From an uncultured bacterium (GTDB lineage Bacteria > Chloroflexota > UBA5177 > JANWHV01): a DNA stretch of 64,000 nucleotides. The position numbers were made by a program, and so were the translations under genes. A model generated the notes under the pieces. The model was not told the origin of the DNA, did no database searches, and saw nothing but the letters and a program-made list of their open reading frames with translations. Shown here in pieces: positions 1 to 64,000 of this stretch (the stretch's first letter is position 1; each line of letters starts with the position of its first letter). The stretch covers positions 992,001 to 1,056,000 of the forward strand of contig CAWHAE010000016.1 of assembly GCA_963827235.1 (NCBI GenBank), given 5' to 3'.

Positions 1-561
1 GCGAGCCACATCCGAGAACGCCGTCGCTGCCGTGGCAAGATTGTAGCTATCGACGACAAGGCATGCGTCCTCGACCTGGGACACGATCGCCAAGGCATCA
101 TCCAGACGACGGATGCCGCTGAGCACATCTGGTCGCGTCGAAGAGCGTCCGACCTGCTCGAGTGCCAATCGTACACCCGAGGGACGAGCAAGATCGGCCA
201 GCTCCGCCAAGCGCTCAACCGCGTAGCGCGCGATTTCAGACGGCGGTGGAAGGTCTCGCGTCCGCAAGGGAGCGACACAAATAATCAGAGGGGCGGCGAC
301 GGCCTCGGCGACCTCTAACAGCCTCGCCAGCATAGGAGCAGGGTCGGGATCGTCGGGTAATGCCCAATCCATGAGGGAATTGATGGCAAGCACGCGAACA
401 CCGGTATCGCGGACGGCCGCAGCGATCTCTGCCACGGGCTCGGCGTGCCCCAGCGTGCGCAGCTCCACCAGATTCACGCCGGCCGACACCGCTGTGTACA
501 GAAAGTCCGCGGTGGACACGCCGGGAAATGTGCCTTGATTCAGGGCAGCGGTCAATGCCAT
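1..561 (-). CDS. Sugar phosphate isomerase/epimerase, xylose isomerase-like TIM barrel (IolI-like); runs off the window edge
   Basis: Manual translation from ATG at 561: MALTAALNQGTFPG...GVNLVELR...VRVLAINSL...GVRLALEQVG...LVVDSYN. The LALE and D-x-x-H/N motifs are typical of AP_endonuc_2 barrels. Not in the ORF track because it has no stop inside the window. Confidence 0.75.
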   Translation of the reverse strand, partial: MALTAALNQGTFPGVSTADFLYTAVSAGVNLVELRTLGHAEPVAEIAAAVRDTGVRVLAINSLMDWALPDDPDPAPMLARLLEVAEAVAAPLIICVAPLRTRDLPPPSEIARYAVERLAELADLARPSGVRLALEQVGRSSTRPDVLSGIRRLDDALAIVSQVEDACLVVDSYNLATAATAFSDVAR

Positions 562-687
562 GTGGCGAGCCCAGTCTCCGCAGTCGATTCAGATGGCGCT
601 GCGCGCATCTTCAGGTCGAGCCGGCCGCGAGATACGCAATCCGGCCGCGCGCCGGCAGCCAACATCGGGCCAAAACGCGAACGAGAG

Positions 688-720
688 AAACTATAGAATA
701 TGAAATATGATATCCTACCC
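688..720. promoter_or_regulatory. AT-rich putative promoter/operator with tandem AATATGA x2 (697-710) upstream of the TIM-barrel gene
   Basis: ctatagAATATGAAATATGAtatcc lies in an otherwise GC-rich intergenic region. Confidence 0.35.
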
Positions 721-851
721 CCGCCAGACCACAATCGTAGTCTACAGCCGCCAGGATGTCAAGGACTTCGCCAAGGCAAGGCGGACGGAAGTACATGGGC
801 GCGGAGAGGCAGCGTCTGGCGCAGGGACAGACGCGATGAGCCCCGCTGACT

Positions 852-2096
852 TCAGTTCGGTGCGCCTATCAGATCGACGTTGACAGCGTCGAGCATTGCT
901 TCAATGTTCTGAGGCGGCACGTCGGCCAACACGTTATGCACCTGCTGGAAGACGAAGCCACCCCCAGGCCGCAAAATCTCGACTTGCTTTCGGACGTGCT
1001 CCCGGATCTGATCCGGCGTCCCGTGTGACAGCAGCCACTGGGTGTCGCAGCCGCCACCCCAGAAGGTGATGTCCTTGCCGAAGTCCCGCTTCAGCCCCGC
1101 CGAGTCCATGCCATTGCAGCTGATCTGCACGGGATTGACGGCATCGAGGCCGGCATCGATAAGATCCGGCAAGAGCGGGCGTATGCCGCCGCAACAATGC
1201 AACATCACCTTGACATCTGCAAGCTCCTTGGCGCGTTTCCACATGCGCGCATGGCGTGGCTTGAAGAACTCGCGGTACATCCGGGGCGATATCTGGGGGC
1301 CGCTTTGCATACCGAGGTCGTCGCCGAACAAGATGATGTCGATGTACGGTCCGACCAGCCCCAGGTATTTCTCCAGTCGTGTGAGATGCATGTTGGTCAA
1401 GCGCTCGAGCAAGTCGTGAGCGCGGTCCGGCTCCGCGGCCAGCAACGCCAGGAAGTTGTCGTTCCGGTACAGATACTGGCCCCACTCCATGAGATTGCCG
1501 CCGAACAGGCCCAGTATCGCCCTATCGCTGCCTTCGCGCAGCCGTCGTGCCCCCGCCACCAACAGCCGGTCGCCGTGCGGCCCGTCGACCAGTGGTCCCG
1601 GCGGCGAGGGCAACCCCCACATGCATTCCGCCATGGCTTCCTCGAGCGCATCGTGATTCGGCTCGCCCTCGGCGTATGGGAAATAGGCAGACTCAAAGTA
1701 CAATGCGCCGTCGGGCATCTGGGCGATGATCCGTCCCGTTCGAGAGCGCAGTACCCACCGATGTTCATCGCGCTCAGGCTTCAGCCATACCGGCACCTGG
1801 CATGGCGTACCGTCAGGGAGCGTCCAATCTGCCCAATCGGCATCGTCAAGCGCAAACGCGCGTCCCAGCTCGACAGTGTCGGCGCCGAAGCGATCGAGGA
1901 CGTCGTCGTGCACAACGGCGAGCTGCTGCTGCATGTCGTACACGCGCACCGGTCTTGGCTCAAGGCCCAGGCTCGCCCTGAGCCGCGGATAGGCGATGGC
2001 CGAGATGCCTGATGACCGGTGACCGCCAAAGTCAATCGGCACGCGATCGGTCTCAGTGTGATTGAGTGCTGCGAGGACGCGGTTTCGCGAGTTCAT
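852..2096 (-). CDS. Uroporphyrinogen decarboxylase (URO-D/MtaA-CmuA) superfamily protein
   Basis: Start MNSRNRVLAALNHTETDRVPIDFGG follows a GAAGGAGA RBS. Motifs GDDLGMQSGPQISP, MLHCCG, FWGGGCDTQ, GGGFVFQQVHN. The ORF-track N-terminal extension overlaps the enolase and is spurious. Confidence 0.88.
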   Translation of the reverse strand: MNSRNRVLAALNHTETDRVPIDFGGHRSSGISAIAYPRLRASLGLEPRPVRVYDMQQQLAVVHDDVLDRFGADTVELGRAFALDDADWADWTLPDGTPCQVPVWLKPERDEHRWVLRSRTGRIIAQMPDGALYFESAYFPYAEGEPNHDALEEAMAECMWGLPSPPGPLVDGPHGDRLLVAGARRLREGSDRAILGLFGGNLMEWGQYLYRNDNFLALLAAEPDRAHDLLERLTNMHLTRLEKYLGLVGPYIDIILFGDDLGMQSGPQISPRMYREFFKPRHARMWKRAKELADVKVMLHCCGGIRPLLPDLIDAGLDAVNPVQISCNGMDSAGLKRDFGKDITFWGGGCDTQWLLSHGTPDQIREHVRKQVEILRPGGGFVFQQVHNVLADVPPQNIEAMLDAVNVDLIGAPN

Positions 2097-2151
2097 GTTC
2101 TCTCCTTCATCGGCCGGCCTATCTTCTTCCCGGCACCAAAGTCGACCATAC

Positions 2152-3450
2152 CTAACTTTGGAAGCCCCGATACCTGAGGGCCTGGCCACCCGCAAAGGTC
2201 GACCGACCCCGCTCCTCCGCTTCGATGCGCAGCAGGCGATTCCACTTCGCGGTCCGCTCCGACCGCATGAGCGAGCCGACCTTGACCTGTCCGGCGCGCC
2301 ATCCGACTGCCAGGTCCGCGAGCCAGCAATCCTCCGTGTCGCCCGAGCGCGCCGAGACGACCACCGAGTAGCCGGCCTCTTGGGCACGACTGACGACGCT
2401 CCGTGCACGGGTGAGAGTTCCGGTCTGGTTTGGCTTGACCAGAACCGCATTGGCGATGCCCTCGCTCACTCCTCGGTTCAGCCGGCTCAGGTCAGTGACG
2501 AACAGGTCATCGCCCAGGAGCTGGAGGCGGCTGTTCCACCGGCGGCTGGCAGCGGCCCATCCCGTCCAGTCGTCTTCGCCGAGTGGGTCTTCCAGTGAGA
2601 CGACCGGATATCCATCGCACCATGCCGTCAGCTCATCGAGAAGCGCAGCCGTATCCACTGTCCGGCCCTCGGCCGTAAGCCGGTAGCAAGCGCCATCCAC
2701 CAGCTGCGTAGCTGCCACGTCGATGGCAATGGCGACCTCCGATCCAGGAATTAAGCCCGAGCGCTCTATGCCCGCCAGGACCAGATCGAGCGCGGCGCGA
2801 TTCGAAGGCAATACGGGGCCAAGGCCGCCCTCGTCGGCGACGAGCGCGGTGGTCAATCCCCGTCCAGCAGCCACTTCGGCGGTGGCCCGGCGCACTCGCC
2901 AGGCCCACTCGATGGCCTCGGCGAAGCTTGCCGCGCCGACGGGGATGACAAGGATGTCCTGCACGTCCACGGCGCCGCCCGCATGTGCACCCCCGGATAT
3001 GATGTTGATCATCGGCAAGGGCAGCAAAGGGCTTGCGCCACCGCCAAGCCAGCGGTAGAGCGGCGCGGCAACTGCCTGCGCTGACGCCAGCGCCGCCGTC
3101 ACCGATAACGCCAGTACGGCATTGGCTCCCAACCGCTCGAGATTCTGCGTCCCGTCCAGTCCACACAAGAGGGTGTCAAGTCCGGATTGGTCCGTCGCGT
3201 CGTAACCGACCACTGCCGGGCCCAGAACCTCGTTGATATTGCGGATGGCGTGCAGTACGCCGCGCCCTCCGTACCGCTCACTGCCGTCACGCAACTCATG
3301 CGCCTCATATGTCCCGGTAGAGGCTCCAGATGGGACTATTGCCACTCCATTTGCGCCGCCGGCCAGCGTGAGCGAGCAGCCCACGGTCGGCGTCCCGCGG
3401 GAGTCGAGTGCCTCCCAGGCGAACACACGCTCGATACCGGTTTTGGTCAT
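2152..3450 (-). CDS. eno: Enolase (phosphopyruvate hydratase) paralogue with atypical active-site residues
   Basis: DSRGTPTV, VPSGASTG, ELRDG, LGANA, GGAHAG, DEGG, SLEDP, GDDLFVT, VKPNQTGT, SARSGDTED, QVKVGSLMRSER. Confidence 0.9.
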   Translation of the reverse strand: MTKTGIERVFAWEALDSRGTPTVGCSLTLAGGANGVAIVPSGASTGTYEAHELRDGSERYGGRGVLHAIRNINEVLGPAVVGYDATDQSGLDTLLCGLDGTQNLERLGANAVLALSVTAALASAQAVAAPLYRWLGGGASPLLPLPMINIISGGAHAGGAVDVQDILVIPVGAASFAEAIEWAWRVRRATAEVAAGRGLTTALVADEGGLGPVLPSNRAALDLVLAGIERSGLIPGSEVAIAIDVAATQLVDGACYRLTAEGRTVDTAALLDELTAWCDGYPVVSLEDPLGEDDWTGWAAASRRWNSRLQLLGDDLFVTDLSRLNRGVSEGIANAVLVKPNQTGTLTRARSVVSRAQEAGYSVVVSARSGDTEDCWLADLAVGWRAGQVKVGSLMRSERTAKWNRLLRIEAEERGRSTFAGGQALRYRGFQS

Positions 3451-4481
3451 CGCACGACCTCCTCACCTAGCATGCGCCACGCTTCGGCCGGCGCCGAAGG
3501 AAGTGCGCTGAGCATTGATCGAGCCAGCGCGCGCGCATGGGCCTGCTCACCGGCCGTCAGATACTCAGCCGGAGACTTGCCGTCGACCCGTGCGAGCATT
3601 TGACAGGCAACGTGGCCGAACACGTAGGCAGCGCTGGGTGCAAGAGCAGTCGACACGGCCCTGCAATAGGCGCGCCAGAATGCCTCTGCGCAGAGCCGGT
3701 ACTCGCCGGCGCTATTGGGGCGATGGATGGCTTTCAGCATGAGGTGGTTGAGCATGAATGCCAGGTCGAAGGCCGGATCTCCCAGGTGCGCTACCTCGAA
3801 ATCCACAACCCACAGGCCCTCCTCGCCCAGGAGCACGTTCTTTGGCGAAAAGTCGCCGTGCACCAGGCAGCTCCGGGTCGACTGCAACCGCGCGACGTAG
3901 CTGTCAATCTCCGGCGCGAGATCCGGGTGGCGGATCATGACGGTCCGGTAATAGGGATCGACTCGCAGCTGGTCGAATACCTCACCATCATCGAACCTGT
4001 TCGCCCCCGAGGCACCTTCCCGCGAGGCCGAGTGCCAGGAAGCCAGTATAGTACCCAGGCGGGTTGCCACCTTCGGGTCGGCTGCACCGCTCAGCAGGCA
4101 TGTCTTCCAGTTCTGCCAGCTTGCCGGCGCGCACTCGATGGTGATGGTCCACATCGCCTCATCCACGTCGAGGACGGCTGGAACGGCAGACGGCGTCACG
4201 TCGTGCGCCCAAAGGAGGGCCGCGGCCTCCGTCAGCACTCGCTCGCGCTTAGCCAGCCATTCCTCTGCTACGCGGAGCCGCGGCAACGACTGCTTGACCA
4301 CACAAGCGCGATCGCCGGCTTGCACGGCAAGCACGACATTGGAGATACCCCCGCCCAGTGCTTCCACTTCTACTGGGCTGCCAGCCGTTACGAGACCACG
4401 CCGGCTGAGGTACGGACCGACAGTCTCGACGGTCAGGAGTGGCGTCACGGTCTCGGGTGCTTCCTTTGGCTCCTGATGCAT
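3447..4481 (-). CDS. APH/choline-kinase-fold phosphotransferase (5-methylthioribose kinase-like)
   Basis: LGGGISNVV, VVKQ, LVHGDFSPKNVL, VVDFEVAHLGDPAFD. Stop overlaps the enolase start. Start position is uncertain. Confidence 0.85.
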   Translation of the reverse strand: MHQEPKEAPETVTPLLTVETVGPYLSRRGLVTAGSPVEVEALGGGISNVVLAVQAGDRACVVKQSLPRLRVAEEWLAKRERVLTEAAALLWAHDVTPSAVPAVLDVDEAMWTITIECAPASWQNWKTCLLSGAADPKVATRLGTILASWHSASREGASGANRFDDGEVFDQLRVDPYYRTVMIRHPDLAPEIDSYVARLQSTRSCLVHGDFSPKNVLLGEEGLWVVDFEVAHLGDPAFDLAFMLNHLMLKAIHRPNSAGEYRLCAEAFWRAYCRAVSTALAPSAAYVFGHVACQMLARVDGKSPAEYLTAGEQAHARALARSMLSALPSAPAEAWRMLGEEVVR

Positions 4482-4518
4482 ACCCAACATTGCTTTCTGA
4501 TAGACGCTGGTCGAGGGT

Positions 4519-4529
4519 GGGGGGGGGGG
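4519..4529. repeat. G11 homopolymer in the M24-kinase intergenic region
   Basis: tcgagggtGGGGGGGGGGGcaac. Confidence 0.8.
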
Positions 4530-4575
4530 CAACGGCCATAGCAGGCCGGCGCAGCCGGAATACTTGTCGCTACGG

Positions 4576-5724
4576 TCACAGGGTAAGCGCATTGCGCGAA
4601 AGAATCTCGGCGCCGTCGGCGGTGATAAGAAGACTTACTTCTTGGCGCACACCACCGGCATCGGGAACATATGCGCCCGGCTCGAGTGCTATGACCATGC
4701 CCGCGCTGAGAACAGTCGGCGCATCCTTCCAGATATACGGCGCCTCATGCAAGCTCACGCCGAGGCCGTGCCCGGAATGATGCGGATACGCATAGCCATG
4801 GCGAGCCACAGCATCCCGTACGCGACGATCCAGGTCGCCCGCCACGATGCCAGGGCGCGCGGCCTCGATCCCCACGTCGAGCGCCTCGCGCGCGGCTCGA
4901 TGCATCTGTGACTGTTGGGGGCTAGGGTTACCGCCCACAACCGTCGTGCTACAGCTGTCCGACCAATAGCCTTGCCACTGCGGGAGCAAGTCGCTCAGGA
5001 CCAAATCTCCTTCGCGCAGCTCGTAGCCATGTGGATCTCCCTGCCATACCTCGGAGCTGCCACAGCCGGCACGCAATGCCACCCTTACCGGCACTCGCCG
5101 TGCCGCTACATGCTCCATACATGCTTTCGCCCCACTGAAGACCTCGATCTCTGTCCTACCCTCGACGGCGAGGTCTCGTACCGCCTGCTGCATCACGTCG
5201 CCCAGTCGCACCGCTTCCCGAATCAGGGCAACCTCTCGCGGGCTCTTGACCATTCGAACCCCGTCAAAGAGGCCATCGACGGACACCATGACCCAATTCG
5301 GGCTGCGATCGGCTACGACGTTCCGAATGGCCGCTGGCACCCAGTGCGCCTCCACGCCGATGCGCGCGTGTCGCGGGGCAATGGCGGTGACCACGGAGCT
5401 GATCGCACGGTGATAGGCAGCGGTGCTCTCGAGCGGATAGTGGTAGGTGTAGGCCTGATAACCTTCCACGATCACGCTCCAGCCCTCACGCTCCTGGTTT
5501 GTAGATGGGCAATCTGGCGCGATCAAGCACACGTGCTTCCGGGTCAGCAGGGCCAGTGCCGGGCCGGCGGCCCAGGGATTTGGGCCGCCTTCGAAGGCGG
5601 GAGCGTGTCCCGTCAGATACGCCACTGTACAAGGATCGGCGGCCAGGACGAGATCCAGCTTCTGCTGTTTGAGGACCTCGGCACAGCGCTCGAGGTTGAT
5701 GGTGTCGGGATCGATCATCAGCAT
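4576..5724 (-). CDS. M24 family metallohydrolase (Xaa-Pro peptidase/creatinase fold)
   Basis: Creatinase_N-like N-terminus, RMVKSPRE, SDLLPQWQGYWSD, HSGHGLGVSLHEAP, ALEPGAY, GVRQE; the D,D,H,E,E metal ligands are present. Confidence 0.88.
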   Translation of the reverse strand: MLMIDPDTINLERCAEVLKQQKLDLVLAADPCTVAYLTGHAPAFEGGPNPWAAGPALALLTRKHVCLIAPDCPSTNQEREGWSVIVEGYQAYTYHYPLESTAAYHRAISSVVTAIAPRHARIGVEAHWVPAAIRNVVADRSPNWVMVSVDGLFDGVRMVKSPREVALIREAVRLGDVMQQAVRDLAVEGRTEIEVFSGAKACMEHVAARRVPVRVALRAGCGSSEVWQGDPHGYELREGDLVLSDLLPQWQGYWSDSCSTTVVGGNPSPQQSQMHRAAREALDVGIEAARPGIVAGDLDRRVRDAVARHGYAYPHHSGHGLGVSLHEAPYIWKDAPTVLSAGMVIALEPGAYVPDAGGVRQEVSLLITADGAEILSRNALTL

Positions 5725-5820
5725 TTCTCCCCAGCGACGTCACTTCCGCTGAACTCTGGTCCCGTCAAATCCGCATCGACGTGACAGGACCAGATACCGC
5801 CCGCGCGAGCTCAGGTGCGT

Positions 5821-8463
5821 CTAGCGTTTCTCGGCGGCGTCGAAGCGCAGACGGACAGACTGGATTGCGCGCCCGCCCACCGCGACGCGAACTGCCGCGC
5901 CTTCAATGGGCAGCGATGCGCCGTTTTCTTCCAGCGGCGAAGTGAGTGTGGCGGAGGAGAGGCTCAACGCAAAGCGCACCGGAACCTCCGCAGCTTCGCG
6001 GCGTACATTCTGCAGACGCAGGATCATCCCGTCGCCATCCTCAGCCGGTTTCAAGGTCAGTTGGACGCCGGCATCCTCGGGAATAGTGAGCAGCGAGTCG
6101 GACTGCACGCCGGTGCGCAGATAGTCGCGCAGCACGAGCACCGGAGTTGCCTCTTCCGCACCAAATCGTGCCGCCGCCACCTCGTCACACGGACCGCCGT
6201 GCGTGGTAAGCCGGTAGCGCAGCGGGATCTCGCCACCCTGGCTGGCCTTGAAGTTCACCATCCAGTGGTTATTGAGCGCCCAGGACATCAGCGTTGGCCC
6301 TTCCGGATCGAACTGCGGGGTCCGGCGCGCCGTGGTGATGCCGCCAAGCTGCATCAACGGTGCATCCAGTGGGGCCACGGTCACGCCACGCGTGCCGTCG
6401 CTGACGTCGACCCAGCGCTGTATCGGGTACCAGGCTTGCACGGTACCCGGTAACTGATCCACGCCCGGCGAGCAAGCGATGCCGTTCAGGTCTGCCCGGA
6501 ACGACGGTCGCCCCAGATTGCAGGGGAAGGCGATATAGACGGCCTCCGGATCGGTGACGTGCTGCTTATCCAGCGTCCAGTCGATAGCCAGCGTCTTGGC
6601 ACCGCTCTCCAGACTGAAGCGGCAGCGGGCGCCGAAGATGCCAAGTGCCTGAATCTTCACGCTGATCGAGGCGCGCCCCTGCTCCAGCACCGGCTCCTCG
6701 ACATGGACTTCACTTGCCACGTTCTGCTGGAACGGAGGGTCGGCGGCCCAAATGCCAAACTCTTCGTGGGAGAAGTCGCCGACGTAGACTGCATTGCGCC
6801 CCTCCGGCGAATCCACCCACTCGTAGATATACTGGCCAAGGCCCCAGCCGCGATACGAGCCTGCGAAGTTGTGGCCGAGGCTCTTGTCGTACCACTCGAC
6901 CACGGCGCCCCTGGCAGGATCGATACGTACCCGATAGTGCGCGTTCTCGATCTGATATGGCGCCACGGACAGATCGGCAAACGGTGCTTCCGTCGCCAGC
7001 GGCAGGAAGGCGTAGCCCAGTCCCGGCACCTGCCCCCGCACCCGGCGGAGCGGGGTCGGCGGGCGATTGCCGCCCCAGGGGACATCGCGAGGGAAGAACA
7101 TCTCCAGGACGCCCGCCGGCGCCGTCCACCCGCGCTGTTCCGGCTCCTCCACCACTACGGTCCGGGTCCAGGGAAGGGTATTGATCGCCAGCAGTTCGGT
7201 CGCGCCCGACGGTGGATAGGCCTCGTCCGGGGCAAGCGCACCCAGGTTGAACAATCCCTCGCCCCCCAGCGTAGCCCGCTCGGCCGCGAAGGCACGCGTG
7301 GTGCGCGCCAGAACGTCCTGCGTCTCGGCAGCGGCGCTGTAAGCGAAGCCAGCCTTCCGATTCCACTGCGCCCGGGTAAAGACCGCACCGGGCGCGTCGA
7401 TGCTGGAGAAGGCTCCCCAGCTGTGCTCGTCGTAGAGTGTCGTGTTCTCGAAAATCGTGGCCAGCCGTGGCGCGTCCCAAGCGCCGCGCCCCTGAGCTCG
7501 CTGCCAGGCGCCTAGCGTCTCGGCGATATGCAGCAGTTCATGCGTGGAACGATTAAGACCCGTCTCGTAGGCACTGGAACCCACGCCATCCGACCACCAG
7601 TCGAGCCAATCGCCGCGCCAGGTCGGCAACGTCGCGCCATGCAGCTCTCGCAGCCGGCGTCCGAACGCGCTGACCGTGGTGATCTCGATGCGTGGGGTGC
7701 GCCCCGCGGCATTCCAGTCACGTACGAAGGCAGGCAGGCGCGGATCGGGCGGCCCGTTATCGACGCGCACCGGATGCGTCGACTGGCTGTACATGAAATC
7801 AAACGGATAGTGCGGATCGGCTTCCAGTTTCTTGACCAGCTCGGGCAGGAAGCGGTCCACGAAGCGCCAGTCTCCGAGCGCGGCCTGGCTGCGACCGAAC
7901 AGATAGTGGTAGCCGTGCCAGGCCAGGATCCTACCGCTACCGGGACCCTCCCACCAGAAGGCGGCAGGTCGGGGCTTGGGCGCGCCGCCGCGGGATGTGT
8001 TGATTGCCAGGGTCAGAAAATCGATTCCGATCTCGGGAAGGAGGTTGGCGAAGAGCCAGCTGACGCCGTTGACGTCGGACTGCATGGCGGTCGTGACGAC
8101 CAGCCCGTAGTCATCGCGCAGTCGTCTCACTGGATAGAGACTGCGATGCATTTGCTCGACGTCGAGCAGAGGCGTCAGATTGTATTGCATCCCGGCAAGA
8201 TCGACATAACCCAGCCGGTGCCAGTGGCGGAAGCGATCGAGCTGCGCCGACGATGCCGCCCGCAGGTAGCGCTCCAGGGTGCCGGTGACTTCGCACACCC
8301 AACGGTAGCGCGCTTCCTCAGGGTAGTGCGCGGTCGCCTCGATCAGGTCAAGCGCTTGGTCGATAAACTCCGCGTGCTGCCGGAAACAGACGTCCTGATA
8401 GTCGGTGAACCCGACGTCGGTATGGCTGTGATTGACGATATACAGAGTGCGGATCTGCGCCAT
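5821..8463 (-). CDS. Glycoside hydrolase family 38 (alpha-mannosidase-like)
   Basis: NHSHTDVGFTD Zn motif, SDVNG nucleophile region, FWWEGP, LYDEHSWG, C-terminal LKPAEDGDGMILRL. Confidence 0.88.
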   Translation of the reverse strand: MAQIRTLYIVNHSHTDVGFTDYQDVCFRQHAEFIDQALDLIEATAHYPEEARYRWVCEVTGTLERYLRAASSAQLDRFRHWHRLGYVDLAGMQYNLTPLLDVEQMHRSLYPVRRLRDDYGLVVTTAMQSDVNGVSWLFANLLPEIGIDFLTLAINTSRGGAPKPRPAAFWWEGPGSGRILAWHGYHYLFGRSQAALGDWRFVDRFLPELVKKLEADPHYPFDFMYSQSTHPVRVDNGPPDPRLPAFVRDWNAAGRTPRIEITTVSAFGRRLRELHGATLPTWRGDWLDWWSDGVGSSAYETGLNRSTHELLHIAETLGAWQRAQGRGAWDAPRLATIFENTTLYDEHSWGAFSSIDAPGAVFTRAQWNRKAGFAYSAAAETQDVLARTTRAFAAERATLGGEGLFNLGALAPDEAYPPSGATELLAINTLPWTRTVVVEEPEQRGWTAPAGVLEMFFPRDVPWGGNRPPTPLRRVRGQVPGLGYAFLPLATEAPFADLSVAPYQIENAHYRVRIDPARGAVVEWYDKSLGHNFAGSYRGWGLGQYIYEWVDSPEGRNAVYVGDFSHEEFGIWAADPPFQQNVASEVHVEEPVLEQGRASISVKIQALGIFGARCRFSLESGAKTLAIDWTLDKQHVTDPEAVYIAFPCNLGRPSFRADLNGIACSPGVDQLPGTVQAWYPIQRWVDVSDGTRGVTVAPLDAPLMQLGGITTARRTPQFDPEGPTLMSWALNNHWMVNFKASQGGEIPLRYRLTTHGGPCDEVAAARFGAEEATPVLVLRDYLRTGVQSDSLLTIPEDAGVQLTLKPAEDGDGMILRLQNVRREAAEVPVRFALSLSSATLTSPLEENGASLPIEGAAVRVAVGGRAIQSVRLRFDAAEKR

Positions 8464-8575
8464 TGCATCCTCCCCTGGCGTATTGCGCCATGCTGTCCTC
8501 GGCCCCGAGTGATAGCGTCAGAGTATTCCGAGAGAGCACGTCCTCCCCGTCGAGGCGGGGCTCTCACGTGGTCGC

Positions 8576-10309
8576 TCACTTGACGAACGCCTTGACCACT
8601 TTGCAGGGTGACGAGCCGCGGTTGCGGAGGGTGAACGAGCCGAGAGAGGACGGGAGAATCATGCTCTCGGCGAACCGCAGTTCCACCGGCTCGAGGCCCT
8701 CCGTTTCGACCGCACAGCACTCCCCTTCGACCAGATTGATAGCCACGAACCGGTCCCCTGTTGTGTCCGGGACGCCGTCCACAAAATCCAGCCGTGTGAT
8801 GGCGAAGAAGAGCCTGGGGTTGTCTGCCAGGCGATATTCAGCCCAGCCGGGCCCCTCGCGCAGTAGCTCCGGCACCGGAACCAGGTTGGAACGCACCCAG
8901 CCGGTGGTGCGGGTCGCGTCGATGTTGGCGAAAGCATGCTCCAGATGCACGGGTCGCAGATTGCCGCGCAGATCCGAGCGCAGGTAGTCGTAGATCTTGA
9001 AGGTAAAGATATACGGCGTGGCGCTGATCTCCAGTACCAAGTTGTTCGCTCCACTGCAGTGGACGGTACCGCTTGGAATCAGGAACAGTTCATGCGGCTT
9101 GCTGGAGAAGCTGTTCACGTAGTCGGTGATCTCCAGAGGCTCGGAGTGATCCCTGGCGGCGTAGGCCTTCTGTTTGAAGCGTGCAAGGTCGGCATCCTCG
9201 CGTAGTCCAAGGTAGACTCGGGCCTCGGGATCGCAGGTGACGACGTAATACGTCTCGTCCTGAGTGAACGGCTCTCCGAACTCATCCCGGATATAGTCGA
9301 GGCGCGGATGCACTTGGCAGGATAGGTTGGTGCCGCCCATGGTATCGAGATAATCGAGCCGGATCGGGAAGTAACTGCCGTAGCGGGCCGCCACAGGCAC
9401 CCCCAGCACGGCTTCGGTCTCCTGCCAGAGCAGGTAGTCAAACGAGCACTCCAGGGTATGCGCTCCGTCGCCGAGCAGTATCCCGTTCTCCGGGGCGATC
9501 AACTCGAAGGACCAGGCATAGTTCGGCTGATCGGGCGGCAGGCCAAACTGCTCTTTCATCCACTGTCCACCCCACGGGCCCGGCGCGAACCACGGCTTCA
9601 GCCGGAATGGACGGTGTGCGAGGGTGCGCAGGGCATGGCGCAGGGCCGGGCCACCGACGCTGAGCGGCGTCGAGAGATCTGTCAGATCTGCGAACAGATC
9701 CAGGCGCGGCAACAGTTCCCGCTTGATGCGCCCAAGCACCTGCCAGTCCACGAAATAGAGTCTCTTATAGAGCGCGCCATACGCCGGCACAGTATCCGAT
9801 CCGACGTTGGATACGAGGCCGCGGGCCGCGAGCTCCTGCCCGCGATCCTTGGGCACGTCGAGGTAGATAAGCAAATCACCGCCGGCGACCCTGGAGGCCC
9901 CGAAGCCTGTGAGCACGGTCAACTGGCGGCGCTCAGCCACCGACTGTCGCAGCGCATCCGCTCGCACTGCATCCCACAGCTCTTCGAGATGCCCGTGGAA
10001 GATTCGTCCGAAGACCGGATCGCTGGTGAGATTCGGTGCTAACAGCGCGTCGACCTGTGCTGGCGGCAGGAAACAGCTTGCCGTCGAGCACCACTGTGCG
10101 GCCAGGTGCGCCTCTTCCATTGCCTGTCGCAGCAAGGCGTCGAACTCGTCCCACTGCACGCCCGAGAAGCCGTCGATCACCACCAGGGCAGGGGAAGTCC
10201 GGCTGCCCGCGCAGCGCGCCACCTGTGCCGCGAGTGCTGCGTAGCCCGATTCCACGGCCAATCCAGGCAGCTCATGAACGGGGTGTGTACGGTACGCGGA
10301 CACGGCCAT
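8576..10309 (-). CDS. Class I mannose-6-phosphate isomerase-like cupin protein, long form with N-terminal extension
   Basis: PGPWGGQW, WSFELIAPEN, NLSCQVHP, TQDETYY, GTVHCSG, LEISATP. ATG at 10309 follows a GGAG-rich RBS. Confidence 0.82.
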   Translation of the reverse strand: MAVSAYRTHPVHELPGLAVESGYAALAAQVARCAGSRTSPALVVIDGFSGVQWDEFDALLRQAMEEAHLAAQWCSTASCFLPPAQVDALLAPNLTSDPVFGRIFHGHLEELWDAVRADALRQSVAERRQLTVLTGFGASRVAGGDLLIYLDVPKDRGQELAARGLVSNVGSDTVPAYGALYKRLYFVDWQVLGRIKRELLPRLDLFADLTDLSTPLSVGGPALRHALRTLAHRPFRLKPWFAPGPWGGQWMKEQFGLPPDQPNYAWSFELIAPENGILLGDGAHTLECSFDYLLWQETEAVLGVPVAARYGSYFPIRLDYLDTMGGTNLSCQVHPRLDYIRDEFGEPFTQDETYYVVTCDPEARVYLGLREDADLARFKQKAYAARDHSEPLEITDYVNSFSSKPHELFLIPSGTVHCSGANNLVLEISATPYIFTFKIYDYLRSDLRGNLRPVHLEHAFANIDATRTTGWVRSNLVPVPELLREGPGWAEYRLADNPRLFFAITRLDFVDGVPDTTGDRFVAINLVEGECCAVETEGLEPVELRFAESMILPSSLGSFTLRNRGSSPCKVVKAFVK

Positions 10310-10349
10310 GGGGCCCAACTCCCTCACTCCGGCGACTCGATACCCACTA

Positions 10350-10379
10350 TTGACAAACCGGTATAGCAATACTCATAAT
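10350..10379 (+). promoter_or_regulatory. Putative sigma70-type promoter for the GntR gene
   Basis: TTGACA-N18-CATAAT in the AT-rich divergent intergenic region. Confidence 0.5.
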
Positions 10380-10407
10380 ACCTACGACCTCGATTCACTA
10401 TTACGAC

Positions 10408-11214
10408 TTGATGATAGGTTCAGTGGAGCGGCCTGTAAAGTGGGGTGGGGGCGGCGTGAGGTACGCATCATCGCTCGTTTCCGACCAACCTGTGCCCAAG
10501 TACTACCGCGTGAAAGAAGCGGTACTGGGGCGCATTGCCGACGGCAGCTGGCCGCCCGGATCGCTATTGCCGGCGGAGCCCGAGCTCTGTCAGGAGTTTG
10601 GAGTCAGCCGCATCACGGTGCGCAAAGCCATTGGCGACCTGGTGCATGCGGGCAAGATCGTCACGGTGCAGGGCAAAGGAACGTTCGTCGCTACTCCAAA
10701 GGTGGGTGAGCGTTTCGTGCAGCGCGCCCACGGCTTCTACGAGGACATGGTACGCCGTGGTCTCCAACTGACCACGGAAATACTGCGGCAAGAGGTGATA
10801 CCGGCACCCCAGGACATAGCGGAGCGGCTCGGCCTGCGCAGGGGCGAATCCGTTCACGTGTTGGTGCGCAGGCGATCGGTCGAGGGTGAGAAGCTCCTGA
10901 TCTCCACGACCTACATACCGGAGGTGCTCTGCCCTGGCCTGGTGCATGACGACCTGTCGAATTGCTCGCTGTTCAGGACACTGCGCGAGAAGTACGGGCT
11001 CAGTATCCAGCGAGGGGAACGTTCGCTCGAGGCCGTGGCCGCCGATCAGTGGTATGCCCACGGACTGGACCTGGCGCTTGCCAGCCCGCTCCTCCTTCTG
11101 GAGAGCCGGGCCTTTCTTCCAGATGGAAGAGCATTTGAGTACTCGCAAACCTTGCAACGTGGCGACCGGGCGCGGGTCGACGTGGAGTTTGTACCGGTGC
11201 CCGATGAAGAGTAG
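10408..11214 (+). CDS. GntR family regulator, HutC subfamily (UTRA domain)
   Basis: LPAEPELCQEFGVSRITVRKAI...QGKGTFV HTH plus UTRA domain (SLFRTLREKYG, FEYSQTLQRGDR). Start may be downstream. Confidence 0.93.
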   Translation: MMIGSVERPVKWGGGGVRYASSLVSDQPVPKYYRVKEAVLGRIADGSWPPGSLLPAEPELCQEFGVSRITVRKAIGDLVHAGKIVTVQGKGTFVATPKVGERFVQRAHGFYEDMVRRGLQLTTEILRQEVIPAPQDIAERLGLRRGESVHVLVRRRSVEGEKLLISTTYIPEVLCPGLVHDDLSNCSLFRTLREKYGLSIQRGERSLEAVAADQWYAHGLDLALASPLLLLESRAFLPDGRAFEYSQTLQRGDRARVDVEFVPVPDEE

Positions 11215-11505
11215 ACCTGCCGGAATCGCCGGGGGTGGCGGGCAAACCACCATACACGTCCTCGTGATAGTGTCGAGACCAGTGTGTTAGCCAGGAAGGA
11301 GGTGTGTCCAAACGGGGGAGAGTTCCTCGTCTTCAGCACGTGACCAGGACTTATCTTTCAGTGGCCACGATGCAGCAGCGAGAAGATGGAGGCAGGGAGA
11401 ATACGCCAACCTGCAACCAGCACGTACCGAGGAGATCAGGTCGATTCCGCGCCGGCGCCGAGCTTAGGGGCCGGCCCTACAATGATGTGATAGGGAGATC
11501 GAAAC

Positions 11506-12795
11506 ATGCTCCATGGGTCTGGCTCGCTCTGGCGCCGTCTTGGCGCTGCCGCGATCATTGCAGCCGTCATGCTGCCTTCGGTCGGCGCGGTCAACGCCGC
11601 GCATTCGAAGGCAGGCACGACAGTCAATATTTGGAACGACAAGTCGACCTGGGCGCCGTTCTATAAGACCGAGGGCGCCGCTTCGCTCAAGGCCGTCGGC
11701 GTGGGGCTCAAGCCGGTGGAATATGCCGATACCACGACCTACCAGGCGGCAGTGCGCACGGCCGGCCGTACCTCCAAGGCACCCGACCTGTTCACCTGGT
11801 GGTCCGGCTATCAGATGGTGGACATCGTGAACGCCGGCGAGGCCGCGGATGTCAGCGCGCTGTGGGACAAGAACAAAGCCGCATATGCACCCGGGCTGCG
11901 CGCCGCCTTCACCTTCAACGGCAAGACGTACGGTATTCCTGAGAACCTGGCTTACTGGGAGGTCATTTACAACAAGCACGTCTTTGCCAAGTATCACCTC
12001 ACGGTGCCGACCACCTGGGCGCAGTTCCAGGCGATCGACAAGACGCTGCGCACGAACGGCGTCACGCCTCTTGCCGCCACCGTGGACGGCCAGTGGCCGG
12101 CCTTCATCTACTTCGAGGAGCTCCTGGTGCGGAGCAATCCCACGGCCTATATGAACCTGATGGCCGGCAAGATCAAGTACACCGATCCGGCTGTCGTCAA
12201 CGCGATGACCATCTGGGGCACGATGATCAAGGAAGGTGATTTCACCGATCCCGGCGCCGTGAAGTTCGGCACTTCGGGCAGCAACAACCTGCTCGGCCTC
12301 TTCACGCAGGGCAAGGTGGGAATGGTCGAGATGGGCAGCTGGTATGAGCCGACGCTCACCTCTGCCGGCCTCAAGCCTGGTGTGGATTACGGCGCGTTCA
12401 TAATGCCGAATATCACTCCCACGGCCGGGAAGAACGTGATCTTCGAGACGGGTCCGATCGTGGTCTCTGCTCACGGATCCAACCAAGCGGCGGCGATGAA
12501 GGCTGCGGACTACTTTATGTCGCAGGCCGGCCAGCAAGCCTGGATCAATGCAACGGGATTCATCCCGGCGCGCAGCGATGTGAAGGCCACCAATACGCTC
12601 GATCAGCAAATGGTGTCGACTGTCTCTGCCGGCTACAACCTGATCCCCCGCTACTGGGAAGCGACTCCCTTCGACATCGTGAACGTAGGCGTCAATGAGT
12701 TCGCCAAGTTCATGCTGCACCCCGGTACCGACCCGATGCCCATTCTGCAGGCCATCCAGACCCAGGCGGACCGCACCTGGGCGTCAATGCGCTAG
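11506..12795 (+). CDS. ABC transporter sugar-binding protein
   Basis: Sec signal peptide, APDLFTWW, GKTYGIP, YNKHVF, PTTWAQF, FTQGKVGM. Confidence 0.92.
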   Translation: MLHGSGSLWRRLGAAAIIAAVMLPSVGAVNAAHSKAGTTVNIWNDKSTWAPFYKTEGAASLKAVGVGLKPVEYADTTTYQAAVRTAGRTSKAPDLFTWWSGYQMVDIVNAGEAADVSALWDKNKAAYAPGLRAAFTFNGKTYGIPENLAYWEVIYNKHVFAKYHLTVPTTWAQFQAIDKTLRTNGVTPLAATVDGQWPAFIYFEELLVRSNPTAYMNLMAGKIKYTDPAVVNAMTIWGTMIKEGDFTDPGAVKFGTSGSNNLLGLFTQGKVGMVEMGSWYEPTLTSAGLKPGVDYGAFIMPNITPTAGKNVIFETGPIVVSAHGSNQAAAMKAADYFMSQAGQQAWINATGFIPARSDVKATNTLDQQMVSTVSAGYNLIPRYWEATPFDIVNVGVNEFAKFMLHPGTDPMPILQAIQTQADRTWASMR

Positions 12796-12812
12796 ACTCG
12801 CACGGGCATAGT

Positions 12813-12852
12813 GTGCATGGTGGCGCGGCGATACCGCCGCGCCACCATGCAC
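12813..12852 (+). terminator. Perfect 18-bp stem-loop between the binding-protein and permease genes (stabiliser/attenuator)
   Basis: GTGCATGGTGGCGCGGCG-atac-CGCCGCGCCACCATGCAC; no U-tract. Confidence 0.75.
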
Positions 12853-12896
12853 GAATAGGTAGTCTGCTGCCGCACACTGTCTGGAGCAGCAACAAC

Positions 12897-13847
12897 ATGA
12901 ACGTCGCTTCGCCGCGTGAATCAGCCGTCGATCCCGCACAGGGTGGACCGGGAATTGCGCTGGTCCGCCACAGACGGATCCCGGTAAGGCCGCTGCAGTA
13001 TCTCTACATGCTGCCGATGCTGCTGATGGTCGGTGCCTTCCTGCTCTATCCGGCAATCACTACATTTCGCCTCAGTTTCACCGACTCGAACGGCCTCAAC
13101 GACGCGAAATTCATCGGGCTGAAGAACTATACCGATCTGTTCACGGACCCGCAGTTCAGCACCTCGTTCACAAATACGCTGCTCTGGGTAGTCGGCGTGA
13201 TGTTGCTGCAGGTTGTGCTCGGACTGCTACTCGCGGTAGTCCTCAGCGAGGTGCGCGGCGGCGACCTGATGAAGATTCTTTTCTATCTCCCGGCCACAAT
13301 TTCCGGCGCCACGGTTGCCGTGGTCTGGTACTTCATGTTCGATCCCGGCCAGGGCATGGTCAACACGACGCTGCGCTTGGTGCACCTCAATATGCTGACC
13401 CACGACTGGCTGACCGATGTCCCGACCAACACCTGGGCCATGATCGTAGCAGCTACATGGCAAGGTCTGGGTCCAAACATGCTGCTCTTCCTGGTTGGCC
13501 TGCAGAACCTGCCGCGTGAGCCGCTGGAAGCCGCCATGCTGGATGGCGCGGGACCGATACGGCTCTTCTGGCACATCACCGTGCCGTTGCTGCGGCCGAT
13601 GCTCACGATTGTGGCAGGCATCGCGCTGATCAACAGTTTCAAGGTGTTCGACTTGATCTGGGTGATGACGCAGGGCGGTCCCTATCGATCCAGCGAGACG
13701 CTGGCGCTGACCATGTATCATGAGTCTTTTGTCAGCTTTCAGCTCGGCTACGGTGCATCGGTGGCCATCGTGTTGACCGCGATTGTGATGGTCTTGTCGA
13801 TCTTCTACCTGCGCACAATGTTCAGCCGGGACGCGGAGGTGTATTGA
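12897..13847 (+). CDS. Carbohydrate ABC transporter permease (MalF/UgpA-like)
   Basis: FIGLKNY, EAA loop LEAAMLDGAG, SFKVFDLIWVMTQGGP. Confidence 0.93.
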   Translation: MNVASPRESAVDPAQGGPGIALVRHRRIPVRPLQYLYMLPMLLMVGAFLLYPAITTFRLSFTDSNGLNDAKFIGLKNYTDLFTDPQFSTSFTNTLLWVVGVMLLQVVLGLLLAVVLSEVRGGDLMKILFYLPATISGATVAVVWYFMFDPGQGMVNTTLRLVHLNMLTHDWLTDVPTNTWAMIVAATWQGLGPNMLLFLVGLQNLPREPLEAAMLDGAGPIRLFWHITVPLLRPMLTIVAGIALINSFKVFDLIWVMTQGGPYRSSETLALTMYHESFVSFQLGYGASVAIVLTAIVMVLSIFYLRTMFSRDAEVY

Positions 13848-14728
13848 TGTTTGTTGCACCTCCCACACAAACCGCACCCGCCAAGCAGAAGCAACCACCA
13901 CGCTATGGCCGCTGGATCGTCCAGACTGTGGTCGTCGTGCTGGTAGTGATCTGGCTGGTGCCCTTCTGGTCACCGCTCATCACGCCGATGAAGACAACCA
14001 CGGAATACTTCAACTCATCGGCCTGGGCGTTGCCCAAGAACGCGGCCAACATATTCAGCAATATGCAGACCGCCTGGGCGACCGCCGGCCTCGGACCTGG
14101 CTTTCTGGCCAGCCTCTCGTATGGCCTCGTCGGGGCGGCGCTGGCGATCATTTTCGCCTCGCTGGGAGCGTTCGCAATCACACGCCTGCAAATCTGGGCC
14201 CCGTTCTTCTGGTTTATGCTCGTGTTCACCGGCACGATCGTGCCGTTCCAGATGTATCTGATCCCCCTGTTTCAGACCTACAACAATGTCGGTCTCTATG
14301 ACACCTGGATCGGTATGGCGGCGTTCTACACCGCCATCGCCATACCGTTCTGCCTCTTCGTGCTGCGCGGAACCTTCTCCACGATCAGCCGGGAAATCAT
14401 GGAGGCAGCACGCCTGGACGGGTGCCGCGACTTTGCGGTCTATTGGCGAATCTGCATGCCGCTCTCGCGCGGCGCCATAGCCGCTCTGTTCCTGTTCCAG
14501 TTCACCTGGATCTGGAACGATCTGATCTTCGGCCTGGTGCTGTCGATCTCCGATGGCGTCCGTCCGGTGATGCCTACGCTGGCCGGCATGCAAGGGATCT
14601 ATGCCACAACGGGTCCGCCAATCGTGCTCTCCGCCGCGTTGATAGCATCCATGCCGACGCTTATCCTCTTCCTGTTGCTGCGCAACTATCTGATCAAGGG
14701 CCTGACGCTTACCGTCGGCAATCAGTGA
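13847..14728 (+). CDS. Carbohydrate ABC transporter permease (MalG/UgpE-like)
   Basis: EAARLDGC, FTWIWNDL, IKGLTL; start overlaps the upstream stop (TGATG). Confidence 0.93.
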   Translation: MFVAPPTQTAPAKQKQPPRYGRWIVQTVVVVLVVIWLVPFWSPLITPMKTTTEYFNSSAWALPKNAANIFSNMQTAWATAGLGPGFLASLSYGLVGAALAIIFASLGAFAITRLQIWAPFFWFMLVFTGTIVPFQMYLIPLFQTYNNVGLYDTWIGMAAFYTAIAIPFCLFVLRGTFSTISREIMEAARLDGCRDFAVYWRICMPLSRGAIAALFLFQFTWIWNDLIFGLVLSISDGVRPVMPTLAGMQGIYATTGPPIVLSAALIASMPTLILFLLLRNYLIKGLTLTVGNQ

Positions 14729-14906
14729 TCTGGGGGTTGGGCTGATGCCGGAGCGTAATTTGGCGCGTCTACTTCTATCACCACCATACGCACACCGTGA
14801 TTAGCTACACCCATCCCCAGGAGGAAGCCGCAGAACGGCGACGAACTCCTGATCCTGCCTTGAGCGCAACCCTGGCGCCGTTCGGTGCCGCTGCGTGGAA
14901 GCCGCG

Positions 14907-14972
14907 CGCGGTAAAGTAAGGGAGTGTGGCTCAGCCTGCGAGTCTCGATCCGCAGACTGAGTCACTACCGCG
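14907..14972 (+). other. Extended imperfect stem-loop in the permease-SDR intergenic region
   Basis: gtggctcagcctgcg (14926-14940) pairs with cgcagactgagtcac (14951-14965); the outer cgcggta/taccgcg also pair. Confidence 0.5.
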
Positions 14973-15063
14973 ACCGTACCTGGACGTGGAGTCCGCGGGA
15001 ATCCGTGCTTCTGAAGAGCTCGCCTGGACATAGTCATTCTGTGGTCGGTGGACACGGGAGGAC

Positions 15064-15861
15064 ATGATGGAGGAGTCGCCCGGATTGCTGGTGGGGAAGA
15101 TAGCCGTGGTCACAGGAGCAGGGTCCGGTATTGGCCGCGCCTCGGCGCGGGCGCTGGGCTCCGCAGGCGCGGTAGTTGCAGTCGTGGACCGTGATCCGGC
15201 CGGTGCCGCGTCGGCAGTGGAAGAGATCCGCGCCGCCGGCGGTCAGGCCATCGCCATCGTCGCCGACGTGTCGTCGAGCGAGGGCGCCGCGCACGTAGCG
15301 GCAACCGCGCGCGAGGAATTAGGCGGCCTGGATATTCTGCACAATAACGCAGGCATCCAGCGCTACGGCACGGTGGTGAGTACTCCCGAATCCGAATGGG
15401 ACGACGTGATGCGGGTGAACGTCAAGAGCATGTATCTCGTGGCGCGAGCCTGCGTGCCGCTGATACAGGCGCGCGGCGGCGGCGCTATCGTCAATACTGC
15501 CTCAGTGCAGGCTTTCGCCAGCCAGTCGAGCGTGGCGGCGTATACGACCAGCAAGCATGCCGTCCTTGGCCTCACCCGATCCATGGCGGTGGATCTTGCG
15601 CCAGCGATTCGCGTCAATTGTGTCTGTCCCGGCGCGGTGGACACACCGATGCTTCGAAGCGTGGTCGCCGGCGCGCTCGACCCGCAGGGCGTCTGGCGAA
15701 CCCTGGAGCATATGCACCTGCTCGGGCGAGTGGCGCGGCCCGAGGAAGTCGCGGCCGTCGTGGTATTTCTGGCCGGACCCATGGCGTCGTTCGTCACGGG
15801 CGCCGCCATACCGGTGGATGGTGGGATGATGGTCGCGCTGGGTGGGTCACCTGCGCATTGA
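15064..15861 (+). CDS. Short-chain dehydrogenase/reductase
   Basis: TGAGSGIG, NNAG, YTTSK, VNCVCPGAVDT, VDGG. Confidence 0.93.
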   Translation: MMEESPGLLVGKIAVVTGAGSGIGRASARALGSAGAVVAVVDRDPAGAASAVEEIRAAGGQAIAIVADVSSSEGAAHVAATAREELGGLDILHNNAGIQRYGTVVSTPESEWDDVMRVNVKSMYLVARACVPLIQARGGGAIVNTASVQAFASQSSVAAYTTSKHAVLGLTRSMAVDLAPAIRVNCVCPGAVDTPMLRSVVAGALDPQGVWRTLEHMHLLGRVARPEEVAAVVVFLAGPMASFVTGAAIPVDGGMMVALGGSPAH

Positions 15862-15897
15862 ACCAGTAGCGGCGGGGAGGGGAACCGCTGCGGTCGT

Positions 15898-17025
15898 GTG
15901 GAGGCTCTGCCAATGAGCTGGATGGCGGATCGCAAGCACGGATGCCGGCTGCAGATGTACAGGCGGCTCGGCCTCCGACATCTGGTGCTGGAGAATCGCG
16001 CCGTGCGCGTCACGGTGCTGCCGGACAAGGGTTCGGACATCGTCGAGCTGCGTCTGAAGCAGCTCGATCTGGACGTACTCTGGACCTCGCCGAACGGCAT
16101 CCGGGATCCGCGCACCACGATTCCCTCATCCGATGCTGACGGTGCGATGCTGGATTTCTATGAGGGTGGTTGGCAGGAGCTCGTGCCCAGCGGCGGCCCT
16201 TCGTCCACCCACATGGGCGCGAGCTGGGGCCAGCACGGTGAAAGCAGCACACTTCCGTGGGACGTGCGCGTGGTGGCGGACACCTCAGATCACGTGGCCG
16301 TGGAGCTTCGGGTGCGCCTGCTTCGCTACCCGGTCAGCTTGCATAAGGTGCTGCATCTGCGCGGCGAGCGCGCGATCCTCGATATTGAGGAGACGCTCTG
16401 CAACGAGGCAGACGAGCCGGTCGACGTCATGTGGGGGCACCATCCCACTGTTGGCGCGCCATTCCTGTCGCCGGCTTGTCGCTTCTATCTCCCGGGCGGC
16501 GACGTGCGTGTGCCGGAGAAAATCAGCTTTGAGCGGCAACGCGCGGCGCCGGGGGCAATAGGGCGCTGGCCCACCGTCCAGTCCGTGGACGGCGCCATGC
16601 TCGACCTCTCGACCATGCCCTCGCCGGAAGCACAAACTGCCGAGATGCTTTATGTCACGGCAGTGTCCGATGGTTGGTACGCGATAGCCAACGACCAGCT
16701 TGGCGCCGGATTCGGCCTCTGCTGGGATGCCGCCGTCTTTCCGCACCTCTGGTACTGGCAGGTAGTCCGCGGCTCGTACGGCTATCCATGGTATGGGCGC
16801 ACCTACAGCATGGCACTCGAGCCCTGGACAAGCCGGCCCGGTGAAGGACTGGCGACGGCTGTGGCGCAGGGGACTGCCCTGCGACTGGCGGCAGGTGAGA
16901 ACCGCTCCACGGCACTGCACGCGGTGCTCTGGGAAGGGCGTGGCCCCGTCGTGCATGTGAACGCCGCGGGCGTCGAACATGCTGTCGCAGATCCAGGGAA
17001 CGCGGTCAAGGACCGTGTGTGGTAA
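15898..17025 (+). CDS. Galactose mutarotase-like (aldose 1-epimerase/DUF4432-like) protein
   Basis: LENRAVRVTVLPDKGSDI, YEGGWQE, QHGE, MWGHHP, ALEPWTS. Confidence 0.75.
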   Translation: MEALPMSWMADRKHGCRLQMYRRLGLRHLVLENRAVRVTVLPDKGSDIVELRLKQLDLDVLWTSPNGIRDPRTTIPSSDADGAMLDFYEGGWQELVPSGGPSSTHMGASWGQHGESSTLPWDVRVVADTSDHVAVELRVRLLRYPVSLHKVLHLRGERAILDIEETLCNEADEPVDVMWGHHPTVGAPFLSPACRFYLPGGDVRVPEKISFERQRAAPGAIGRWPTVQSVDGAMLDLSTMPSPEAQTAEMLYVTAVSDGWYAIANDQLGAGFGLCWDAAVFPHLWYWQVVRGSYGYPWYGRTYSMALEPWTSRPGEGLATAVAQGTALRLAAGENRSTALHAVLWEGRGPVVHVNAAGVEHAVADPGNAVKDRVW

Positions 17026-17076
17026 CAGGATGATGGGTAAAAGACCCAGCCCCTCGTTGGAACGAAGAGGTGTGCA

Positions 17077-18027
17077 TTGAGTTTTGAGGGCGCGGCATTG
17101 GCGATCGACTTGGGAGGCACGCGTATCAAAGCCGGCGTGGTGGCGGGACACGAGGTCGTGGCCCAACGCATCGTGCCGACCGAAGATGAGCAGGGATTCG
17201 AGCACGTGCTTCAGCAGATTGTCCTGGTCGGCGAGCAACTGCTGAATGAGCATCCGGCCGTCGTGGTCGGGCTCAGTCTGCCAGCCGTGGTGGATGCCGA
17301 GCGGGGCATCGTGCTGGACGTGCGCAAGAACCTCTCTGGACTGATCGGCTTTCCGCTGGCGGACGTGTTGCGTGAACGCTTCCAGCTTCCTGTGGCGGTG
17401 GAAAACGACGCGCGCCTGTACGGTCTCGGCGAGATGGTTGCCGGGACCGGGCGCGGCATCGCCAACCTGGTCGCACTCACACTGGGCACCGGAGTAGGGT
17501 GCTGTGTCGCCCTGAACGGCCACATCCTGCGCGGCACTCACGGCACTGGCGGTATACTGGGTGGCCACATGACTATCGAGACCTACGGTCCACGCTGCAA
17601 CTGCGGTAACATCGGGTGCGTTGAGATGCTGTGCAGCGCACCGGCGCTGGTCGCGTCGATGACGGCGCGTTTGGCACGAGTACCCGAGCACCCGCTGCAC
17701 GCTGCGGGGGTGCCGACAGCGGAGGCAGTGATCGCCGCCGCCGCCCACGGAGATGATGCGGCTCGAGCGACCATGGAGGTCTTCGAGCGGCATCTTGCGA
17801 CGGCCATAGTGTCATACGTGCACGTGTATGATCCCGACGTCGTTATCCTCGGAGGCGGCCTGATGCATGCCGCGGACGCCATTCTGCCTCCGGTACAGCG
17901 CTATGTGCAGGAGCACACCTGGACCAGCCCGCCTCGGGCCGTCCCGGTGCTGGCAGCAACGCTTGGGGACAGCGCCGCGCTTGTAGGCGCGGCGGCGATG
18001 GCGCGCGGCCAAGCGCGATTCCTGTAG
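17077..18027 (+). CDS. ROK family sugar kinase
   Basis: IDLGGT, VENDA, TLGTGVG, GHMTI, CNCGNIGCVE Zn motif. Confidence 0.93.
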   Translation: MSFEGAALAIDLGGTRIKAGVVAGHEVVAQRIVPTEDEQGFEHVLQQIVLVGEQLLNEHPAVVVGLSLPAVVDAERGIVLDVRKNLSGLIGFPLADVLRERFQLPVAVENDARLYGLGEMVAGTGRGIANLVALTLGTGVGCCVALNGHILRGTHGTGGILGGHMTIETYGPRCNCGNIGCVEMLCSAPALVASMTARLARVPEHPLHAAGVPTAEAVIAAAAHGDDAARATMEVFERHLATAIVSYVHVYDPDVVILGGGLMHAADAILPPVQRYVQEHTWTSPPRAVPVLAATLGDSAALVGAAAMARGQARFL

Positions 18028-18197
18028 GTTGCCTATCGTGCCGACCATTGTCCCGAAACTGAGCAGGAGCCGGCACCGCACGTGCAGCACCGTATCGATC
18101 ATGGGCAGGCGCCCACTTCCGCTGCGACATACAATTCGGGCGGAGTTCGATGAAGCAGGGAGGGAGCACTCAGGTGTCTACCGCGGTGAGGGAACAT

Positions 18198-19238
18198 ATG
18201 CGACTGGCTCTCGGGCAGATTGCCTCTCCCGACGCAGAGATGCTTGACTTCGCGCGCCAGCTTGGTCTTGAGGGAGTCCAGTTCAACACCCCTTCTCTTC
18301 CCGGCACCGAACGCTGGGAATACGAAGATCTGTTGGCGCTTCGCGAGCGGTGCAACTCATACGGCCTTCGACTGGAGGCGATCGAGAATCTGCCAAATGG
18401 TTTCTACGAGCGCTGCATGCTGGGGCAGCCAGGGTATGAGGATGAGCTGCGGCATGTCCAGGCAACGATCCGCAACATCGGACGGGCCGGCATCCCGGTC
18501 CTGGGCTTTCATTTCATGCCGGGGCTAGTATGGCGCACCTCGTTGACCGCGCCTGGGCGCGGCGGCGCGCATGTCACGGCATTCGATCTTGACAGGGCCC
18601 TGGATCCGACCAACGCCGAGGAGATCTTCGTCGCTCGTCGCGAGCAACGCTCGCTCAAGAACGAGTCATTTACGCAGGAAGCTCGATCCGCGGCGGGCCT
18701 GAGGATCACGGACGAAGCGCTTTGGCATAACTTTGAGATCTTCATGAAGAGCATCCTGCCAACCGCGGAAGAGGCCGGAGTGCGCCTGGCGCTGCATCCG
18801 GACGACCCCCCTGTGCCCAGCCTGGCAGGCATAGCCCGCATCTTCCGTTCGGTCGATGCGCTCAGGCGCGCACTAGAGGTGGCGGACAGCCCGGCCTTCG
18901 GCCTGGAGCTCTGCCTCGGCACTATCTCGGAAATGGGCGGTGAGCCGGCGGTGGTGGAGGCGATTGAGTCGTTCGGGCCCAGCGGAAAAATCGTGTACGT
19001 TCACTTCCGTGACGTACAGGGGTCAGTGCCACGCTTCCAGGAAGCGTTCCTAGGGGAAGGAAACTACAACCCTCTGAGCGTCATGCGTCTGCTGAAGCGC
19101 GTCGGCTTCAGCGGTTTCATTCTGGACGACCACGTGCCGCGCATGACCGGCGATTCGGAGTACGCCCATCGGGGACGGGCACATGCCGTGGGTTATCTCC
19201 AGGCACTGCTACTCGCCGTGGAGAGCGAAGCGAGCTAG
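18198..19238 (+). CDS. uxuA: Mannonate dehydratase (UxuA family)
   Basis: GLRLEAIE, FHFMP, GVRLALHPDDPP, LCLGT, YVHFRDV, DDHVP. Confidence 0.82.
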   Translation: MRLALGQIASPDAEMLDFARQLGLEGVQFNTPSLPGTERWEYEDLLALRERCNSYGLRLEAIENLPNGFYERCMLGQPGYEDELRHVQATIRNIGRAGIPVLGFHFMPGLVWRTSLTAPGRGGAHVTAFDLDRALDPTNAEEIFVARREQRSLKNESFTQEARSAAGLRITDEALWHNFEIFMKSILPTAEEAGVRLALHPDDPPVPSLAGIARIFRSVDALRRALEVADSPAFGLELCLGTISEMGGEPAVVEAIESFGPSGKIVYVHFRDVQGSVPRFQEAFLGEGNYNPLSVMRLLKRVGFSGFILDDHVPRMTGDSEYAHRGRAHAVGYLQALLLAVESEAS

Positions 19239-19402
19239 GACTGCCCCTACGCGGGTTTAGCCTGACTAGGCCGGCGTACATGGGCACAGTCGCACCGCGC
19301 CTGTTTCTTTCTGTGTTTTGCCGCCGATGATCCGTGCAGATCAAGGTGATGTCCAGGATCCCGGGGCCCATGCGCGGGTTGCAGGCACGACGACCTTCAC
19401 AC

Positions 19403-20497
19403 TCAGGATCCGTACCTCGCACCTTCCTCTAGCATGGCCAGATAGTTCTGGATCGGCACGTAGTTGGCCACAGTGTTTCCCGTGCCCAGCGCGTAGCCCC
19501 CGCCGGGAGCGCAGGCTTCGATTACCCGCCGCGTGTAGGCGCGCACTTCCTCCACACTGTGCCGGCAGAGGTAGTCCATATCGATGCCGCCCAGGATGGC
19601 GATACGGTCACCCCAGAGCCGCTTGGCCTCTGTAACCGGCGTGATCACGTCCTCGAACGAGTGCTTGGCGTCGATGCCGACCACGTCGATCAGCTCGTCC
19701 ATGATGGCGGTCAGGTTCCCGCACGAGTGAAGCAGATATGGCAGATCGTGGGCGTGGGCAATCTCGCCAACGCGCTTCTGGTAGGGGAACACATACGTGC
19801 GGAGGTGCTTGGGCGAGATCATCGTCGATGTCTTGAATCCCAAGTCGTCGCTGAACCAGAGCGCGCCAACGTTGGGCATGTCCGCCACGGTGGCAAAAAG
19901 GCTCTCCAGCAAGCTGCCAATCCTTTCCGCGATAGCCCGGACGAGGTCCGGCGCATCGAAGAGTGCAATGGCTAGCGTACTCACGCCCATCAGCCAACTC
20001 AAGTTCTCGAACTGACCGCCCGGTCCCAGGACAATGAGTTTCATGCCCTCCGGCAGGTGCTTGCCTGCCCATTCGATGCCGAAGTAATCGACGTCCTCTG
20101 GCTTGGGCCACGGGTACCGCTCGAAGTCCTCCCAGGATGTGATGGGTCCGGCGTGCTCGTCCGCCCACTGGCGCCGGTCCCGCCTCAACGGTGCAGTGTC
20201 CTCGAGTGCAATACGGTGGAGCGGCAATGGGATGTCCGGCACGATGGTCAGGTAGTCGTAGCCGGCTTCGTACCAGAAGCGTGTCGCAAACTCGAGGTAG
20301 CGTGCCCGGATTTCGTGCGTGAACTCGCAACTGCCCATGGCCGGGTAGGGTGCCATCCTTTCCCCGAGAAAGGCTTCCTTGATCTCATGGTCACTCGAAT
20401 GCTCGATCAACGGCAGGCGATCCGGCTCACCCTGGCGGAAGAATACCTGGCGCAAACGGGTGAAGTCCGGCCGCGGCGCTGGTAGGCGGTCACGCAT
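19403..20497 (-). CDS. Second URO-D superfamily protein
   Basis: GEPDRLP, SDDLGFKTSTMISP, LLHSCG, GGIDMD, GGGYALGTGN. Confidence 0.88.
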   Translation of the reverse strand: MRDRLPAPRPDFTRLRQVFFRQGEPDRLPLIEHSSDHEIKEAFLGERMAPYPAMGSCEFTHEIRARYLEFATRFWYEAGYDYLTIVPDIPLPLHRIALEDTAPLRRDRRQWADEHAGPITSWEDFERYPWPKPEDVDYFGIEWAGKHLPEGMKLIVLGPGGQFENLSWLMGVSTLAIALFDAPDLVRAIAERIGSLLESLFATVADMPNVGALWFSDDLGFKTSTMISPKHLRTYVFPYQKRVGEIAHAHDLPYLLHSCGNLTAIMDELIDVVGIDAKHSFEDVITPVTEAKRLWGDRIAILGGIDMDYLCRHSVEEVRAYTRRVIEACAPGGGYALGTGNTVANYVPIQNYLAMLEEGARYGS

Positions 20498-20696
20498 GCT
20501 TGTGCACTTTCTCTCGGATGCTCCGCGATGCTACTCAAACTTTCAGCGCAACGATGCGGTCAACTACGAACTGCCAGAACGTGGCCGATAGGCCGGCAAC
20601 GCACGCGCTGAAACCGGTGACGCGCACGATACGGACGGTACATGCAACCCTCCTCAGGACCTCGGTACGGTCGACAGATGCCAGATGCTATGACCA

Positions 20697-21597
20697 CTAA
20701 GGTAAGTGATTAGCGAGAAAAGCGACATGCTCCTGAAGTCGCTGCCTTGTCACGAATCGAAAGCCGAATGCGTGCTCGATATGGCTGACGTCGCACAAGC
20801 CCTTCGCCGGCTGTAGCCCCTGATCCTCGAGCACTACGCTGCTCTTCGAGCCGACGCAGTCGATGATCATGCGAGCAATCTCTTCCCACGCGACGAATTC
20901 GGTGCTCACCGCGGTGAATAGCTCTCGATCGTGGCTGGACGTGAGCATGGCACCATAGAGTCTTGCGAGATCGCCGGGCCCCTATGAATTGAGTTCCGTC
21001 ATCCTTGACTAATCGAATCGGCTCGTCGCGCTTGGCACTGCTGACAATGTTCGCGAATTTCATGTCGGAATAGATAGGAGCCCCGTCGACGACCGGATTG
21101 CCGAACGTCTAGGCTGGTCTGATCACGTTGCAACGGACGCCATAGACGTGAGACACGGCGAGCAGGTACGACTCAGCAGCCGCCTTCGTCGCACCATAGA
21201 AGTTGATGGGGCGCGGGCAGGTCGCCTCAGTAAACACGTCCCGGTGCTCGCCAAAAGCGGCAATCGAGGACGTATAGATCATGTGCTGGACGCCAAGTTG
21301 TGCCGCGGTTTCAAAAATGTACGCCGAGGGAAGCGTATCGGCATCGAGCATCTCCACGGCCGTGTCACCCCAGCCCGGCGCGATGTGAATACAGGCCTCG
21401 CAGCCCTCGAGCCCGCGCCTGATCGCTTGGCGATCCGTGAGCGTGCCTTGCACGAACGCAATGCCTGAGCGGCCGACGAAGCCCAGGATCTTCGCCGGGT
21501 TCCTGGCGAGAATAGTGACAGTGTGACCGTTCGTCACCAGATGATCAACCACGTACGAACCAATGAAGCCTGTTCCGCCTGTTACAAAGACTTTCAC
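20697..21597 (-). pseudogene. NAD-dependent epimerase/dehydratase pseudogene
   Basis: MKVFVTGGTGFIG...YGATK. In-frame TAG at 21109-21111 (IRPA*TFGNP), then a frameshift near 20980 (GTQFIGA / DLARLY); the C-terminus continues in ORF 20697..20948. Confidence 0.85.
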
Positions 21598-21837
21598 TGT
21601 GAGCCTCCCTCAACGCAATGGCGCCGAAGATCCGCCGTCTCCCAACCACAATGGAGCGTGCCATGGCCGCCCACCGCCCGTTCAAACCATTTGCGGCAAT
21701 CCTTTTCCACAAGTTTAGCCCGTGGCGCCCGTCTGTCAAGCACTGTCCGCCAGTATATGGCGGGCGCTGCGCATCGGGGACAGAGGGATCTGCCGGAAGC
21801 ACCCGTGATGGGGCCAGACCAGGCCGTCCGCAATAAC

Positions 21838-21898
21838 TTGACTTGCACCGGCAAGCGTGGTATCTAGTTGAATCAATGGATTGACAGCAAACGATTTC
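21838..21898 (+). promoter_or_regulatory. Putative promoter plus LacI-type operator of the LacI gene
   Basis: TTGACT-N17-TATCTA; GCAAACGATTTC (21887-21898) matches the LacI AAnCGnTT palindrome and lies just before the AGGAGA RBS. Confidence 0.55.
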
Positions 21899-21912
21899 TC
21901 AGGAGAACGTTG

Positions 21913-23001
21913 GTGCCGACCAGCGCGAAGAGGCTCGGTGCGAGCATCCATGACGTGGCACGTGCGGCGCGCGTGTCTGCTTCAACCGTGTCACTCGTTC
22001 TCAACAATCGCCGGGCCGGCGGCATCGCCTTCAGCTCGGCCACCGTAGAGCGCGTGAGGACGGCCGCAGCTGAGCTAAACTATCGGCCGAACGCCGCCGC
22101 CAGGAGCCTGCGGACGGCCAGAACCCAGACAGTCGGCGTGATCATGCGCGACCTTCTGCACCCATTCAGCGCCGAGTTTTCCCGTGCCGTCTACGCGGTT
22201 TGCCGCGCCCGCGGCTACCACGTGCTGGTGGGGAATGCCGAGCAGCGTGGTGACGAAGGCTCGGCACTGGGCGACATTCTGAGTCCGGATCGTGTCGACG
22301 GCATTCTTCTTCTGGGCGACGTCCTGCCACCGGCGATAGGCCATGACGAGATGGCGGCATTCGTGCAGGAGCATGGCCACGTCGTGACTGTCGGGTGCCG
22401 CCCGAGCGGTGCCGGCGAGATCAGCATCGGCGTCGACAACTTGATAGGCGTGGAACTAGCTCTCGACTACCTCTTCGCGCTCGGACATCGGTTTATCGCC
22501 TACGTCGGCCCAACTGATCCTCCACTGTCGTGGGAGGAAGAGCAGCGTTGGCAGGCATGTTGCCACGTCATGTACTCGCACGGCCTTCCTGTGTGCTCGT
22601 ACGATGGCGCTTTCTCAAGCGGCACCGATCTGGACGCCGCGCGCGAGACCCTGAAACGCATGCTGGATTCACCTGTGCGGCCGACGGCGGCCTTTGTCTT
22701 CAATGATCAGACCGCACTCGTGCTGCTGAAGGCTGCCCTGACGATGGGTCTGCGCCTGCCTGATGAGCTCTCCGTCGTCGGCTTCGATGGGCTTCCCAGC
22801 GGGGAGTTGAGCACGCCATCACTGGCGACCGTGTGCCAGCCAATCGAGGCCATGGGGCGCTACGCAGCGAACGTGCTCCTGGACAGCATTTCGGGCATCG
22901 AGCCGCGACGACCAGTTCCCGATGGGGCGTCGGGAACCAATCCGGTAGTATTTCTGCCCACGCTGGTGCGAAATGAATCGGCGTGCCCACGCGCAGTATA
23001 G
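21913..23001 (+). CDS. LacI family transcriptional regulator
   Basis: SIHDVARAARVSASTVSLVLN, YRPNAAARSL, ELSVVGFDG, PSLATV. Confidence 0.93.
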   Translation: MPTSAKRLGASIHDVARAARVSASTVSLVLNNRRAGGIAFSSATVERVRTAAAELNYRPNAAARSLRTARTQTVGVIMRDLLHPFSAEFSRAVYAVCRARGYHVLVGNAEQRGDEGSALGDILSPDRVDGILLLGDVLPPAIGHDEMAAFVQEHGHVVTVGCRPSGAGEISIGVDNLIGVELALDYLFALGHRFIAYVGPTDPPLSWEEEQRWQACCHVMYSHGLPVCSYDGAFSSGTDLDAARETLKRMLDSPVRPTAAFVFNDQTALVLLKAALTMGLRLPDELSVVGFDGLPSGELSTPSLATVCQPIEAMGRYAANVLLDSISGIEPRRPVPDGASGTNPVVFLPTLVRNESACPRAV

Positions 23002-23202
23002 GCGCGCAACAAAGGTGCGCTACGGAGCACGTGCTGCCGGTATACGCTGCGGCTGCCAAGTTCAAGCACAACGGCCGTGAGAAGGGCAGTGCAGACCCAT
23101 GAATGCAGATGAGCAGGGAGCCGGATTCGGCTTGCTGCCACGCACCACCGTTGCGGCGAGCGCTTCCCCAGCCGGGCTCCTCGCGGAAGTCGACCATGGA
23201 CG

Positions 23203-24197
23203 GTGAGCGTCACGGAACCGTCAACAACACGACAGCAGGCGCACCAGAATCCGGAGCGAAGCGGTGGCACGGCGGCTCCCGCAGCCACCATGCCGCCGGA
23301 GATCGCCCGCTCGCAGGTCTGCGCCAGAGTAGCCCTGTTCGGCGTGCTCGCGCTCGCCGCGGTGAAGCTCCTCGTTACGGTCGCGGTCAGTGGCCGATAC
23401 GGTTTCCACCGCGATGAGCTGTATTACCTGGCCTGCGGACGCCATCTGGCCCTCGGGTACCTCGATTTTCCCCCACTTACCCCGGTACTGGCCCACCTGG
23501 ACGGGCTGGTCTTTGGCACCTCGCTGGTGGGCTTGCGCCTGTAGCCGGCGCTCATCGGGAGCATAGCCGTCGTGCTCGCCGCACGGATTGCCCGCGCGCT
23601 CGGCGGGAGTGCGGGCGCCCAGGTCCTGGCTGCAGCAGCAGTGCTGCTCACCCCGCTGATCCTGGGGACCACATGGCTCTTCCAGACGTGTGCTTCGACC
23701 TGATCTGCTGGATCGTCTGGCTGTATCTGATCGTGCTGCTGCTGACGACGGGCAATCAGCGACTCTGGCTGGCGCTGGGCCTGGCATTCGGCATCGGCCT
23801 CGAGACGAAATGTGCGATCGCAGCCCTGGCTGCAGGGTTGATGTGCGGCCTCGTGCTCACCCTGGAACGCCGGCAGCTGCGCACGCCATGGCCATGGCTG
23901 GGCGCGGCGGTCGCCCTGGGGATTCTGGCGCCAAACCTGTTCTGGCAAGTGCAGCACGGCTGGGTCAGCTTGTCGTAATACTACTGGAAGCCGGCGCATG
24001 TCGACGACCAGACGGTCATCGCCGTCGGTGTGCCCGATCTCCTGCTGGTACGGCTGTTCGCGGATGTGCGACGCGTGGCGGTGATCGGCAATCGCTACGG
24101 TGTCCGTAACGAGGAAGCCGGTCGCCTCATCTGGGTGTGCCGCCACCCGTCGGTGAGCCTCGACAGTGCGTGGCTGTCGCTGCAGCGCTACGACTGA
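23203..24197 (+). pseudogene. Glycosyltransferase family 39 (ArnT/PMT-like) pseudogene
   Basis: YGFHRDELYYLACGRHLALGYLDFPPL. In-frame TAG at 23542-23544, frameshift near 23680, PNLFWQVQHGW then TAA at 23976-23978; apparent internal deletion. Confidence 0.82.
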
Positions 24198-24268
24198 AGT
24201 GGACCTTAAGCGGAACGGCGTGGTCACCAATGGTGGTGATCCTGGATCGCGCCGCACTCAGAGCGACC

Positions 24269-27070
24269 TTACTCCGTAGCGTCCGTGGCGGAAGCAGCGA
24301 AACTGCCACGGGCTGACAGGGCGAGGGCGACCACCCCCTCCCGCGACAATGCCTCTCCCTGCTGCCAGGCGGCGGAAAAACCGTCCTCGCCAAGCGCCGC
24401 GACGGTCGCGGCGAGCGTGCGATCGTGGTCATGTCGGTCCGCAGGCGGAAGTGGTGCTCCGACGGTCCGGCGCAGTAACGACGCAGCCGCTAACAGCTGC
24501 GTTGCCCCATTCGGCTGCCCATGCGCGCACAGCACCCCGGCTACACCTTCCAGGCACTCGGCCAAGCAGCGCAGATCGCCTATCGCCAGAGACGCACGCA
24601 GGCCATCCTGGTACAGGACCAGGGCGCGACCTGCCTCACCCAGGGTCCGTGCAAGGTGCGCCAGTCCGTGCTGCGCGACAGCGATGCCGCGTCGATCGCC
24701 CAGAGCGCGACGCAGCGCCAGACACTCCTGATAGTGGTCCTCGGCGCGCCCGTAGTCACCCTGCGCGTACGCGACGGCGCCAAGATTGCCAAGCGAGAAG
24801 GCCATGCTCCATCGGTCCTCCATGTCACGCCGCAGCGCCAGACTCTGCTCCGACAAAGCCGCCGCCCTTTGCAGGTCTCCCACGTCTCGGGCCACGCTGC
24901 CCAGGTTATTGAGGGAGAGGGCGATACCCCATTTGTCGCCGAGATCTCGGCGCAGTGCCAGGCTCTCCTCGTGCCTGGCAACTGCGTGCGCGTAGTTTCC
25001 CTGGTAACGGGCTACCTCGCCCAGATTGTTGAGCACAGAGGCAAGGCCGCGCTTGTCGCCCAACGCTCGCTTCTTCGCCAGGCTCTGCTCATATAGGCTC
25101 GCTGCACTGGAGTAGTCGCTTTGGTCCAGCGCGACGTTCCCCAAATTGGACAGGGCAACAGACTCGCCGGCCTCGTTGCCCAGGCTACGCTGCAGGCCGA
25201 GCGCTTCCTCGTAGAGCGCTCTGGATCGCGCGTAGTGACACTGGTATCTCGCCACGCTGGCCAGCACGTTGAGCGACGCGGCGATGCCGGCTGTGTCGCC
25301 CAGGGAGCGGCGCACGCGTAGACTCTCGTCGACCCTGAGCGCGGCGAGTGCATAGTTGCCCAGCTCGGTCGCCAACACGGCGGCGCCATGCAGCGCCGCG
25401 GCACGCACGGCGGGCAGCACGGCGCTGCCGTCCTGCTCAGCCTGTGCAAGCAGTTCCTCCAGCCAGCGCTGCCCTTCGCTCAGGTATCCGCGCACCTGCC
25501 AGAATCGCCATAATGCCCCCGCCAGCCGCAGGCCCAATTCCTCCCGGCGCTCTGCGGGATCCCCGCCGCTCTGGAGGGCCCACTGCAGTGCCGCGCGCAG
25601 GTTGCCGATCTCTGCCTCCAGCAGGTCCAGCCAGGTCACCTGTACGCTGCCGGTCAACTGTGCTGCTGCCGATTCCGCCAACGCCAGATAGTGCGCGGCG
25701 CGGCGCTGCTGCAGCACCGCTTGCTCGCCGGTCGTCGCCAGGCATTCCAGCCCGTACGCACGAATGGTCCCGATCATGGTGAAGCGTGCGGCGCCGCCGG
25801 AACCCTCTTCCGACTGCAGCAAGCTCTTGTCGACCAGCGAGGAGAGCGTCGCCAGCGCCGCAACAGCCTCGTCGCCGGACGGAGCACAGACGGCCATGAC
25901 AGCATCGAGCTCGCAGCCGGCGACGAACACGGCCAGACGCCGAAATAAGGCCTGCTCGCCACGGTCAAGGAGCCGATAGCTCCAGGCTACGGCATCGCGC
26001 ATCGTCTGCAGGCGCTGTGGGTGGTCGCGCGGCCCGTTTGCCAGCACGTGGAGCGTGGGGTTCTGCCAGGCTCCGGTGCGGCCGCGGGTGCCGGTCAGCT
26101 GTTCCAGTAATGCCTGTGGCGGCAGCAGTTTGATGCGCGCAGCTGCCAACTCGATGGCCAGAGGCAGGCCATCCAGGCACGTGCATATCTCGGCCAGGGC
26201 GCGCGCGTTGCCGGGAGTGATCTCGAAGTCGGCTCTGACGGCTCGTGCCCGATGGAGGAACAAGGCCACAGCTGCATAACGGCCTAACGCTTCGGCAGCA
26301 GGTAGGTGGCGGAGGTCCGGCAGGGCCAACGGTGGCACCGCATACTCCTGCTCCCCATGCAGGTGTAATGCCGCGCGGCTTGTCACGAGCAGGTTCAGTC
26401 GCGGGCACGTGGTCAGCAACTCGGCCAACAGCGGAGCGGCCGACAGCACGTGCTCGAAGTTGTCGAGCACAAGCAGCAGCTGCCTGTGCCGCAGATACTC
26501 CTGGACGGTGGCCAGCGGGGGTTGCTTATCGGTTTCACGCAGCTCGAGCGTCCTGGCGACCGTCGTGACCACCAGCCGAGCTTCGGTCACCGCGGCCAGC
26601 GAGACGAACGCCACCCCATCGCCATACAGCGCCCACGCAGTGGCCGCTGCCTGGAGCGCGAGACGCGTCTTGCCGACGCCACCGGGACCGGTCAGCGTGA
26701 GCAAGCGTACGTCGTCTCGCAGCAACAGTCGTGCCACCGCGGTTTCATCCTGCTCTCGCCCGATCAGCGGCGTCAGCGGTTGCGGTAGCGTGCCAGGAAA
26801 TGCGGCAATGCGAGTTGGAGTGAGTGCAGGCCCGTCGACCTGGCGTGCCGCGGCCTCAAACGCGGCACGAGCTTCGGCAGCTAAGTCCAGCGCCTGCGCG
26901 AGCAAGTGCACGGTGGTGGGTCGCGGCAGGTGCGGCAGTCCACGCTCCATGTCGCTGATCGCCCGTGCACTCAGGCGTGCTCGTTCAGCCAGCGCTTCCT
27001 GCGTGAGGCCGGCAGCGCTTCGGTATCGGCGCAGCAGGTGGCCGAAGCTCCAGGACTGCGGCGTGGCCAT
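24269..27070 (-). CDS. XRE-HTH + NB-ARC/STAND ATPase + TPR repeat protein
   Basis: [17 protein letters not shown], Walker A GPGGVGKT, Walker [20 protein letters not shown], many ~40-aa TPR repeats. Confidence 0.92.
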
Positions 27071-27301
27071 GGTGCGTCTCTCTCCGTCCCGGCATGCGCT
27101 GAGCGCGGCCGGCGGTGCGCTGGAACGCGGGAACCGTCGATCAGATCATAGCAAAGCCCGGCCGACGGTTATCGGAGCGGAGAAGGGCACGAGACGGATC
27201 AGAATGTGACCTATTATGTGGCAAATCTCGTGGTCACTGCCGGCTCCCCGACCCAAGAATCAAATGAGGTGTAGGTCGATCTGCGGAGAGGAGCGTGATC
27301 C

Positions 27302-27685
27302 TTGCAAAGCCAGGAACGCCGGGTGCTCATCGTCGACACAGTCCACAGCCTCGCTGCCAGCCCGTACGGGGATGGCGTTGCCGTCCTGACCGACGCAGAT
27401 TGCGAGGAGAATTATGTCCAGTTCCGGAGCCTGCCAAACGGGCGCGCCCTGTGTGAGGTGACCGCACGCCGGTGGGGTGGCCGGCTTGTCCCCCTTACGG
27501 AACAAGAGATCGCAGCGCTCATGAGCCTGGGATTTGGGCGCCCGGATCCCAATTTGGGGCAGGAGTTGAACCTGAGCCAAGCTGAGGCCATCGCCGACCT
27601 GTGCGAGCAGGCATTCGCGATCCTCGCGTCGCCAGCCACGTTCACGCTCGGGAGAGTGATTCGATTGCTGCCCTCAGCAGGATAA
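27302..27685 (+). CDS. Hypothetical protein, TY-Chap (T3SS chaperone/YbjN-like) candidate
   Basis: NYVQF...LCEV...LTEQEIAALMSLGF...PN...AIADLCEQAF pattern; TTG start after a GAGGAG RBS. Confidence 0.5.
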   Translation: MQSQERRVLIVDTVHSLAASPYGDGVAVLTDADCEENYVQFRSLPNGRALCEVTARRWGGRLVPLTEQEIAALMSLGFGRPDPNLGQELNLSQAEAIADLCEQAFAILASPATFTLGRVIRLLPSAG

Positions 27686-27758
27686 TCGGCGTGCATCAGG
27701 CTCTGCGCGCAATCTTCTTCCACAGCATGGTGCTCGCAGTGCCAACCAATAGGGGGGA

Positions 27759-28895
27759 ATGATGGACCCAAACAGCCGACCACGAACAAAGGCGCGCATG
27801 CTGCCGGTGGCCCTCGTGCTTATTGCAGCCACCGTGCCGCTGCCCACCGTTCCCATGGCCGGAACGCACTCAGGCATGGTATGGGCAGCCGGAGCCTGCC
27901 CTGGCGACATCAGCAAGGTCAGTGCCAGCAGCCTGTCGGGTGAGAGCGTCCCGGTCGCGTACACCGGCGACTGGAACGTCTACTACGCGCTCGGCAACAT
28001 CGCGTTCAGCCAGCGAACCAAGGCCGGTGGCGGCATGGTCGACGAGTCAATCGGACACGAGGCCCTCAACTTCACGTTCAACGTGGACAAGCACGGCTAT
28101 GTGAGTGGCAAGGGTAAGGCCATCTACCACTTCGACGTCAAGGCCTATTCCATCGCCTTTCCCGACCAGGTCGGCGATCACGCTTACCTCGTGGGCGCCA
28201 GACAGAGCCGCGCTTTCGCGGTACAAGGGAGGGCGTGTCAGGACGGCAAGATCCAGGTCGAATCGACGAACACTGCCGATCTACTGCTTTACGACGGCGC
28301 CAAGCAGACAAGCATCGGCGCCTGGAACGTGTTTCCACCGGATGACGGGCAGATCACGGAATCAGACAAGCACCTCTCTATAGTCGCTAAGACGTATGTC
28401 AAGCAGATCAGGATGCAGATGAGCTGGAAAGCCAGCAAGTGCATCACCTTTGATCTCGGTGAGCACCGCGACGGCGGCGGGAGCACAGCGACGAGCGAGA
28501 CGCAGGCCAATGGTCCCACGGAAGAGATACCGATCACCAGCACGAGCATTATTACCTACACCAACCCCAACGTAGTATTCAAAACCACGCCAGACGATCC
28601 CTACACCCACCAGATGCAAGCGAGCGTGACCGGGCCGCTGTCCACGCTGGCTGCACTGGTGATGCAAGAGTGGCCCAACAAGCTGCACCCGGTCAAGCTG
28701 CGCGTCACCGCGGCCTGGGGACCACCGGGCTCGCACGGGGCACAGTCGTTCCACTACTCCGGGCGCGCGCTTGATCTGACAACCTCCGATCAGGATCAGC
28801 AGAAGTACGGTTGCCTGGCTGGCCTGGCCTACGAAGCAGGCTTCAACTGGGTGTTCTACGAGAACGCCCTGCATGTCCATACTTCCGTGCGCTGA
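27759..28895 (+). CDS. Secreted protein with a C-terminal Hedgehog signalling (HH_signal / Zn DD-peptidase fold) domain
   Basis: Hydrophobic N-terminal signal; C-terminus NPNVVFK...VMQEWP...KLRVTAAW...[15 protein letters not shown]...[20 protein letters not shown]...HVHTSVR matches Hedgehog-N. Confidence 0.9.
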
Positions 28896-28942
28896 AAGGC
28901 GCCACACCTTCTTCGGGTGGACTATGAATTGTCAGGAAGGAC

Positions 28943-29488
28943 ATGGACATGCATCGCGCCATAACCCTGGCTCTAGTCTTGCTGTCTGTTCTCGGCTACA
29001 CCCTGCCAGCCGCGGCAGAACCATGGCGCCTCTACGACAACAGCACATTCGGCTACAGTCTCTCCTACCCAACCGACTGGCGGCAGATCAGTCAATCGAG
29101 CGTCGATCTCGAGCTGAAGAGCGCAGATTCCGGCGCGACCTTTATCGCCCACGCCGAAAGCACGACGAGCGTGCCAAAGCTTGCCGATTTACGAGGGGCA
29201 GTGAGCAGTATGCTGTACGCTGCCGGCGTGCCGAAAGCCGACGCCATCCACTACACGACCCAGGTGCTGCATCGCGTGACGTTTGCTGCAGGCAGCGTCG
29301 ACGTGCGGGGCAGCGGGAAAGCCGGCACCGTCGATGGGCTGGTGGCATACCGTGCTCACGCCATGTATTTCTTCGCCGCGTCATTGGTCAGATCGATCAA
29401 CGGCAAACCACTCCCGGCTGCCACTGCCCAGGCACGCGTGCTGCAGCGCATGGAGGCCAGCATCACCGTCGCGGGACCCAACAGGTGA
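28943..29488 (+). CDS. Secreted PsbP-like fold protein
   Basis: Signal peptide ending AAA, then WRLYDNSTFGYSLSYPTDW; ends LQRMEASITV. Both motifs are typical of PsbP/Mog1-like domains. Confidence 0.6.
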   Translation: MDMHRAITLALVLLSVLGYTLPAAAEPWRLYDNSTFGYSLSYPTDWRQISQSSVDLELKSADSGATFIAHAESTTSVPKLADLRGAVSSMLYAAGVPKADAIHYTTQVLHRVTFAAGSVDVRGSGKAGTVDGLVAYRAHAMYFFAASLVRSINGKPLPAATAQARVLQRMEASITVAGPNR

Positions 29489-29882
29489 GTTCAACCCTGT
29501 CCAGGGAGACGGAATCCAGGGGCGTATATTCGACGGACGCGTCCCTTGCTGGTCAGCTCTCAGCTCTTTGAGGTGCGCATGCGATTTGCACACTTCAACA
29601 ATCGGCCGAGGATTCCGTTCCTGGGGATCCCCTGGCATCCGCCAGGGTATACCATTCCCTGCCTCAGGCTTCAGTTTGACGTCGAGTAGCTAGAGCTCGC
29701 CCTCCGCAGGGCCCGAACCACTGCCTCGACGTACACGACACGTCTATCACTATTCAGAAGCGCAACCATTGGCACGGCGAGCGGTGGCACGGTCTGCGGT
29801 CGCGAGGGGCCGGGCCAGTGCACTGGGCAGCTGGCGGGCGGCGACGCCGTGGCGGCGGTGGCCAGTGCTTTGGGAGGTTGCT

Positions 29883-30920
29883 CTACCGGCGGCGGAACGC
29901 GGCATTCAGCGCGGTAGTGCCGAAGTTCCACATGTTGTCGGCCAAGTTGATCGTGACCCCTGGGGGAACGATCTGGTCGATGTGGTCGAGCACATCGCCT
30001 GACAGGTCGATCCCGTCGGCGGCGAGATAGCCGTCCAGGTGCTCCATGGTACGCGGGCCGATGATCGCGGAGGTGACCGCCGGGTGGCGGGTGACGAACG
30101 CGATCGCCATCTGGATGAGGGTCAGCCCGGCCTCGTCGGCAAGCGTGCCGAGCGCGTCGGCGGCGGCGAGCTTCGCGGCGTTCGACGGGTCGTTCGCGTC
30201 ATAGCGCCCTGGTGAGCGCGGCAACCGCGCGGCTGAGCCTGGCCCTCCGGCCTCCCGGCCCTTGCGGTAGTTGCCCGACAGCCAGCCCCCGGCCAGTGGG
30301 CTGTAGGTCATGACGCCCATCCCGTGGCGCAGGCAAGTCGGCAGCACGTCGTATTCAATCGCCCGGGTCAGCAGGGAGTAGGGAGGCTGCTCGGTACGAA
30401 ACCGTCCGTGCCCACGGCGCTCGGCGACCCACTGAGCCTCCACGATCTGGGAGGCGGGGACCTTCGAGGCGCCGAAGGAGCGGATCTTGCCGGCGCGCAC
30501 GAGGTCGGACAGGGCGCCGAGCGTCTCGTCGATATCGGTGTTCTGATCGGGAACGCCCACCTGGTAGAGGTCGATCCAGTCGGTCTGCAGCCGGCGCAGT
30601 GAGCCCTCGACCCCTTCGGTGATCCACCGACGCGACGCGCCGCGGTGGTTGGGATCCTCGTCGAAAGGAGGGCCGAACTTGACGGCGAGCACCACCTTCT
30701 CGCGCCGTCCGCCTGCCAGCGCTTTGCCCACGATCTGCTCCGACTCGCCGGCGGAGTAGCCATCGGCGGTGTCGATAAAGTTGATCCCGGCGTCCAGCGC
30801 CTTGTGGATGATCCGGACCGAGTCGTCGTGATCGGGGTTGCCGAGAGCGCCAAACATCATCGCGCCCAGGCACATCTGGCTGACGGAGACGCCGGTGCGT
30901 CCCAGGGGTCGGTAGTCCAT
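29883..30920 (-). CDS. Aldo/keto reductase
   Basis: [51 protein letters not shown]. Confidence 0.95.
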   Translation of the reverse strand: MDYRPLGRTGVSVSQMCLGAMMFGALGNPDHDDSVRIIHKALDAGINFIDTADGYSAGESEQIVGKALAGGRREKVVLAVKFGPPFDEDPNHRGASRRWITEGVEGSLRRLQTDWIDLYQVGVPDQNTDIDETLGALSDLVRAGKIRSFGASKVPASQIVEAQWVAERRGHGRFRTEQPPYSLLTRAIEYDVLPTCLRHGMGVMTYSPLAGGWLSGNYRKGREAGGPGSAARLPRSPGRYDANDPSNAAKLAAADALGTLADEAGLTLIQMAIAFVTRHPAVTSAIIGPRTMEHLDGYLAADGIDLSGDVLDHIDQIVPPGVTINLADNMWNFGTTALNAAFRRR

Positions 30921-30984
30921 GGTGAGCCTCCTGGTGTGGCCGCGAGCGACTCGCGGCGGGTAGAATAGGAGTGGATGCGACAGG

Positions 30985-31032
30985 CGGATAACCTGTCCAT
31001 TTCACTGTAGCGGATAACGGATAGCCTGTCCA
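30985..31032. promoter_or_regulatory. Two TetR operator-like boxes in the AKR/TetR divergent region
   Basis: CGGATAACCTGTCCA (30985-30999) and CGGATAGCCTGTCCA (31018-31032), each an imperfect GGA..TCC palindrome. Confidence 0.7.
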
Positions 31033-31044
31033 CTTGGAGCGCAG

Positions 31045-31626
31045 ATGCCTCTGGACCAGGTGCCATCACCGATCAGACGTGCCGATGCCGCGCGCAACCG
31101 TGACAAGATCCTCGTTGCCGCCCGCTCCGCGTTCGCCGATCCCGAGGCTGAGGTGTCGATGGCCGAGGTCTCCCGTCGCGCGGGCGTCGGCATGGCGACG
31201 CTCTACCGCAACTTCCCCGGCCGCCAGGAGCTGCTCGAGGCCCTCTACGTCGACGAGGTCAACGCCGTGTGCGAGGCCGCCAAGACTGTCGAGGGCGAGA
31301 CGCCCGGAGCGGTGCTCATGACCTGGCTGCAGCGGTTCTTCGCCTTTGCCACCAGCAAGCGCCACGTCGCCTCCGAGCTGCTCAAAGACTCCGAAGACAG
31401 CAACCCCGTCTTTGGCCAAGGCCGCGCCCGCGTGCTCGCCGCCGGCCGACCGCTCCTCGTCGCCGCACAGCGCGCGCACGAAGTCCGCGACGACCTCACG
31501 CTCGAACAGGTCCTCGACATGATCGTCGCCCTCGCCTCGATCCACGGCGAGTCGGACTACCTCGAGCCAATCTTGCAGACCGCACTCGACGGCCTGCGGC
31601 CACCGGCCGATGTGAAGCCCGCGTAG
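31045..31626 (+). CDS. TetR/AcrR family regulator
   Basis: RADAARNR...SMAEVSRRAGVGMATLYRNFP. Confidence 0.93.
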   Translation: MPLDQVPSPIRRADAARNRDKILVAARSAFADPEAEVSMAEVSRRAGVGMATLYRNFPGRQELLEALYVDEVNAVCEAAKTVEGETPGAVLMTWLQRFFAFATSKRHVASELLKDSEDSNPVFGQGRARVLAAGRPLLVAAQRAHEVRDDLTLEQVLDMIVALASIHGESDYLEPILQTALDGLRPPADVKPA

Positions 31627-31775
31627 GACGAGCTGGCACTGGCACTCGCATGCCGGTCCGAATCAAGCGTGAACTGTGTCGTGACCGGACAGGCGCAGGT
31701 GCGAAGCCTACCCCGTAAGGACTTCCGGTGAAGACGGAAGCCACGGAAGAATGCCACTGACGCGCCGGAATCCTG

Positions 31776-31804
31776 TTGACTGACTAGCCACTCTCTTATA
31801 TACT
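31776..31804 (+). promoter_or_regulatory. Sigma70-type promoter overlapped by a TGACTGACTAG operator-like box
   Basis: TTGACT-N17-TATACT; TGACTGACTAG at 31777-31787 recurs at 32416-32426. Confidence 0.7.
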
Positions 31805-31830
31805 GGCCTTGTAGCTGAGGAACAAGAAGC

Positions 31831-32397
31831 ATGGCCAGACCGAGAAGCGACGACAAACGGCGCGCGATCATGGCGGCGGCGATCCGCGTCATCGCCTGCC
31901 AGGGGCTGGGCGCGCCGACGGCAACGATCGCAAGGGAGGCAGGCGTGTCGAATGGGTCGCTCTTCACCTACTTCGACACGAAGGCCGACTTGTTGAACCA
32001 GCTCTACGTGGACCTCAAATCGGAGATGGGCGCGGCAGCCCTGCACGGACTGCCAACCGAGGGCGACATCCGTACGCAGATGCGCTCGATGTGGACCCAC
32101 TGGCTGCGCTGGGCGACGTCCTGCCCCGAGAAGCGCCGGACGCTCGCGCAGCTCGACGTGTCGGACGAGATTACCGCGGAGAGCCATCAGACGGCGAGTG
32201 ACGCGCTCGTTGGCGTCAAGCAGCTGCTGGAACGGAGCCGCGAACACGGACCGATGCACGATGCTCCGCTGGGCTTTGCCGTTGCCCTGATGAGCGCGCT
32301 GGCGGATGCGACGGTCGACTTCATGATCGAGGACCCGGCCAATGCAGACAAACATTGCACGGCTGCCTTCGACGCCCTCTGGCGTATCGTCGACTGA
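31831..32397 (+). CDS. TetR/AcrR family regulator
   Basis: MARPRSDDKR...TATIAREAGVSNGSLFTYFDTK. Confidence 0.93.
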   Translation: MARPRSDDKRRAIMAAAIRVIACQGLGAPTATIAREAGVSNGSLFTYFDTKADLLNQLYVDLKSEMGAAALHGLPTEGDIRTQMRSMWTHWLRWATSCPEKRRTLAQLDVSDEITAESHQTASDALVGVKQLLERSREHGPMHDAPLGFAVALMSALADATVDFMIEDPANADKHCTAAFDALWRIVD

Positions 32398-32415
32398 TTC
32401 TCTTGTACCCATTAA

Positions 32416-32426
32416 TGACTGACTAG
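32416..32426. promoter_or_regulatory. Second copy of the TetR operator-like box, upstream of the SDR
   Basis: Identical 11-mer TGACTGACTAG to 31777-31787. Confidence 0.6.
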
Positions 32427-32450
32427 ACGTACAATTAAGGAGTGGTAGCT

Positions 32451-33380
32451 ATGTCAAATCCTATTGTGGAGAGTCGATCAGATCGCAAGGCGTATATCAT
32501 CACCGGCCCGACCTCCGGCATAGGCCGCCGCACAGCATTCGAGTTGGCCAAGCACGGCACAGTCGTTTTGGTCGGCCGTGATCGCCGAAAGCTCGACGAG
32601 GTGCAGAAGGCCATCGAGCAAAAGCACCAGCACGCGGTTTCGGTGGTGTGCGACTTATCGGATATGGCGAGCGTGCGGCATGCAGCCACGGAGATCATCG
32701 CGCTCCAGCTTTCGATAGCCGGCCTGCTCAACAACGCGGGCACCGGCGCGATGCGCGCGACGAAGAACGAACTGGGCTGGGACACGACGTTCGCCACGAA
32801 CCACCTCGGACCCTTCGCGCTGACCGAGGCGCTCATACCTTCTCTCCCCGACGGCACGAACGTCGTCTTTGTCGCCTCCGGCGTGGAGGATCCCGAGCGC
32901 AGACCCGCCAGGGTCGCCGGGTTCCGCGGCGGTCGCTATATCTCCGCAGCGGCGAGCGCGCGTGGCGAGTGGAAGCCCGGCGGCTCCAAGGTGCCGGGTG
33001 GGGATGCCTACGCCACGTCGAAACAGGCCATCCTCGCCGCGGCAATGGCGTTCGCCCGTGAGACCCCGCGATTGCGATTTAACGCGGTCGAGCCGGGCTT
33101 CACGCCGAACACCGGCCTCGTGCGCGATGCCCCCGGCTACCTGCGTTTTCTGGCGAACTACATCCTTCCCCTGCTTGCGCCCTTCATAAAGTATTGGAGC
33201 AGCCCGAAGCGAGCCGCGCGCGTGACTACTCAAGTCCTGATCGATGCATCCGGTCAGACCGGCATCTACTACGACGACGGCGGCCGTCCGATGCTCGGTT
33301 CCGCGCTCGTGCGCGACCCGCAGTTCCAGGATCGCGTCGTCGCCGAGACGCGTGCCTTGCTGTCAACGACTCCAACATAA
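32451..33380 (+). CDS. SDR family oxidoreductase (retinol dehydrogenase-like)
   Basis: TGPTSGIG, NNAG, FATNHLGPF, YATSK; AAGGAG RBS. Confidence 0.9.
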   Translation: MSNPIVESRSDRKAYIITGPTSGIGRRTAFELAKHGTVVLVGRDRRKLDEVQKAIEQKHQHAVSVVCDLSDMASVRHAATEIIALQLSIAGLLNNAGTGAMRATKNELGWDTTFATNHLGPFALTEALIPSLPDGTNVVFVASGVEDPERRPARVAGFRGGRYISAAASARGEWKPGGSKVPGGDAYATSKQAILAAAMAFARETPRLRFNAVEPGFTPNTGLVRDAPGYLRFLANYILPLLAPFIKYWSSPKRAARVTTQVLIDASGQTGIYYDDGGRPMLGSALVRDPQFQDRVVAETRALLSTTPT

Positions 33381-33475
33381 AGCGAGCTGTAGCGCCGGCT
33401 CTTCGAGTGATCGCTCGGGGAGCCGGCGCAGTCCATCTCACCTACATGACGCAATCAGCCCAAGGAAGGTCCAAC

Positions 33476-34260
33476 ATGAATCAACCAGCTAGCTCGCCGC
33501 ACCAAGGCCGTGACGGCTGCACGCGGTAGGCACTCGTCACCGGCGCATCCACCGGCATCGGCCGGGCCTTTGGCCTACGGCTCGGCGCCGAGGGCTACGA
33601 CCTCGTTGTCGTCGGCCGTCGCCGCGATCGGCTCCAAGATCTCATCGCCACACTCCCAGACGTCAAAGTTCTTCCCCTGGTCGCCGACCTTGGCACCAAT
33701 ACCGGTGTGGAGGCGGTGGCCGACGTGTGTGCTCGCGAGGAGCTCACCATGCTCGTCGACAACGCCGGCGTCGCGCACTACATGCCGTTCACTGAGCTGC
33801 CGGCCGACAAGGCGATGGAACTTCACTACGTGAAGGTCATCGCTCCGACGATGCTGGCCCGAGCCACGGCCCCCGGCATGGTGGCGAGACGTGAAGGGAC
33901 CATCATCAACGTGTCGGGTATGCTCGCGTTCAGCGGACCGGCGCCCATGGAAAGGCTGCCGCTTCGCCGGGCCGTGTACACGGGATCGCTGGCCCACATC
34001 GTCGCGCTCTCGCAAGCGCTGCGCGAAGAGCTGAGGTCCCAGAGCCCGCGGATACAGGCGCTCTGCCCGCGGGTGGTCGCGACAAAGCTCCACGAACGTC
34101 AAGGGCTCGACCTCAGCGCTGTGCCTTGCATGTCGGCGGACGACGTCGTGACCGCGGGCCTGCGAGGGCTCGCAGTCGGCGAGGTCCTCTGCGCTCCCGG
34201 CGTCGAGCGGTCCGATCTGCTCGACGCGCGTGTTGGGCAGCGCCGACCTGCACGCAAGCC
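33476..34260 (+). pseudogene. SDR pseudogene
   Basis: ATG at 33476; in-frame TAG at 33527-33529 just before ALVTGASTGIG; YTGSL instead of YxxxK; C-terminus frameshifted/truncated near 34230. Confidence 0.75.
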
Positions 34261-34262
34261 TC

Positions 34263-34778
34263 TCAGCAGTCGAACACCGACCAGCAGATGGCGTTGCGCA
34301 ACCGCTGATCATCCAGGACCAGCTCGCGGATCGCCTCAGGGAGCTGGTCGCGCTGCCATCGGCACTCCAGCCGACCTGCCCTCTCACCCTCACCCGCAGG
34401 GGCGGCTGCCCGCACCGCCTTGATCGCGTAGGCCGCCGCTCCGAGCTCGTGCGCGGCGACGTGCGCCACCGCCGCGGCTTGACCGGCAGCATACGCGGCA
34501 TGGCGCGCCGCGCCGCGCAGATCCCTCGCGGCCCCCATCGCATGGCCGGCCGCCGTGCGAGCCTGAGTCATCGTGATCTCGCCGCGCACCCAGGCCCGAG
34601 CCTGCGCGATCGCCTGGCGAGGCCGCGGGTCTGCAGAGTGCGCCGACTCGAACAGATGCAGGACGTGGTCCGCACACGCTGCGGCCCACAGGGCGAGCAG
34701 CTGATGGTCGGCGTCTGTGAGCGTCCCACCGCGGCGGATGGTGATGAAGCGAGGGTCGCGGTCTTCCGGGAGGATCAC
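34263..34778 (-). CDS. Imm5-like putative immunity protein
   Basis: LALWAAACADHVLHLFE...DPRPRQAI...AWVRGE...AAGQAAAVAHVAAH...ECRWQ; GTG start. Confidence 0.75.
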   Translation of the reverse strand: MILPEDRDPRFITIRRGGTLTDADHQLLALWAAACADHVLHLFESAHSADPRPRQAIAQARAWVRGEITMTQARTAAGHAMGAARDLRGAARHAAYAAGQAAAVAHVAAHELGAAAYAIKAVRAAAPAGEGERAGRLECRWQRDQLPEAIRELVLDDQRLRNAICWSVFDC

Positions 34779-34905
34779 GGCTGTACCCTTCTGCATGCAT
34801 CTGCCCGACGGCCAGAGGGTGCAGCCGCCGGCCAGGAGCACAGGTTCGATCGGTCGGTACGGCCGTCAGCATGTGCCGATGTGCCCAGCACCAAGACGGG
34901 CTTAG

Positions 34906-35340
34906 TCAGTCATACGAATACCCGGCGAAAAAGAGCTCCTTGGGTTTCCCGTCCTCGTACACGGCGCAGCACATGCCCTGCCCTCTTTCGATATCCTCCC
35001 AGAACTCGGCCTGCTCGATGTCCAGGTGGGTGGGCTGCGTGGTGCCGAAGTAGTGCTGCAATTCCATTGGCGACAATCGCTTTGCCACGCCGTAATCCGC
35101 TGCATCGCCGACACGGTCCATATCGAGGATCGACCTGGTTCCGTCGGCATCGGCCAGCTCACGTGCCTCCTCGATCGTCGAGGGACGCTCCTCGACGGTC
35201 AGCGCGCGTCCGTACGTACCCTCGTACTCACTGACCGGATTGTAGCGGCCCGCCGTGAATTCCCGTTCGCGCAAGTGTTCCAGCGCACTCTGGAAATCGG
35301 GCACATAGGGTACAAAGTAGCTCCACGGCTCTGCTCCCAT
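34906..35340 (-). CDS. Hypothetical acidic protein
   Basis: GAAGGAGA RBS; MGAEPWSYFVPY...GTRSILD...FFAGYSYD; GC-rich codon usage. Confidence 0.75.
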   Translation of the reverse strand: MGAEPWSYFVPYVPDFQSALEHLREREFTAGRYNPVSEYEGTYGRALTVEERPSTIEEARELADADGTRSILDMDRVGDAADYGVAKRLSPMELQHYFGTTQPTHLDIEQAEFWEDIERGQGMCCAVYEDGKPKELFFAGYSYD

Positions 35341-35550
35341 GTCTGTCTCCTTCGGAGATGCGCACTCTCCACTGCGATGTACATCGACTCTGCCACCTAT
35401 TCTGGCACAGAGCTGCCCGCTTCAATCCATCGGCGTTGAGTAGTGTGTGCGGTTGGCGAGGTTTGCTGTGGCGTGATGGCAACCGAGTAGACGGCAACTG
35501 CGAACGGCGGTAGCACTGAAGTACTGTCCTTCTCGTGCCGAGACGCCACT

Positions 35551-36579
35551 ATGCAGATTGAAGACGCAACTGAGCGCGCGGCCACGACCGCGCCGCTGTC
35601 ATCTCCTGCCTCGCCGCGTGCCGCGGCGCGGGCGGCTGGCCGTGCTCTGCGACGCCAGCTCGCCGAGGCCGAGGACGACGGCTACTTCGGCCTGGGCAGC
35701 GCCATGTGGCGGCTGAGCCGCGAAGGCGTGGTCGGCCTGGGATTGGGCGGGCCTTGCCGCTCCAGCTGGCGCACCCGTGGGTCGCCCAGGCTATCGCCGA
35801 TCACAGCGCCTATCGTGCCCGGCCACTCGACCGACTCGTCGGTACCGTGACGGCCGCGGAGCTGCTCGTCTTCGGCAGTCGCCGCCAGGCCGACGAGATG
35901 GCCGCCACGCTCAATCGCATGCACGCGCGCATTCGCGGCACCCTGCGCGAGGACATCGGCATCTGGAGCGCCGGCACGCCCTACCGCGCCGACGACCCCG
36001 ACGCCCTGCTCTGGGTGCTCGTCACCTTGCTGGACACCTCGATCTGCCTGTACGAGGCGTGCCTGCACCGGCTCGACGACGGCACCGTGCGGGCCTTTCT
36101 GGCGGATGGCGCCCGCCTCGGCGCCATGCTGGGCGTGCCCGCGCACATGGTCCCCGGAGACCGTCGCGTGCTGGCCGGCTACATCGGGGAGATGATCGAA
36201 AGCAGGACCGTTCAGGTGAGTGCCACGGCCCGGACCGTCGCCGCGGACTTGGCGGCAGTCCCGGCGATGCCGGGGCTCGCCGGCCGGACCTACACGACCC
36301 TGACGAGCAGGGTAGCCGCCGTCACCCTGCCGGCGGCGCTTCGGGCGCAGTACGGCGCGCTCCTGCCGGCAGGGGGACCGGTGCAGCGCCTGGGCGCCGT
36401 CGCCAGCGCCAGCGGTGTTCTCGCGCCTGCCGGACCGGATGCGGCTGGACCCCCTGGCGGCGATTGCTATCCAGCGAGCTGGCCGCAGGTATCTCGCACA
36501 GCGACTGCCGGATACCCTGAGAACGTGGTGGCCGACGATTCCTGTGCGCGGGCACCCATGGGTGCCGCCGATGAGCTGA
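35551..36579 (+). pseudogene. Oxygenase MpaB/DUF2236 family pseudogene
   Basis: DDGYFGLGSAMWRL, then a frameshift near 35745 to RALPLQLAHP...YRADDPDALLWV; a second probable frameshift near 36400. Confidence 0.72.
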
Positions 36580-37399
36580 GGCGCGGCGCCGGACGAGCGC
36601 ATCTGCTGCTCACCTCTTTCAACGTCAACGGCCTGCGCGCCGCCATGAAGCGCGGACTCGCGGCCTGGATCGCAGAGACCACGCCGCACGTGCTCTGCCT
36701 GCAGGAGATCCGCATCGCGGCACCCCAGTTGACCGCGGCGTTTACCGCACCGCCCGGCTACCACTGCTACTGGAACCATGGCCAACGGCCGGGCTACAGC
36801 GGGACAGCGCTGCTTTCGCGTATCAAGCCCCTGTCCGTCCAGTTCGGCCTCTCTCCGCACGATGCCGATCCCGAGGGTCGAGTCATCATCGCGGAGTACG
36901 CGGACTTCACGCTCGTCAATTGCTACGTCCCCAGCGGCGCGGCGAGCCCTGCCCGCTTCGCCTGCAAGCTGGCCTTCTACGAGGCCGTCCTCACCGCCTG
37001 CACGGCGCTCCTCGACTCCGGCAGACACGTCATCGTCTGCGGCGCCGTGAACGCCGCGCACCAGCGGATCGACCTGGCCAACCCGCTGGCTACTGCGCGC
37101 AGCTCGGGTTCACGCCCCGCGAACGTGGCTGGATTGACCGGCTCCTCGGCTCAGGCTTCGTCGATACGTTCCGGCACCTGCATCCCGACCTTGGGCACCA
37201 ATATACCTGGTGGCCGGCCGGATGCAAGGAGCAGACGGCCGGATGGCGGCTGGACTACGTCTTCGCTTGGACCGGCTTGATCGGTCGGCTCGGAGGTGCC
37301 TTCATACTGCGCGAGGTGGCATGCAGCGATCACCGTCCGGTTGGCCTCTCGCTGGTGCTCGACGATGTAGCCTCTCCGAGCGCCACGCAGCAAACGTAG
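36558..37399 (+). pseudogene. xth: Exodeoxyribonuclease III pseudogene
   Basis: SFNVNGLRA, CLQE, GYSGTA, EGRVI; GAVN in place of the catalytic GDxN; frameshift near 37110; GWRLDY and SDHRPV lie in another frame. Confidence 0.85.
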
Positions 37400-37540
37400 C
37401 CCAAGGATGGGGTACACACATGAAGCATACGTCTGGCGAATGGGTTTCCTATCAGATCGTCTGTCGGCACACTTCGCCGGGAGTTCCCGTTCTCCCAGAG
37501 TCGGCAGCTGCTGCCGAATATGCGCCCGGCCTGCCACTGG

Positions 37541-38431
37541 TCAGGCGTTTTCCAGGTGATCTCGCATAGCGTGGACCTGCTGTGCGTAGGCAGTGACCCG
37601 AGCATCGAGATCGTGCGGATAGAGATATCCCAAATCGTCCGCCACCGACGTCGCCGCCTGTCGAAAGAGCGCTATCATTGCGAAGAGTGCATCCCAACTC
37701 TCCTCAAGGCTGGCTCCAGCATACGTGTGGGCCAGGCTGCTCCACATCTCAGATGTCAAGTGCCTCTTCAGCCCCTTTCCCAGCCATCCCATTGGCAGCG
37801 ACCAGTCATGGTCGCACTCTATCAGCCATTCCAGCATTCGGACGAGATACTTCTGCTTCATGTCGCAGTCCAGGCACTACTTGCCCGGCAGTAACTCGTC
37901 GCGCCACAGGCACTTCGCCACATAGGGAACGTCGCTGAAGAACTCCTCGATCCATTGCTGAAAGCCGTGCTCGGTTGGACGCGTCGGGATGTACGCGCGG
38001 TAGCTTGGCGGCTGCATACCCCGGCAGAGGAGGTCCTTATCCAGCGGTACGGTGTACCCGTCATCGAGCTCGGCGGGAAGCAGCGTGGTCTGCACGACCG
38101 CTCGAAGCAACTGCACTGGCCAGAGACGGAAGTCGAAATGCAACCCGTCGGCATACTGGATCACATTGCCTGTCTGCTCGATGCCGTGCTGCGGGTCGGC
38201 TTCAATCGGGTCCCAGTATGTCACCAGCACGCGCCCGAAGTCGGAGAGCCACGACCGCTCCGTGTAGAGCGCACGGATGTCCATCACCGCCAGCAGTACA
38301 TCGTAATCGGAGAACATGTCGACCCGCGCGGTTGGTTTGGCACGGCTGCTCATAAGCAGGACCGCACGCACGTCATTGCGCCCTATCGCCCACTCGACCA
38401 AGCGGCGAAGAACGTCAGCCGGCTCATCCAT
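37541..38431 (-). pseudogene. Aminoglycoside 6-adenylyltransferase (AadK/ANT(6)) family gene with a single amber stop
   Basis: VRAVLLMSSRA...DMFSDYDV, EEFF...YVAKCLWRDEL; TAG at 37877-37879; the same frame continues MKQKYLVRMLEW... Confidence 0.82.
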
Positions 38432-39272
38432 GATGTGCATCTCTTTCCGCAGTTGTCCGGAAGCGTTGCAGTATTGCGCGTGTCTGGGCATCTGGTAGGT
38501 GGGCTGTGACCCTGATGTCGGGGTTGCTGAACAACTGCAAGGTGACATGCTGGAACTCCAGGTGTCCCAGCACCGGGTGCTCGACGATTTTCGCGGCGTC
38601 CAGGAAGTTGCTCGCCTCGTGATGGGGCCACCAGCGACCAAAGTCAGGGCTGGCGTGTTTGAGATCCGCAATCAGTTCCTCAAACCAGGCATCACCGGGA
38701 TAGCGAGTGCTGGCGGCACGCAATTCCCCCAAGAGGCCTCGCGCCATCTGCTCCCAGTGCGCGAACTGCTCCCGTGCCGTCGGATTGGTAAAGAAGTGCC
38801 AGATCACATTGCGTGCATATGGCGGTGATGCGTCCGCTATGGCGAAGACGGCATCGGCAGCCTTGTTCCACGCCAGGTAGTCCCACCGCCGTCCGATGAC
38901 ACACGCCGGGGTCGGGTTGAGGTCATCGAGCAGCTGTTGCAGTGCCGGACTGACGGACTCCTCCGCTGGGAGGGCGGGCGCCGGCAGCGGTTGCCCCGCG
39001 AGCAGAAAGAGGTGCCGCCGTTCATTCACCGTGAGCCGGAGCGCTCGCGCAAGGCTTTCCAGCACCTGCGTCGAGGGATGCACATCACGTCCCTGCTCCA
39101 GCCAGACATACCAGGAGGCGCCAATACTGGCCAGTTGCGCGACTTCCTCGCGGCGCAGCCCCGGCGTGCGCCGACGGATACCAGGTGGCAATCCCACATC
39201 GCTCGGAGCAAGGCGTGCGCGCCGCTGGCGTAGAAAAGCGGCGAGAGCCTGGTGACGTTCGCTCTTCTGCAT
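38424..39272 (-). CDS. XRE family regulator with MmyB-like ligand-binding domain
   Basis: RRRTPGLRREEVAQLA...WLEQGR; WDYLAWN; HPVLGHLEF. Confidence 0.93.
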   Translation of the reverse strand: MQKSERHQALAAFLRQRRARLAPSDVGLPPGIRRRTPGLRREEVAQLASIGASWYVWLEQGRDVHPSTQVLESLARALRLTVNERRHLFLLAGQPLPAPALPAEESVSPALQQLLDDLNPTPACVIGRRWDYLAWNKAADAVFAIADASPPYARNVIWHFFTNPTAREQFAHWEQMARGLLGELRAASTRYPGDAWFEELIADLKHASPDFGRWWPHHEASNFLDAAKIVEHPVLGHLEFQHVTLQLFSNPDIRVTAHLPDAQTRAILQRFRTTAERDAHHG

Positions 39273-39415
39273 CGCAGCTCCCTTCTTAACCTGGTGGTAG
39301 CAGACCTATGACCAAGAAACACTGGTCCTGGTATCCGAGATAAAGCATACTCACGAGGAGCATCAACGTCACGATTGCATCCATACGGTCACACGAGAGC
39401 GAAGGAGCGTTCGCC

Positions 39416-40135
39416 ATGTCCCCGTCCATCGCCGTGTTCGGAGTCGGCCCCGGCCTCGGCCAGGCCATAGCCCGCCGCTACGCACGAGAGGGCTACACCG
39501 TTGTCCTCGTGGCTCGCCGCCAGGAGCCGCTTGATCTGCTGGCTCAGGACCTCACCAGCGCCGGGGCGACCGCGCACGTCATCACCGCCGACCTATCGGA
39601 CACCGATGCCGTGCCCCACTGGCCGAGACAGATTCGCGACGCGGTCGGCGACCCGAGCGCGTTCTACTACGGCGTCCCTGCCGGCGGGTTCATGCCGGTC
39701 GCCGCCTTGACCCCCGAACGTGCCCGGACCTTGATGCCACTCGCTGTCTACTCGCTGCTGGCCCTGGTGCAGGAGTTCCTGCCGGCCATGCTCGACCGAG
39801 GGGACGGCGCTATCCTGAGCGCGCAAGGTGGCAGCGCCGTGCACGGCAGGCCGCACATCGCCGGGGGGTTCGCTCTGGCCGCGCAGCGCAACTACCTGGA
39901 GGCGCTGCACGCCGCGGTGGCCGACCAGGGCGTCTACGTCGGCGGCCTCTACATCGGCGCAGCGATCCAGCACAGCACCTTCCACGCCCAGCGGGAGGCG
40001 GCCAGGGCGGCCGGCACCCCCGTGCCGGATACGCCCGAGGTTGACCCGGACCATCTCGCCGGCCTGCTCTGGACCATGCACCAGGCGAAGAGCCCGCCGG
40101 AAGCTACCTACCCCGAGGGTAGCTTCGACCGCTGA
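39416..40135 (+). CDS. SDR family oxidoreductase (atypical)
   Basis: VFGVGPGLGQAIARRY...LVARR; GAAGGAG RBS; divergent from the MmyB regulator. Confidence 0.85.
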   Translation: MSPSIAVFGVGPGLGQAIARRYAREGYTVVLVARRQEPLDLLAQDLTSAGATAHVITADLSDTDAVPHWPRQIRDAVGDPSAFYYGVPAGGFMPVAALTPERARTLMPLAVYSLLALVQEFLPAMLDRGDGAILSAQGGSAVHGRPHIAGGFALAAQRNYLEALHAAVADQGVYVGGLYIGAAIQHSTFHAQREAARAAGTPVPDTPEVDPDHLAGLLWTMHQAKSPPEATYPEGSFDR

Positions 40136-40241
40136 GAATGCGTCGCGCCCGTCGCGACGAAACGAACCGCCGGCGGTGATATATTCGTGGGTGCGCGAGC
40201 ACCGCACTTGCGACAGCCAATTGCCGGGAGAGGTTGTGCTC

Positions 40242-40784
40242 ATGGAGCCAGCACGCGTGCGCTTCACGGCGCGACTTCGTCTGGAGCCGGTCGGTCCACA
40301 GCATGCCGAGAGCTTGCTCCGGCTCTATCGGGACCCGCCGGTTGCCGTGTGGTTTGGCGACTGGACCCTGGAGATGGCCACGCGCGAAGTGGAACGCATG
40401 GCAGGGCACTGGGCGACCGACGGCGCCCACAAGTGGATGGCATACGACCGCCTGACCGGCGACCTGATCGGCCGTGGCGGCCTCTCGCGAGTGCAGCTGG
40501 ACGGCCGGGAACGCCTGGAGATCGGCTGGGTGCTGCATGGCCGGCACTGGGGCCACGGCTACGCGACGGAGATCGGGCAGGCCGGCATCACGTTTGCCTT
40601 CGACGAGCTGGGCGAGAATGAGATCGTCTCCTGCACCGAGACCCGCAATGCGCGATCGCGGGCTGTGATGCTGCGATTGGGCTTCCAGTTCAGCCACGAG
40701 TTTCCGCACGGCGACCCTGGCGAGCCCTTTGTGCTCTATGTGCTCCGTCGCCCGGAAGCAAGGGACGGGCATGATCATGAGTGA
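40242..40784 (+). CDS. GNAT N-acetyltransferase (RimJ/RimL type)
   Basis: TARLRLEP, EIGWVL...HWGHGYATE, NARSRAVMLRLGF. Confidence 0.88.
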   Translation: MEPARVRFTARLRLEPVGPQHAESLLRLYRDPPVAVWFGDWTLEMATREVERMAGHWATDGAHKWMAYDRLTGDLIGRGGLSRVQLDGRERLEIGWVLHGRHWGHGYATEIGQAGITFAFDELGENEIVSCTETRNARSRAVMLRLGFQFSHEFPHGDPGEPFVLYVLRRPEARDGHDHE

Positions 40785-41928
40785 GACGTCAGGAGACGAG
40801 CAGCGTCTGGTGGAGGCCGGCTATGACCGCATGGCCGACGCCTACCTGGCCGCCAAGGGCGCCAATGACCCCGTAGTGGGCGCCATGCTCGACGCGCTTA
40901 CGCCCTACCTGACACCGGCATCCAGTGTGCTCGACCTGGGCTGCGGCGCCGGCATCCCCGCCATGCAGTGGCTGGCGCGGCACTGCGCAGTCACCGGCGT
41001 CGATCTCTCGACCCGCCAGTTGGAGCTGGCACGCGTGAACGTGCCGTCTGCCCAGTTGATCAAGGCGTCCATGACCGAGATCGCCTTTCCGCCCGCGTCT
41101 TTCGACATCATCACCGCGTTCTACTCCATCATCCACGTGCCGCGTTCGGCGCAGCCGGCGCTCGTCCGGCGCATCTGGGAGTGGTTACGGCCCGGCGGTC
41201 TCTTCCTGGCGACCTGGTCACTCGAAGCCTGGGAAGGTACGGAGCCGGATTGGGAAGGGTGGAGCGCGCCGATGTGGTGGAGTCACTTCGACGCGCCGAC
41301 GAATCTTACGATGCTGCACGCCGCCGGGTTCGCGATCCCGCGCAGCGAACAGTGCACGAATGGCGCCGAGTCGTGGCTGTGGGTGCTTGCGCGCAAGCCG
41401 GCACAGGGCGAGGAGTCCGGCGCCGGGCACTCGTTGGTTGCCGCGCCTACTATCGAGCTCGCGCAGGAAGTGGACATGCCGTTCGTCTGCGACCTCGACG
41501 CCCGCGTCCTCGGCCGCGCTGATCGGGCCCGGCTCCTGGAAGAGACCGTCCGCGCCAAGCACTGCTGGGTCGCCCGCATGCCACGCAGCCTTGCCGGTTT
41601 TGCCGTCGCCGCTCCGTCCTTCTTCTCCGAGTGGTTCATCGAGCTCCTAGTCGTGGATACCGATTGGCGCCGCCAGGGGATCGGGAGTGCGCTTCTCCGG
41701 CACTGTGCAGCAACCTGTTCCGGCAAGAAGATCTTCACGTCGACAAACGCGTCGAACATACCCATGCAACGTCTGCTGGCGAGAGAGGGCTTTGAGCGAA
41801 GCGGTATCGTGGAGAATCTGAACGAGGGCGACCCAGAGCTCATCTACGTCAAGTGGCTCCTGCCCGGCCAGCGGGAGATGGACGGTCACAATGCCGACCA
41901 AGATCACGGCTCGGGCAGGACACGATGA
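40771..41928 (+). CDS. Class I SAM methyltransferase fused to a GNAT acetyltransferase
   Basis: VLDLGCGAG, GVDLS, YSIIHVP, LRPGG; then IELLVVDTDWRRQGIGSALL, FTSTNASN. Confidence 0.85.
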   Translation: MIMSETSGDEQRLVEAGYDRMADAYLAAKGANDPVVGAMLDALTPYLTPASSVLDLGCGAGIPAMQWLARHCAVTGVDLSTRQLELARVNVPSAQLIKASMTEIAFPPASFDIITAFYSIIHVPRSAQPALVRRIWEWLRPGGLFLATWSLEAWEGTEPDWEGWSAPMWWSHFDAPTNLTMLHAAGFAIPRSEQCTNGAESWLWVLARKPAQGEESGAGHSLVAAPTIELAQEVDMPFVCDLDARVLGRADRARLLEETVRAKHCWVARMPRSLAGFAVAAPSFFSEWFIELLVVDTDWRRQGIGSALLRHCAATCSGKKIFTSTNASNIPMQRLLAREGFERSGIVENLNEGDPELIYVKWLLPGQREMDGHNADQDHGSGRTR

Positions 41929-42644
41929 GAAGACTCACGAGAACACCCTTGCGGGTATCCGGCGGGTCGCGGCTGCGGGCGCCGAGCGTGTCGAGCTCGA
42001 CGTGCACGAGTCTGCTGATGGGCACTTGTTCCTGCACCACTACGAGCTGGGACACACCGATGACGGCTCCGGTCTTAACTACGAACGCCCAGGTGTGTAT
42101 CTGCGGACCCTGGACGCGGGAAGCTGGTTTGCTCCTGCCTTCAGCGGCGAACGGATGCCGCTGCTCGAGGATGCGTTCGACATCCTTGGGGACAGCGTCG
42201 AGTACGAGCTCGACCTCAAAGGCTTCACGCCCATGTTCGTCCCGGCCGTCCTGCGGCTCGTGAGCGATCGGGGGCTGCTCCGCCAAACCGAGTTCACCGT
42301 CCTTCTTCCAGGTCGTTCTGTCCCGCATCAAGCGCGAAGAGCCAATGGCGATGACTGGAATGTTCGCCGACGCGCTGGTGCAGGCCTGGATGCCGCCCGC
42401 CGCCATGCAGGCGGAGGTGCGGCACTTGGCAGCGCTCTGCAGCGTCGCCGTCGTGCATCACAAGGTGGATCGATTGACGCCGGCCTACGTCGCGGCGTTG
42501 CGCCAAGATAGGTGCTGGGTACACGCATCGAACTGCAACTCGGAGGCGGATCTTGACCACGCCTTGTCGCTGGGCGTGGACCAACTCTCAACTGACCGGC
42601 TCGGCATGGCGCTCCGGGTACGCGCCAGGCGGCACACCGAGTGA
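41891..42644 (+). pseudogene. Glycerophosphodiester phosphodiesterase pseudogene
   Basis: ENTLAG, VELDVHESADG, ELDLK; frameshift near 42300; C-terminal GVDQLSTDR; the N-terminal AHRG motif is degenerate. Confidence 0.78.
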
Positions 42645-42909
42645 CCGCTGCGTGCTTCATCTGCCGACCGTGAACACGCGAGTGGTGGTCGGCTTCTCCT
42701 TCGCGACCAGGGGCGGCAGTTGGCAACTGTACTGCACGCGTCCGACCCCGGATCCCGCCAACCCATGCCGATGCTCAGGGGCGCCAAGCTCTATCAGAAT
42801 CGCTTCGCCAACAACATTGCCGCTCATGTGCTCGGCCCTGACACTATCGGCATAAAGTACTCGAGCTGGCGGCGATCGCGCGCTACCCTTGTCTTGGGAG
42901 TGTGATTCG

Positions 42910-43506
42910 ATGCAAGACGTCCAGGTTGTGACTGCTGTCGACCAACGATCGCGGCTGGATCAGATACTCCTCGGTAGCACCTGGTTCATGGCTGTGCTCG
43001 CGGCTGTTCGAGCCTGCAATCCGCCAGACTGGTACGTGGGCGGTGGGGTCATTCGGTCAGTCGTGTGGGATAGCCTACACGGGTATGTGAAGCCGACGCC
43101 GCTCGCCGACGTGGACGTAGGGTTCTTCGATCCGGCCGATCTGAACCCCGAGCGCGACAAGAGGGTGGAAGCCGCTCTCAGCGCATTGCGACCCGACGTG
43201 CCCTGGCAGGCCAAGAACCAGGCCGCCGTCCACCTCTGGTACGAGCGCGTGTTCGGCTACGCCGTCGCGGCTCTGCACTCGACCGAAGAAGCCATCGGCA
43301 CGTTCCCGGAGACCGTCACGAGCATTGGCGTGCGCCTGCGGCCGGATGGGGAGCTGGAGGTCGTAGCTCCATGCGGGCTGGACGACCTGCTGCACATGGT
43401 TCTGCGGCGGAACCCCCGGCGGGTGACCGTGGAGCGATTCCGTCAGCGTCTGGCTGAGAAGCAGATCTGCGAGAAATGGCCGCGCGCGCGGGTCATCGAC
43501 GGCTGA
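42910..43506 (+). CDS. Nucleotidyltransferase family protein (DUF925-like)
   Basis: WYVGGGVIRSVVWD, DVDVGFFD, KNQAAVH, FPET, APCGLDDL, KWP. Confidence 0.85.
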   Translation: MQDVQVVTAVDQRSRLDQILLGSTWFMAVLAAVRACNPPDWYVGGGVIRSVVWDSLHGYVKPTPLADVDVGFFDPADLNPERDKRVEAALSALRPDVPWQAKNQAAVHLWYERVFGYAVAALHSTEEAIGTFPETVTSIGVRLRPDGELEVVAPCGLDDLLHMVLRRNPRRVTVERFRQRLAEKQICEKWPRARVIDG

Positions 43507-43712
43507 GGTTGAGTGCCTAGACAGGCGGACCTGCTGCGCTCAGCGCTGCGATGCGACGAGTGTCTAGGCACGGATGCCACCGACTCACCGCCACTGCAGC
43601 CATGCACCGTGGGGATCGGTCCAAGCCGCCGGCGCGACGTCATTGCTCAGCACGAACTGGCCCCAGTGCGCGGCCAGCTCCTCGATGCCAATCTTCCGCC
43701 GCAGCTCTCTAG

Positions 43713-44365
43713 GTGTGGCAGGCTGGCCCGGGCACGCGGTCGAACATGAACGTCACTGAGGTGATTGCCAATCGGGCCATTCAGCTTGCCGGGGGCACGC
43801 TGGGCACCAAGACGCCGATCCATCCCAACGACGACGTCAACATGTCGCAGTCCTCCAACGACATGCTCCCGACGGCGATGCACATCGCCACGGTGCTGGA
43901 GTTCTCTACCTACCTCGCGCCCGCGTTGAAGCCCTTGCCGAGGCCATGTGGGCCAAGGCCGTGGCATGGGTTGACCTGATCAAGATCGGTCGCACCCACC
44001 GGGAGGACGCCACCCCCCCTGGGACGGGAATGGAGTGGGTACGTCACCCAGCTGCGGGATGCGTTGGAGATGGTGAAAGCATCGCTTACGGGGCTATGCA
44101 AGCTGGCAGCGGGCGGCACGGCGGTGGGCACCGGGATCAACACCCTGCCTGACTTCGGTCCCAAGATCGCGGTAGAGATGGCAGCACTGACCGGTCAGCC
44201 GTTCGTCACGGCGCCCCACAAGTTCGCCGCACAGGGGTCGCTCGACGCCATGGTCAACGCCGGCGCGCGCAGGGCCGCGCTGGCGATGGCGCTGATGAAG
44301 ACCGCCAACGACCTCCGTTGGCTGGGCTCGGGCCCCCGCTGTGGCCTGCACGAGCTGAACCTTCC
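43713..44365 (+). pseudogene. fumC: Fumarate hydratase class II internal fragment
   Basis: [58 protein letters not shown]; frameshifted and truncated at both ends. Confidence 0.88.
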
Positions 44366-44914
44366 ACCGCCCACATCACCGGCAATCTGGTCATCCTTGC
44401 CGCTCACAGCATCCCCGGTGAGAAGGCGAGGCTGGCGTTGTTGCTGGCGGTTCCGGTCTTCATCCTGGTGCCCGCTCTGGCGAGACTGCTGGCGGCCGGC
44501 CTGGGCGCGGTCGGACGCGCCTCGTTGCGGCCGTTCCTGCTGCTGTAATTCGTGCTGCTCGTCGGATTCTGTGCCCTCTGTCTAGCCGCCGGCCCGCGTA
44601 TCCACCCGAGCGCACCCAAAGCACTGCTCGCCGTCGCGGCGATGGCGGTGCAGAACGCGCTGGCGCAGACCGCGCTGCAGGGGGCGCCGAGCACCGCGGT
44701 CATGACCACCAACGTCACGCGGTTCACGATGGACATCGGGGACGTGCTGCTGGGGCGCGACCCGGCCGAGGTAGCCAGGGCGCGCGCCCGAGAGCAGCAC
44801 GCCTGGCCGGCGATCCTCGGCTACACTGCCGCCAGCGACCGCTGGTCCCTAGCGCTGCCCGGCGGCCTTGCCCTGTGCGCCCTGGCGCTGGGCCCGTATG
44901 GCACACACAAGTAG
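44366..44914 (+). pseudogene. YoaK/DUF1275 membrane protein fragment
   Basis: TAHITGNLVIL, in-frame TAA at 44546-44548, AMAVQNA, STAVMTTN; 5' end missing. Confidence 0.78.
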
Positions 44915-44928
44915 GGGAGACGACACCT

Positions 44929-45103
44929 ATGAGCAGTTCGGTGGCAGACCTTGTCGTCGAAGCGCTTGGGCGTGCCGGTGTGCGGCGGAGCCGCGGCGTC
45001 CCTGGAGACTCCCTCAACGCTATCACCGATCATGTCCGCACCAGGCGTGAGATACAGCGGGCCCATTTGCAGCACGACGAGACGGCCACCATCGCCACCG
45101 GGG
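44929..45103 (+). pseudogene. poxB: Pyruvate oxidase/dehydrogenase (PoxB-like) N-terminal fragment
   Basis: VADLVVEALGRAGVRR..GVPGDSLNAITD...HDETA; homology is lost after ~58 aa. Confidence 0.72.
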
Positions 45104-45269
45104 TGAGTGTCGGCGGTAACCCAATGCAGTGGTCACTGAATGTCTATACGGTCGGACTTGGCCGGCTCAGCCGCCTACGGGTTCGGCGATCGCAGTGCCC
45201 AGCGGGATCGCGCGGTCGTAGGCACAAGTTCTGGGAGGGCGAGCTCCGCCACTTGCCAATCCAGCCAGC

Positions 45270-46024
<755 letters not shown>

Positions 46025-46054
46025 ACGCGACAAAGCAAGAAAGGGAAGATCTGT

Positions 46055-47071
46055 ATGCGAGGAGCCATCATTTATGGTGCCGGGGACGTGCGCTATGAGG
46101 ATCGCGCCGACCCGCAGATCGTCGAACCAACTGATGCCGTCGTTCGCACGGTGGCTACGTGCATTTGCGGATCGGACCTCTGGCGCTACCGGGGAATTGA
46201 CCCGGTTCCGCGCCCCACACCCTTCGGCCACGAGTACTGCGGCATCGTGGAGCAGACCGGCAACTCCGTCACCACCCTCAGACCCGGACAGTTCGTGGTC
46301 GGCGGCTTCCTGGCATCGGATGGAACATGTCCCAACTGCCGCTATGGTGTCCACTCCGCTTGTGTGCAGGTGCGCGGCTACGACGGCTGCCAGGCCGAGA
46401 TTATCCGGATCCCGTTCGCCGACGGCACACTGGTGGCGACACGCGAACAGCCGCCGGACGACCTCATTCCGAGCCTCCTGGCGCTCTCCGACGTGATGGC
46501 TACCGGCTGGCACGCCGCGGTCTCGGCGGGAGTCCGCCCGGGCATGACCGTGGCGGTCGTCGGCGACGGTGCAGTAGGGCTGTGCGGCGTGCTGGCCGCG
46601 GCTACTCTGGGTGCCGCGCGCGTGATCGCCATGAGCCGGCACACCTCGCGCCAGCAACTGGCTCGCGCGTTCGGCGCCACGGACATCGTAGCCGAGCGAG
46701 GTGACGCGGGCATTGCCCGCATCCGCGAGATGACCGAGGGCGTGGGCGCCGATGCGGTCCTAGAGTGCGTAGGCACCGGCGAAGCGGAGCTGCAGGCCCT
46801 GCGGGCCACCCGCCCGGGAGGCATGGTGGGCTGGGTCGGCGTCCCACACGACGCGGAGTTCTCCATGCAAGATTCGTTCTGGCGGAATGTAGGCGTGCGC
46901 GGCGGCCCAGCGCCCGTCCGGCACTACTTGCCCGCCCTCATGGAGCGCGTCTGGAACCGCCAGATTGACCCCGGCAAGGTCTTCGATCTGACGCTCCCCC
47001 TCGCGCAGGTAGCTGAGGGCTACCGCGCCATGGATGAGCGCCGAGCCATCAAGGTGCTGCTGCGCCCGTAA
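46055..47071 (+). CDS. Zinc-dependent alcohol dehydrogenase (MDR)
   Basis: CICGSD, GHE, CPNC, GDGAVG. Confidence 0.93.
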   Translation: MRGAIIYGAGDVRYEDRADPQIVEPTDAVVRTVATCICGSDLWRYRGIDPVPRPTPFGHEYCGIVEQTGNSVTTLRPGQFVVGGFLASDGTCPNCRYGVHSACVQVRGYDGCQAEIIRIPFADGTLVATREQPPDDLIPSLLALSDVMATGWHAAVSAGVRPGMTVAVVGDGAVGLCGVLAAATLGAARVIAMSRHTSRQQLARAFGATDIVAERGDAGIARIREMTEGVGADAVLECVGTGEAELQALRATRPGGMVGWVGVPHDAEFSMQDSFWRNVGVRGGPAPVRHYLPALMERVWNRQIDPGKVFDLTLPLAQVAEGYRAMDERRAIKVLLRP

Positions 47072-47316
47072 CGCCACGCGTCTCATGCAGGAGATGAGGA
47101 GAATGACAGTGCAGAAGTGCACGCCGGGCACCCTGTAAGTCTCGGCCGTTGGTCGTCGAGCGCTACTGGTGACACGGTCGTAAGACGGAGTCAATCACGG
47201 TCACACCAAGGAGACGGACATTCAGATAATCAGGAATAGCCTCGCGACCACGGCGGGACCGCGCGATGGCCGCGGGCGAGGCGCTCAAGGTCCTTGTTCA
47301 GCCCTGAAACGAGTGA

Positions 47317-48333
<1,017 letters not shown>

Positions 48334-48461
48334 CGGCCGGTACAAGCGTGTAGGCCGCGCCGCCACACAAGGGGGCAATGCCATGAAGTCGGATGTGCTC
48401 GCCATCAGCGGGGCCGGAGGAATCGGGCGAGCGACGAGAACGGAGACTGCGAGAACCTGCA

Positions 48462-49265
48462 ATGACCATCACCGAACGAGCACGTGCGACCCATGAAGAG
48501 TTCTTCCCCGGTCACGTGTCGACCCTCCAGGTCACGGATCCCGAGCTGATCGAGTGCTTCGATAACTTCGCCTTCGACGAGGTGCTCAGTCACGGCAATC
48601 TGGACACCAGGACCCGGCTCATGGTGCAGCTGGCGGCGCTGATCGCATGCCAGGCCCTGGGTGAGTACCGGGTCATGCTGGGCGCGGCGCTAGCCGTCGG
48701 CGTCACGCCCGTTGAGATTAAAGAGATCGTCTATCAGGCAGTCCCCTACGTGGGCGCGGGCAAAGTGTTCGAGTTCATCCACACCACCAACGACGCGCTC
48801 ATCGAGCGAGGTGTCGCGCTGCCCATGCCGGGCCAGTCCACGACCACGCCGGAGAACCGCGCCGAGAAGGGTCTGGCAGTCCAGAAGCAGATCGTCGGCA
48901 GCGAGCGCGTCGAGCAGCTCTACGCCTCGGCACCCGTCGATCAGCAGCACATGCAGCGCTACCTGTCGGCAAACTGCTTTGGGGACCATCTCACCCGCAA
49001 GGGCATCGACGTACCCACACGCGAGCTGCTCACCCTGAGCATGCTCGTGGCGCTCGGAGGCTGCGACGCACAGGTCAAGGGCCACGTCGCCGCCAATCTC
49101 CACGTGGGCAATGGCCGAGCGCGGCTCATCGACGTCGTGACCCAGTTGTTGCCCTTCATCGGCTATCCTCGCACGCTCAACGGCCTGCGGGCCATCGACG
49201 AGATCGTCCCAACGAGCCCGGCCGGGAGTGCGACGCACCACGATAACGAGAAGGCGGCGACATGA
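48462..49265 (+). CDS. Carboxymuconolactone decarboxylase family protein (tandem CMD domains)
   Basis: TDPE...FDNFAF, EIKEIVYQAVPYVG, NCFGD, LPFIGYPRTLN. Confidence 0.88.
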   Translation: MTITERARATHEEFFPGHVSTLQVTDPELIECFDNFAFDEVLSHGNLDTRTRLMVQLAALIACQALGEYRVMLGAALAVGVTPVEIKEIVYQAVPYVGAGKVFEFIHTTNDALIERGVALPMPGQSTTTPENRAEKGLAVQKQIVGSERVEQLYASAPVDQQHMQRYLSANCFGDHLTRKGIDVPTRELLTLSMLVALGGCDAQVKGHVAANLHVGNGRARLIDVVTQLLPFIGYPRTLNGLRAIDEIVPTSPAGSATHHDNEKAAT

Positions 49266-50071
49266 ACGTCCCCCGCATGACGGTGCTGGTGGTCGGCGCG
49301 ACCGGCAGCATCGGGCGCCTTGTCGTCGAGGAGGCGGTCGGGCAGGGATACGTCGTACGAGCCCTGGTCCGCGATCCTGGCAAAGCGCGGCAGCTTCCGG
49401 CGGCTGCGCAGGTCGTCGTCGGGGACGTCACCCAGCCCGCGTCCCTGGTTGAGGCGGCGAGTGGGATTGACGCCGTGGTGTTCACGCTCGGTTCCGACGG
49501 CGCCGGCAAGATCGGGGCGGAGACCATCGACTACGGCGGGGTGCGGAACGTGCTGGTTGCGCTCGGTGGGCGACGCGTGCGCGTGGCGCTCATGACCGCC
49601 ATCGGCGTCACCGACCGCACCGGCCGGTACAACCGCGCCACCGAGGCGCACGACTGGAAGCGGCGCGCCGAACGGCTCGTGCGAGCCAGCGGGCTGTCCT
49701 ACGCGATCGTCCGCCCCGGCTGGTTCGACTACAACCGGCCGGACCAGCAGCAGCTTGTCCTACTCCAGGGCGACACCCGCCATGCGGGCGACCCCGGCGA
49801 CGGCGTGGTGGCGCGGCGACAGATCGCCGAGGTGCTCGTCCGCAGCCTGGCCTCGGACGCGGCCGACCGCAAGACGTTCGAGCTGGTCGCCGAACGCGGG
49901 CCGGCGCCCAAGGGGCCCGAAGACTTCGACGCGCTGTTTGCCGCGTTGGCGGCGGACCCGCCCGGAGCGCTAGACGCCGTCCGCGACGCGCCGAATATGC
50001 CGTTCGATAAGGAGCCGGAGCGAGTCCGGCAGGATCTCCGGCGGCTCGCGGAACAGGAGACTGGCGGGTAG
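49262..50071 (+). CDS. Atypical SDR / NAD(P)H-binding protein
   Basis: LVVGATGSIG, IDYGGVRNV, WKRRAERL, IVRPGW. Confidence 0.9.
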   Translation: MNVPRMTVLVVGATGSIGRLVVEEAVGQGYVVRALVRDPGKARQLPAAAQVVVGDVTQPASLVEAASGIDAVVFTLGSDGAGKIGAETIDYGGVRNVLVALGGRRVRVALMTAIGVTDRTGRYNRATEAHDWKRRAERLVRASGLSYAIVRPGWFDYNRPDQQQLVLLQGDTRHAGDPGDGVVARRQIAEVLVRSLASDAADRKTFELVAERGPAPKGPEDFDALFAALAADPPGALDAVRDAPNMPFDKEPERVRQDLRRLAEQETGG

Positions 50072-50193
50072 CGCCGGCCGCCACCCAAGGACCCGCTTCC
50101 GGGGCCTTCAGGTACACGGGCCCGCATCGCGGGCCACTACACCAAGGCGAGCCCCGCATCTTGGGGCGCGCAACGCCCACGAAAGGAGTCGAA

Positions 50194-51033
50194 ATGCCAA
50201 GCGTTATTGTCGTCATCGGATCTGGTCAGATCGGTCAAGCCGTTGCGCGGCGGATCGGTGTCGGAAAGCACGTCTTGCTGGCCGACCTGCGGCAGGACAA
50301 CGCCGATGCGGCGGCGGAGGTACTCGGGAACGCAGGATATGACGCGAGCACCGCGACCGTCGACGTCTCCTCGCGTGACGCGGTGCACGCGCTCGTCGAC
50401 AAGGCGACGGGACTCGGCGACGTCACCGGGCTGATCCACGCTGCCGGTGTCTCGCCCACGCAGGCCTCGCCGGCGACGATCCTCAAAGTCGATCTGTACG
50501 GCACGGCGCTCGTGCTGGAAGCGTTCGGCGCCGTTGTCGCTCGGGGTGGGTCCGGCGTCGTCATCTCGTCGCAGTCGGGACATCGCCTCCCCCCGCTCAC
50601 CGTCGAGCAGAACAGGGCGCTGGCCACCACGCCCGTGGAGGAACTGCTCAGTCTGCCCTTCCTGCAGCCCGACCAGGTGACGGATTCTCTCCATGCATAC
50701 CAGCTCTCCAAGCGCGGGAACTCGCTGCGCGTGATGGCCGAGGCGGTGCGCTGGGGCAAGCGTGGCGCGCGGGTGAACACGATCAGCCCGGGCATCGTCA
50801 TGACCCCACTCGCGAAGGACGAGCTCGGCGGCCCGCGCGGGGAAGGGTACCGGCGCATGATCGAGGGGTCGATGGCCGGGCGCGCCGGCACGCCGGACGA
50901 AGTGGGGACGGTCGGCGCGCTGCTCATGGGCCCGGACGGGGGATTCATCACCGGCAGCGACATCCTCATGGACGGCGGGGTGACCGCCGGCTACTGGTAC
51001 GGCGACCTCGCCGAAGTGCGAGGTCAGCAATAG
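50194..51033 (+). CDS. SDR family oxidoreductase
   Basis: AAGGAG RBS; IGSGQIG, HAAGVSP, YQLSK, VNTISPG, MDGG. Confidence 0.9.
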   Translation: MPSVIVVIGSGQIGQAVARRIGVGKHVLLADLRQDNADAAAEVLGNAGYDASTATVDVSSRDAVHALVDKATGLGDVTGLIHAAGVSPTQASPATILKVDLYGTALVLEAFGAVVARGGSGVVISSQSGHRLPPLTVEQNRALATTPVEELLSLPFLQPDQVTDSLHAYQLSKRGNSLRVMAEAVRWGKRGARVNTISPGIVMTPLAKDELGGPRGEGYRRMIEGSMAGRAGTPDEVGTVGALLMGPDGGFITGSDILMDGGVTAGYWYGDLAEVRGQQ

Positions 51034-51348
51034 GCCCCCAGCTGGCCGATCGAGCAACCCGGGCCGGCCCGACCAAGACAGCCGGCTTGGCCCTGTTCTC
51101 GCCTCGCGAACGGTTGGTCCGCCAGTTCCCTGGCGAACACGGCCACGGGCAGGAAGCGTTTGCCGCGGCACGGGATGCCGGCTCTGCGATGCCCTTGGAG
51201 CAGGCCATCTCTGCCGCATCCCACAACCTCCCGGCTGAGAATGATCCCTAAATTATGGTGAGATGCGTCCTCGTCGGCATCATGCGCGTGGCCGTGGCCG
51301 TGGCCGTGGGCAGGGCCTTACTTCTTGATCCGCCTAGAAGGCCGGTCG

Positions 51349-51994
51349 CTACATGGCCAAAGGCACGCGTATGGGCATGTGCTCCAGGTTGGAGTGCTCG
51401 GCAGCGAAGATGATTTTGCGCGTCTTCACCGCGTCCTTAATGTCCGGCATCGGGGTCCGGTCGTGCACGATGCAGTCCACGAAGTGGTCAACCTCGCCTT
51501 GGAACGGGTGGTGCGTGACCTCCGCCGTGTCCGGCATGACGCTGGGCACCTTCGCCCAGCCGGTCTACCGGTCGAGCAAATCTGCATACAAGCGGTTCTG
51601 CACCAGGGTACCCTCGCCCGTACAGACGCACCAGGAAGCTGTACGGGACGTTCCCCTCCACGATGCTGGCCACCGTGCCGGGTTGCCGTCCGCGAAGTGC
51701 AGCAGCAGGACCACCGTGGCGTCGTACTCGCACTCGCCGGTGAAGCTGCCTGCGAAGCACATCACCTCGTCCACCTCACCGGGCATGAACCGGCCCGATG
51801 CATCCGCCGGACACCAACAACGAGCCGCCACACTCCTGCTTGGTTCGTGTCCGGTCATGCCTGGCGTCCCAGTTGGGCCGACTGCCGCTCACGTACCCGG
51901 TCTCTTCGTAGAACGACGTCCCAAGGACATCGTTGCGGATCAGCGACTTGACCGTGTCGAAGAAGGGACTCCAGTGCAGCACCAAGCCCGCCAC
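51349..51994 (-). pseudogene. Gfo/Idh/MocA oxidoreductase C-terminal remnant
   Basis: LHWSPFF...GGSLLVSGGC...HHPFQGEVDHFVDCI...DAVKT across several frames. Confidence 0.68.
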
Positions 51995-52006
51995 GCTCTT
52001 TGGCCC

Positions 52007-53059
52007 TCAGGCAACCGGCCGCCGAGCTGCGACCGATGGCGCCGTGGAGACAGCTTCGACGACGCTGACGCCCGCAGTCGTCGGCGTAGCGCTCACCAGG
52101 TGCAACCCGGCCATGGCGAGCAGGGTTGCGAATTCCTCTCGCGTCCGCTCCCGGCCACCCGGCATCACCAGCATGTGCAGGGCCACGAACTTGGCCGTCG
52201 CGTCCTCATTCGGCCCACCGAGCAGCCGTTCGACCACCAACAAGGTGGCGGCTGGCCCCATAGCCTGCCGGCACACCTGCAGGATCGCCACCGCGTCCCC
52301 ATCCCCCCAGTCGTGGAGCACCGTCTTCAGCACATAGGCGTCGCCACCCGCGGGCACCGCGTCGAAGAAGCTCCCGCCCACCACGCGGCAGCGCTCACGG
52401 ACCAGGTCGAGCGGCTCGAGGCTCCCAGCCACGACATGTGGCTGATCAAAGAGGATGCCCTGTAGCGCCACGTGCCTGGTCAACAGCGCGCCGAGGAAAC
52501 TACCCTGTCCACCGCCCACGTCCACGACGCAGGCAAACTGTGAGAAATCGTACGCGGCCAGCACCGCAGCGGCGATGCGTCGCACATTGCCGGTCATCGC
52601 GCGGTTGAACACGGCGCCGGCCTCAGGGTGGCACTCCCTGTAGGTCCAGACATCCATCCCCTGGACGGCGCTGAAGGCGTTCTCGCCCGTCCGGACACTG
52701 TGGACCAGATGGCCCCACGCCTGCCAGCGGGACGGCTCGCCGATCTGCACGGCCCAGGGTCCGACCGGTTCGCGCGCATCGCTGCGCAGACACTCGCTCA
52801 AGGGGGTAAGGGCGAAGTGACGGTCGGCGTGCTCATCGAACACGCCGACGCTGGCCAGCGCGCGCAGCAGCCGGTACAGCGCCTGCTCCTGCGCACCGGT
52901 CGCTGCCGCCAGTGCCGTGCAGGGCTGCGGCCCGTCTCGCAGCTGATCAGCCAGCCCGAGGACGGCGGCGACGTGGATTGCTTGCGAGATCTGGTAGCCG
53001 TTCACCAGACTCAGCAAGGCCGCAGACGGTAGCTCCGCTGGATGGTCACGATCCATCAT
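52007..53059 (-). CDS. O-methyltransferase (Methyltransf_2 with dimerisation domain)
   Basis: LYRLLRALASVGVF, VVDVGGGQG, GGSFF, KTVLHDW, GGRERT. Confidence 0.92.
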   Translation of the reverse strand: MMDRDHPAELPSAALLSLVNGYQISQAIHVAAVLGLADQLRDGPQPCTALAAATGAQEQALYRLLRALASVGVFDEHADRHFALTPLSECLRSDAREPVGPWAVQIGEPSRWQAWGHLVHSVRTGENAFSAVQGMDVWTYRECHPEAGAVFNRAMTGNVRRIAAAVLAAYDFSQFACVVDVGGGQGSFLGALLTRHVALQGILFDQPHVVAGSLEPLDLVRERCRVVGGSFFDAVPAGGDAYVLKTVLHDWGDGDAVAILQVCRQAMGPAATLLVVERLLGGPNEDATAKFVALHMLVMPGGRERTREEFATLLAMAGLHLVSATPTTAGVSVVEAVSTAPSVAARRPVA

Positions 53060-53135
53060 GCTGCTGTGCTTTCGTACCCTGAGCGAGCCAAGCGGTTCCG
53101 TATCGTAGTGTGCCATATGGCGTGGCAAGCCGACT

Positions 53136-53159
53136 GCTCACCGGCTCACCGGCTCACCG
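53136..53159. repeat. Short tandem repeat (GCTCACCG)x3
   Basis: Directly visible upstream of the O-methyltransferase. Confidence 0.7.
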
Positions 53160-54203
53160 TGAGCGTCAAGCAGGCGGAACCAACGGGAGTCTTGGGTGGC
53201 ACGGCACCATGTTCGCCCCCCGACTCGTGTGCGCCACCATCCAGAAAGGAGCGATGCGCCCCGGCCGCTGACTCGACTGCGGCTTGCTCGCTACTCGGTC
53301 AGCAGGCAGACAGGTCGCTCGCCTGCGCAGTCGCACGTGCATCTGCATGTCGGTCCCCGCGCAGGCAAGAAGCCGGGATGCTGCACCGCGCCAGCCATCC
53401 GTCCGCGATGACGAGGCCGGTATCACGCGCGGACGGCATGAAAGAGCCCTCGGCACTCATGCACATCCAGGGCATCGACACTGCCCGTCGTATATCGTCC
53501 CCATCCGGTCATGCCTCCCGATCTCGGGCCTCGCCGTGACCGAGCAGATACCACACCACTGCGACCAGCAGCAGGATCCAGATCGTGCTTATCGTCCCCT
53601 CCCTACGCCGTCGACGTTCCGTGTGTCGCTACTGATCACTCTGCACGCGGGGCGCGGCACCGGAAATCGAAGGGCCGCGCCTGAGCACGCTACGGCGCCA
53701 GGCAAGGCGGGCTAGCGGGGCATGCTCGACGGCGTGTGCCGGCTGAGTGATTCAGAGTAGCCGCCGGTGCCCATCGGGCTAAAGTGAGGCCACGGTGAAA
53801 CCCGCAGGCGTCGTGCGGTCGTCAGCACACGTTCATGTAGATCCCATCGTGGCTTCGGTATAGAGCGCAGCAACGCCGCACTGTCACAAGGTTGGCGCGA
53901 GACCGGCACCGCTGTCAAGCATAGAAGATCCGTACACCGGATCGGGTGCTCGGCATTACGCACAGCACAGGACCAACTGCATCCCTTACCAGCAGCGCAC
54001 GTCTGCGCGGCGTGTCGCTCGCTGGGGGACGACTTATACGCGAGGCGATCCACGCCCCCAACCCACGCGCTAGGAGTTTCCCCGAGGACTCGCGGTTCAC
54101 ACTCGCCAGCGGAGGCGCCAGGGCGCGGAGCGCTCATCCAGCCCCTTCCTCCCCGGCGATCGTCGCTGGAAAGCACCACTTGACGACGGGAAGTCAGTGC
54201 CGC

Positions 54204-57137
54204 TTACAGATATGAAGGCACTGCGAGCGTCTCGACCGCAAGCTCTGTTCGCTCCTGGTCCAGTCGCGCGCCGAGTTGCCTGTAGATGGCCGCAGCCGCC
54301 GCCAGCCGGGCACGGGCGACCTCAGGTTCAGCGCCGCACGCGTGCAACCAGCCATCGGCCTCCAGCAGGCGTGCCTCGCCGTAGGGATAGGGCAGCGTGC
54401 GCGCAAGGGTCAGTCCCTCCATCAGGGCGGACCGGGCAGCGCCCCTGGCATGCGTACTCGTGCACACGAGCGCCTGCGCATGGAGAGCGTCTATCAGGAT
54501 GAGCCGATAGCCTATGGCACGCGCCCGCGCAACCGCCGCTGCCGCCACCCTGGTGGCCTGTGCGGCAGCACCTACCTGGAGATGAGCCCATGCCAGGCTC
54601 GGCAGCAGCGCCGTGACATCAGGTTCCTCCAGTCCAGGTCGATCGACCAACGCTAGCAGCCGATCTCGCGCCGCTGCCGGGCAGCCGGCACGCAGATCGC
54701 ATGCCGCCAATAGGCCCGATGCGTAGCGTACCGCCTGCAGGTCATTGATTCGTCTGGCATCTTGCAGGGCCTCCTCGAGGAGGCGTGCAGCCCGGTCGTC
54801 ATGCCCCTCTGCCATGAAGAGGCGACCCTGGTCGATGCGCAGGTACGGCATCACCCAGGTGAAGCCGATGTGCTCATTCATCGCCGCGAATTGCGCCAAC
54901 CATGCACGCGCTTCTCTCCAGTCACCGGTGAAAAACGCGACGGAGCCAAGCGCGCTGACGACCCCGCCGGCTACCGGTGTGTCGCCCAGCCGTTCCGCGG
55001 CCTCGCGTGCGTGTCCCGCGTCCCGACGCGCCTGGTCCCAGTTGCCGCGCAGCGTATGCACCTTGGCCAGCCGCCAATACGCCATACAGAAGGCAAACAG
55101 GTCGCCGGTCGACTCGGCCAGCGGTATGACCGCATCGATCACCTGCACACCCTCGGCGACCTGTCCCATCATGATCAGCGCGCTGCCGCGCGATTCCTCG
55201 ATATCGGCGAGCAGCCTGCCGGCCCCCACCTCACGCGCCAGGGCGGCGGCCCGCGTCGCCGCGGCCAGTTGACCTCCGTAATCGCCCACTGCAAAGCACA
55301 GGTGCGCGAGCGTCATGTAGAGCGATGCCAACCCTTCCGAGGGCCCAGTCTGCTCCAGGCCGGCCAGGACCGGCCGTATCCGTGCCAATCCCTCCTCCGC
55401 CGTCGGACGACGCCGGTGCACCCGGCCGATCAGCGCAATCGCCTGCCCCAGTTGCTCCAGGGCACCGGCTGTCTGATAGACGGCCGCGGCATGCTCAAGC
55501 ACCACCAGTGCCTCATCGAAGCGCGCGACAGCCATCAACACTTCACCCAGCTGGAGCCGCGCCGCCGCGGCGTCCGCCGGCCTGACCAGGCGCTCCAGAC
55601 GGTTGATCAGCTCGTCGTAGTAGGCGATGGCGGCGTCGTGGGCATATTGCGCCCGTGCCTTGTCGGCCGCCACGGCGAGATAGGTGGTCGCACGCGCCTG
55701 GTCATCGCTTCGCGCGTAATGGTAGGCGAGGAGATCGATCTGCGGATCACCTGCCGCAATCTCCAGGGCCTGGGCGATCCGCTGATGCAGGGACGCACGC
55801 CGTCCGGCGCCCAGATCGGCCTCCACCACCTCACGTATCACGTCGTGCGCGAACTGATAGGCCTCCTCTCCTGCCTCGACCAGGAGCCGGGCGCGGCAGG
55901 CCGCGTCCAATCCTGCCAGCAGTTGCTCCTCGACGTCGCCAATCACTGCAGCCAGCACGGCGCGCGACGCCACGCGGCCTACCACCGCGGCCGCGCCGAG
56001 CACCCGCTGCGCCGGTAACGGCAGCGCGGCTACCCGCTGCCGCACGCTGGCCGCCACGTCCCAGGGCACTGCGTCTCCGGCCTGCTCCGAGTCGGGCCGC
56101 AGGCCCTGCGCACAGGTTACGATGAAGAATGGCAAGCCTCCGGCGCGCTGCAGCAGCCGTTCCCGCGTGACCTCGCCCGCCGGTTTAGTGCCGGTCATGA
56201 GCTGGTCGCACAGCTGACGTGCCTGGTCGGGTGACAGCGGCAAGACCTGCCGATGCCGGGCCAAGCCAGCGGCTGCCAGGTCGCCGGCCAGCGTCGCTAT
56301 GGGGCTGCCCGGCGGCGCCTCCGTATCCCGATAGGCCGCCACCACGCGTACCGGCTCCGGAGCACGGAGCAACATGGCCAGCAGCTCCAGCGCGTCGGCA
56401 TCGGCCCACTGGAGGTCGTCCAGCACCAGCAGGGTCCCGGCCGGGCCCGCGATGTTCGCCAGGAACCGGCGCACCGCGCTGAAAATCAGCCGGCGCTCTT
56501 GCGTGGCCGGCAGCGCCCAGGCCGGCACCGCATCGCCGAGCGTACCGGCGAGTTCGGGGAGCAGCAGCCCCAACCCTGCACAGCCATGCAACGCAGCACG
56601 CCGCTGCGCTCCGGTCAGCCTGTCGAGCCCTTGCTCCAGCACGTCGATCAACGGCGAGAACGGCACCTGTCCGTTGCGCCGCTGGCACCCCCCATCGAGC
56701 ACGCACCAGCCATACCTGCCGGCCCGCTCGATTGTTTCACTCAAGAGACGGCTCTTCCCTATCCCAGATTCGCCCGCCAACAGCAGTGCTGGAGGTCCTT
56801 CCCCGCCGAGGTGATGCGCGAAGAGCGCGAGTTCGCCATCGCGGCCGACCAGCGGGTATCCGGCGTGGCGTGCCATGCGTTCCTGCGCGGTCCGCGCCGG
56901 CGTGGGCCGGCGCGCCGCAGCGGCAAAGGATGCGCGGGCCATCGGGTCCAGTGCCAACGCCTCGGCCAGAAGCTCCACGGTCTCCTTGCGCGGCGCAAGG
57001 TTGACGGCCTGCTCGAGGGCGCTCACCGCCCGGACCGAGAGGTGGGCGCGCACCGCCAGTTCCTCCTGCGTCAGCCCTGCCGCCAGACGATAGCGCTTGA
57101 GCATCATCCCGAAGTGGACCTGCGCTTCCGCGCCCAC
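54204..57137 (-). CDS. XRE-HTH + AAA/STAND ATPase (MalT-like) + TPR protein
   Basis: GLTQEELA HTH, Walker A GESGIGKS, Walker B LVLDDLQWAD, GGLPFF, FAHDVIRE, TPR C-terminus. GTG start chosen; the ORF is open to 57296. Confidence 0.9.
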   Translation of the reverse strand: MGAEAQVHFGMMLKRYRLAAGLTQEELAVRAHLSVRAVSALEQAVNLAPRKETVELLAEALALDPMARASFAAAARRPTPARTAQERMARHAGYPLVGRDGELALFAHHLGGEGPPALLLAGESGIGKSRLLSETIERAGRYGWCVLDGGCQRRNGQVPFSPLIDVLEQGLDRLTGAQRRAALHGCAGLGLLLPELAGTLGDAVPAWALPATQERRLIFSAVRRFLANIAGPAGTLLVLDDLQWADADALELLAMLLRAPEPVRVVAAYRDTEAPPGSPIATLAGDLAAAGLARHRQVLPLSPDQARQLCDQLMTGTKPAGEVTRERLLQRAGGLPFFIVTCAQGLRPDSEQAGDAVPWDVAASVRQRVAALPLPAQRVLGAAAVVGRVASRAVLAAVIGDVEEQLLAGLDAACRARLLVEAGEEAYQFAHDVIREVVEADLGAGRRASLHQRIAQALEIAAGDPQIDLLAYHYARSDDQARATTYLAVAADKARAQYAHDAAIAYYDELINRLERLVRPADAAAARLQLGEVLMAVARFDEALVVLEHAAAVYQTAGALEQLGQAIALIGRVHRRRPTAEEGLARIRPVLAGLEQTGPSEGLASLYMTLAHLCFAVGDYGGQLAAATRAAALAREVGAGRLLADIEESRGSALIMMGQVAEGVQVIDAVIPLAESTGDLFAFCMAYWRLAKVHTLRGNWDQARRDAGHAREAAERLGDTPVAGGVVSALGSVAFFTGDWREARAWLAQFAAMNEHIGFTWVMPYLRIDQGRLFMAEGHDDRAARLLEEALQDARRINDLQAVRYASGLLAACDLRAGCPAAARDRLLALVDRPGLEEPDVTALLPSLAWAHLQVGAAAQATRVAAAAVARARAIGYRLILIDALHAQALVCTSTHARGAARSALMEGLTLARTLPYPYGEARLLEADGWLHACGAEPEVARARLAAAAAIYRQLGARLDQERTELAVETLAVPSYL

Positions 57138-57506
57138 AGCAAGCAACCCCTCTTCAGCACGTCTACCGGTTCCAATACGGGCGCCGCCCTGCAAAGTCAG
57201 CGTACTACCTTGCGTGACAGAGGGTGCCTTTCGGCTCTGTCGAGAGATTGTGGTAGGCATTCTGCCAGTCGTTATGTCAGTAGATCCTGGCGACACCTGG
57301 CGGCGCCGAGCAGACTGTGATGGGAGGCGGCTCAGGTCGTGCTCGTCATTCGCCCTGGTTCATGATAGAGATCGCCCGGCACGATGATCTCACCGGGTGC
57401 GACGGGCCGGGTGTGCCGGAAGGGAGGGAGCCAACCGCCAAGCGACAGACAGCGACGAGCGTGTGAGCCGGTCGCCTGGGAATGGTGTGAGTGATTGGGG
57501 GAAGCG

Positions 57507-58937
57507 ATGAGCGTACAGCAGAGCATCAGGCCGGGAGCGTTGGACGAGGCAGCATATGCCGAGCTGCAGTCCTGCATGCGCGGCGTGCTGATCCGCCCGG
57601 ACGATGGCGCCTACAACGAGGCATGCCGCATCTATAACGCGATGATCGACAAGCGTCCCGCCGCTATCGCGCGCTGCGTGGACGTGGCGGACGTGATCGG
57701 CGCTGTCACCGTCGCCCGTGAGCACGGCGCCACCCTCGCCGTCCGTGGCGGCGGGCACAATGGCGGCGGGCTCGGCACCTGCGATGACGGACTGGTGATC
57801 GACCTGTCGCCGATGAAGGGCACCCGCGTCGATCCGGTGGCCCGCACCGTGCGGGTGGCGGGAGGCTGCACCTGGGGTGAGGTCGACCATGCCACGCATG
57901 CCTTCGGCCTGGCCACACCGAGCGGCATCATCTCGACTACCGGCGTCGGCGGCCTGACCCTAGGCGGCGGCCTCGGTCACCTCACGCGGGCCTGCGGCCT
58001 GGCCATCGACAATCTGTTGGAGGTGGATGTGGTCCTGGCCGATAGCAGCGTCGTGACCGCCAGCGCCGACCAGCATCCCGACCTCTTCTGGGCCGTCCGT
58101 GGCGGCGGCGGCAACTTCGGCGTCGTCACCTCCTTCCTGTTCAAGCTGCACCCCATAAGCATGGTCTATGGCGGACCCATGCTCTGGGATATGGACCGCG
58201 CCGAGGAGACGCTGCGCTGGTACCGCGACTTCATCCTCCAGGCCCCCGGCGAGATCAACGGCTTCTTCGCCTTCCTCAAGGTCCCGCCCGACCCACCATT
58301 CCCCGAGCACCTCCACGCCAGGACGATGTGCGGTATCGTCTGGTGCTACACCGGCTCGCTGGACCAGGCTGAGGAGGTCTTCGCCCCCATCCGGGGTCTG
58401 TTCGGCGGACCTGCCCTCGACTTCGTGGGGCCGCTGCCGCACCCCGCCCTGCAGAGCATGTTTGATGCGATCTATCCGCCCGGCGACCAATGGTACTGGC
58501 GGGCCGACTTCGTCAAGGAGCTGAGCGACGCGGCAATCGCCTTACACATCAAGCATGGCTCGACACTGCCAACGCTGCAGTCGACCATGCATCTGTACCC
58601 GATCAACGGGGCGGCAGGGCGGGTAGGGCGACACGACACGGCCTGGAGCTATCGTGAGGCCACCTGGGGCGAGGTCATCGTGGGCGTCGATCGGGATCCA
58701 ACCAATGCCGCGCTGCTCAGGGACTGGACGGTCGCCTACTGGGAGGCGCTGCATCCCTACTCTGCCGGCGGCGCATACGTGAACATGATGATGGATGAGG
58801 GGCAAGAGCGGGTCAGGGCAGCCTACCGCGACAATTACGATCGGTTAGTCGCGGTCAAGAACCGATACGACCCGACCAATCTGTTCCACGTCAACCAGAA
58901 CATCAGGCCATCAGTCCGAGCTGAAGTGAATCCATGA
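57507..58937 (+). CDS. FAD-binding oxidoreductase (VAO/berberine-bridge family)
   Basis: VRGGGHN covalent-FAD His motif, GGGGNFGVVT, YVN, KNRYDPTNLF. Confidence 0.94.
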   Translation: MSVQQSIRPGALDEAAYAELQSCMRGVLIRPDDGAYNEACRIYNAMIDKRPAAIARCVDVADVIGAVTVAREHGATLAVRGGGHNGGGLGTCDDGLVIDLSPMKGTRVDPVARTVRVAGGCTWGEVDHATHAFGLATPSGIISTTGVGGLTLGGGLGHLTRACGLAIDNLLEVDVVLADSSVVTASADQHPDLFWAVRGGGGNFGVVTSFLFKLHPISMVYGGPMLWDMDRAEETLRWYRDFILQAPGEINGFFAFLKVPPDPPFPEHLHARTMCGIVWCYTGSLDQAEEVFAPIRGLFGGPALDFVGPLPHPALQSMFDAIYPPGDQWYWRADFVKELSDAAIALHIKHGSTLPTLQSTMHLYPINGAAGRVGRHDTAWSYREATWGEVIVGVDRDPTNAALLRDWTVAYWEALHPYSAGGAYVNMMMDEGQERVRAAYRDNYDRLVAVKNRYDPTNLFHVNQNIRPSVRAEVNP

Positions 58938-59044
58938 TGGAATCCGCAGGCGTAGAATGTACATCCCGTCGAGGCATCGGTACCGTCGCAAAACGTGTGC
59001 TACCGCGGTGGTAGCTGAGGGTGTGGCGCTAATCGGAGGGTAGA

Positions 59045-59230
59045 ATGGCTTGCGAGATGTGCTCTCGGCTCGCAGGCTGTGACCGTGTCGTCATCTCCAT
59101 GACTGAGGACGATGAAGCAGCAGGTGCAGATCGGCTCGTCCAGCGATTCGGCTGGGAAGCGCTCGTGAGAGAGGTCAGTGGCTGGAAGCCGGTGACCGCT
59201 AACCCTCCGGCTCAGGCAGCGGAAGGATGA
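59045..59230 (+). CDS. Small hypothetical protein with N-terminal CxxC
   Basis: GGAGG RBS shortly upstream; MACEMC; no overlapping gene. Confidence 0.35.
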   Translation: MACEMCSRLAGCDRVVISMTEDDEAAGADRLVQRFGWEALVREVSGWKPVTANPPAQAAEG

Positions 59231-59463
59231 ACACGTGACGCTCGTGGTTAGCCTCGCTGGCTAGGCTTAGCGCCACGCCGGTGAGGCGGTGCTGTCCCGT
59301 ATGGAGCAGCACTGCCTCGCCGGTTCAAGATGCGCATCGACGATGAGGAGCGAAGTTACGGCCGATCCTTCCGTACCTGCTCTCGGACCGCTGGCACAGT
59401 CATTGCGTACGATAATTGCCTATCGTCGGCCGGCCCCGTGGGACGGACGCCCGCGACATACGC

Positions 59464-59740
59464 TCACCAAGCGTAGGCTTCTCGACAGGCCGCAATCGGC
59501 ATGGCCAGGGCGATCACCCGCTCCAGTACCATCGCCGAACTCTCTTCCCAGGCGCCTGCGAAGGCCGATTCGCCGAGCACCACGCGTGCCGCCGCTGCGA
59601 GGTCGTCGACGGCGGCCTGGTCGATGGCCGACCTCCGGCTGCCGATCGCCGATTGCAGGCTCTGGGCAGCGCCGAGCAACGTATCTCAGGCATTCGGCGA
59701 GCCCGCTCTTAGCTCCCAGCGCATGAAGAATCCCCAGGCC
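59464..59740 (-). pseudogene. C-terminal remnant of a STAND-TPR regulator
   Basis: LLGAAQSLQSAIG...AARVVLGESAFAGAWEESSAMVLERVIALA parallels the end of 24269..27070 ([13 protein letters not shown]...[26 protein letters not shown]). Confidence 0.65.
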
Positions 59741-59984
59741 CCCGGCCAGTAGTACGCCACGAAGTCGGCGCTGCGCAAGCACTCGTCAGCTTTGTCGAGC
59801 GGCCAGATCTCACGATCCTCGGCCACGTGGCATCTCCCGGTCCGCTAGCCGCTGTCGCTCGCGCGCACGGTCAGTCAGTGGACCCATGCAGGTGCAGGAT
59901 ACACGCTGGCATGTGGCAGCCTGCCCGGCCGGACGACAGGCGAGGCAGATGCGAGCTTCTCGCTTGCGCGCAGCCCCTGCCCGC

Positions 59985-60392
59985 TCACTCCGCTGGCGCT
60001 AGAGGGCACGGGTGCACCGCCGCCGAGAGCACCTCCTCCGCCAGCCGGTTCGCCGCCAGCGCCGCCGTCCATGCCTCCTGCACCATGGCCTGCGGTACTC
60101 GGGCCAGCACCAGCAAGAGTACGAGCGATGCCTGAATGGCGGCGATACTGCCGGGATCGTCGTGCGCCCGCAACTGCTGGCGCACCCAGCACAGCGCGCC
60201 TCGCCGCTCGATCCGCGTCAGCGCGTCGGCGCCGACGGCGTCGAGCAGCCGACGGAACGCCGGGTTGCCGTCGGTCCAACGCTCCCACACCGGCAGCAAG
60301 TGCTCCCGGCAGCGCAGAATGGTGACAGGCTCACCAGGACGGTCCTCGCCGTGCCCCGGCGTCGGGCAGAGTGGCTCGCCCCACACTGGCAT
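59985..60392 (-). CDS. Hypothetical protein
   Basis: AGGAGG RBS before ATG at 60392; helical-looking sequence; divergent from the SnoaL-like gene. Confidence 0.5.
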   Translation of the reverse strand: MPVWGEPLCPTPGHGEDRPGEPVTILRCREHLLPVWERWTDGNPAFRRLLDAVGADALTRIERRGALCWVRQQLRAHDDPGSIAAIQASLVLLLVLARVPQAMVQEAWTAALAANRLAEEVLSAAVHPCPLAPAE

Positions 60393-60535
60393 ATCGCCTC
60401 CTACGCTGAGCCTACCACGTCCTTCACGTCGGCGCAGCCCGCACCCGAACGCCCGGCCGTGACCGGTCGCATTGTCGCGCAGCGTGCGCGGGACTATCCG
60501 GCAACAGGGACAGCCCAAACAAGGAGGACACGCCC

Positions 60536-61300
60536 ATGACAGCGGCAGACAACGCGGCAGCATACCGGCACTGGGCGACGAGGGCTGCAGCCGGGGGAAA
60601 CGTCGACCTGGCCGACCAACTGTACTCGCCCGACTACGTCACCCACTCCGTGGGGCCGGACCTCCCGCCCACGCTGGAGGGGCTGAAGATTCTTCATTCG
60701 CGCCTTGCGTCAAGGGCTGCCCGACCTACAGTGCCCCGTGGACGAGGCGGTAGCGGAGGGCGACTGTGTGGCCGGCCGATTTTCTCTTCGGGGCGCGCAC
60801 AGCGGCACCCTCTTCGGCATTCCGGCCACCGGGAGGCAGGTTGAAGTGGGCGTGATGGTCATTGCCCGATTCGATGAGGCGGGGAAGTGGGTCGAGGACT
60901 GGAACAGCTGGGACCAACTGGGTCTGCTGCAGCAGCTCGGCGTAATCCCGGCGCCGGAGCCTGAGAGAGGAGCGTCATTCATAGGATTGGATATGCGATC
61001 AACCGACGCGAACAAGGCGCTGCTGCGCCGGGCCATCGGCTACAACCACGGTGCGGCCGTGGATGCCACCGAGATCTTCGCGTCCGACTTTGTGGTATAC
61101 ATGCCGGGCTAGCCGCCCATGGATCGCGCGGTCTTCGAGCACCTGTTGGCCGGCTTTGGCGCCGGCCTCCCGGGCTACACCTATGAGATTCACGACCAGA
61201 TCGCGCAGGGAGACATCGTCTGCAACCGCATCACCTGGCGGTGCGTTCATGGTGGCGAGTTCGCCGACGTACAGGCGACCGGCCGGCCGATCGAGCTGCG
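60536..61300 (+). pseudogene. Two SnoaL-like ester cyclase domains, disrupted
   Basis: AAGGAGG RBS; frameshift near 60705; GIPATGRQV. Second domain starts at ATG 60993, has an in-frame TAG at 61110-61112 and is truncated after ATGRPIEL. Confidence 0.8.
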
Positions 61301-61830
61301 TACGAGACCGCGAGCAGAGCGCACGGGAAGCCGGGGCCAGCTGCTCGCTGTTTGCAAAGGAAGAGCGTGCTGTCAGCCCTGCAGCGGTCCGTGTGGTATC
61401 TGCCTTGTGGGCATGCTCGTCGGTCATCACCATGACCGCCATCTCCTCTGACGCAGTCGGCACGGCGAGCCTCCGGCCCCGCGTGCTCACGGTGCCTCTG
61501 GTCGACAGAGCGGCCTGGATTGCCTTGACGACGTGCTCTGTCTTGGCCGCTTGCCCTCGTCTCCACCCTACGACGGCCGCACAAACCGGGCCGTATACGG
61601 AAAGCGCTGCGACATGAGTCCGGCATGGACGGTGATGAAGGTCACGACTCGGAGCCCAAGCAGGAACAGGTGCCAGGATCTGGGCGGATGATGTCCGTTA
61701 TAACGGAGTGGGGTGACTGCCACCACAAAGCGGGGGAAATGGAGCACATGGTCCGACCGTACGTGCAGGGTACGCCTGCGTGCAGCGAAGTGCCTGAAGA
61801 CGCGAAATGGCTGCGAGACGCGGAAGCACC

Positions 61831-62853
61831 ATGTCGGTGAGCGCTGTAGCCTGGCTGGCTGCCTTTGCGGTGAGCCTGATTGTAGTTCTGACAGCCAGTG
61901 ACCGCCTGGTGAACGCTGTCGAAGCCGCCGGAGACCGCTACCAGTGGCCACCCGGTTTCGTTGGCTTGCTTGCCGCCGCCGGTGCTGATGGCCCAGAGGT
62001 CAGCTCAGCCCTTATCGCCCTGCTTGCCGGAGCGCACGATGTGAGCCTCGGCGTCATTGTGGGCTCGAACCTCTTCAACCTGGCCGCACTGTTGGGCCTG
62101 CCGATACTGGTAGTTGGGCACGTGGCTGTGCAGCGGTATGGCCTGCTGACGAGCGGCGGCGCCATGCTGCTGACCACGGCGCTGAGCGTCTTGCTGCTCC
62201 TGGGTGACACACCGATTCTCTTCGTGGAGGCATTGGTCGTGGCGACACTCGTGGGCTACGCAATATTGCTGGTTCGCTCGCGCGATAGAACCACGGCTGT
62301 GACGTCCCCCGTCCTGCAAGGCCTGCCGCCGGGTGAGGGTGACATTGACGTGGAGGAGCGGGCGCGTGAGCGCGAAGTGGACCGCGCGCAAGGTTTTCCA
62401 TCAGGACTTCACCTGATTTTCGAGGGGCTGCTGGCAACGGCGGTGGTCATCGGGGGCTGCGCCGTGTTGGTCAATGCCGCGCTCTTCCTCGCGAAATGGA
62501 TGGGCGTACCGCAGACGCTGACCGGCACCTTCGGGCTGGCCGCACTCACCAGCCTGCCCAATGTCTGGGTGGCATTGAGCCTGGCCCGCCGCCACCGCGG
62601 CGCGGTCCTGGTCAGCGCGGTGTGCAACAGCAACACGATCAACGCCGTCTTCGGCATCTGCCTGCTCGCGCCGTTCCGGGCGCTGCAACCCGCCGCGATC
62701 GTGCGCCATCTCGATCTGCCGGCACTGCTCGCTTTGACACTGCTCTCACTCGTCCTGATCTGGCAAGGGCGTGGTCTCGGTCGCCGTGGCGCGCTGGCGC
62801 TGGTCGTGGCCTATGGATGCTTCGTGGCCACCAGGCTCGCGCTGAGCTCGTAA
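61831..62853 (+). CDS. Ca2+/cation antiporter (CaCA, YrbG/NCX-like)
   Basis: Two alpha-repeats, GADGPE...GSNLFN and TSLPN...NSNTIN; about 10 TM helices. Confidence 0.85.
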   Translation: MSVSAVAWLAAFAVSLIVVLTASDRLVNAVEAAGDRYQWPPGFVGLLAAAGADGPEVSSALIALLAGAHDVSLGVIVGSNLFNLAALLGLPILVVGHVAVQRYGLLTSGGAMLLTTALSVLLLLGDTPILFVEALVVATLVGYAILLVRSRDRTTAVTSPVLQGLPPGEGDIDVEERAREREVDRAQGFPSGLHLIFEGLLATAVVIGGCAVLVNAALFLAKWMGVPQTLTGTFGLAALTSLPNVWVALSLARRHRGAVLVSAVCNSNTINAVFGICLLAPFRALQPAAIVRHLDLPALLALTLLSLVLIWQGRGLGRRGALALVVAYGCFVATRLALSS

Positions 62854-63038
62854 CTAGCCTCGAGACGGGGAATCGGGTTCTGCCTCCATGCCAGCAGGCG
62901 TTCCGATCCCACGCGACACCGCCTGCCGGACGTCGTCACGGCGGCTCATGCGCGTTTCTGCCATCGGGCGACGAGCGCGGGCCAGCGGACCACCTCGTGC
63001 ACCCGCGAAGCAATCACAGGTGCCTGCGGTCGGTGCAG

Positions 63039-63078
63039 TCGTAAGGGAATCGTAAGACTTTCGTAAGCGCCCCGTAAC
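63039..63078 (+). promoter_or_regulatory. Four 11-bp-phased heptamer direct repeats
   Basis: TCGTAAG at 63039, 63050 and 63061; CCGTAAC at 63072. Confidence 0.75.
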
Positions 63079-63232
63079 CCCTCTCGCGCAGGATGGAAAG
63101 TGTGGACCCGTGAGTCCGTCGTACTGTCGCGAGAGGAGGTGCCGTCGCCAAGCTTGCAGCCCGCTCGATTGGGCCGCTCGTCACGTTCATGAGTGACTCG
63201 CCACCATTGATAAAAGGAGACGTGGAGTTCTT

Positions 63233-64000
63233 ATGTCAGCTCGCGCACGTATCGTTGCAGCCCTAGGGCTGCTGTCGCTTTCGCTTGCCATACTGCTGAC
63301 CAGCGCCCATGCCGATGCCGATAGTGTTGGCATTGTCGGGCACGTCTATGTCGACGACAATACCGCCGGCATCAACACGGTTGCCGGATTCAACGAGCAT
63401 GCCGACGGCACGCTCACCACTATTCCCGGCTCGCCCTTTGCCGTGGGAGGTGCCGGAACCGGGACGGGAATCCCGTCCCAGGATGCCCTACGGCTGGCCT
63501 ACAACGGAAGCTACTTGCTCGCCGTGGATGCCGGGAGCAACCAGATCTCGGTTCTGCATATTGGATTCGACGGCAGTTTGCAGCCAGCGCCGGGCAGCCC
63601 GTTCGCGTCGGGTGGCATAGACCCGGTGAGCATCGCCGTGCATGAGCCCTGGGTGTACGTTGCCAACACTGGAACCGGCTCCAACTACAGTGGATTCGTG
63701 CTGCTCCCAACGGGCCGGTTGGTGCCGCTTCCCGGGTCGACGGTCACGGTGCCGGATGGGTCCGGACTGGGCGACGTGCTGTTCAATGGCGACGGCACGC
63801 GGCTGGTCGGCATCCGCGTCAACACGTCGCTAATCGATAGCTTTGCCGTCTTCGGCGGCCGCTTGTTTGCAGCCCCACACTCGCCATTCGCCGCCCAGGC
63901 CGCCGGCCCGTTCGGCAGCGAGTTCCGGCCAACGAATCCCTTCCAGTTGTTCGTCTCCAATGCGCACGCCGGAGCCGGTAACGGTACGGTGTCGGCGTTC
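63233..64000 (+). CDS. Secreted beta-propeller, lactonase (6-phosphogluconolactonase-like) family; runs off the window edge
   Basis: Manual translation: MSARARIVAALGLLSLSLAILLTSAHA-DADSVGIVGHVYVDDNTAG...GSPFAVGG...AVDAGSNQISV...VYVANTG; repeated GSPF blades. Confidence 0.82.
   Translation, partial: MSARARIVAALGLLSLSLAILLTSAHADADSVGIVGHVYVDDNTAGINTVAGFNEHADGTLTTIPGSPFAVGGAGTGTGIPSQDALRLAYNGSYLLAVDAGSNQISVLHIGFDGSLQPAPGSPFASGGIDPVSIAVHEPWVYVANTGTGSNYSGFVLLPTGRLVPLPGSTVTVPDGSGLGDVLFNGDGTRLVGIRVNTSLIDSFAVFGGRLFAAPHSPFAAQAAGPFGSEFRPTNPFQLFVSNAHAGAGNGTVSAF

Follow-up and report, generated by a model that had tools for sequence, protein, structure and literature searches.

Does this window (the whole stretch of 64,000 nucleotides analysed, from an uncultured member of the Chloroflexota) encode a protein truly related to the signalling domain of animal Hedgehog, and what might such a protein do in a bacterium? 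The peptidase status and the substrate of the Hedgehog signalling domain are debated, and its bacterial relatives are a natural test ground. As the preliminary description of this DNA acknowledged, such relatives were known before; the available parts of Roelink 2018 (PMC6027127) and Jagers and Roelink 2021 (PMC8052667) describe them as BacHh, bacterial Hedgehog / DD-peptidase domains that form a subgroup of M15A. What is new here is a divergent member that has no calcium site and carries an orphan N-terminal domain. The picture of Hedgehog origins is unchanged, because bacterial relatives nearer to Shh are already known and are far more numerous.

The gene and its parts are laid out as follows.

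27752-27757: run of G residues, immediately 5' of the open reading frame (27759-28895)
27759..28895, + strand: Hedgehog (Hh)-type gene, one intron-less open reading frame of 378 codons plus the stop codon TGA
27759, 27762 and 27798, + strand: candidate ATG starts, the last being the gene caller's; the choice is uncertain, and the related protein P0002 begins at M14
27759..27887, + strand: putative export signal or anchor, residues 1-43, with a basic, hydrophobic, small-residue layout
27888..28436, + strand: orphan N-domain, beta-rich, residues about 44-226 (~180 aa), with conserved Cys47 and Cys160
28437..28892, + strand: Hedgehog-N / BacHh-type zinc peptidase domain, residues 227-378, delimited by an AlphaFold model

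The feature first reported at 28491-28895 does lie within this reading frame; its start at 28491, however, falls inside the domain, whose fold begins at about residue 227 (nucleotide 28437) in the structural model.

The C-terminal domain is truly homologous to the signalling domain of animal Hedgehog, and its zinc peptidase site is preserved. Pfam HH_signal matched the 378-aa protein at 110.9 bits (E 6.7e-32; cut-off 22.1), whereas Peptidase_M15_3 reached 13.7 bits (E 0.073), under its family cut-off of 23.2, and VanY was absent from the Pfam matches; the comparison identifies a Hedgehog-N domain rather than an ordinary M15 peptidase, as had been proposed. The best phmmer match in the PDB was Ihh (3n1f_A, E 6.9e-28); up to E 0.01 there were 25 distinct matching sequences, every one of them a Hedgehog protein. 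An AlphaFold model built from the 6-row family alignment was set aside (mean pLDDT 30.6). In a second model, residues 227-378 form a complete HhN fold (pLDDT 87-97) that superposes on Hedgehog-N structures at Z about 24-25 and rmsd 1.4 A; for Dhh (2wfr) the values were Z 24.9 and 1.4 A over 143 residues at 40% identity, and across animal Hedgehogs (Shh, Ihh, Dhh; 1vhh, 2wfr, 3n1f) the fold extends over 142-143 residues at 39-41% identity.

Apart from Hedgehog proteins, the closest folds belong to wall peptidases. The top non-Hedgehog chain was the DD-peptidase 1lbu (Z 8.1), the zinc D-Ala-D-Ala carboxypeptidase of Streptomyces albus G, followed by MepA (1u10, Z 7.8), the endolysin LysECD7 (8q2g, 7.1) and VanXYc (4mus, 6.2). 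These classical LAS / M15 enzymes have the core His-Asp-His zinc site, and probably a hydrolytic mechanism, in common with the present domain, but are distant matches in fold (Z 6.2-8.1) and in identity (13-18%).

How close is the domain to animal Hedgehog? The last 66 residues do show the 39 identities counted at the outset, with no relative gaps, when aligned to the Shh-type N-domain P0024 ('Hedgehog protein', Macaca), and the motifs NPNVVFK and VMQEWP pair with NPDIIFK and VMNQWP in the phmmer alignment to Ihh. The reading frame and the Hh-N fold end together, at ...HVHTSVR, which lies opposite ...HIHCSVK of Shh in the alignment. The emphasis placed on a close homologue was nonetheless not supported: over 113 aligned domain columns identity to P0024 is 52/113 (46%), whereas 43 other non-metazoan domains have a median of 59.3% and reach at most 69%. 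The local HH_signal match spans profile positions 51-161 only, while in ten other proteins scanned it begins at position 11-19 (19 in eight of the ten) and scores 148-320 bits (148-200 for the eight single-domain proteins), as against 111 bits here. By sequence identity the domain is thus a divergent member, among the less Shh-like of the non-metazoan Hh domains.

The positions on which catalysis and calcium binding would depend are these.

28587..28607, + strand: first calcium loop, without ligands; T277, P278 and T283 stand at Shh E90, E91 and D96, and the length is the same
28710..28727, + strand: second calcium loop, without ligands; A318, G321 and P323 stand at Shh E127, D130 and D132, and the length is the same
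28734..28736, + strand: H326, putative stacking / transition-state His (equivalent of Shh H135), its role taken from the available part of PMC8052667
28752..28754, + strand: H332, zinc ligand by alignment (equivalent of mouse Shh H141)
28773..28775, + strand: D339, zinc ligand by alignment (equivalent of Shh D148)
28860..28862, + strand: E368, putative general base by alignment (equivalent of Shh E177)
28872-28874, + strand: H372, putative partner of H326 (equivalent of Shh H181), its role from the same part of PMC8052667
28878..28880, + strand: H374, zinc ligand by alignment (equivalent of Shh H183)

The codons first singled out at 28752, 28773, 28878 and 28860 encode H332, D339, H374 and E368, and the zinc ligands and catalytic Glu are indeed kept. 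The HDH / E / HH site is intact in all five rows of the protein's own family that have the whole Hh part and in 80/80 genome loci bearing Hh domains; in its zinc triad, its catalytic Glu and its pair of stacking His the protein does not differ from BacHh.

In Shh the corresponding residues were long assumed to form a 'pseudo-active site', and the present protein could likewise be a non-catalytic binding or adhesion module, or a signal-like ligand. Early tests found ShhN without peptidase activity, according to the accessible part of PMC4102407, and the Glu is replaced in two members outside the protein's own clade (T in P0027, A in P0101). We consider this reading very unlikely: the six catalytic-site residues are common to the family members with the whole Hh part, whose overall identity is 53-81%, and the Hint/Hog autoprocessing domain that follows the Gly-Cys-Phe site of animal Hedgehogs is absent (no Hint family among the Pfam matches of the 378-aa protein), a stop codon coming directly after Hh-N. 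The model alignment, moreover, begins only at Shh residue ~39, leaving the receptor-binding, lipidated extension without a counterpart. In Shh, the stretch before this residue binds Patched.

The calcium loops are where the protein departs from its relatives. In the available part of PMC8052667, a two-calcium site (Shh E90, E91, D96, E127, D130 and D132) separates Hh/BacHh within M15A, and M15A members other than BacHh resemble the present protein in having no Hh-type calcium site. Acidic residues occupy none of the six ligand positions here and 0-1 of six across the protein's own family, unlike the genome loci, where at least five are acidic in 80/80 (5-6/6). The protein therefore shows the fold, the zinc triad (H-x6-D ... 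H), the Glu and the His pair of the Hh/BacHh group and lacks the two-calcium site, which animal Hedgehog also possesses. Because all six ligand residues are replaced, the calcium-binding site is missing, and the activity of the enzyme should not depend on the calcium switch found in Shh and in typical BacHh. E127 of Shh hydrogen-bonds H135 (PMC4102407, in the part available), and by analogy the loss of its equivalent might affect catalysis. The protein may thus be viewed as a natural variant with the full zinc machinery and no calcium switch in a simple bacterial protein predicted to be exported, a potential calcium-independent test enzyme and a data point on the gain or loss of the calcium site.

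Was the calcium site lost, or never gained? In the careful tree, the only one used (a quick free search ended 24.8 log-likelihood units below the constrained search), the family stands on a separate long stem (support 100/97, length 0.8 changes per column), not adjacent to animals. This genome and 40 relatives supplied no Peptidase_M15_3 sequence for a generic M15A outgroup, and a root at <20% identity would in addition be prone to long-branch attraction to the family stem. The best tree places the family outside the animal clade, which speaks against the closeness to animal Hedgehog first proposed; sister placement to animal Hedgehog, for its part, was not rejected by the AU test (p 0.42). 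It is doubtful that the calcium-free state is ancestral, with the family as an early branch linking calcium-free M15A to calcium-regulated BacHh/Hedgehog, or that the family is a sister line of animal Hedgehog. With either placement the protein would be a natural 'always-on' Hedgehog-fold peptidase, apt for showing which bond this fold cuts; in the model given in the accessible part of PMC4102407, the calcium-free state is the active one.

The N-terminal half is of a different character. Residues 1-43 have a basic segment (R7, R9, K11, R13), a hydrophobic stretch at 14-33 (Kyte-Doolittle peak 2.38) and a small-residue region that offers candidate cleavage sites (PMA/G, VWA/A, AGA/C), a layout found alike in relatives P0003, P0005 and P0006. 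From these features and four conserved Cys we predict that the protein is exported; the basic-then-hydrophobic N-terminus would direct it to the Sec pathway. Since the genome has no Omp85 and no LpxC (0 matches each at 95.9% completeness), the cell presumably lacks a classical outer membrane, and the probable destination of the protein is the wall or the medium. Both the predicted bacterial export signal and the additional beta-rich domain set it apart from animal Hedgehog.

The orphan N-domain appears confined to this family. Searching with its family profile recovered own-family proteins and fragments only (four 'near' and five 'longer'), hmmsearch of the fetched proteins and the 80 locus ORFs found none outside the family, two attempts with the ESM Atlas gave no usable match, and neither NCBIfam nor PHROGs has a family for the 378-aa protein. 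The domain is modelled with low confidence (pLDDT about 30-67 in the second AlphaFold model), and resemblances to YceB, OmpA-type or other up-and-down barrels were dismissed at Z 6.6 or less, within the tool's noise. It may act as a pro-domain that inhibits the enzyme, or may steer the enzyme towards a different substrate.

Could the segment be a chimera of the assembly, or a contaminant such as animal DNA? The estimated contamination of the genome is 9.06%, GC is 0.585-0.625 across 27.2-29.6 kb, lower than the 0.65-0.69 of the flanks, and this is the sole HH_signal match in the phylum sample. The gene, however, lies at about 1.02 Mb, deep in a contig of about 1.22 Mb, as an intron-less reading frame whose N-terminus is of bacterial type and whose N-domain is confined to bacteria; five relatives that share the two-domain layout come from other metagenome assemblies, completing a metagenomic family of six. 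Its GC3 (0.78) is like that of its neighbours (0.72-0.87), and the flanking genes belong to families present in relatives: a 181-aa secreted protein downstream has four copies in this genome and matches in 4/4 same-genus genomes, and a 127-aa flanking protein has matches in 2/20 relatives. With the position outside the animal clade in the tree, the genomic context speaks against a contaminant or chimera, which we regard as a scarcely credible origin.

The neighbouring genes encode regulators, an aldo-keto reductase, a YbjN-like protein and a PsbP-like secreted protein. The 181-aa protein was considered as a dedicated partner or immunity protein and rejected as a lineage-native family with several genome copies. 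In an empty-site comparison, same-genus genomes gave only paralogous matches at about 65% identity, with no synteny; L002, the sole related locus with DNA, shares none of four neighbour proteins at a meaningful E-value. No tRNA occurs in the window, no convincing repeats flank the gene, and promoter and terminator scans near it stayed at chance level. The contigs of the one read run listed (5% of sampled words) give no cover over 27002-29005.

The distribution of the domain is patchy and non-core, as it is for BacHh. HH_signal was found in 1/401 genomes of the phylum, that one being this genome, and in 0/4 same-genus genomes, and Peptidase_M15_3 in 0/41 (this genome and 40 relatives). A pattern scan of species genomes for Hh relatives found 112; among the 80 genome loci, 43 are in Myxococcota and two are on plasmids. 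Scanning genome contigs with the whole-protein family alignment gave 51 pattern matches, none confirmed. Phage origin was dropped after tblastn found no match to the gene among 50,697 phage records. Because the domain is so rare in the phylum and genus, and its relatives are mostly in Myxococcota, with two plasmid-borne, we infer that the gene is accessory and horizontally acquired and not a core wall enzyme.

The same distribution bears on the idea of a housekeeping autolysin or wall-remodelling DD-peptidase that acts on the producer's own peptidoglycan in growth, division or a sporulation-like process. MepA and the Streptomyces DD-carboxypeptidase are M15A / LAS enzymes that act on the cell's own wall, and the host-like GC3 and lineage-native surroundings would also suit such a role. 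The gene was not found, however, in any of the four same-genus genomes or in the 400 other genomes of the phylum, and a core lineage function is therefore excluded; nor is there any wall-synthesis or division gene among its local neighbours. An autolysin thus seems unlikely.

We favour, with moderate confidence, a horizontally acquired, exported, calcium-independent zinc peptidase that is probably directed at peptidoglycan; its substrate, catalysis, export and calcium independence are predicted from sequence and analogy. In the portions of the literature available, peptidase activity is predicted for BacHh, and demonstrated for neither any BacHh nor Shh. Behind the export signal, the orphan N-domain would lead directly into the complete LAS-type domain, in which H332, D339 and H374 would hold the zinc, E368 would activate a water molecule, and H326 and H372 would stabilise the transition state. 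By analogy to M15A, the substrate would most likely be a D-amino-acid peptide bond of peptidoglycan, either the stem-peptide D-Ala-D-Ala or a cross-link, and the role would more likely be lysis or scavenging of foreign cell walls.

A zinc protease with a non-peptidoglycan target, such as a glycoprotein of the surface or S-layer, or a peptide from the environment, with specificity given by the orphan N-domain, appears improbable. The long stem, the reshaped calcium loops beside the cleft and the unique N-domain suggest changed specificity, and a Shh/BacHh chimera failed to replace Shh (PMC8052667, in the part available), indicating that substrates differ within the fold. On the other side, no member has a known protein substrate, and the recognised extra catalytic or binding domains of bacterial Hh proteins are all peptidoglycan-related.

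Peptidoglycan-directed activity is plausible by association, because of the wall-enzyme domain fusions and gene neighbours of other bacterial Hh proteins and the fold neighbours of the present domain. Like BacHh, the present protein is a larger bacterial protein that closes with a ~150-aa Hedgehog-N fold and stops where Hh-N stops; in 77/80 genome loci no more than 24 residues follow the domain. Against the peptidoglycan link, most of these BacHh proteins have no second recognisable domain, and none of the neighbours of the present gene encodes a wall enzyme. Where extra domains occur among the 80 locus ORFs they are VanY (four), Amidase_2 (two) and YkuD_2, Glucosaminidase and PG_binding_1 (one each), with a single YLATT match off this theme. 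The bacterial Hh-domain protein P0008 also carries Amidase_2, Glucosaminidase, PG_binding_1 and DUF2272/CHAP, and P0057 carries Pesticin. BacHh genes lie among lysozyme, amidase and M23 genes in the accessible part of PMC8052667, and on a Pararhizobium plasmid an Hh-like gene adjoins a gene with an N-acetylmuramidase domain.

The open reading frame that carries the Hedgehog-type domain (the query gene) and the genes around it are arranged as follows (window coordinates):

24269-27070, - strand: 933-aa regulator combining an XRE-type HTH with an NB-ARC/AAA ATPase and TPR repeats
27302-27685, + strand: 127-aa YbjN/TY-Chap3-like protein with a T3SS/YbjN-type chaperone-like fold (Pfam TY-Chap3, 29.4 bits)
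27759-28895, + strand: the query gene, read as a single ORF of 378 codons
28943-29488, + strand: 181-aa secreted protein with a signal-peptide-like start (weak PsbP-like match, NCBIfam E 0.025)

Here we report that the query protein ends in a true Hedgehog-type zinc peptidase domain. The Pfam Hedgehog-N family HH_signal matched the whole protein at 110.9 bits (E 6.7e-32; residues 262-376 on profile positions 51-161 of 161), the sole other Pfam family listed, DUF7222, being sub-threshold. A PDB sequence search returned 25 distinct sequences at E <= 0.01, 25/25 of them Hedgehogs (Ihh, Shh, Dhh and Drosophila Hh), with 3n1f_A at the top (E 6.9e-28). The score and the all-Hedgehog matches confirm the domain assignment of the preliminary description, and its view that the domain is closer to Hedgehog than to ordinary M15 peptidases was borne out, as Peptidase_M15_3 reached 13.7 bits, under its cut-off of 23.2, on the 134-residue piece singled out there (window 28491-28895). 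A hand count of 39 identities to Shh-N over the last 66 residues was reproduced without a relative gap against the Shh-type N-domain of P0024, a Macaca “Hedgehog protein” (52/113 identities over the full aligned domain), and the four codons named as zinc ligands and putative catalytic residue encode H332, D339, H374 and E368, as claimed.

The predicted structure agrees. A model built by AlphaFold from the six sequences of the query family was discarded (mean pLDDT 30.6); a second, from an 89-row alignment of the family with Hh-domain translations of 80 genome loci, reached pLDDT 87-97 at residues ~231-378 and was low in its N-terminal half. Foldseek ranks 1-37 were all Hedgehog N-domains (E 1e-13 to 1e-10), and VIA-align superposed residues 227-378 on residues 39-187 of Dhh 2wfr (Z 24.9, rmsd 1.4 A over 143 residues, 40% identity), as against Z 8.1 for the first non-Hedgehog neighbour, the Streptomyces Zn DD-peptidase 1lbu, followed by MepA (7.8), the endolysin LysECD7 (7.1) and VanXYc (6.2). 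On these two results the entire Hh-N globular fold is predicted, beyond the 111 residues aligned by Pfam. Residues 227-267 are conserved inside the family and equal in length to Shh 39-80, with diverged sequence; since the model may draw on known Hedgehog structures, we infer, rather than observe, the fold over these first 40 residues of the domain.

The zinc and calcium sites were read from alignment columns matching the roles described for mouse Shh in PMC8052667, which gives H141/D148/H183 as zinc ligands, E177 as catalytic, H135/H181 as stacking residues, and E90, E91, D96, E127, D130 and D132 as calcium ligands. The zinc ligands, the catalytic Glu and the stacking His pair are kept in 5/5 family rows with a whole Hh part (P0001, P0003, P0004, P0006 and the metagenome locus L002) and in 80/80 genome loci (the best 80 of 112). 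At the six calcium positions the query has T, P, T, A, G and P, so that 0/6 are acidic, with both calcium loops unchanged in length. Family rows have 0 or 1 acidic positions; among the best 80 of 112 loci, 48 have 5/6 and 32 have 6/6. Two or fewer were found in 8/73 representative-library domain rows, namely the five family rows, the two P0009 domains and P0027. The ability to “bind two calcium ions” is the feature that PMC8052667 uses to separate Hh and the bacterial Hedgehogs (BacHh) within M15A, and to judge from its residues the query lacks it. In the ShhN model of PMC4102407 the calcium-free state is the active one and E127 is the switch residue; the query has Ala at this position.

Bacterial Hedgehog-type peptidase domains are already known. 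Roelink (2018; PMC6027127) described BacHh as domains of ~145 aa, C-terminal in larger proteins, from “about a dozen” species, with the same Zn and Ca ligands as ShhN and >50% identity to it. Jagers and Roelink (2021; PMC8052667) present them as predicted peptidoglycan peptidases of subfamily M15A. They now prove fairly widespread. Exhaustive HMMER searching with the 134-aa piece gave 607 cluster representatives at E <= 0.001 (418 at E <= 1e-10), animal Hedgehogs mixed with non-animal proteins, and 112 relatives were confirmed in a pattern scan covering 185,579 species genomes. By record title, the best 80 of these belong to Myxococcota (43), Pseudomonadota (13), Bacteroidota (5), Acidobacteriota (3), Bacillota (3), Actinomycetota (2), Planctomycetota (2) and two more phyla (1 each), with 7 unresolved; in 77/80, no more than 24 residues follow the domain. 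What is new is a small, divergent, calcium-site-less sub-family; a narrow literature search, with supplementary material outside its scope, returned no description of a bacterial Hedgehog domain of this kind. In all ten other proteins scanned, the HH_signal match starts at profile position 11-19 (19 in 8/10) and scores 148-200 bits, or 232 and 320 in those with two domains, whereas the query begins at position 51 and scores 111. Against 43 other non-metazoan domains the Shh-type domain has a median identity of 59.3% (range 39.6-69.0); against the query family it has only 38-46%. The query itself has a median identity of 46-47% to animal and to other non-animal domains alike.

Two relatives deserve separate mention. 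P0010 from Paulinella micropora, a non-animal eukaryote, is a 734-aa protein with FG-GAP repeats and a full HH_signal domain (148 bits), one of the query's nearest relatives outside the family; the Hedgehog fold may thus occur in a rhizarian. A Bacillus tropicus plasmid record (L091:2022-5339) encodes a 1105-aa “hypothetical protein” whose Hedgehog-like C-terminal end is 48% identical to the query. A small ORF and then a site-specific integrase come after it, an arrangement that recalls polymorphic toxins with a partner gene.

A quick tree was dropped as unreliable, a constrained search having found one 24.8 log-likelihood units better. In the careful, unrooted IQ-TREE tree (65 rows, 113 columns, omitting the two long-branch domains of P0009 and six vertebrate rows that were identical or nearly so), the query family is a clade (100/97) whose stem measures 0.8 changes per column, joined weakly to the unnamed protein P0027 (75/71). 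Animal Hedgehogs form their own clade (100/95) elsewhere, nested within non-animal rows and weakly sister to P0057 (91/69), and the backbone is poorly resolved. Holding family and animals together lowered the log-likelihood by 3.9 and was not rejected (AU test, p 0.42). The best tree therefore does not place the family beside the animals, yet such a placement is possible.

Peptidoglycan is the predicted target, as fusions to wall-degrading modules in other bacterial Hh-domain proteins, a plasmid neighbour, the fold neighbours and the Myxococcota excess point to it. P0008 (L020:2860-6240, from a Polyangiaceae MAG) joins two HH_signal domains to Amidase_2, Glucosaminidase, PG_binding_1 and DUF2272/CHAP, and P0057 fuses HH_signal to Pesticin, a lysozyme-like toxin domain; both look like multi-tool wall-lysing proteins. 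Among the best 80 of 112 locus ORFs, VanY occurs in 4, Amidase_2 in 2, and YkuD_2, Glucosaminidase, PG_binding_1, PG_binding_3, DUF2272, CHAP and YLATT in one each; 41 Peptidase_M15_3 matches probably lie on the domain that HH_signal also recognises. On a Pararhizobium plasmid, the Hh-like gene adjoins an N-acetylmuramidase-domain gene.

The host genome (7.98 Mb in 21 contigs; completeness 95.9%, contamination 9.06%) carries the query gene on a contig of ~1.22 Mb, the window being C16 992001-1056000. HH_signal was found in 1/61 relatives, its own genome only (0/4 in the same genus), and in 1/401 genomes drawn from the phylum, and a Hedgehog fold in a lineage where it is otherwise not found is likewise new. 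Peptidase_M15_3 matched 0/41 genomes (this one and 40 relatives), so the query gene may encode the genome's only M15A-type enzyme. Neither Omp85 nor LpxC matched in the genome (controls matched in 7/14 and 4/14 known genomes), which suggests that the envelope lacks a classical outer membrane.

The 127-aa protein gene lies 73 bp upstream of the query gene and has matches in 2/20 relatives. The 181-aa protein, encoded 47 bp downstream, belongs to a family with four copies in the genome and weak matches in 4/4 same-genus genomes, and is therefore probably no dedicated partner. Further neighbours are an aldo-keto reductase, a TetR regulator and an SDR. GC drops to 0.585-0.625 across ~27.2-29.6 kb, GC3 of the query gene (0.78) lies inside its neighbours' 0.72-0.87, and L002 shares 0 neighbours with it and has an integrase-like ORF upstream. 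Distribution, neighbours, composition and the L002 context fit a single gene, horizontally acquired some time ago, in a native chromosome. The 933-aa regulator diverges from the small + strand gene group holding the query gene and has many paralogs in same-genus genomes (dozens of partial DNA matches).

A private N-domain of the query family is also new. Residues 1-43, with four basic residues, a hydrophobic stretch (Kyte-Doolittle peak 2.38, residues 14-28) and then small residues, are read as a putative Sec signal or anchor, and the same layout is seen in the relatives; Cys 47, 160, 228 and 352, conserved across the family, fit an extracytoplasmic protein. Residues ~44-226 form a beta-rich domain with no family in Pfam, NCBIfam or PHROGs, no usable match in the Atlas and no relatives outside the query family among all fetched proteins searched locally; profile searches gave four “near” matches (all family fragments) and five “longer” ones (all family). 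Of 4153 candidates in a word-indexed search, six proteins passed E <= 0.001, all from metagenome sources (the product of the window itself, one fragment and four full-length relatives that are 53-81% identical), and a metagenome scan added L002 (65%). The N-terminal part of P0005 is arginine-rich and looks out of frame where other members show the conserved N-domain, probably an assembly frameshift, and it was therefore excluded from the N-domain profile. Within the N-domain, TGDWNV and IGAWNV are encoded by similar 18-nt stretches at window 27962-27979 and 28313-28330, 351 nt apart; this could reflect an old internal duplication, or the likeness could be due to chance.
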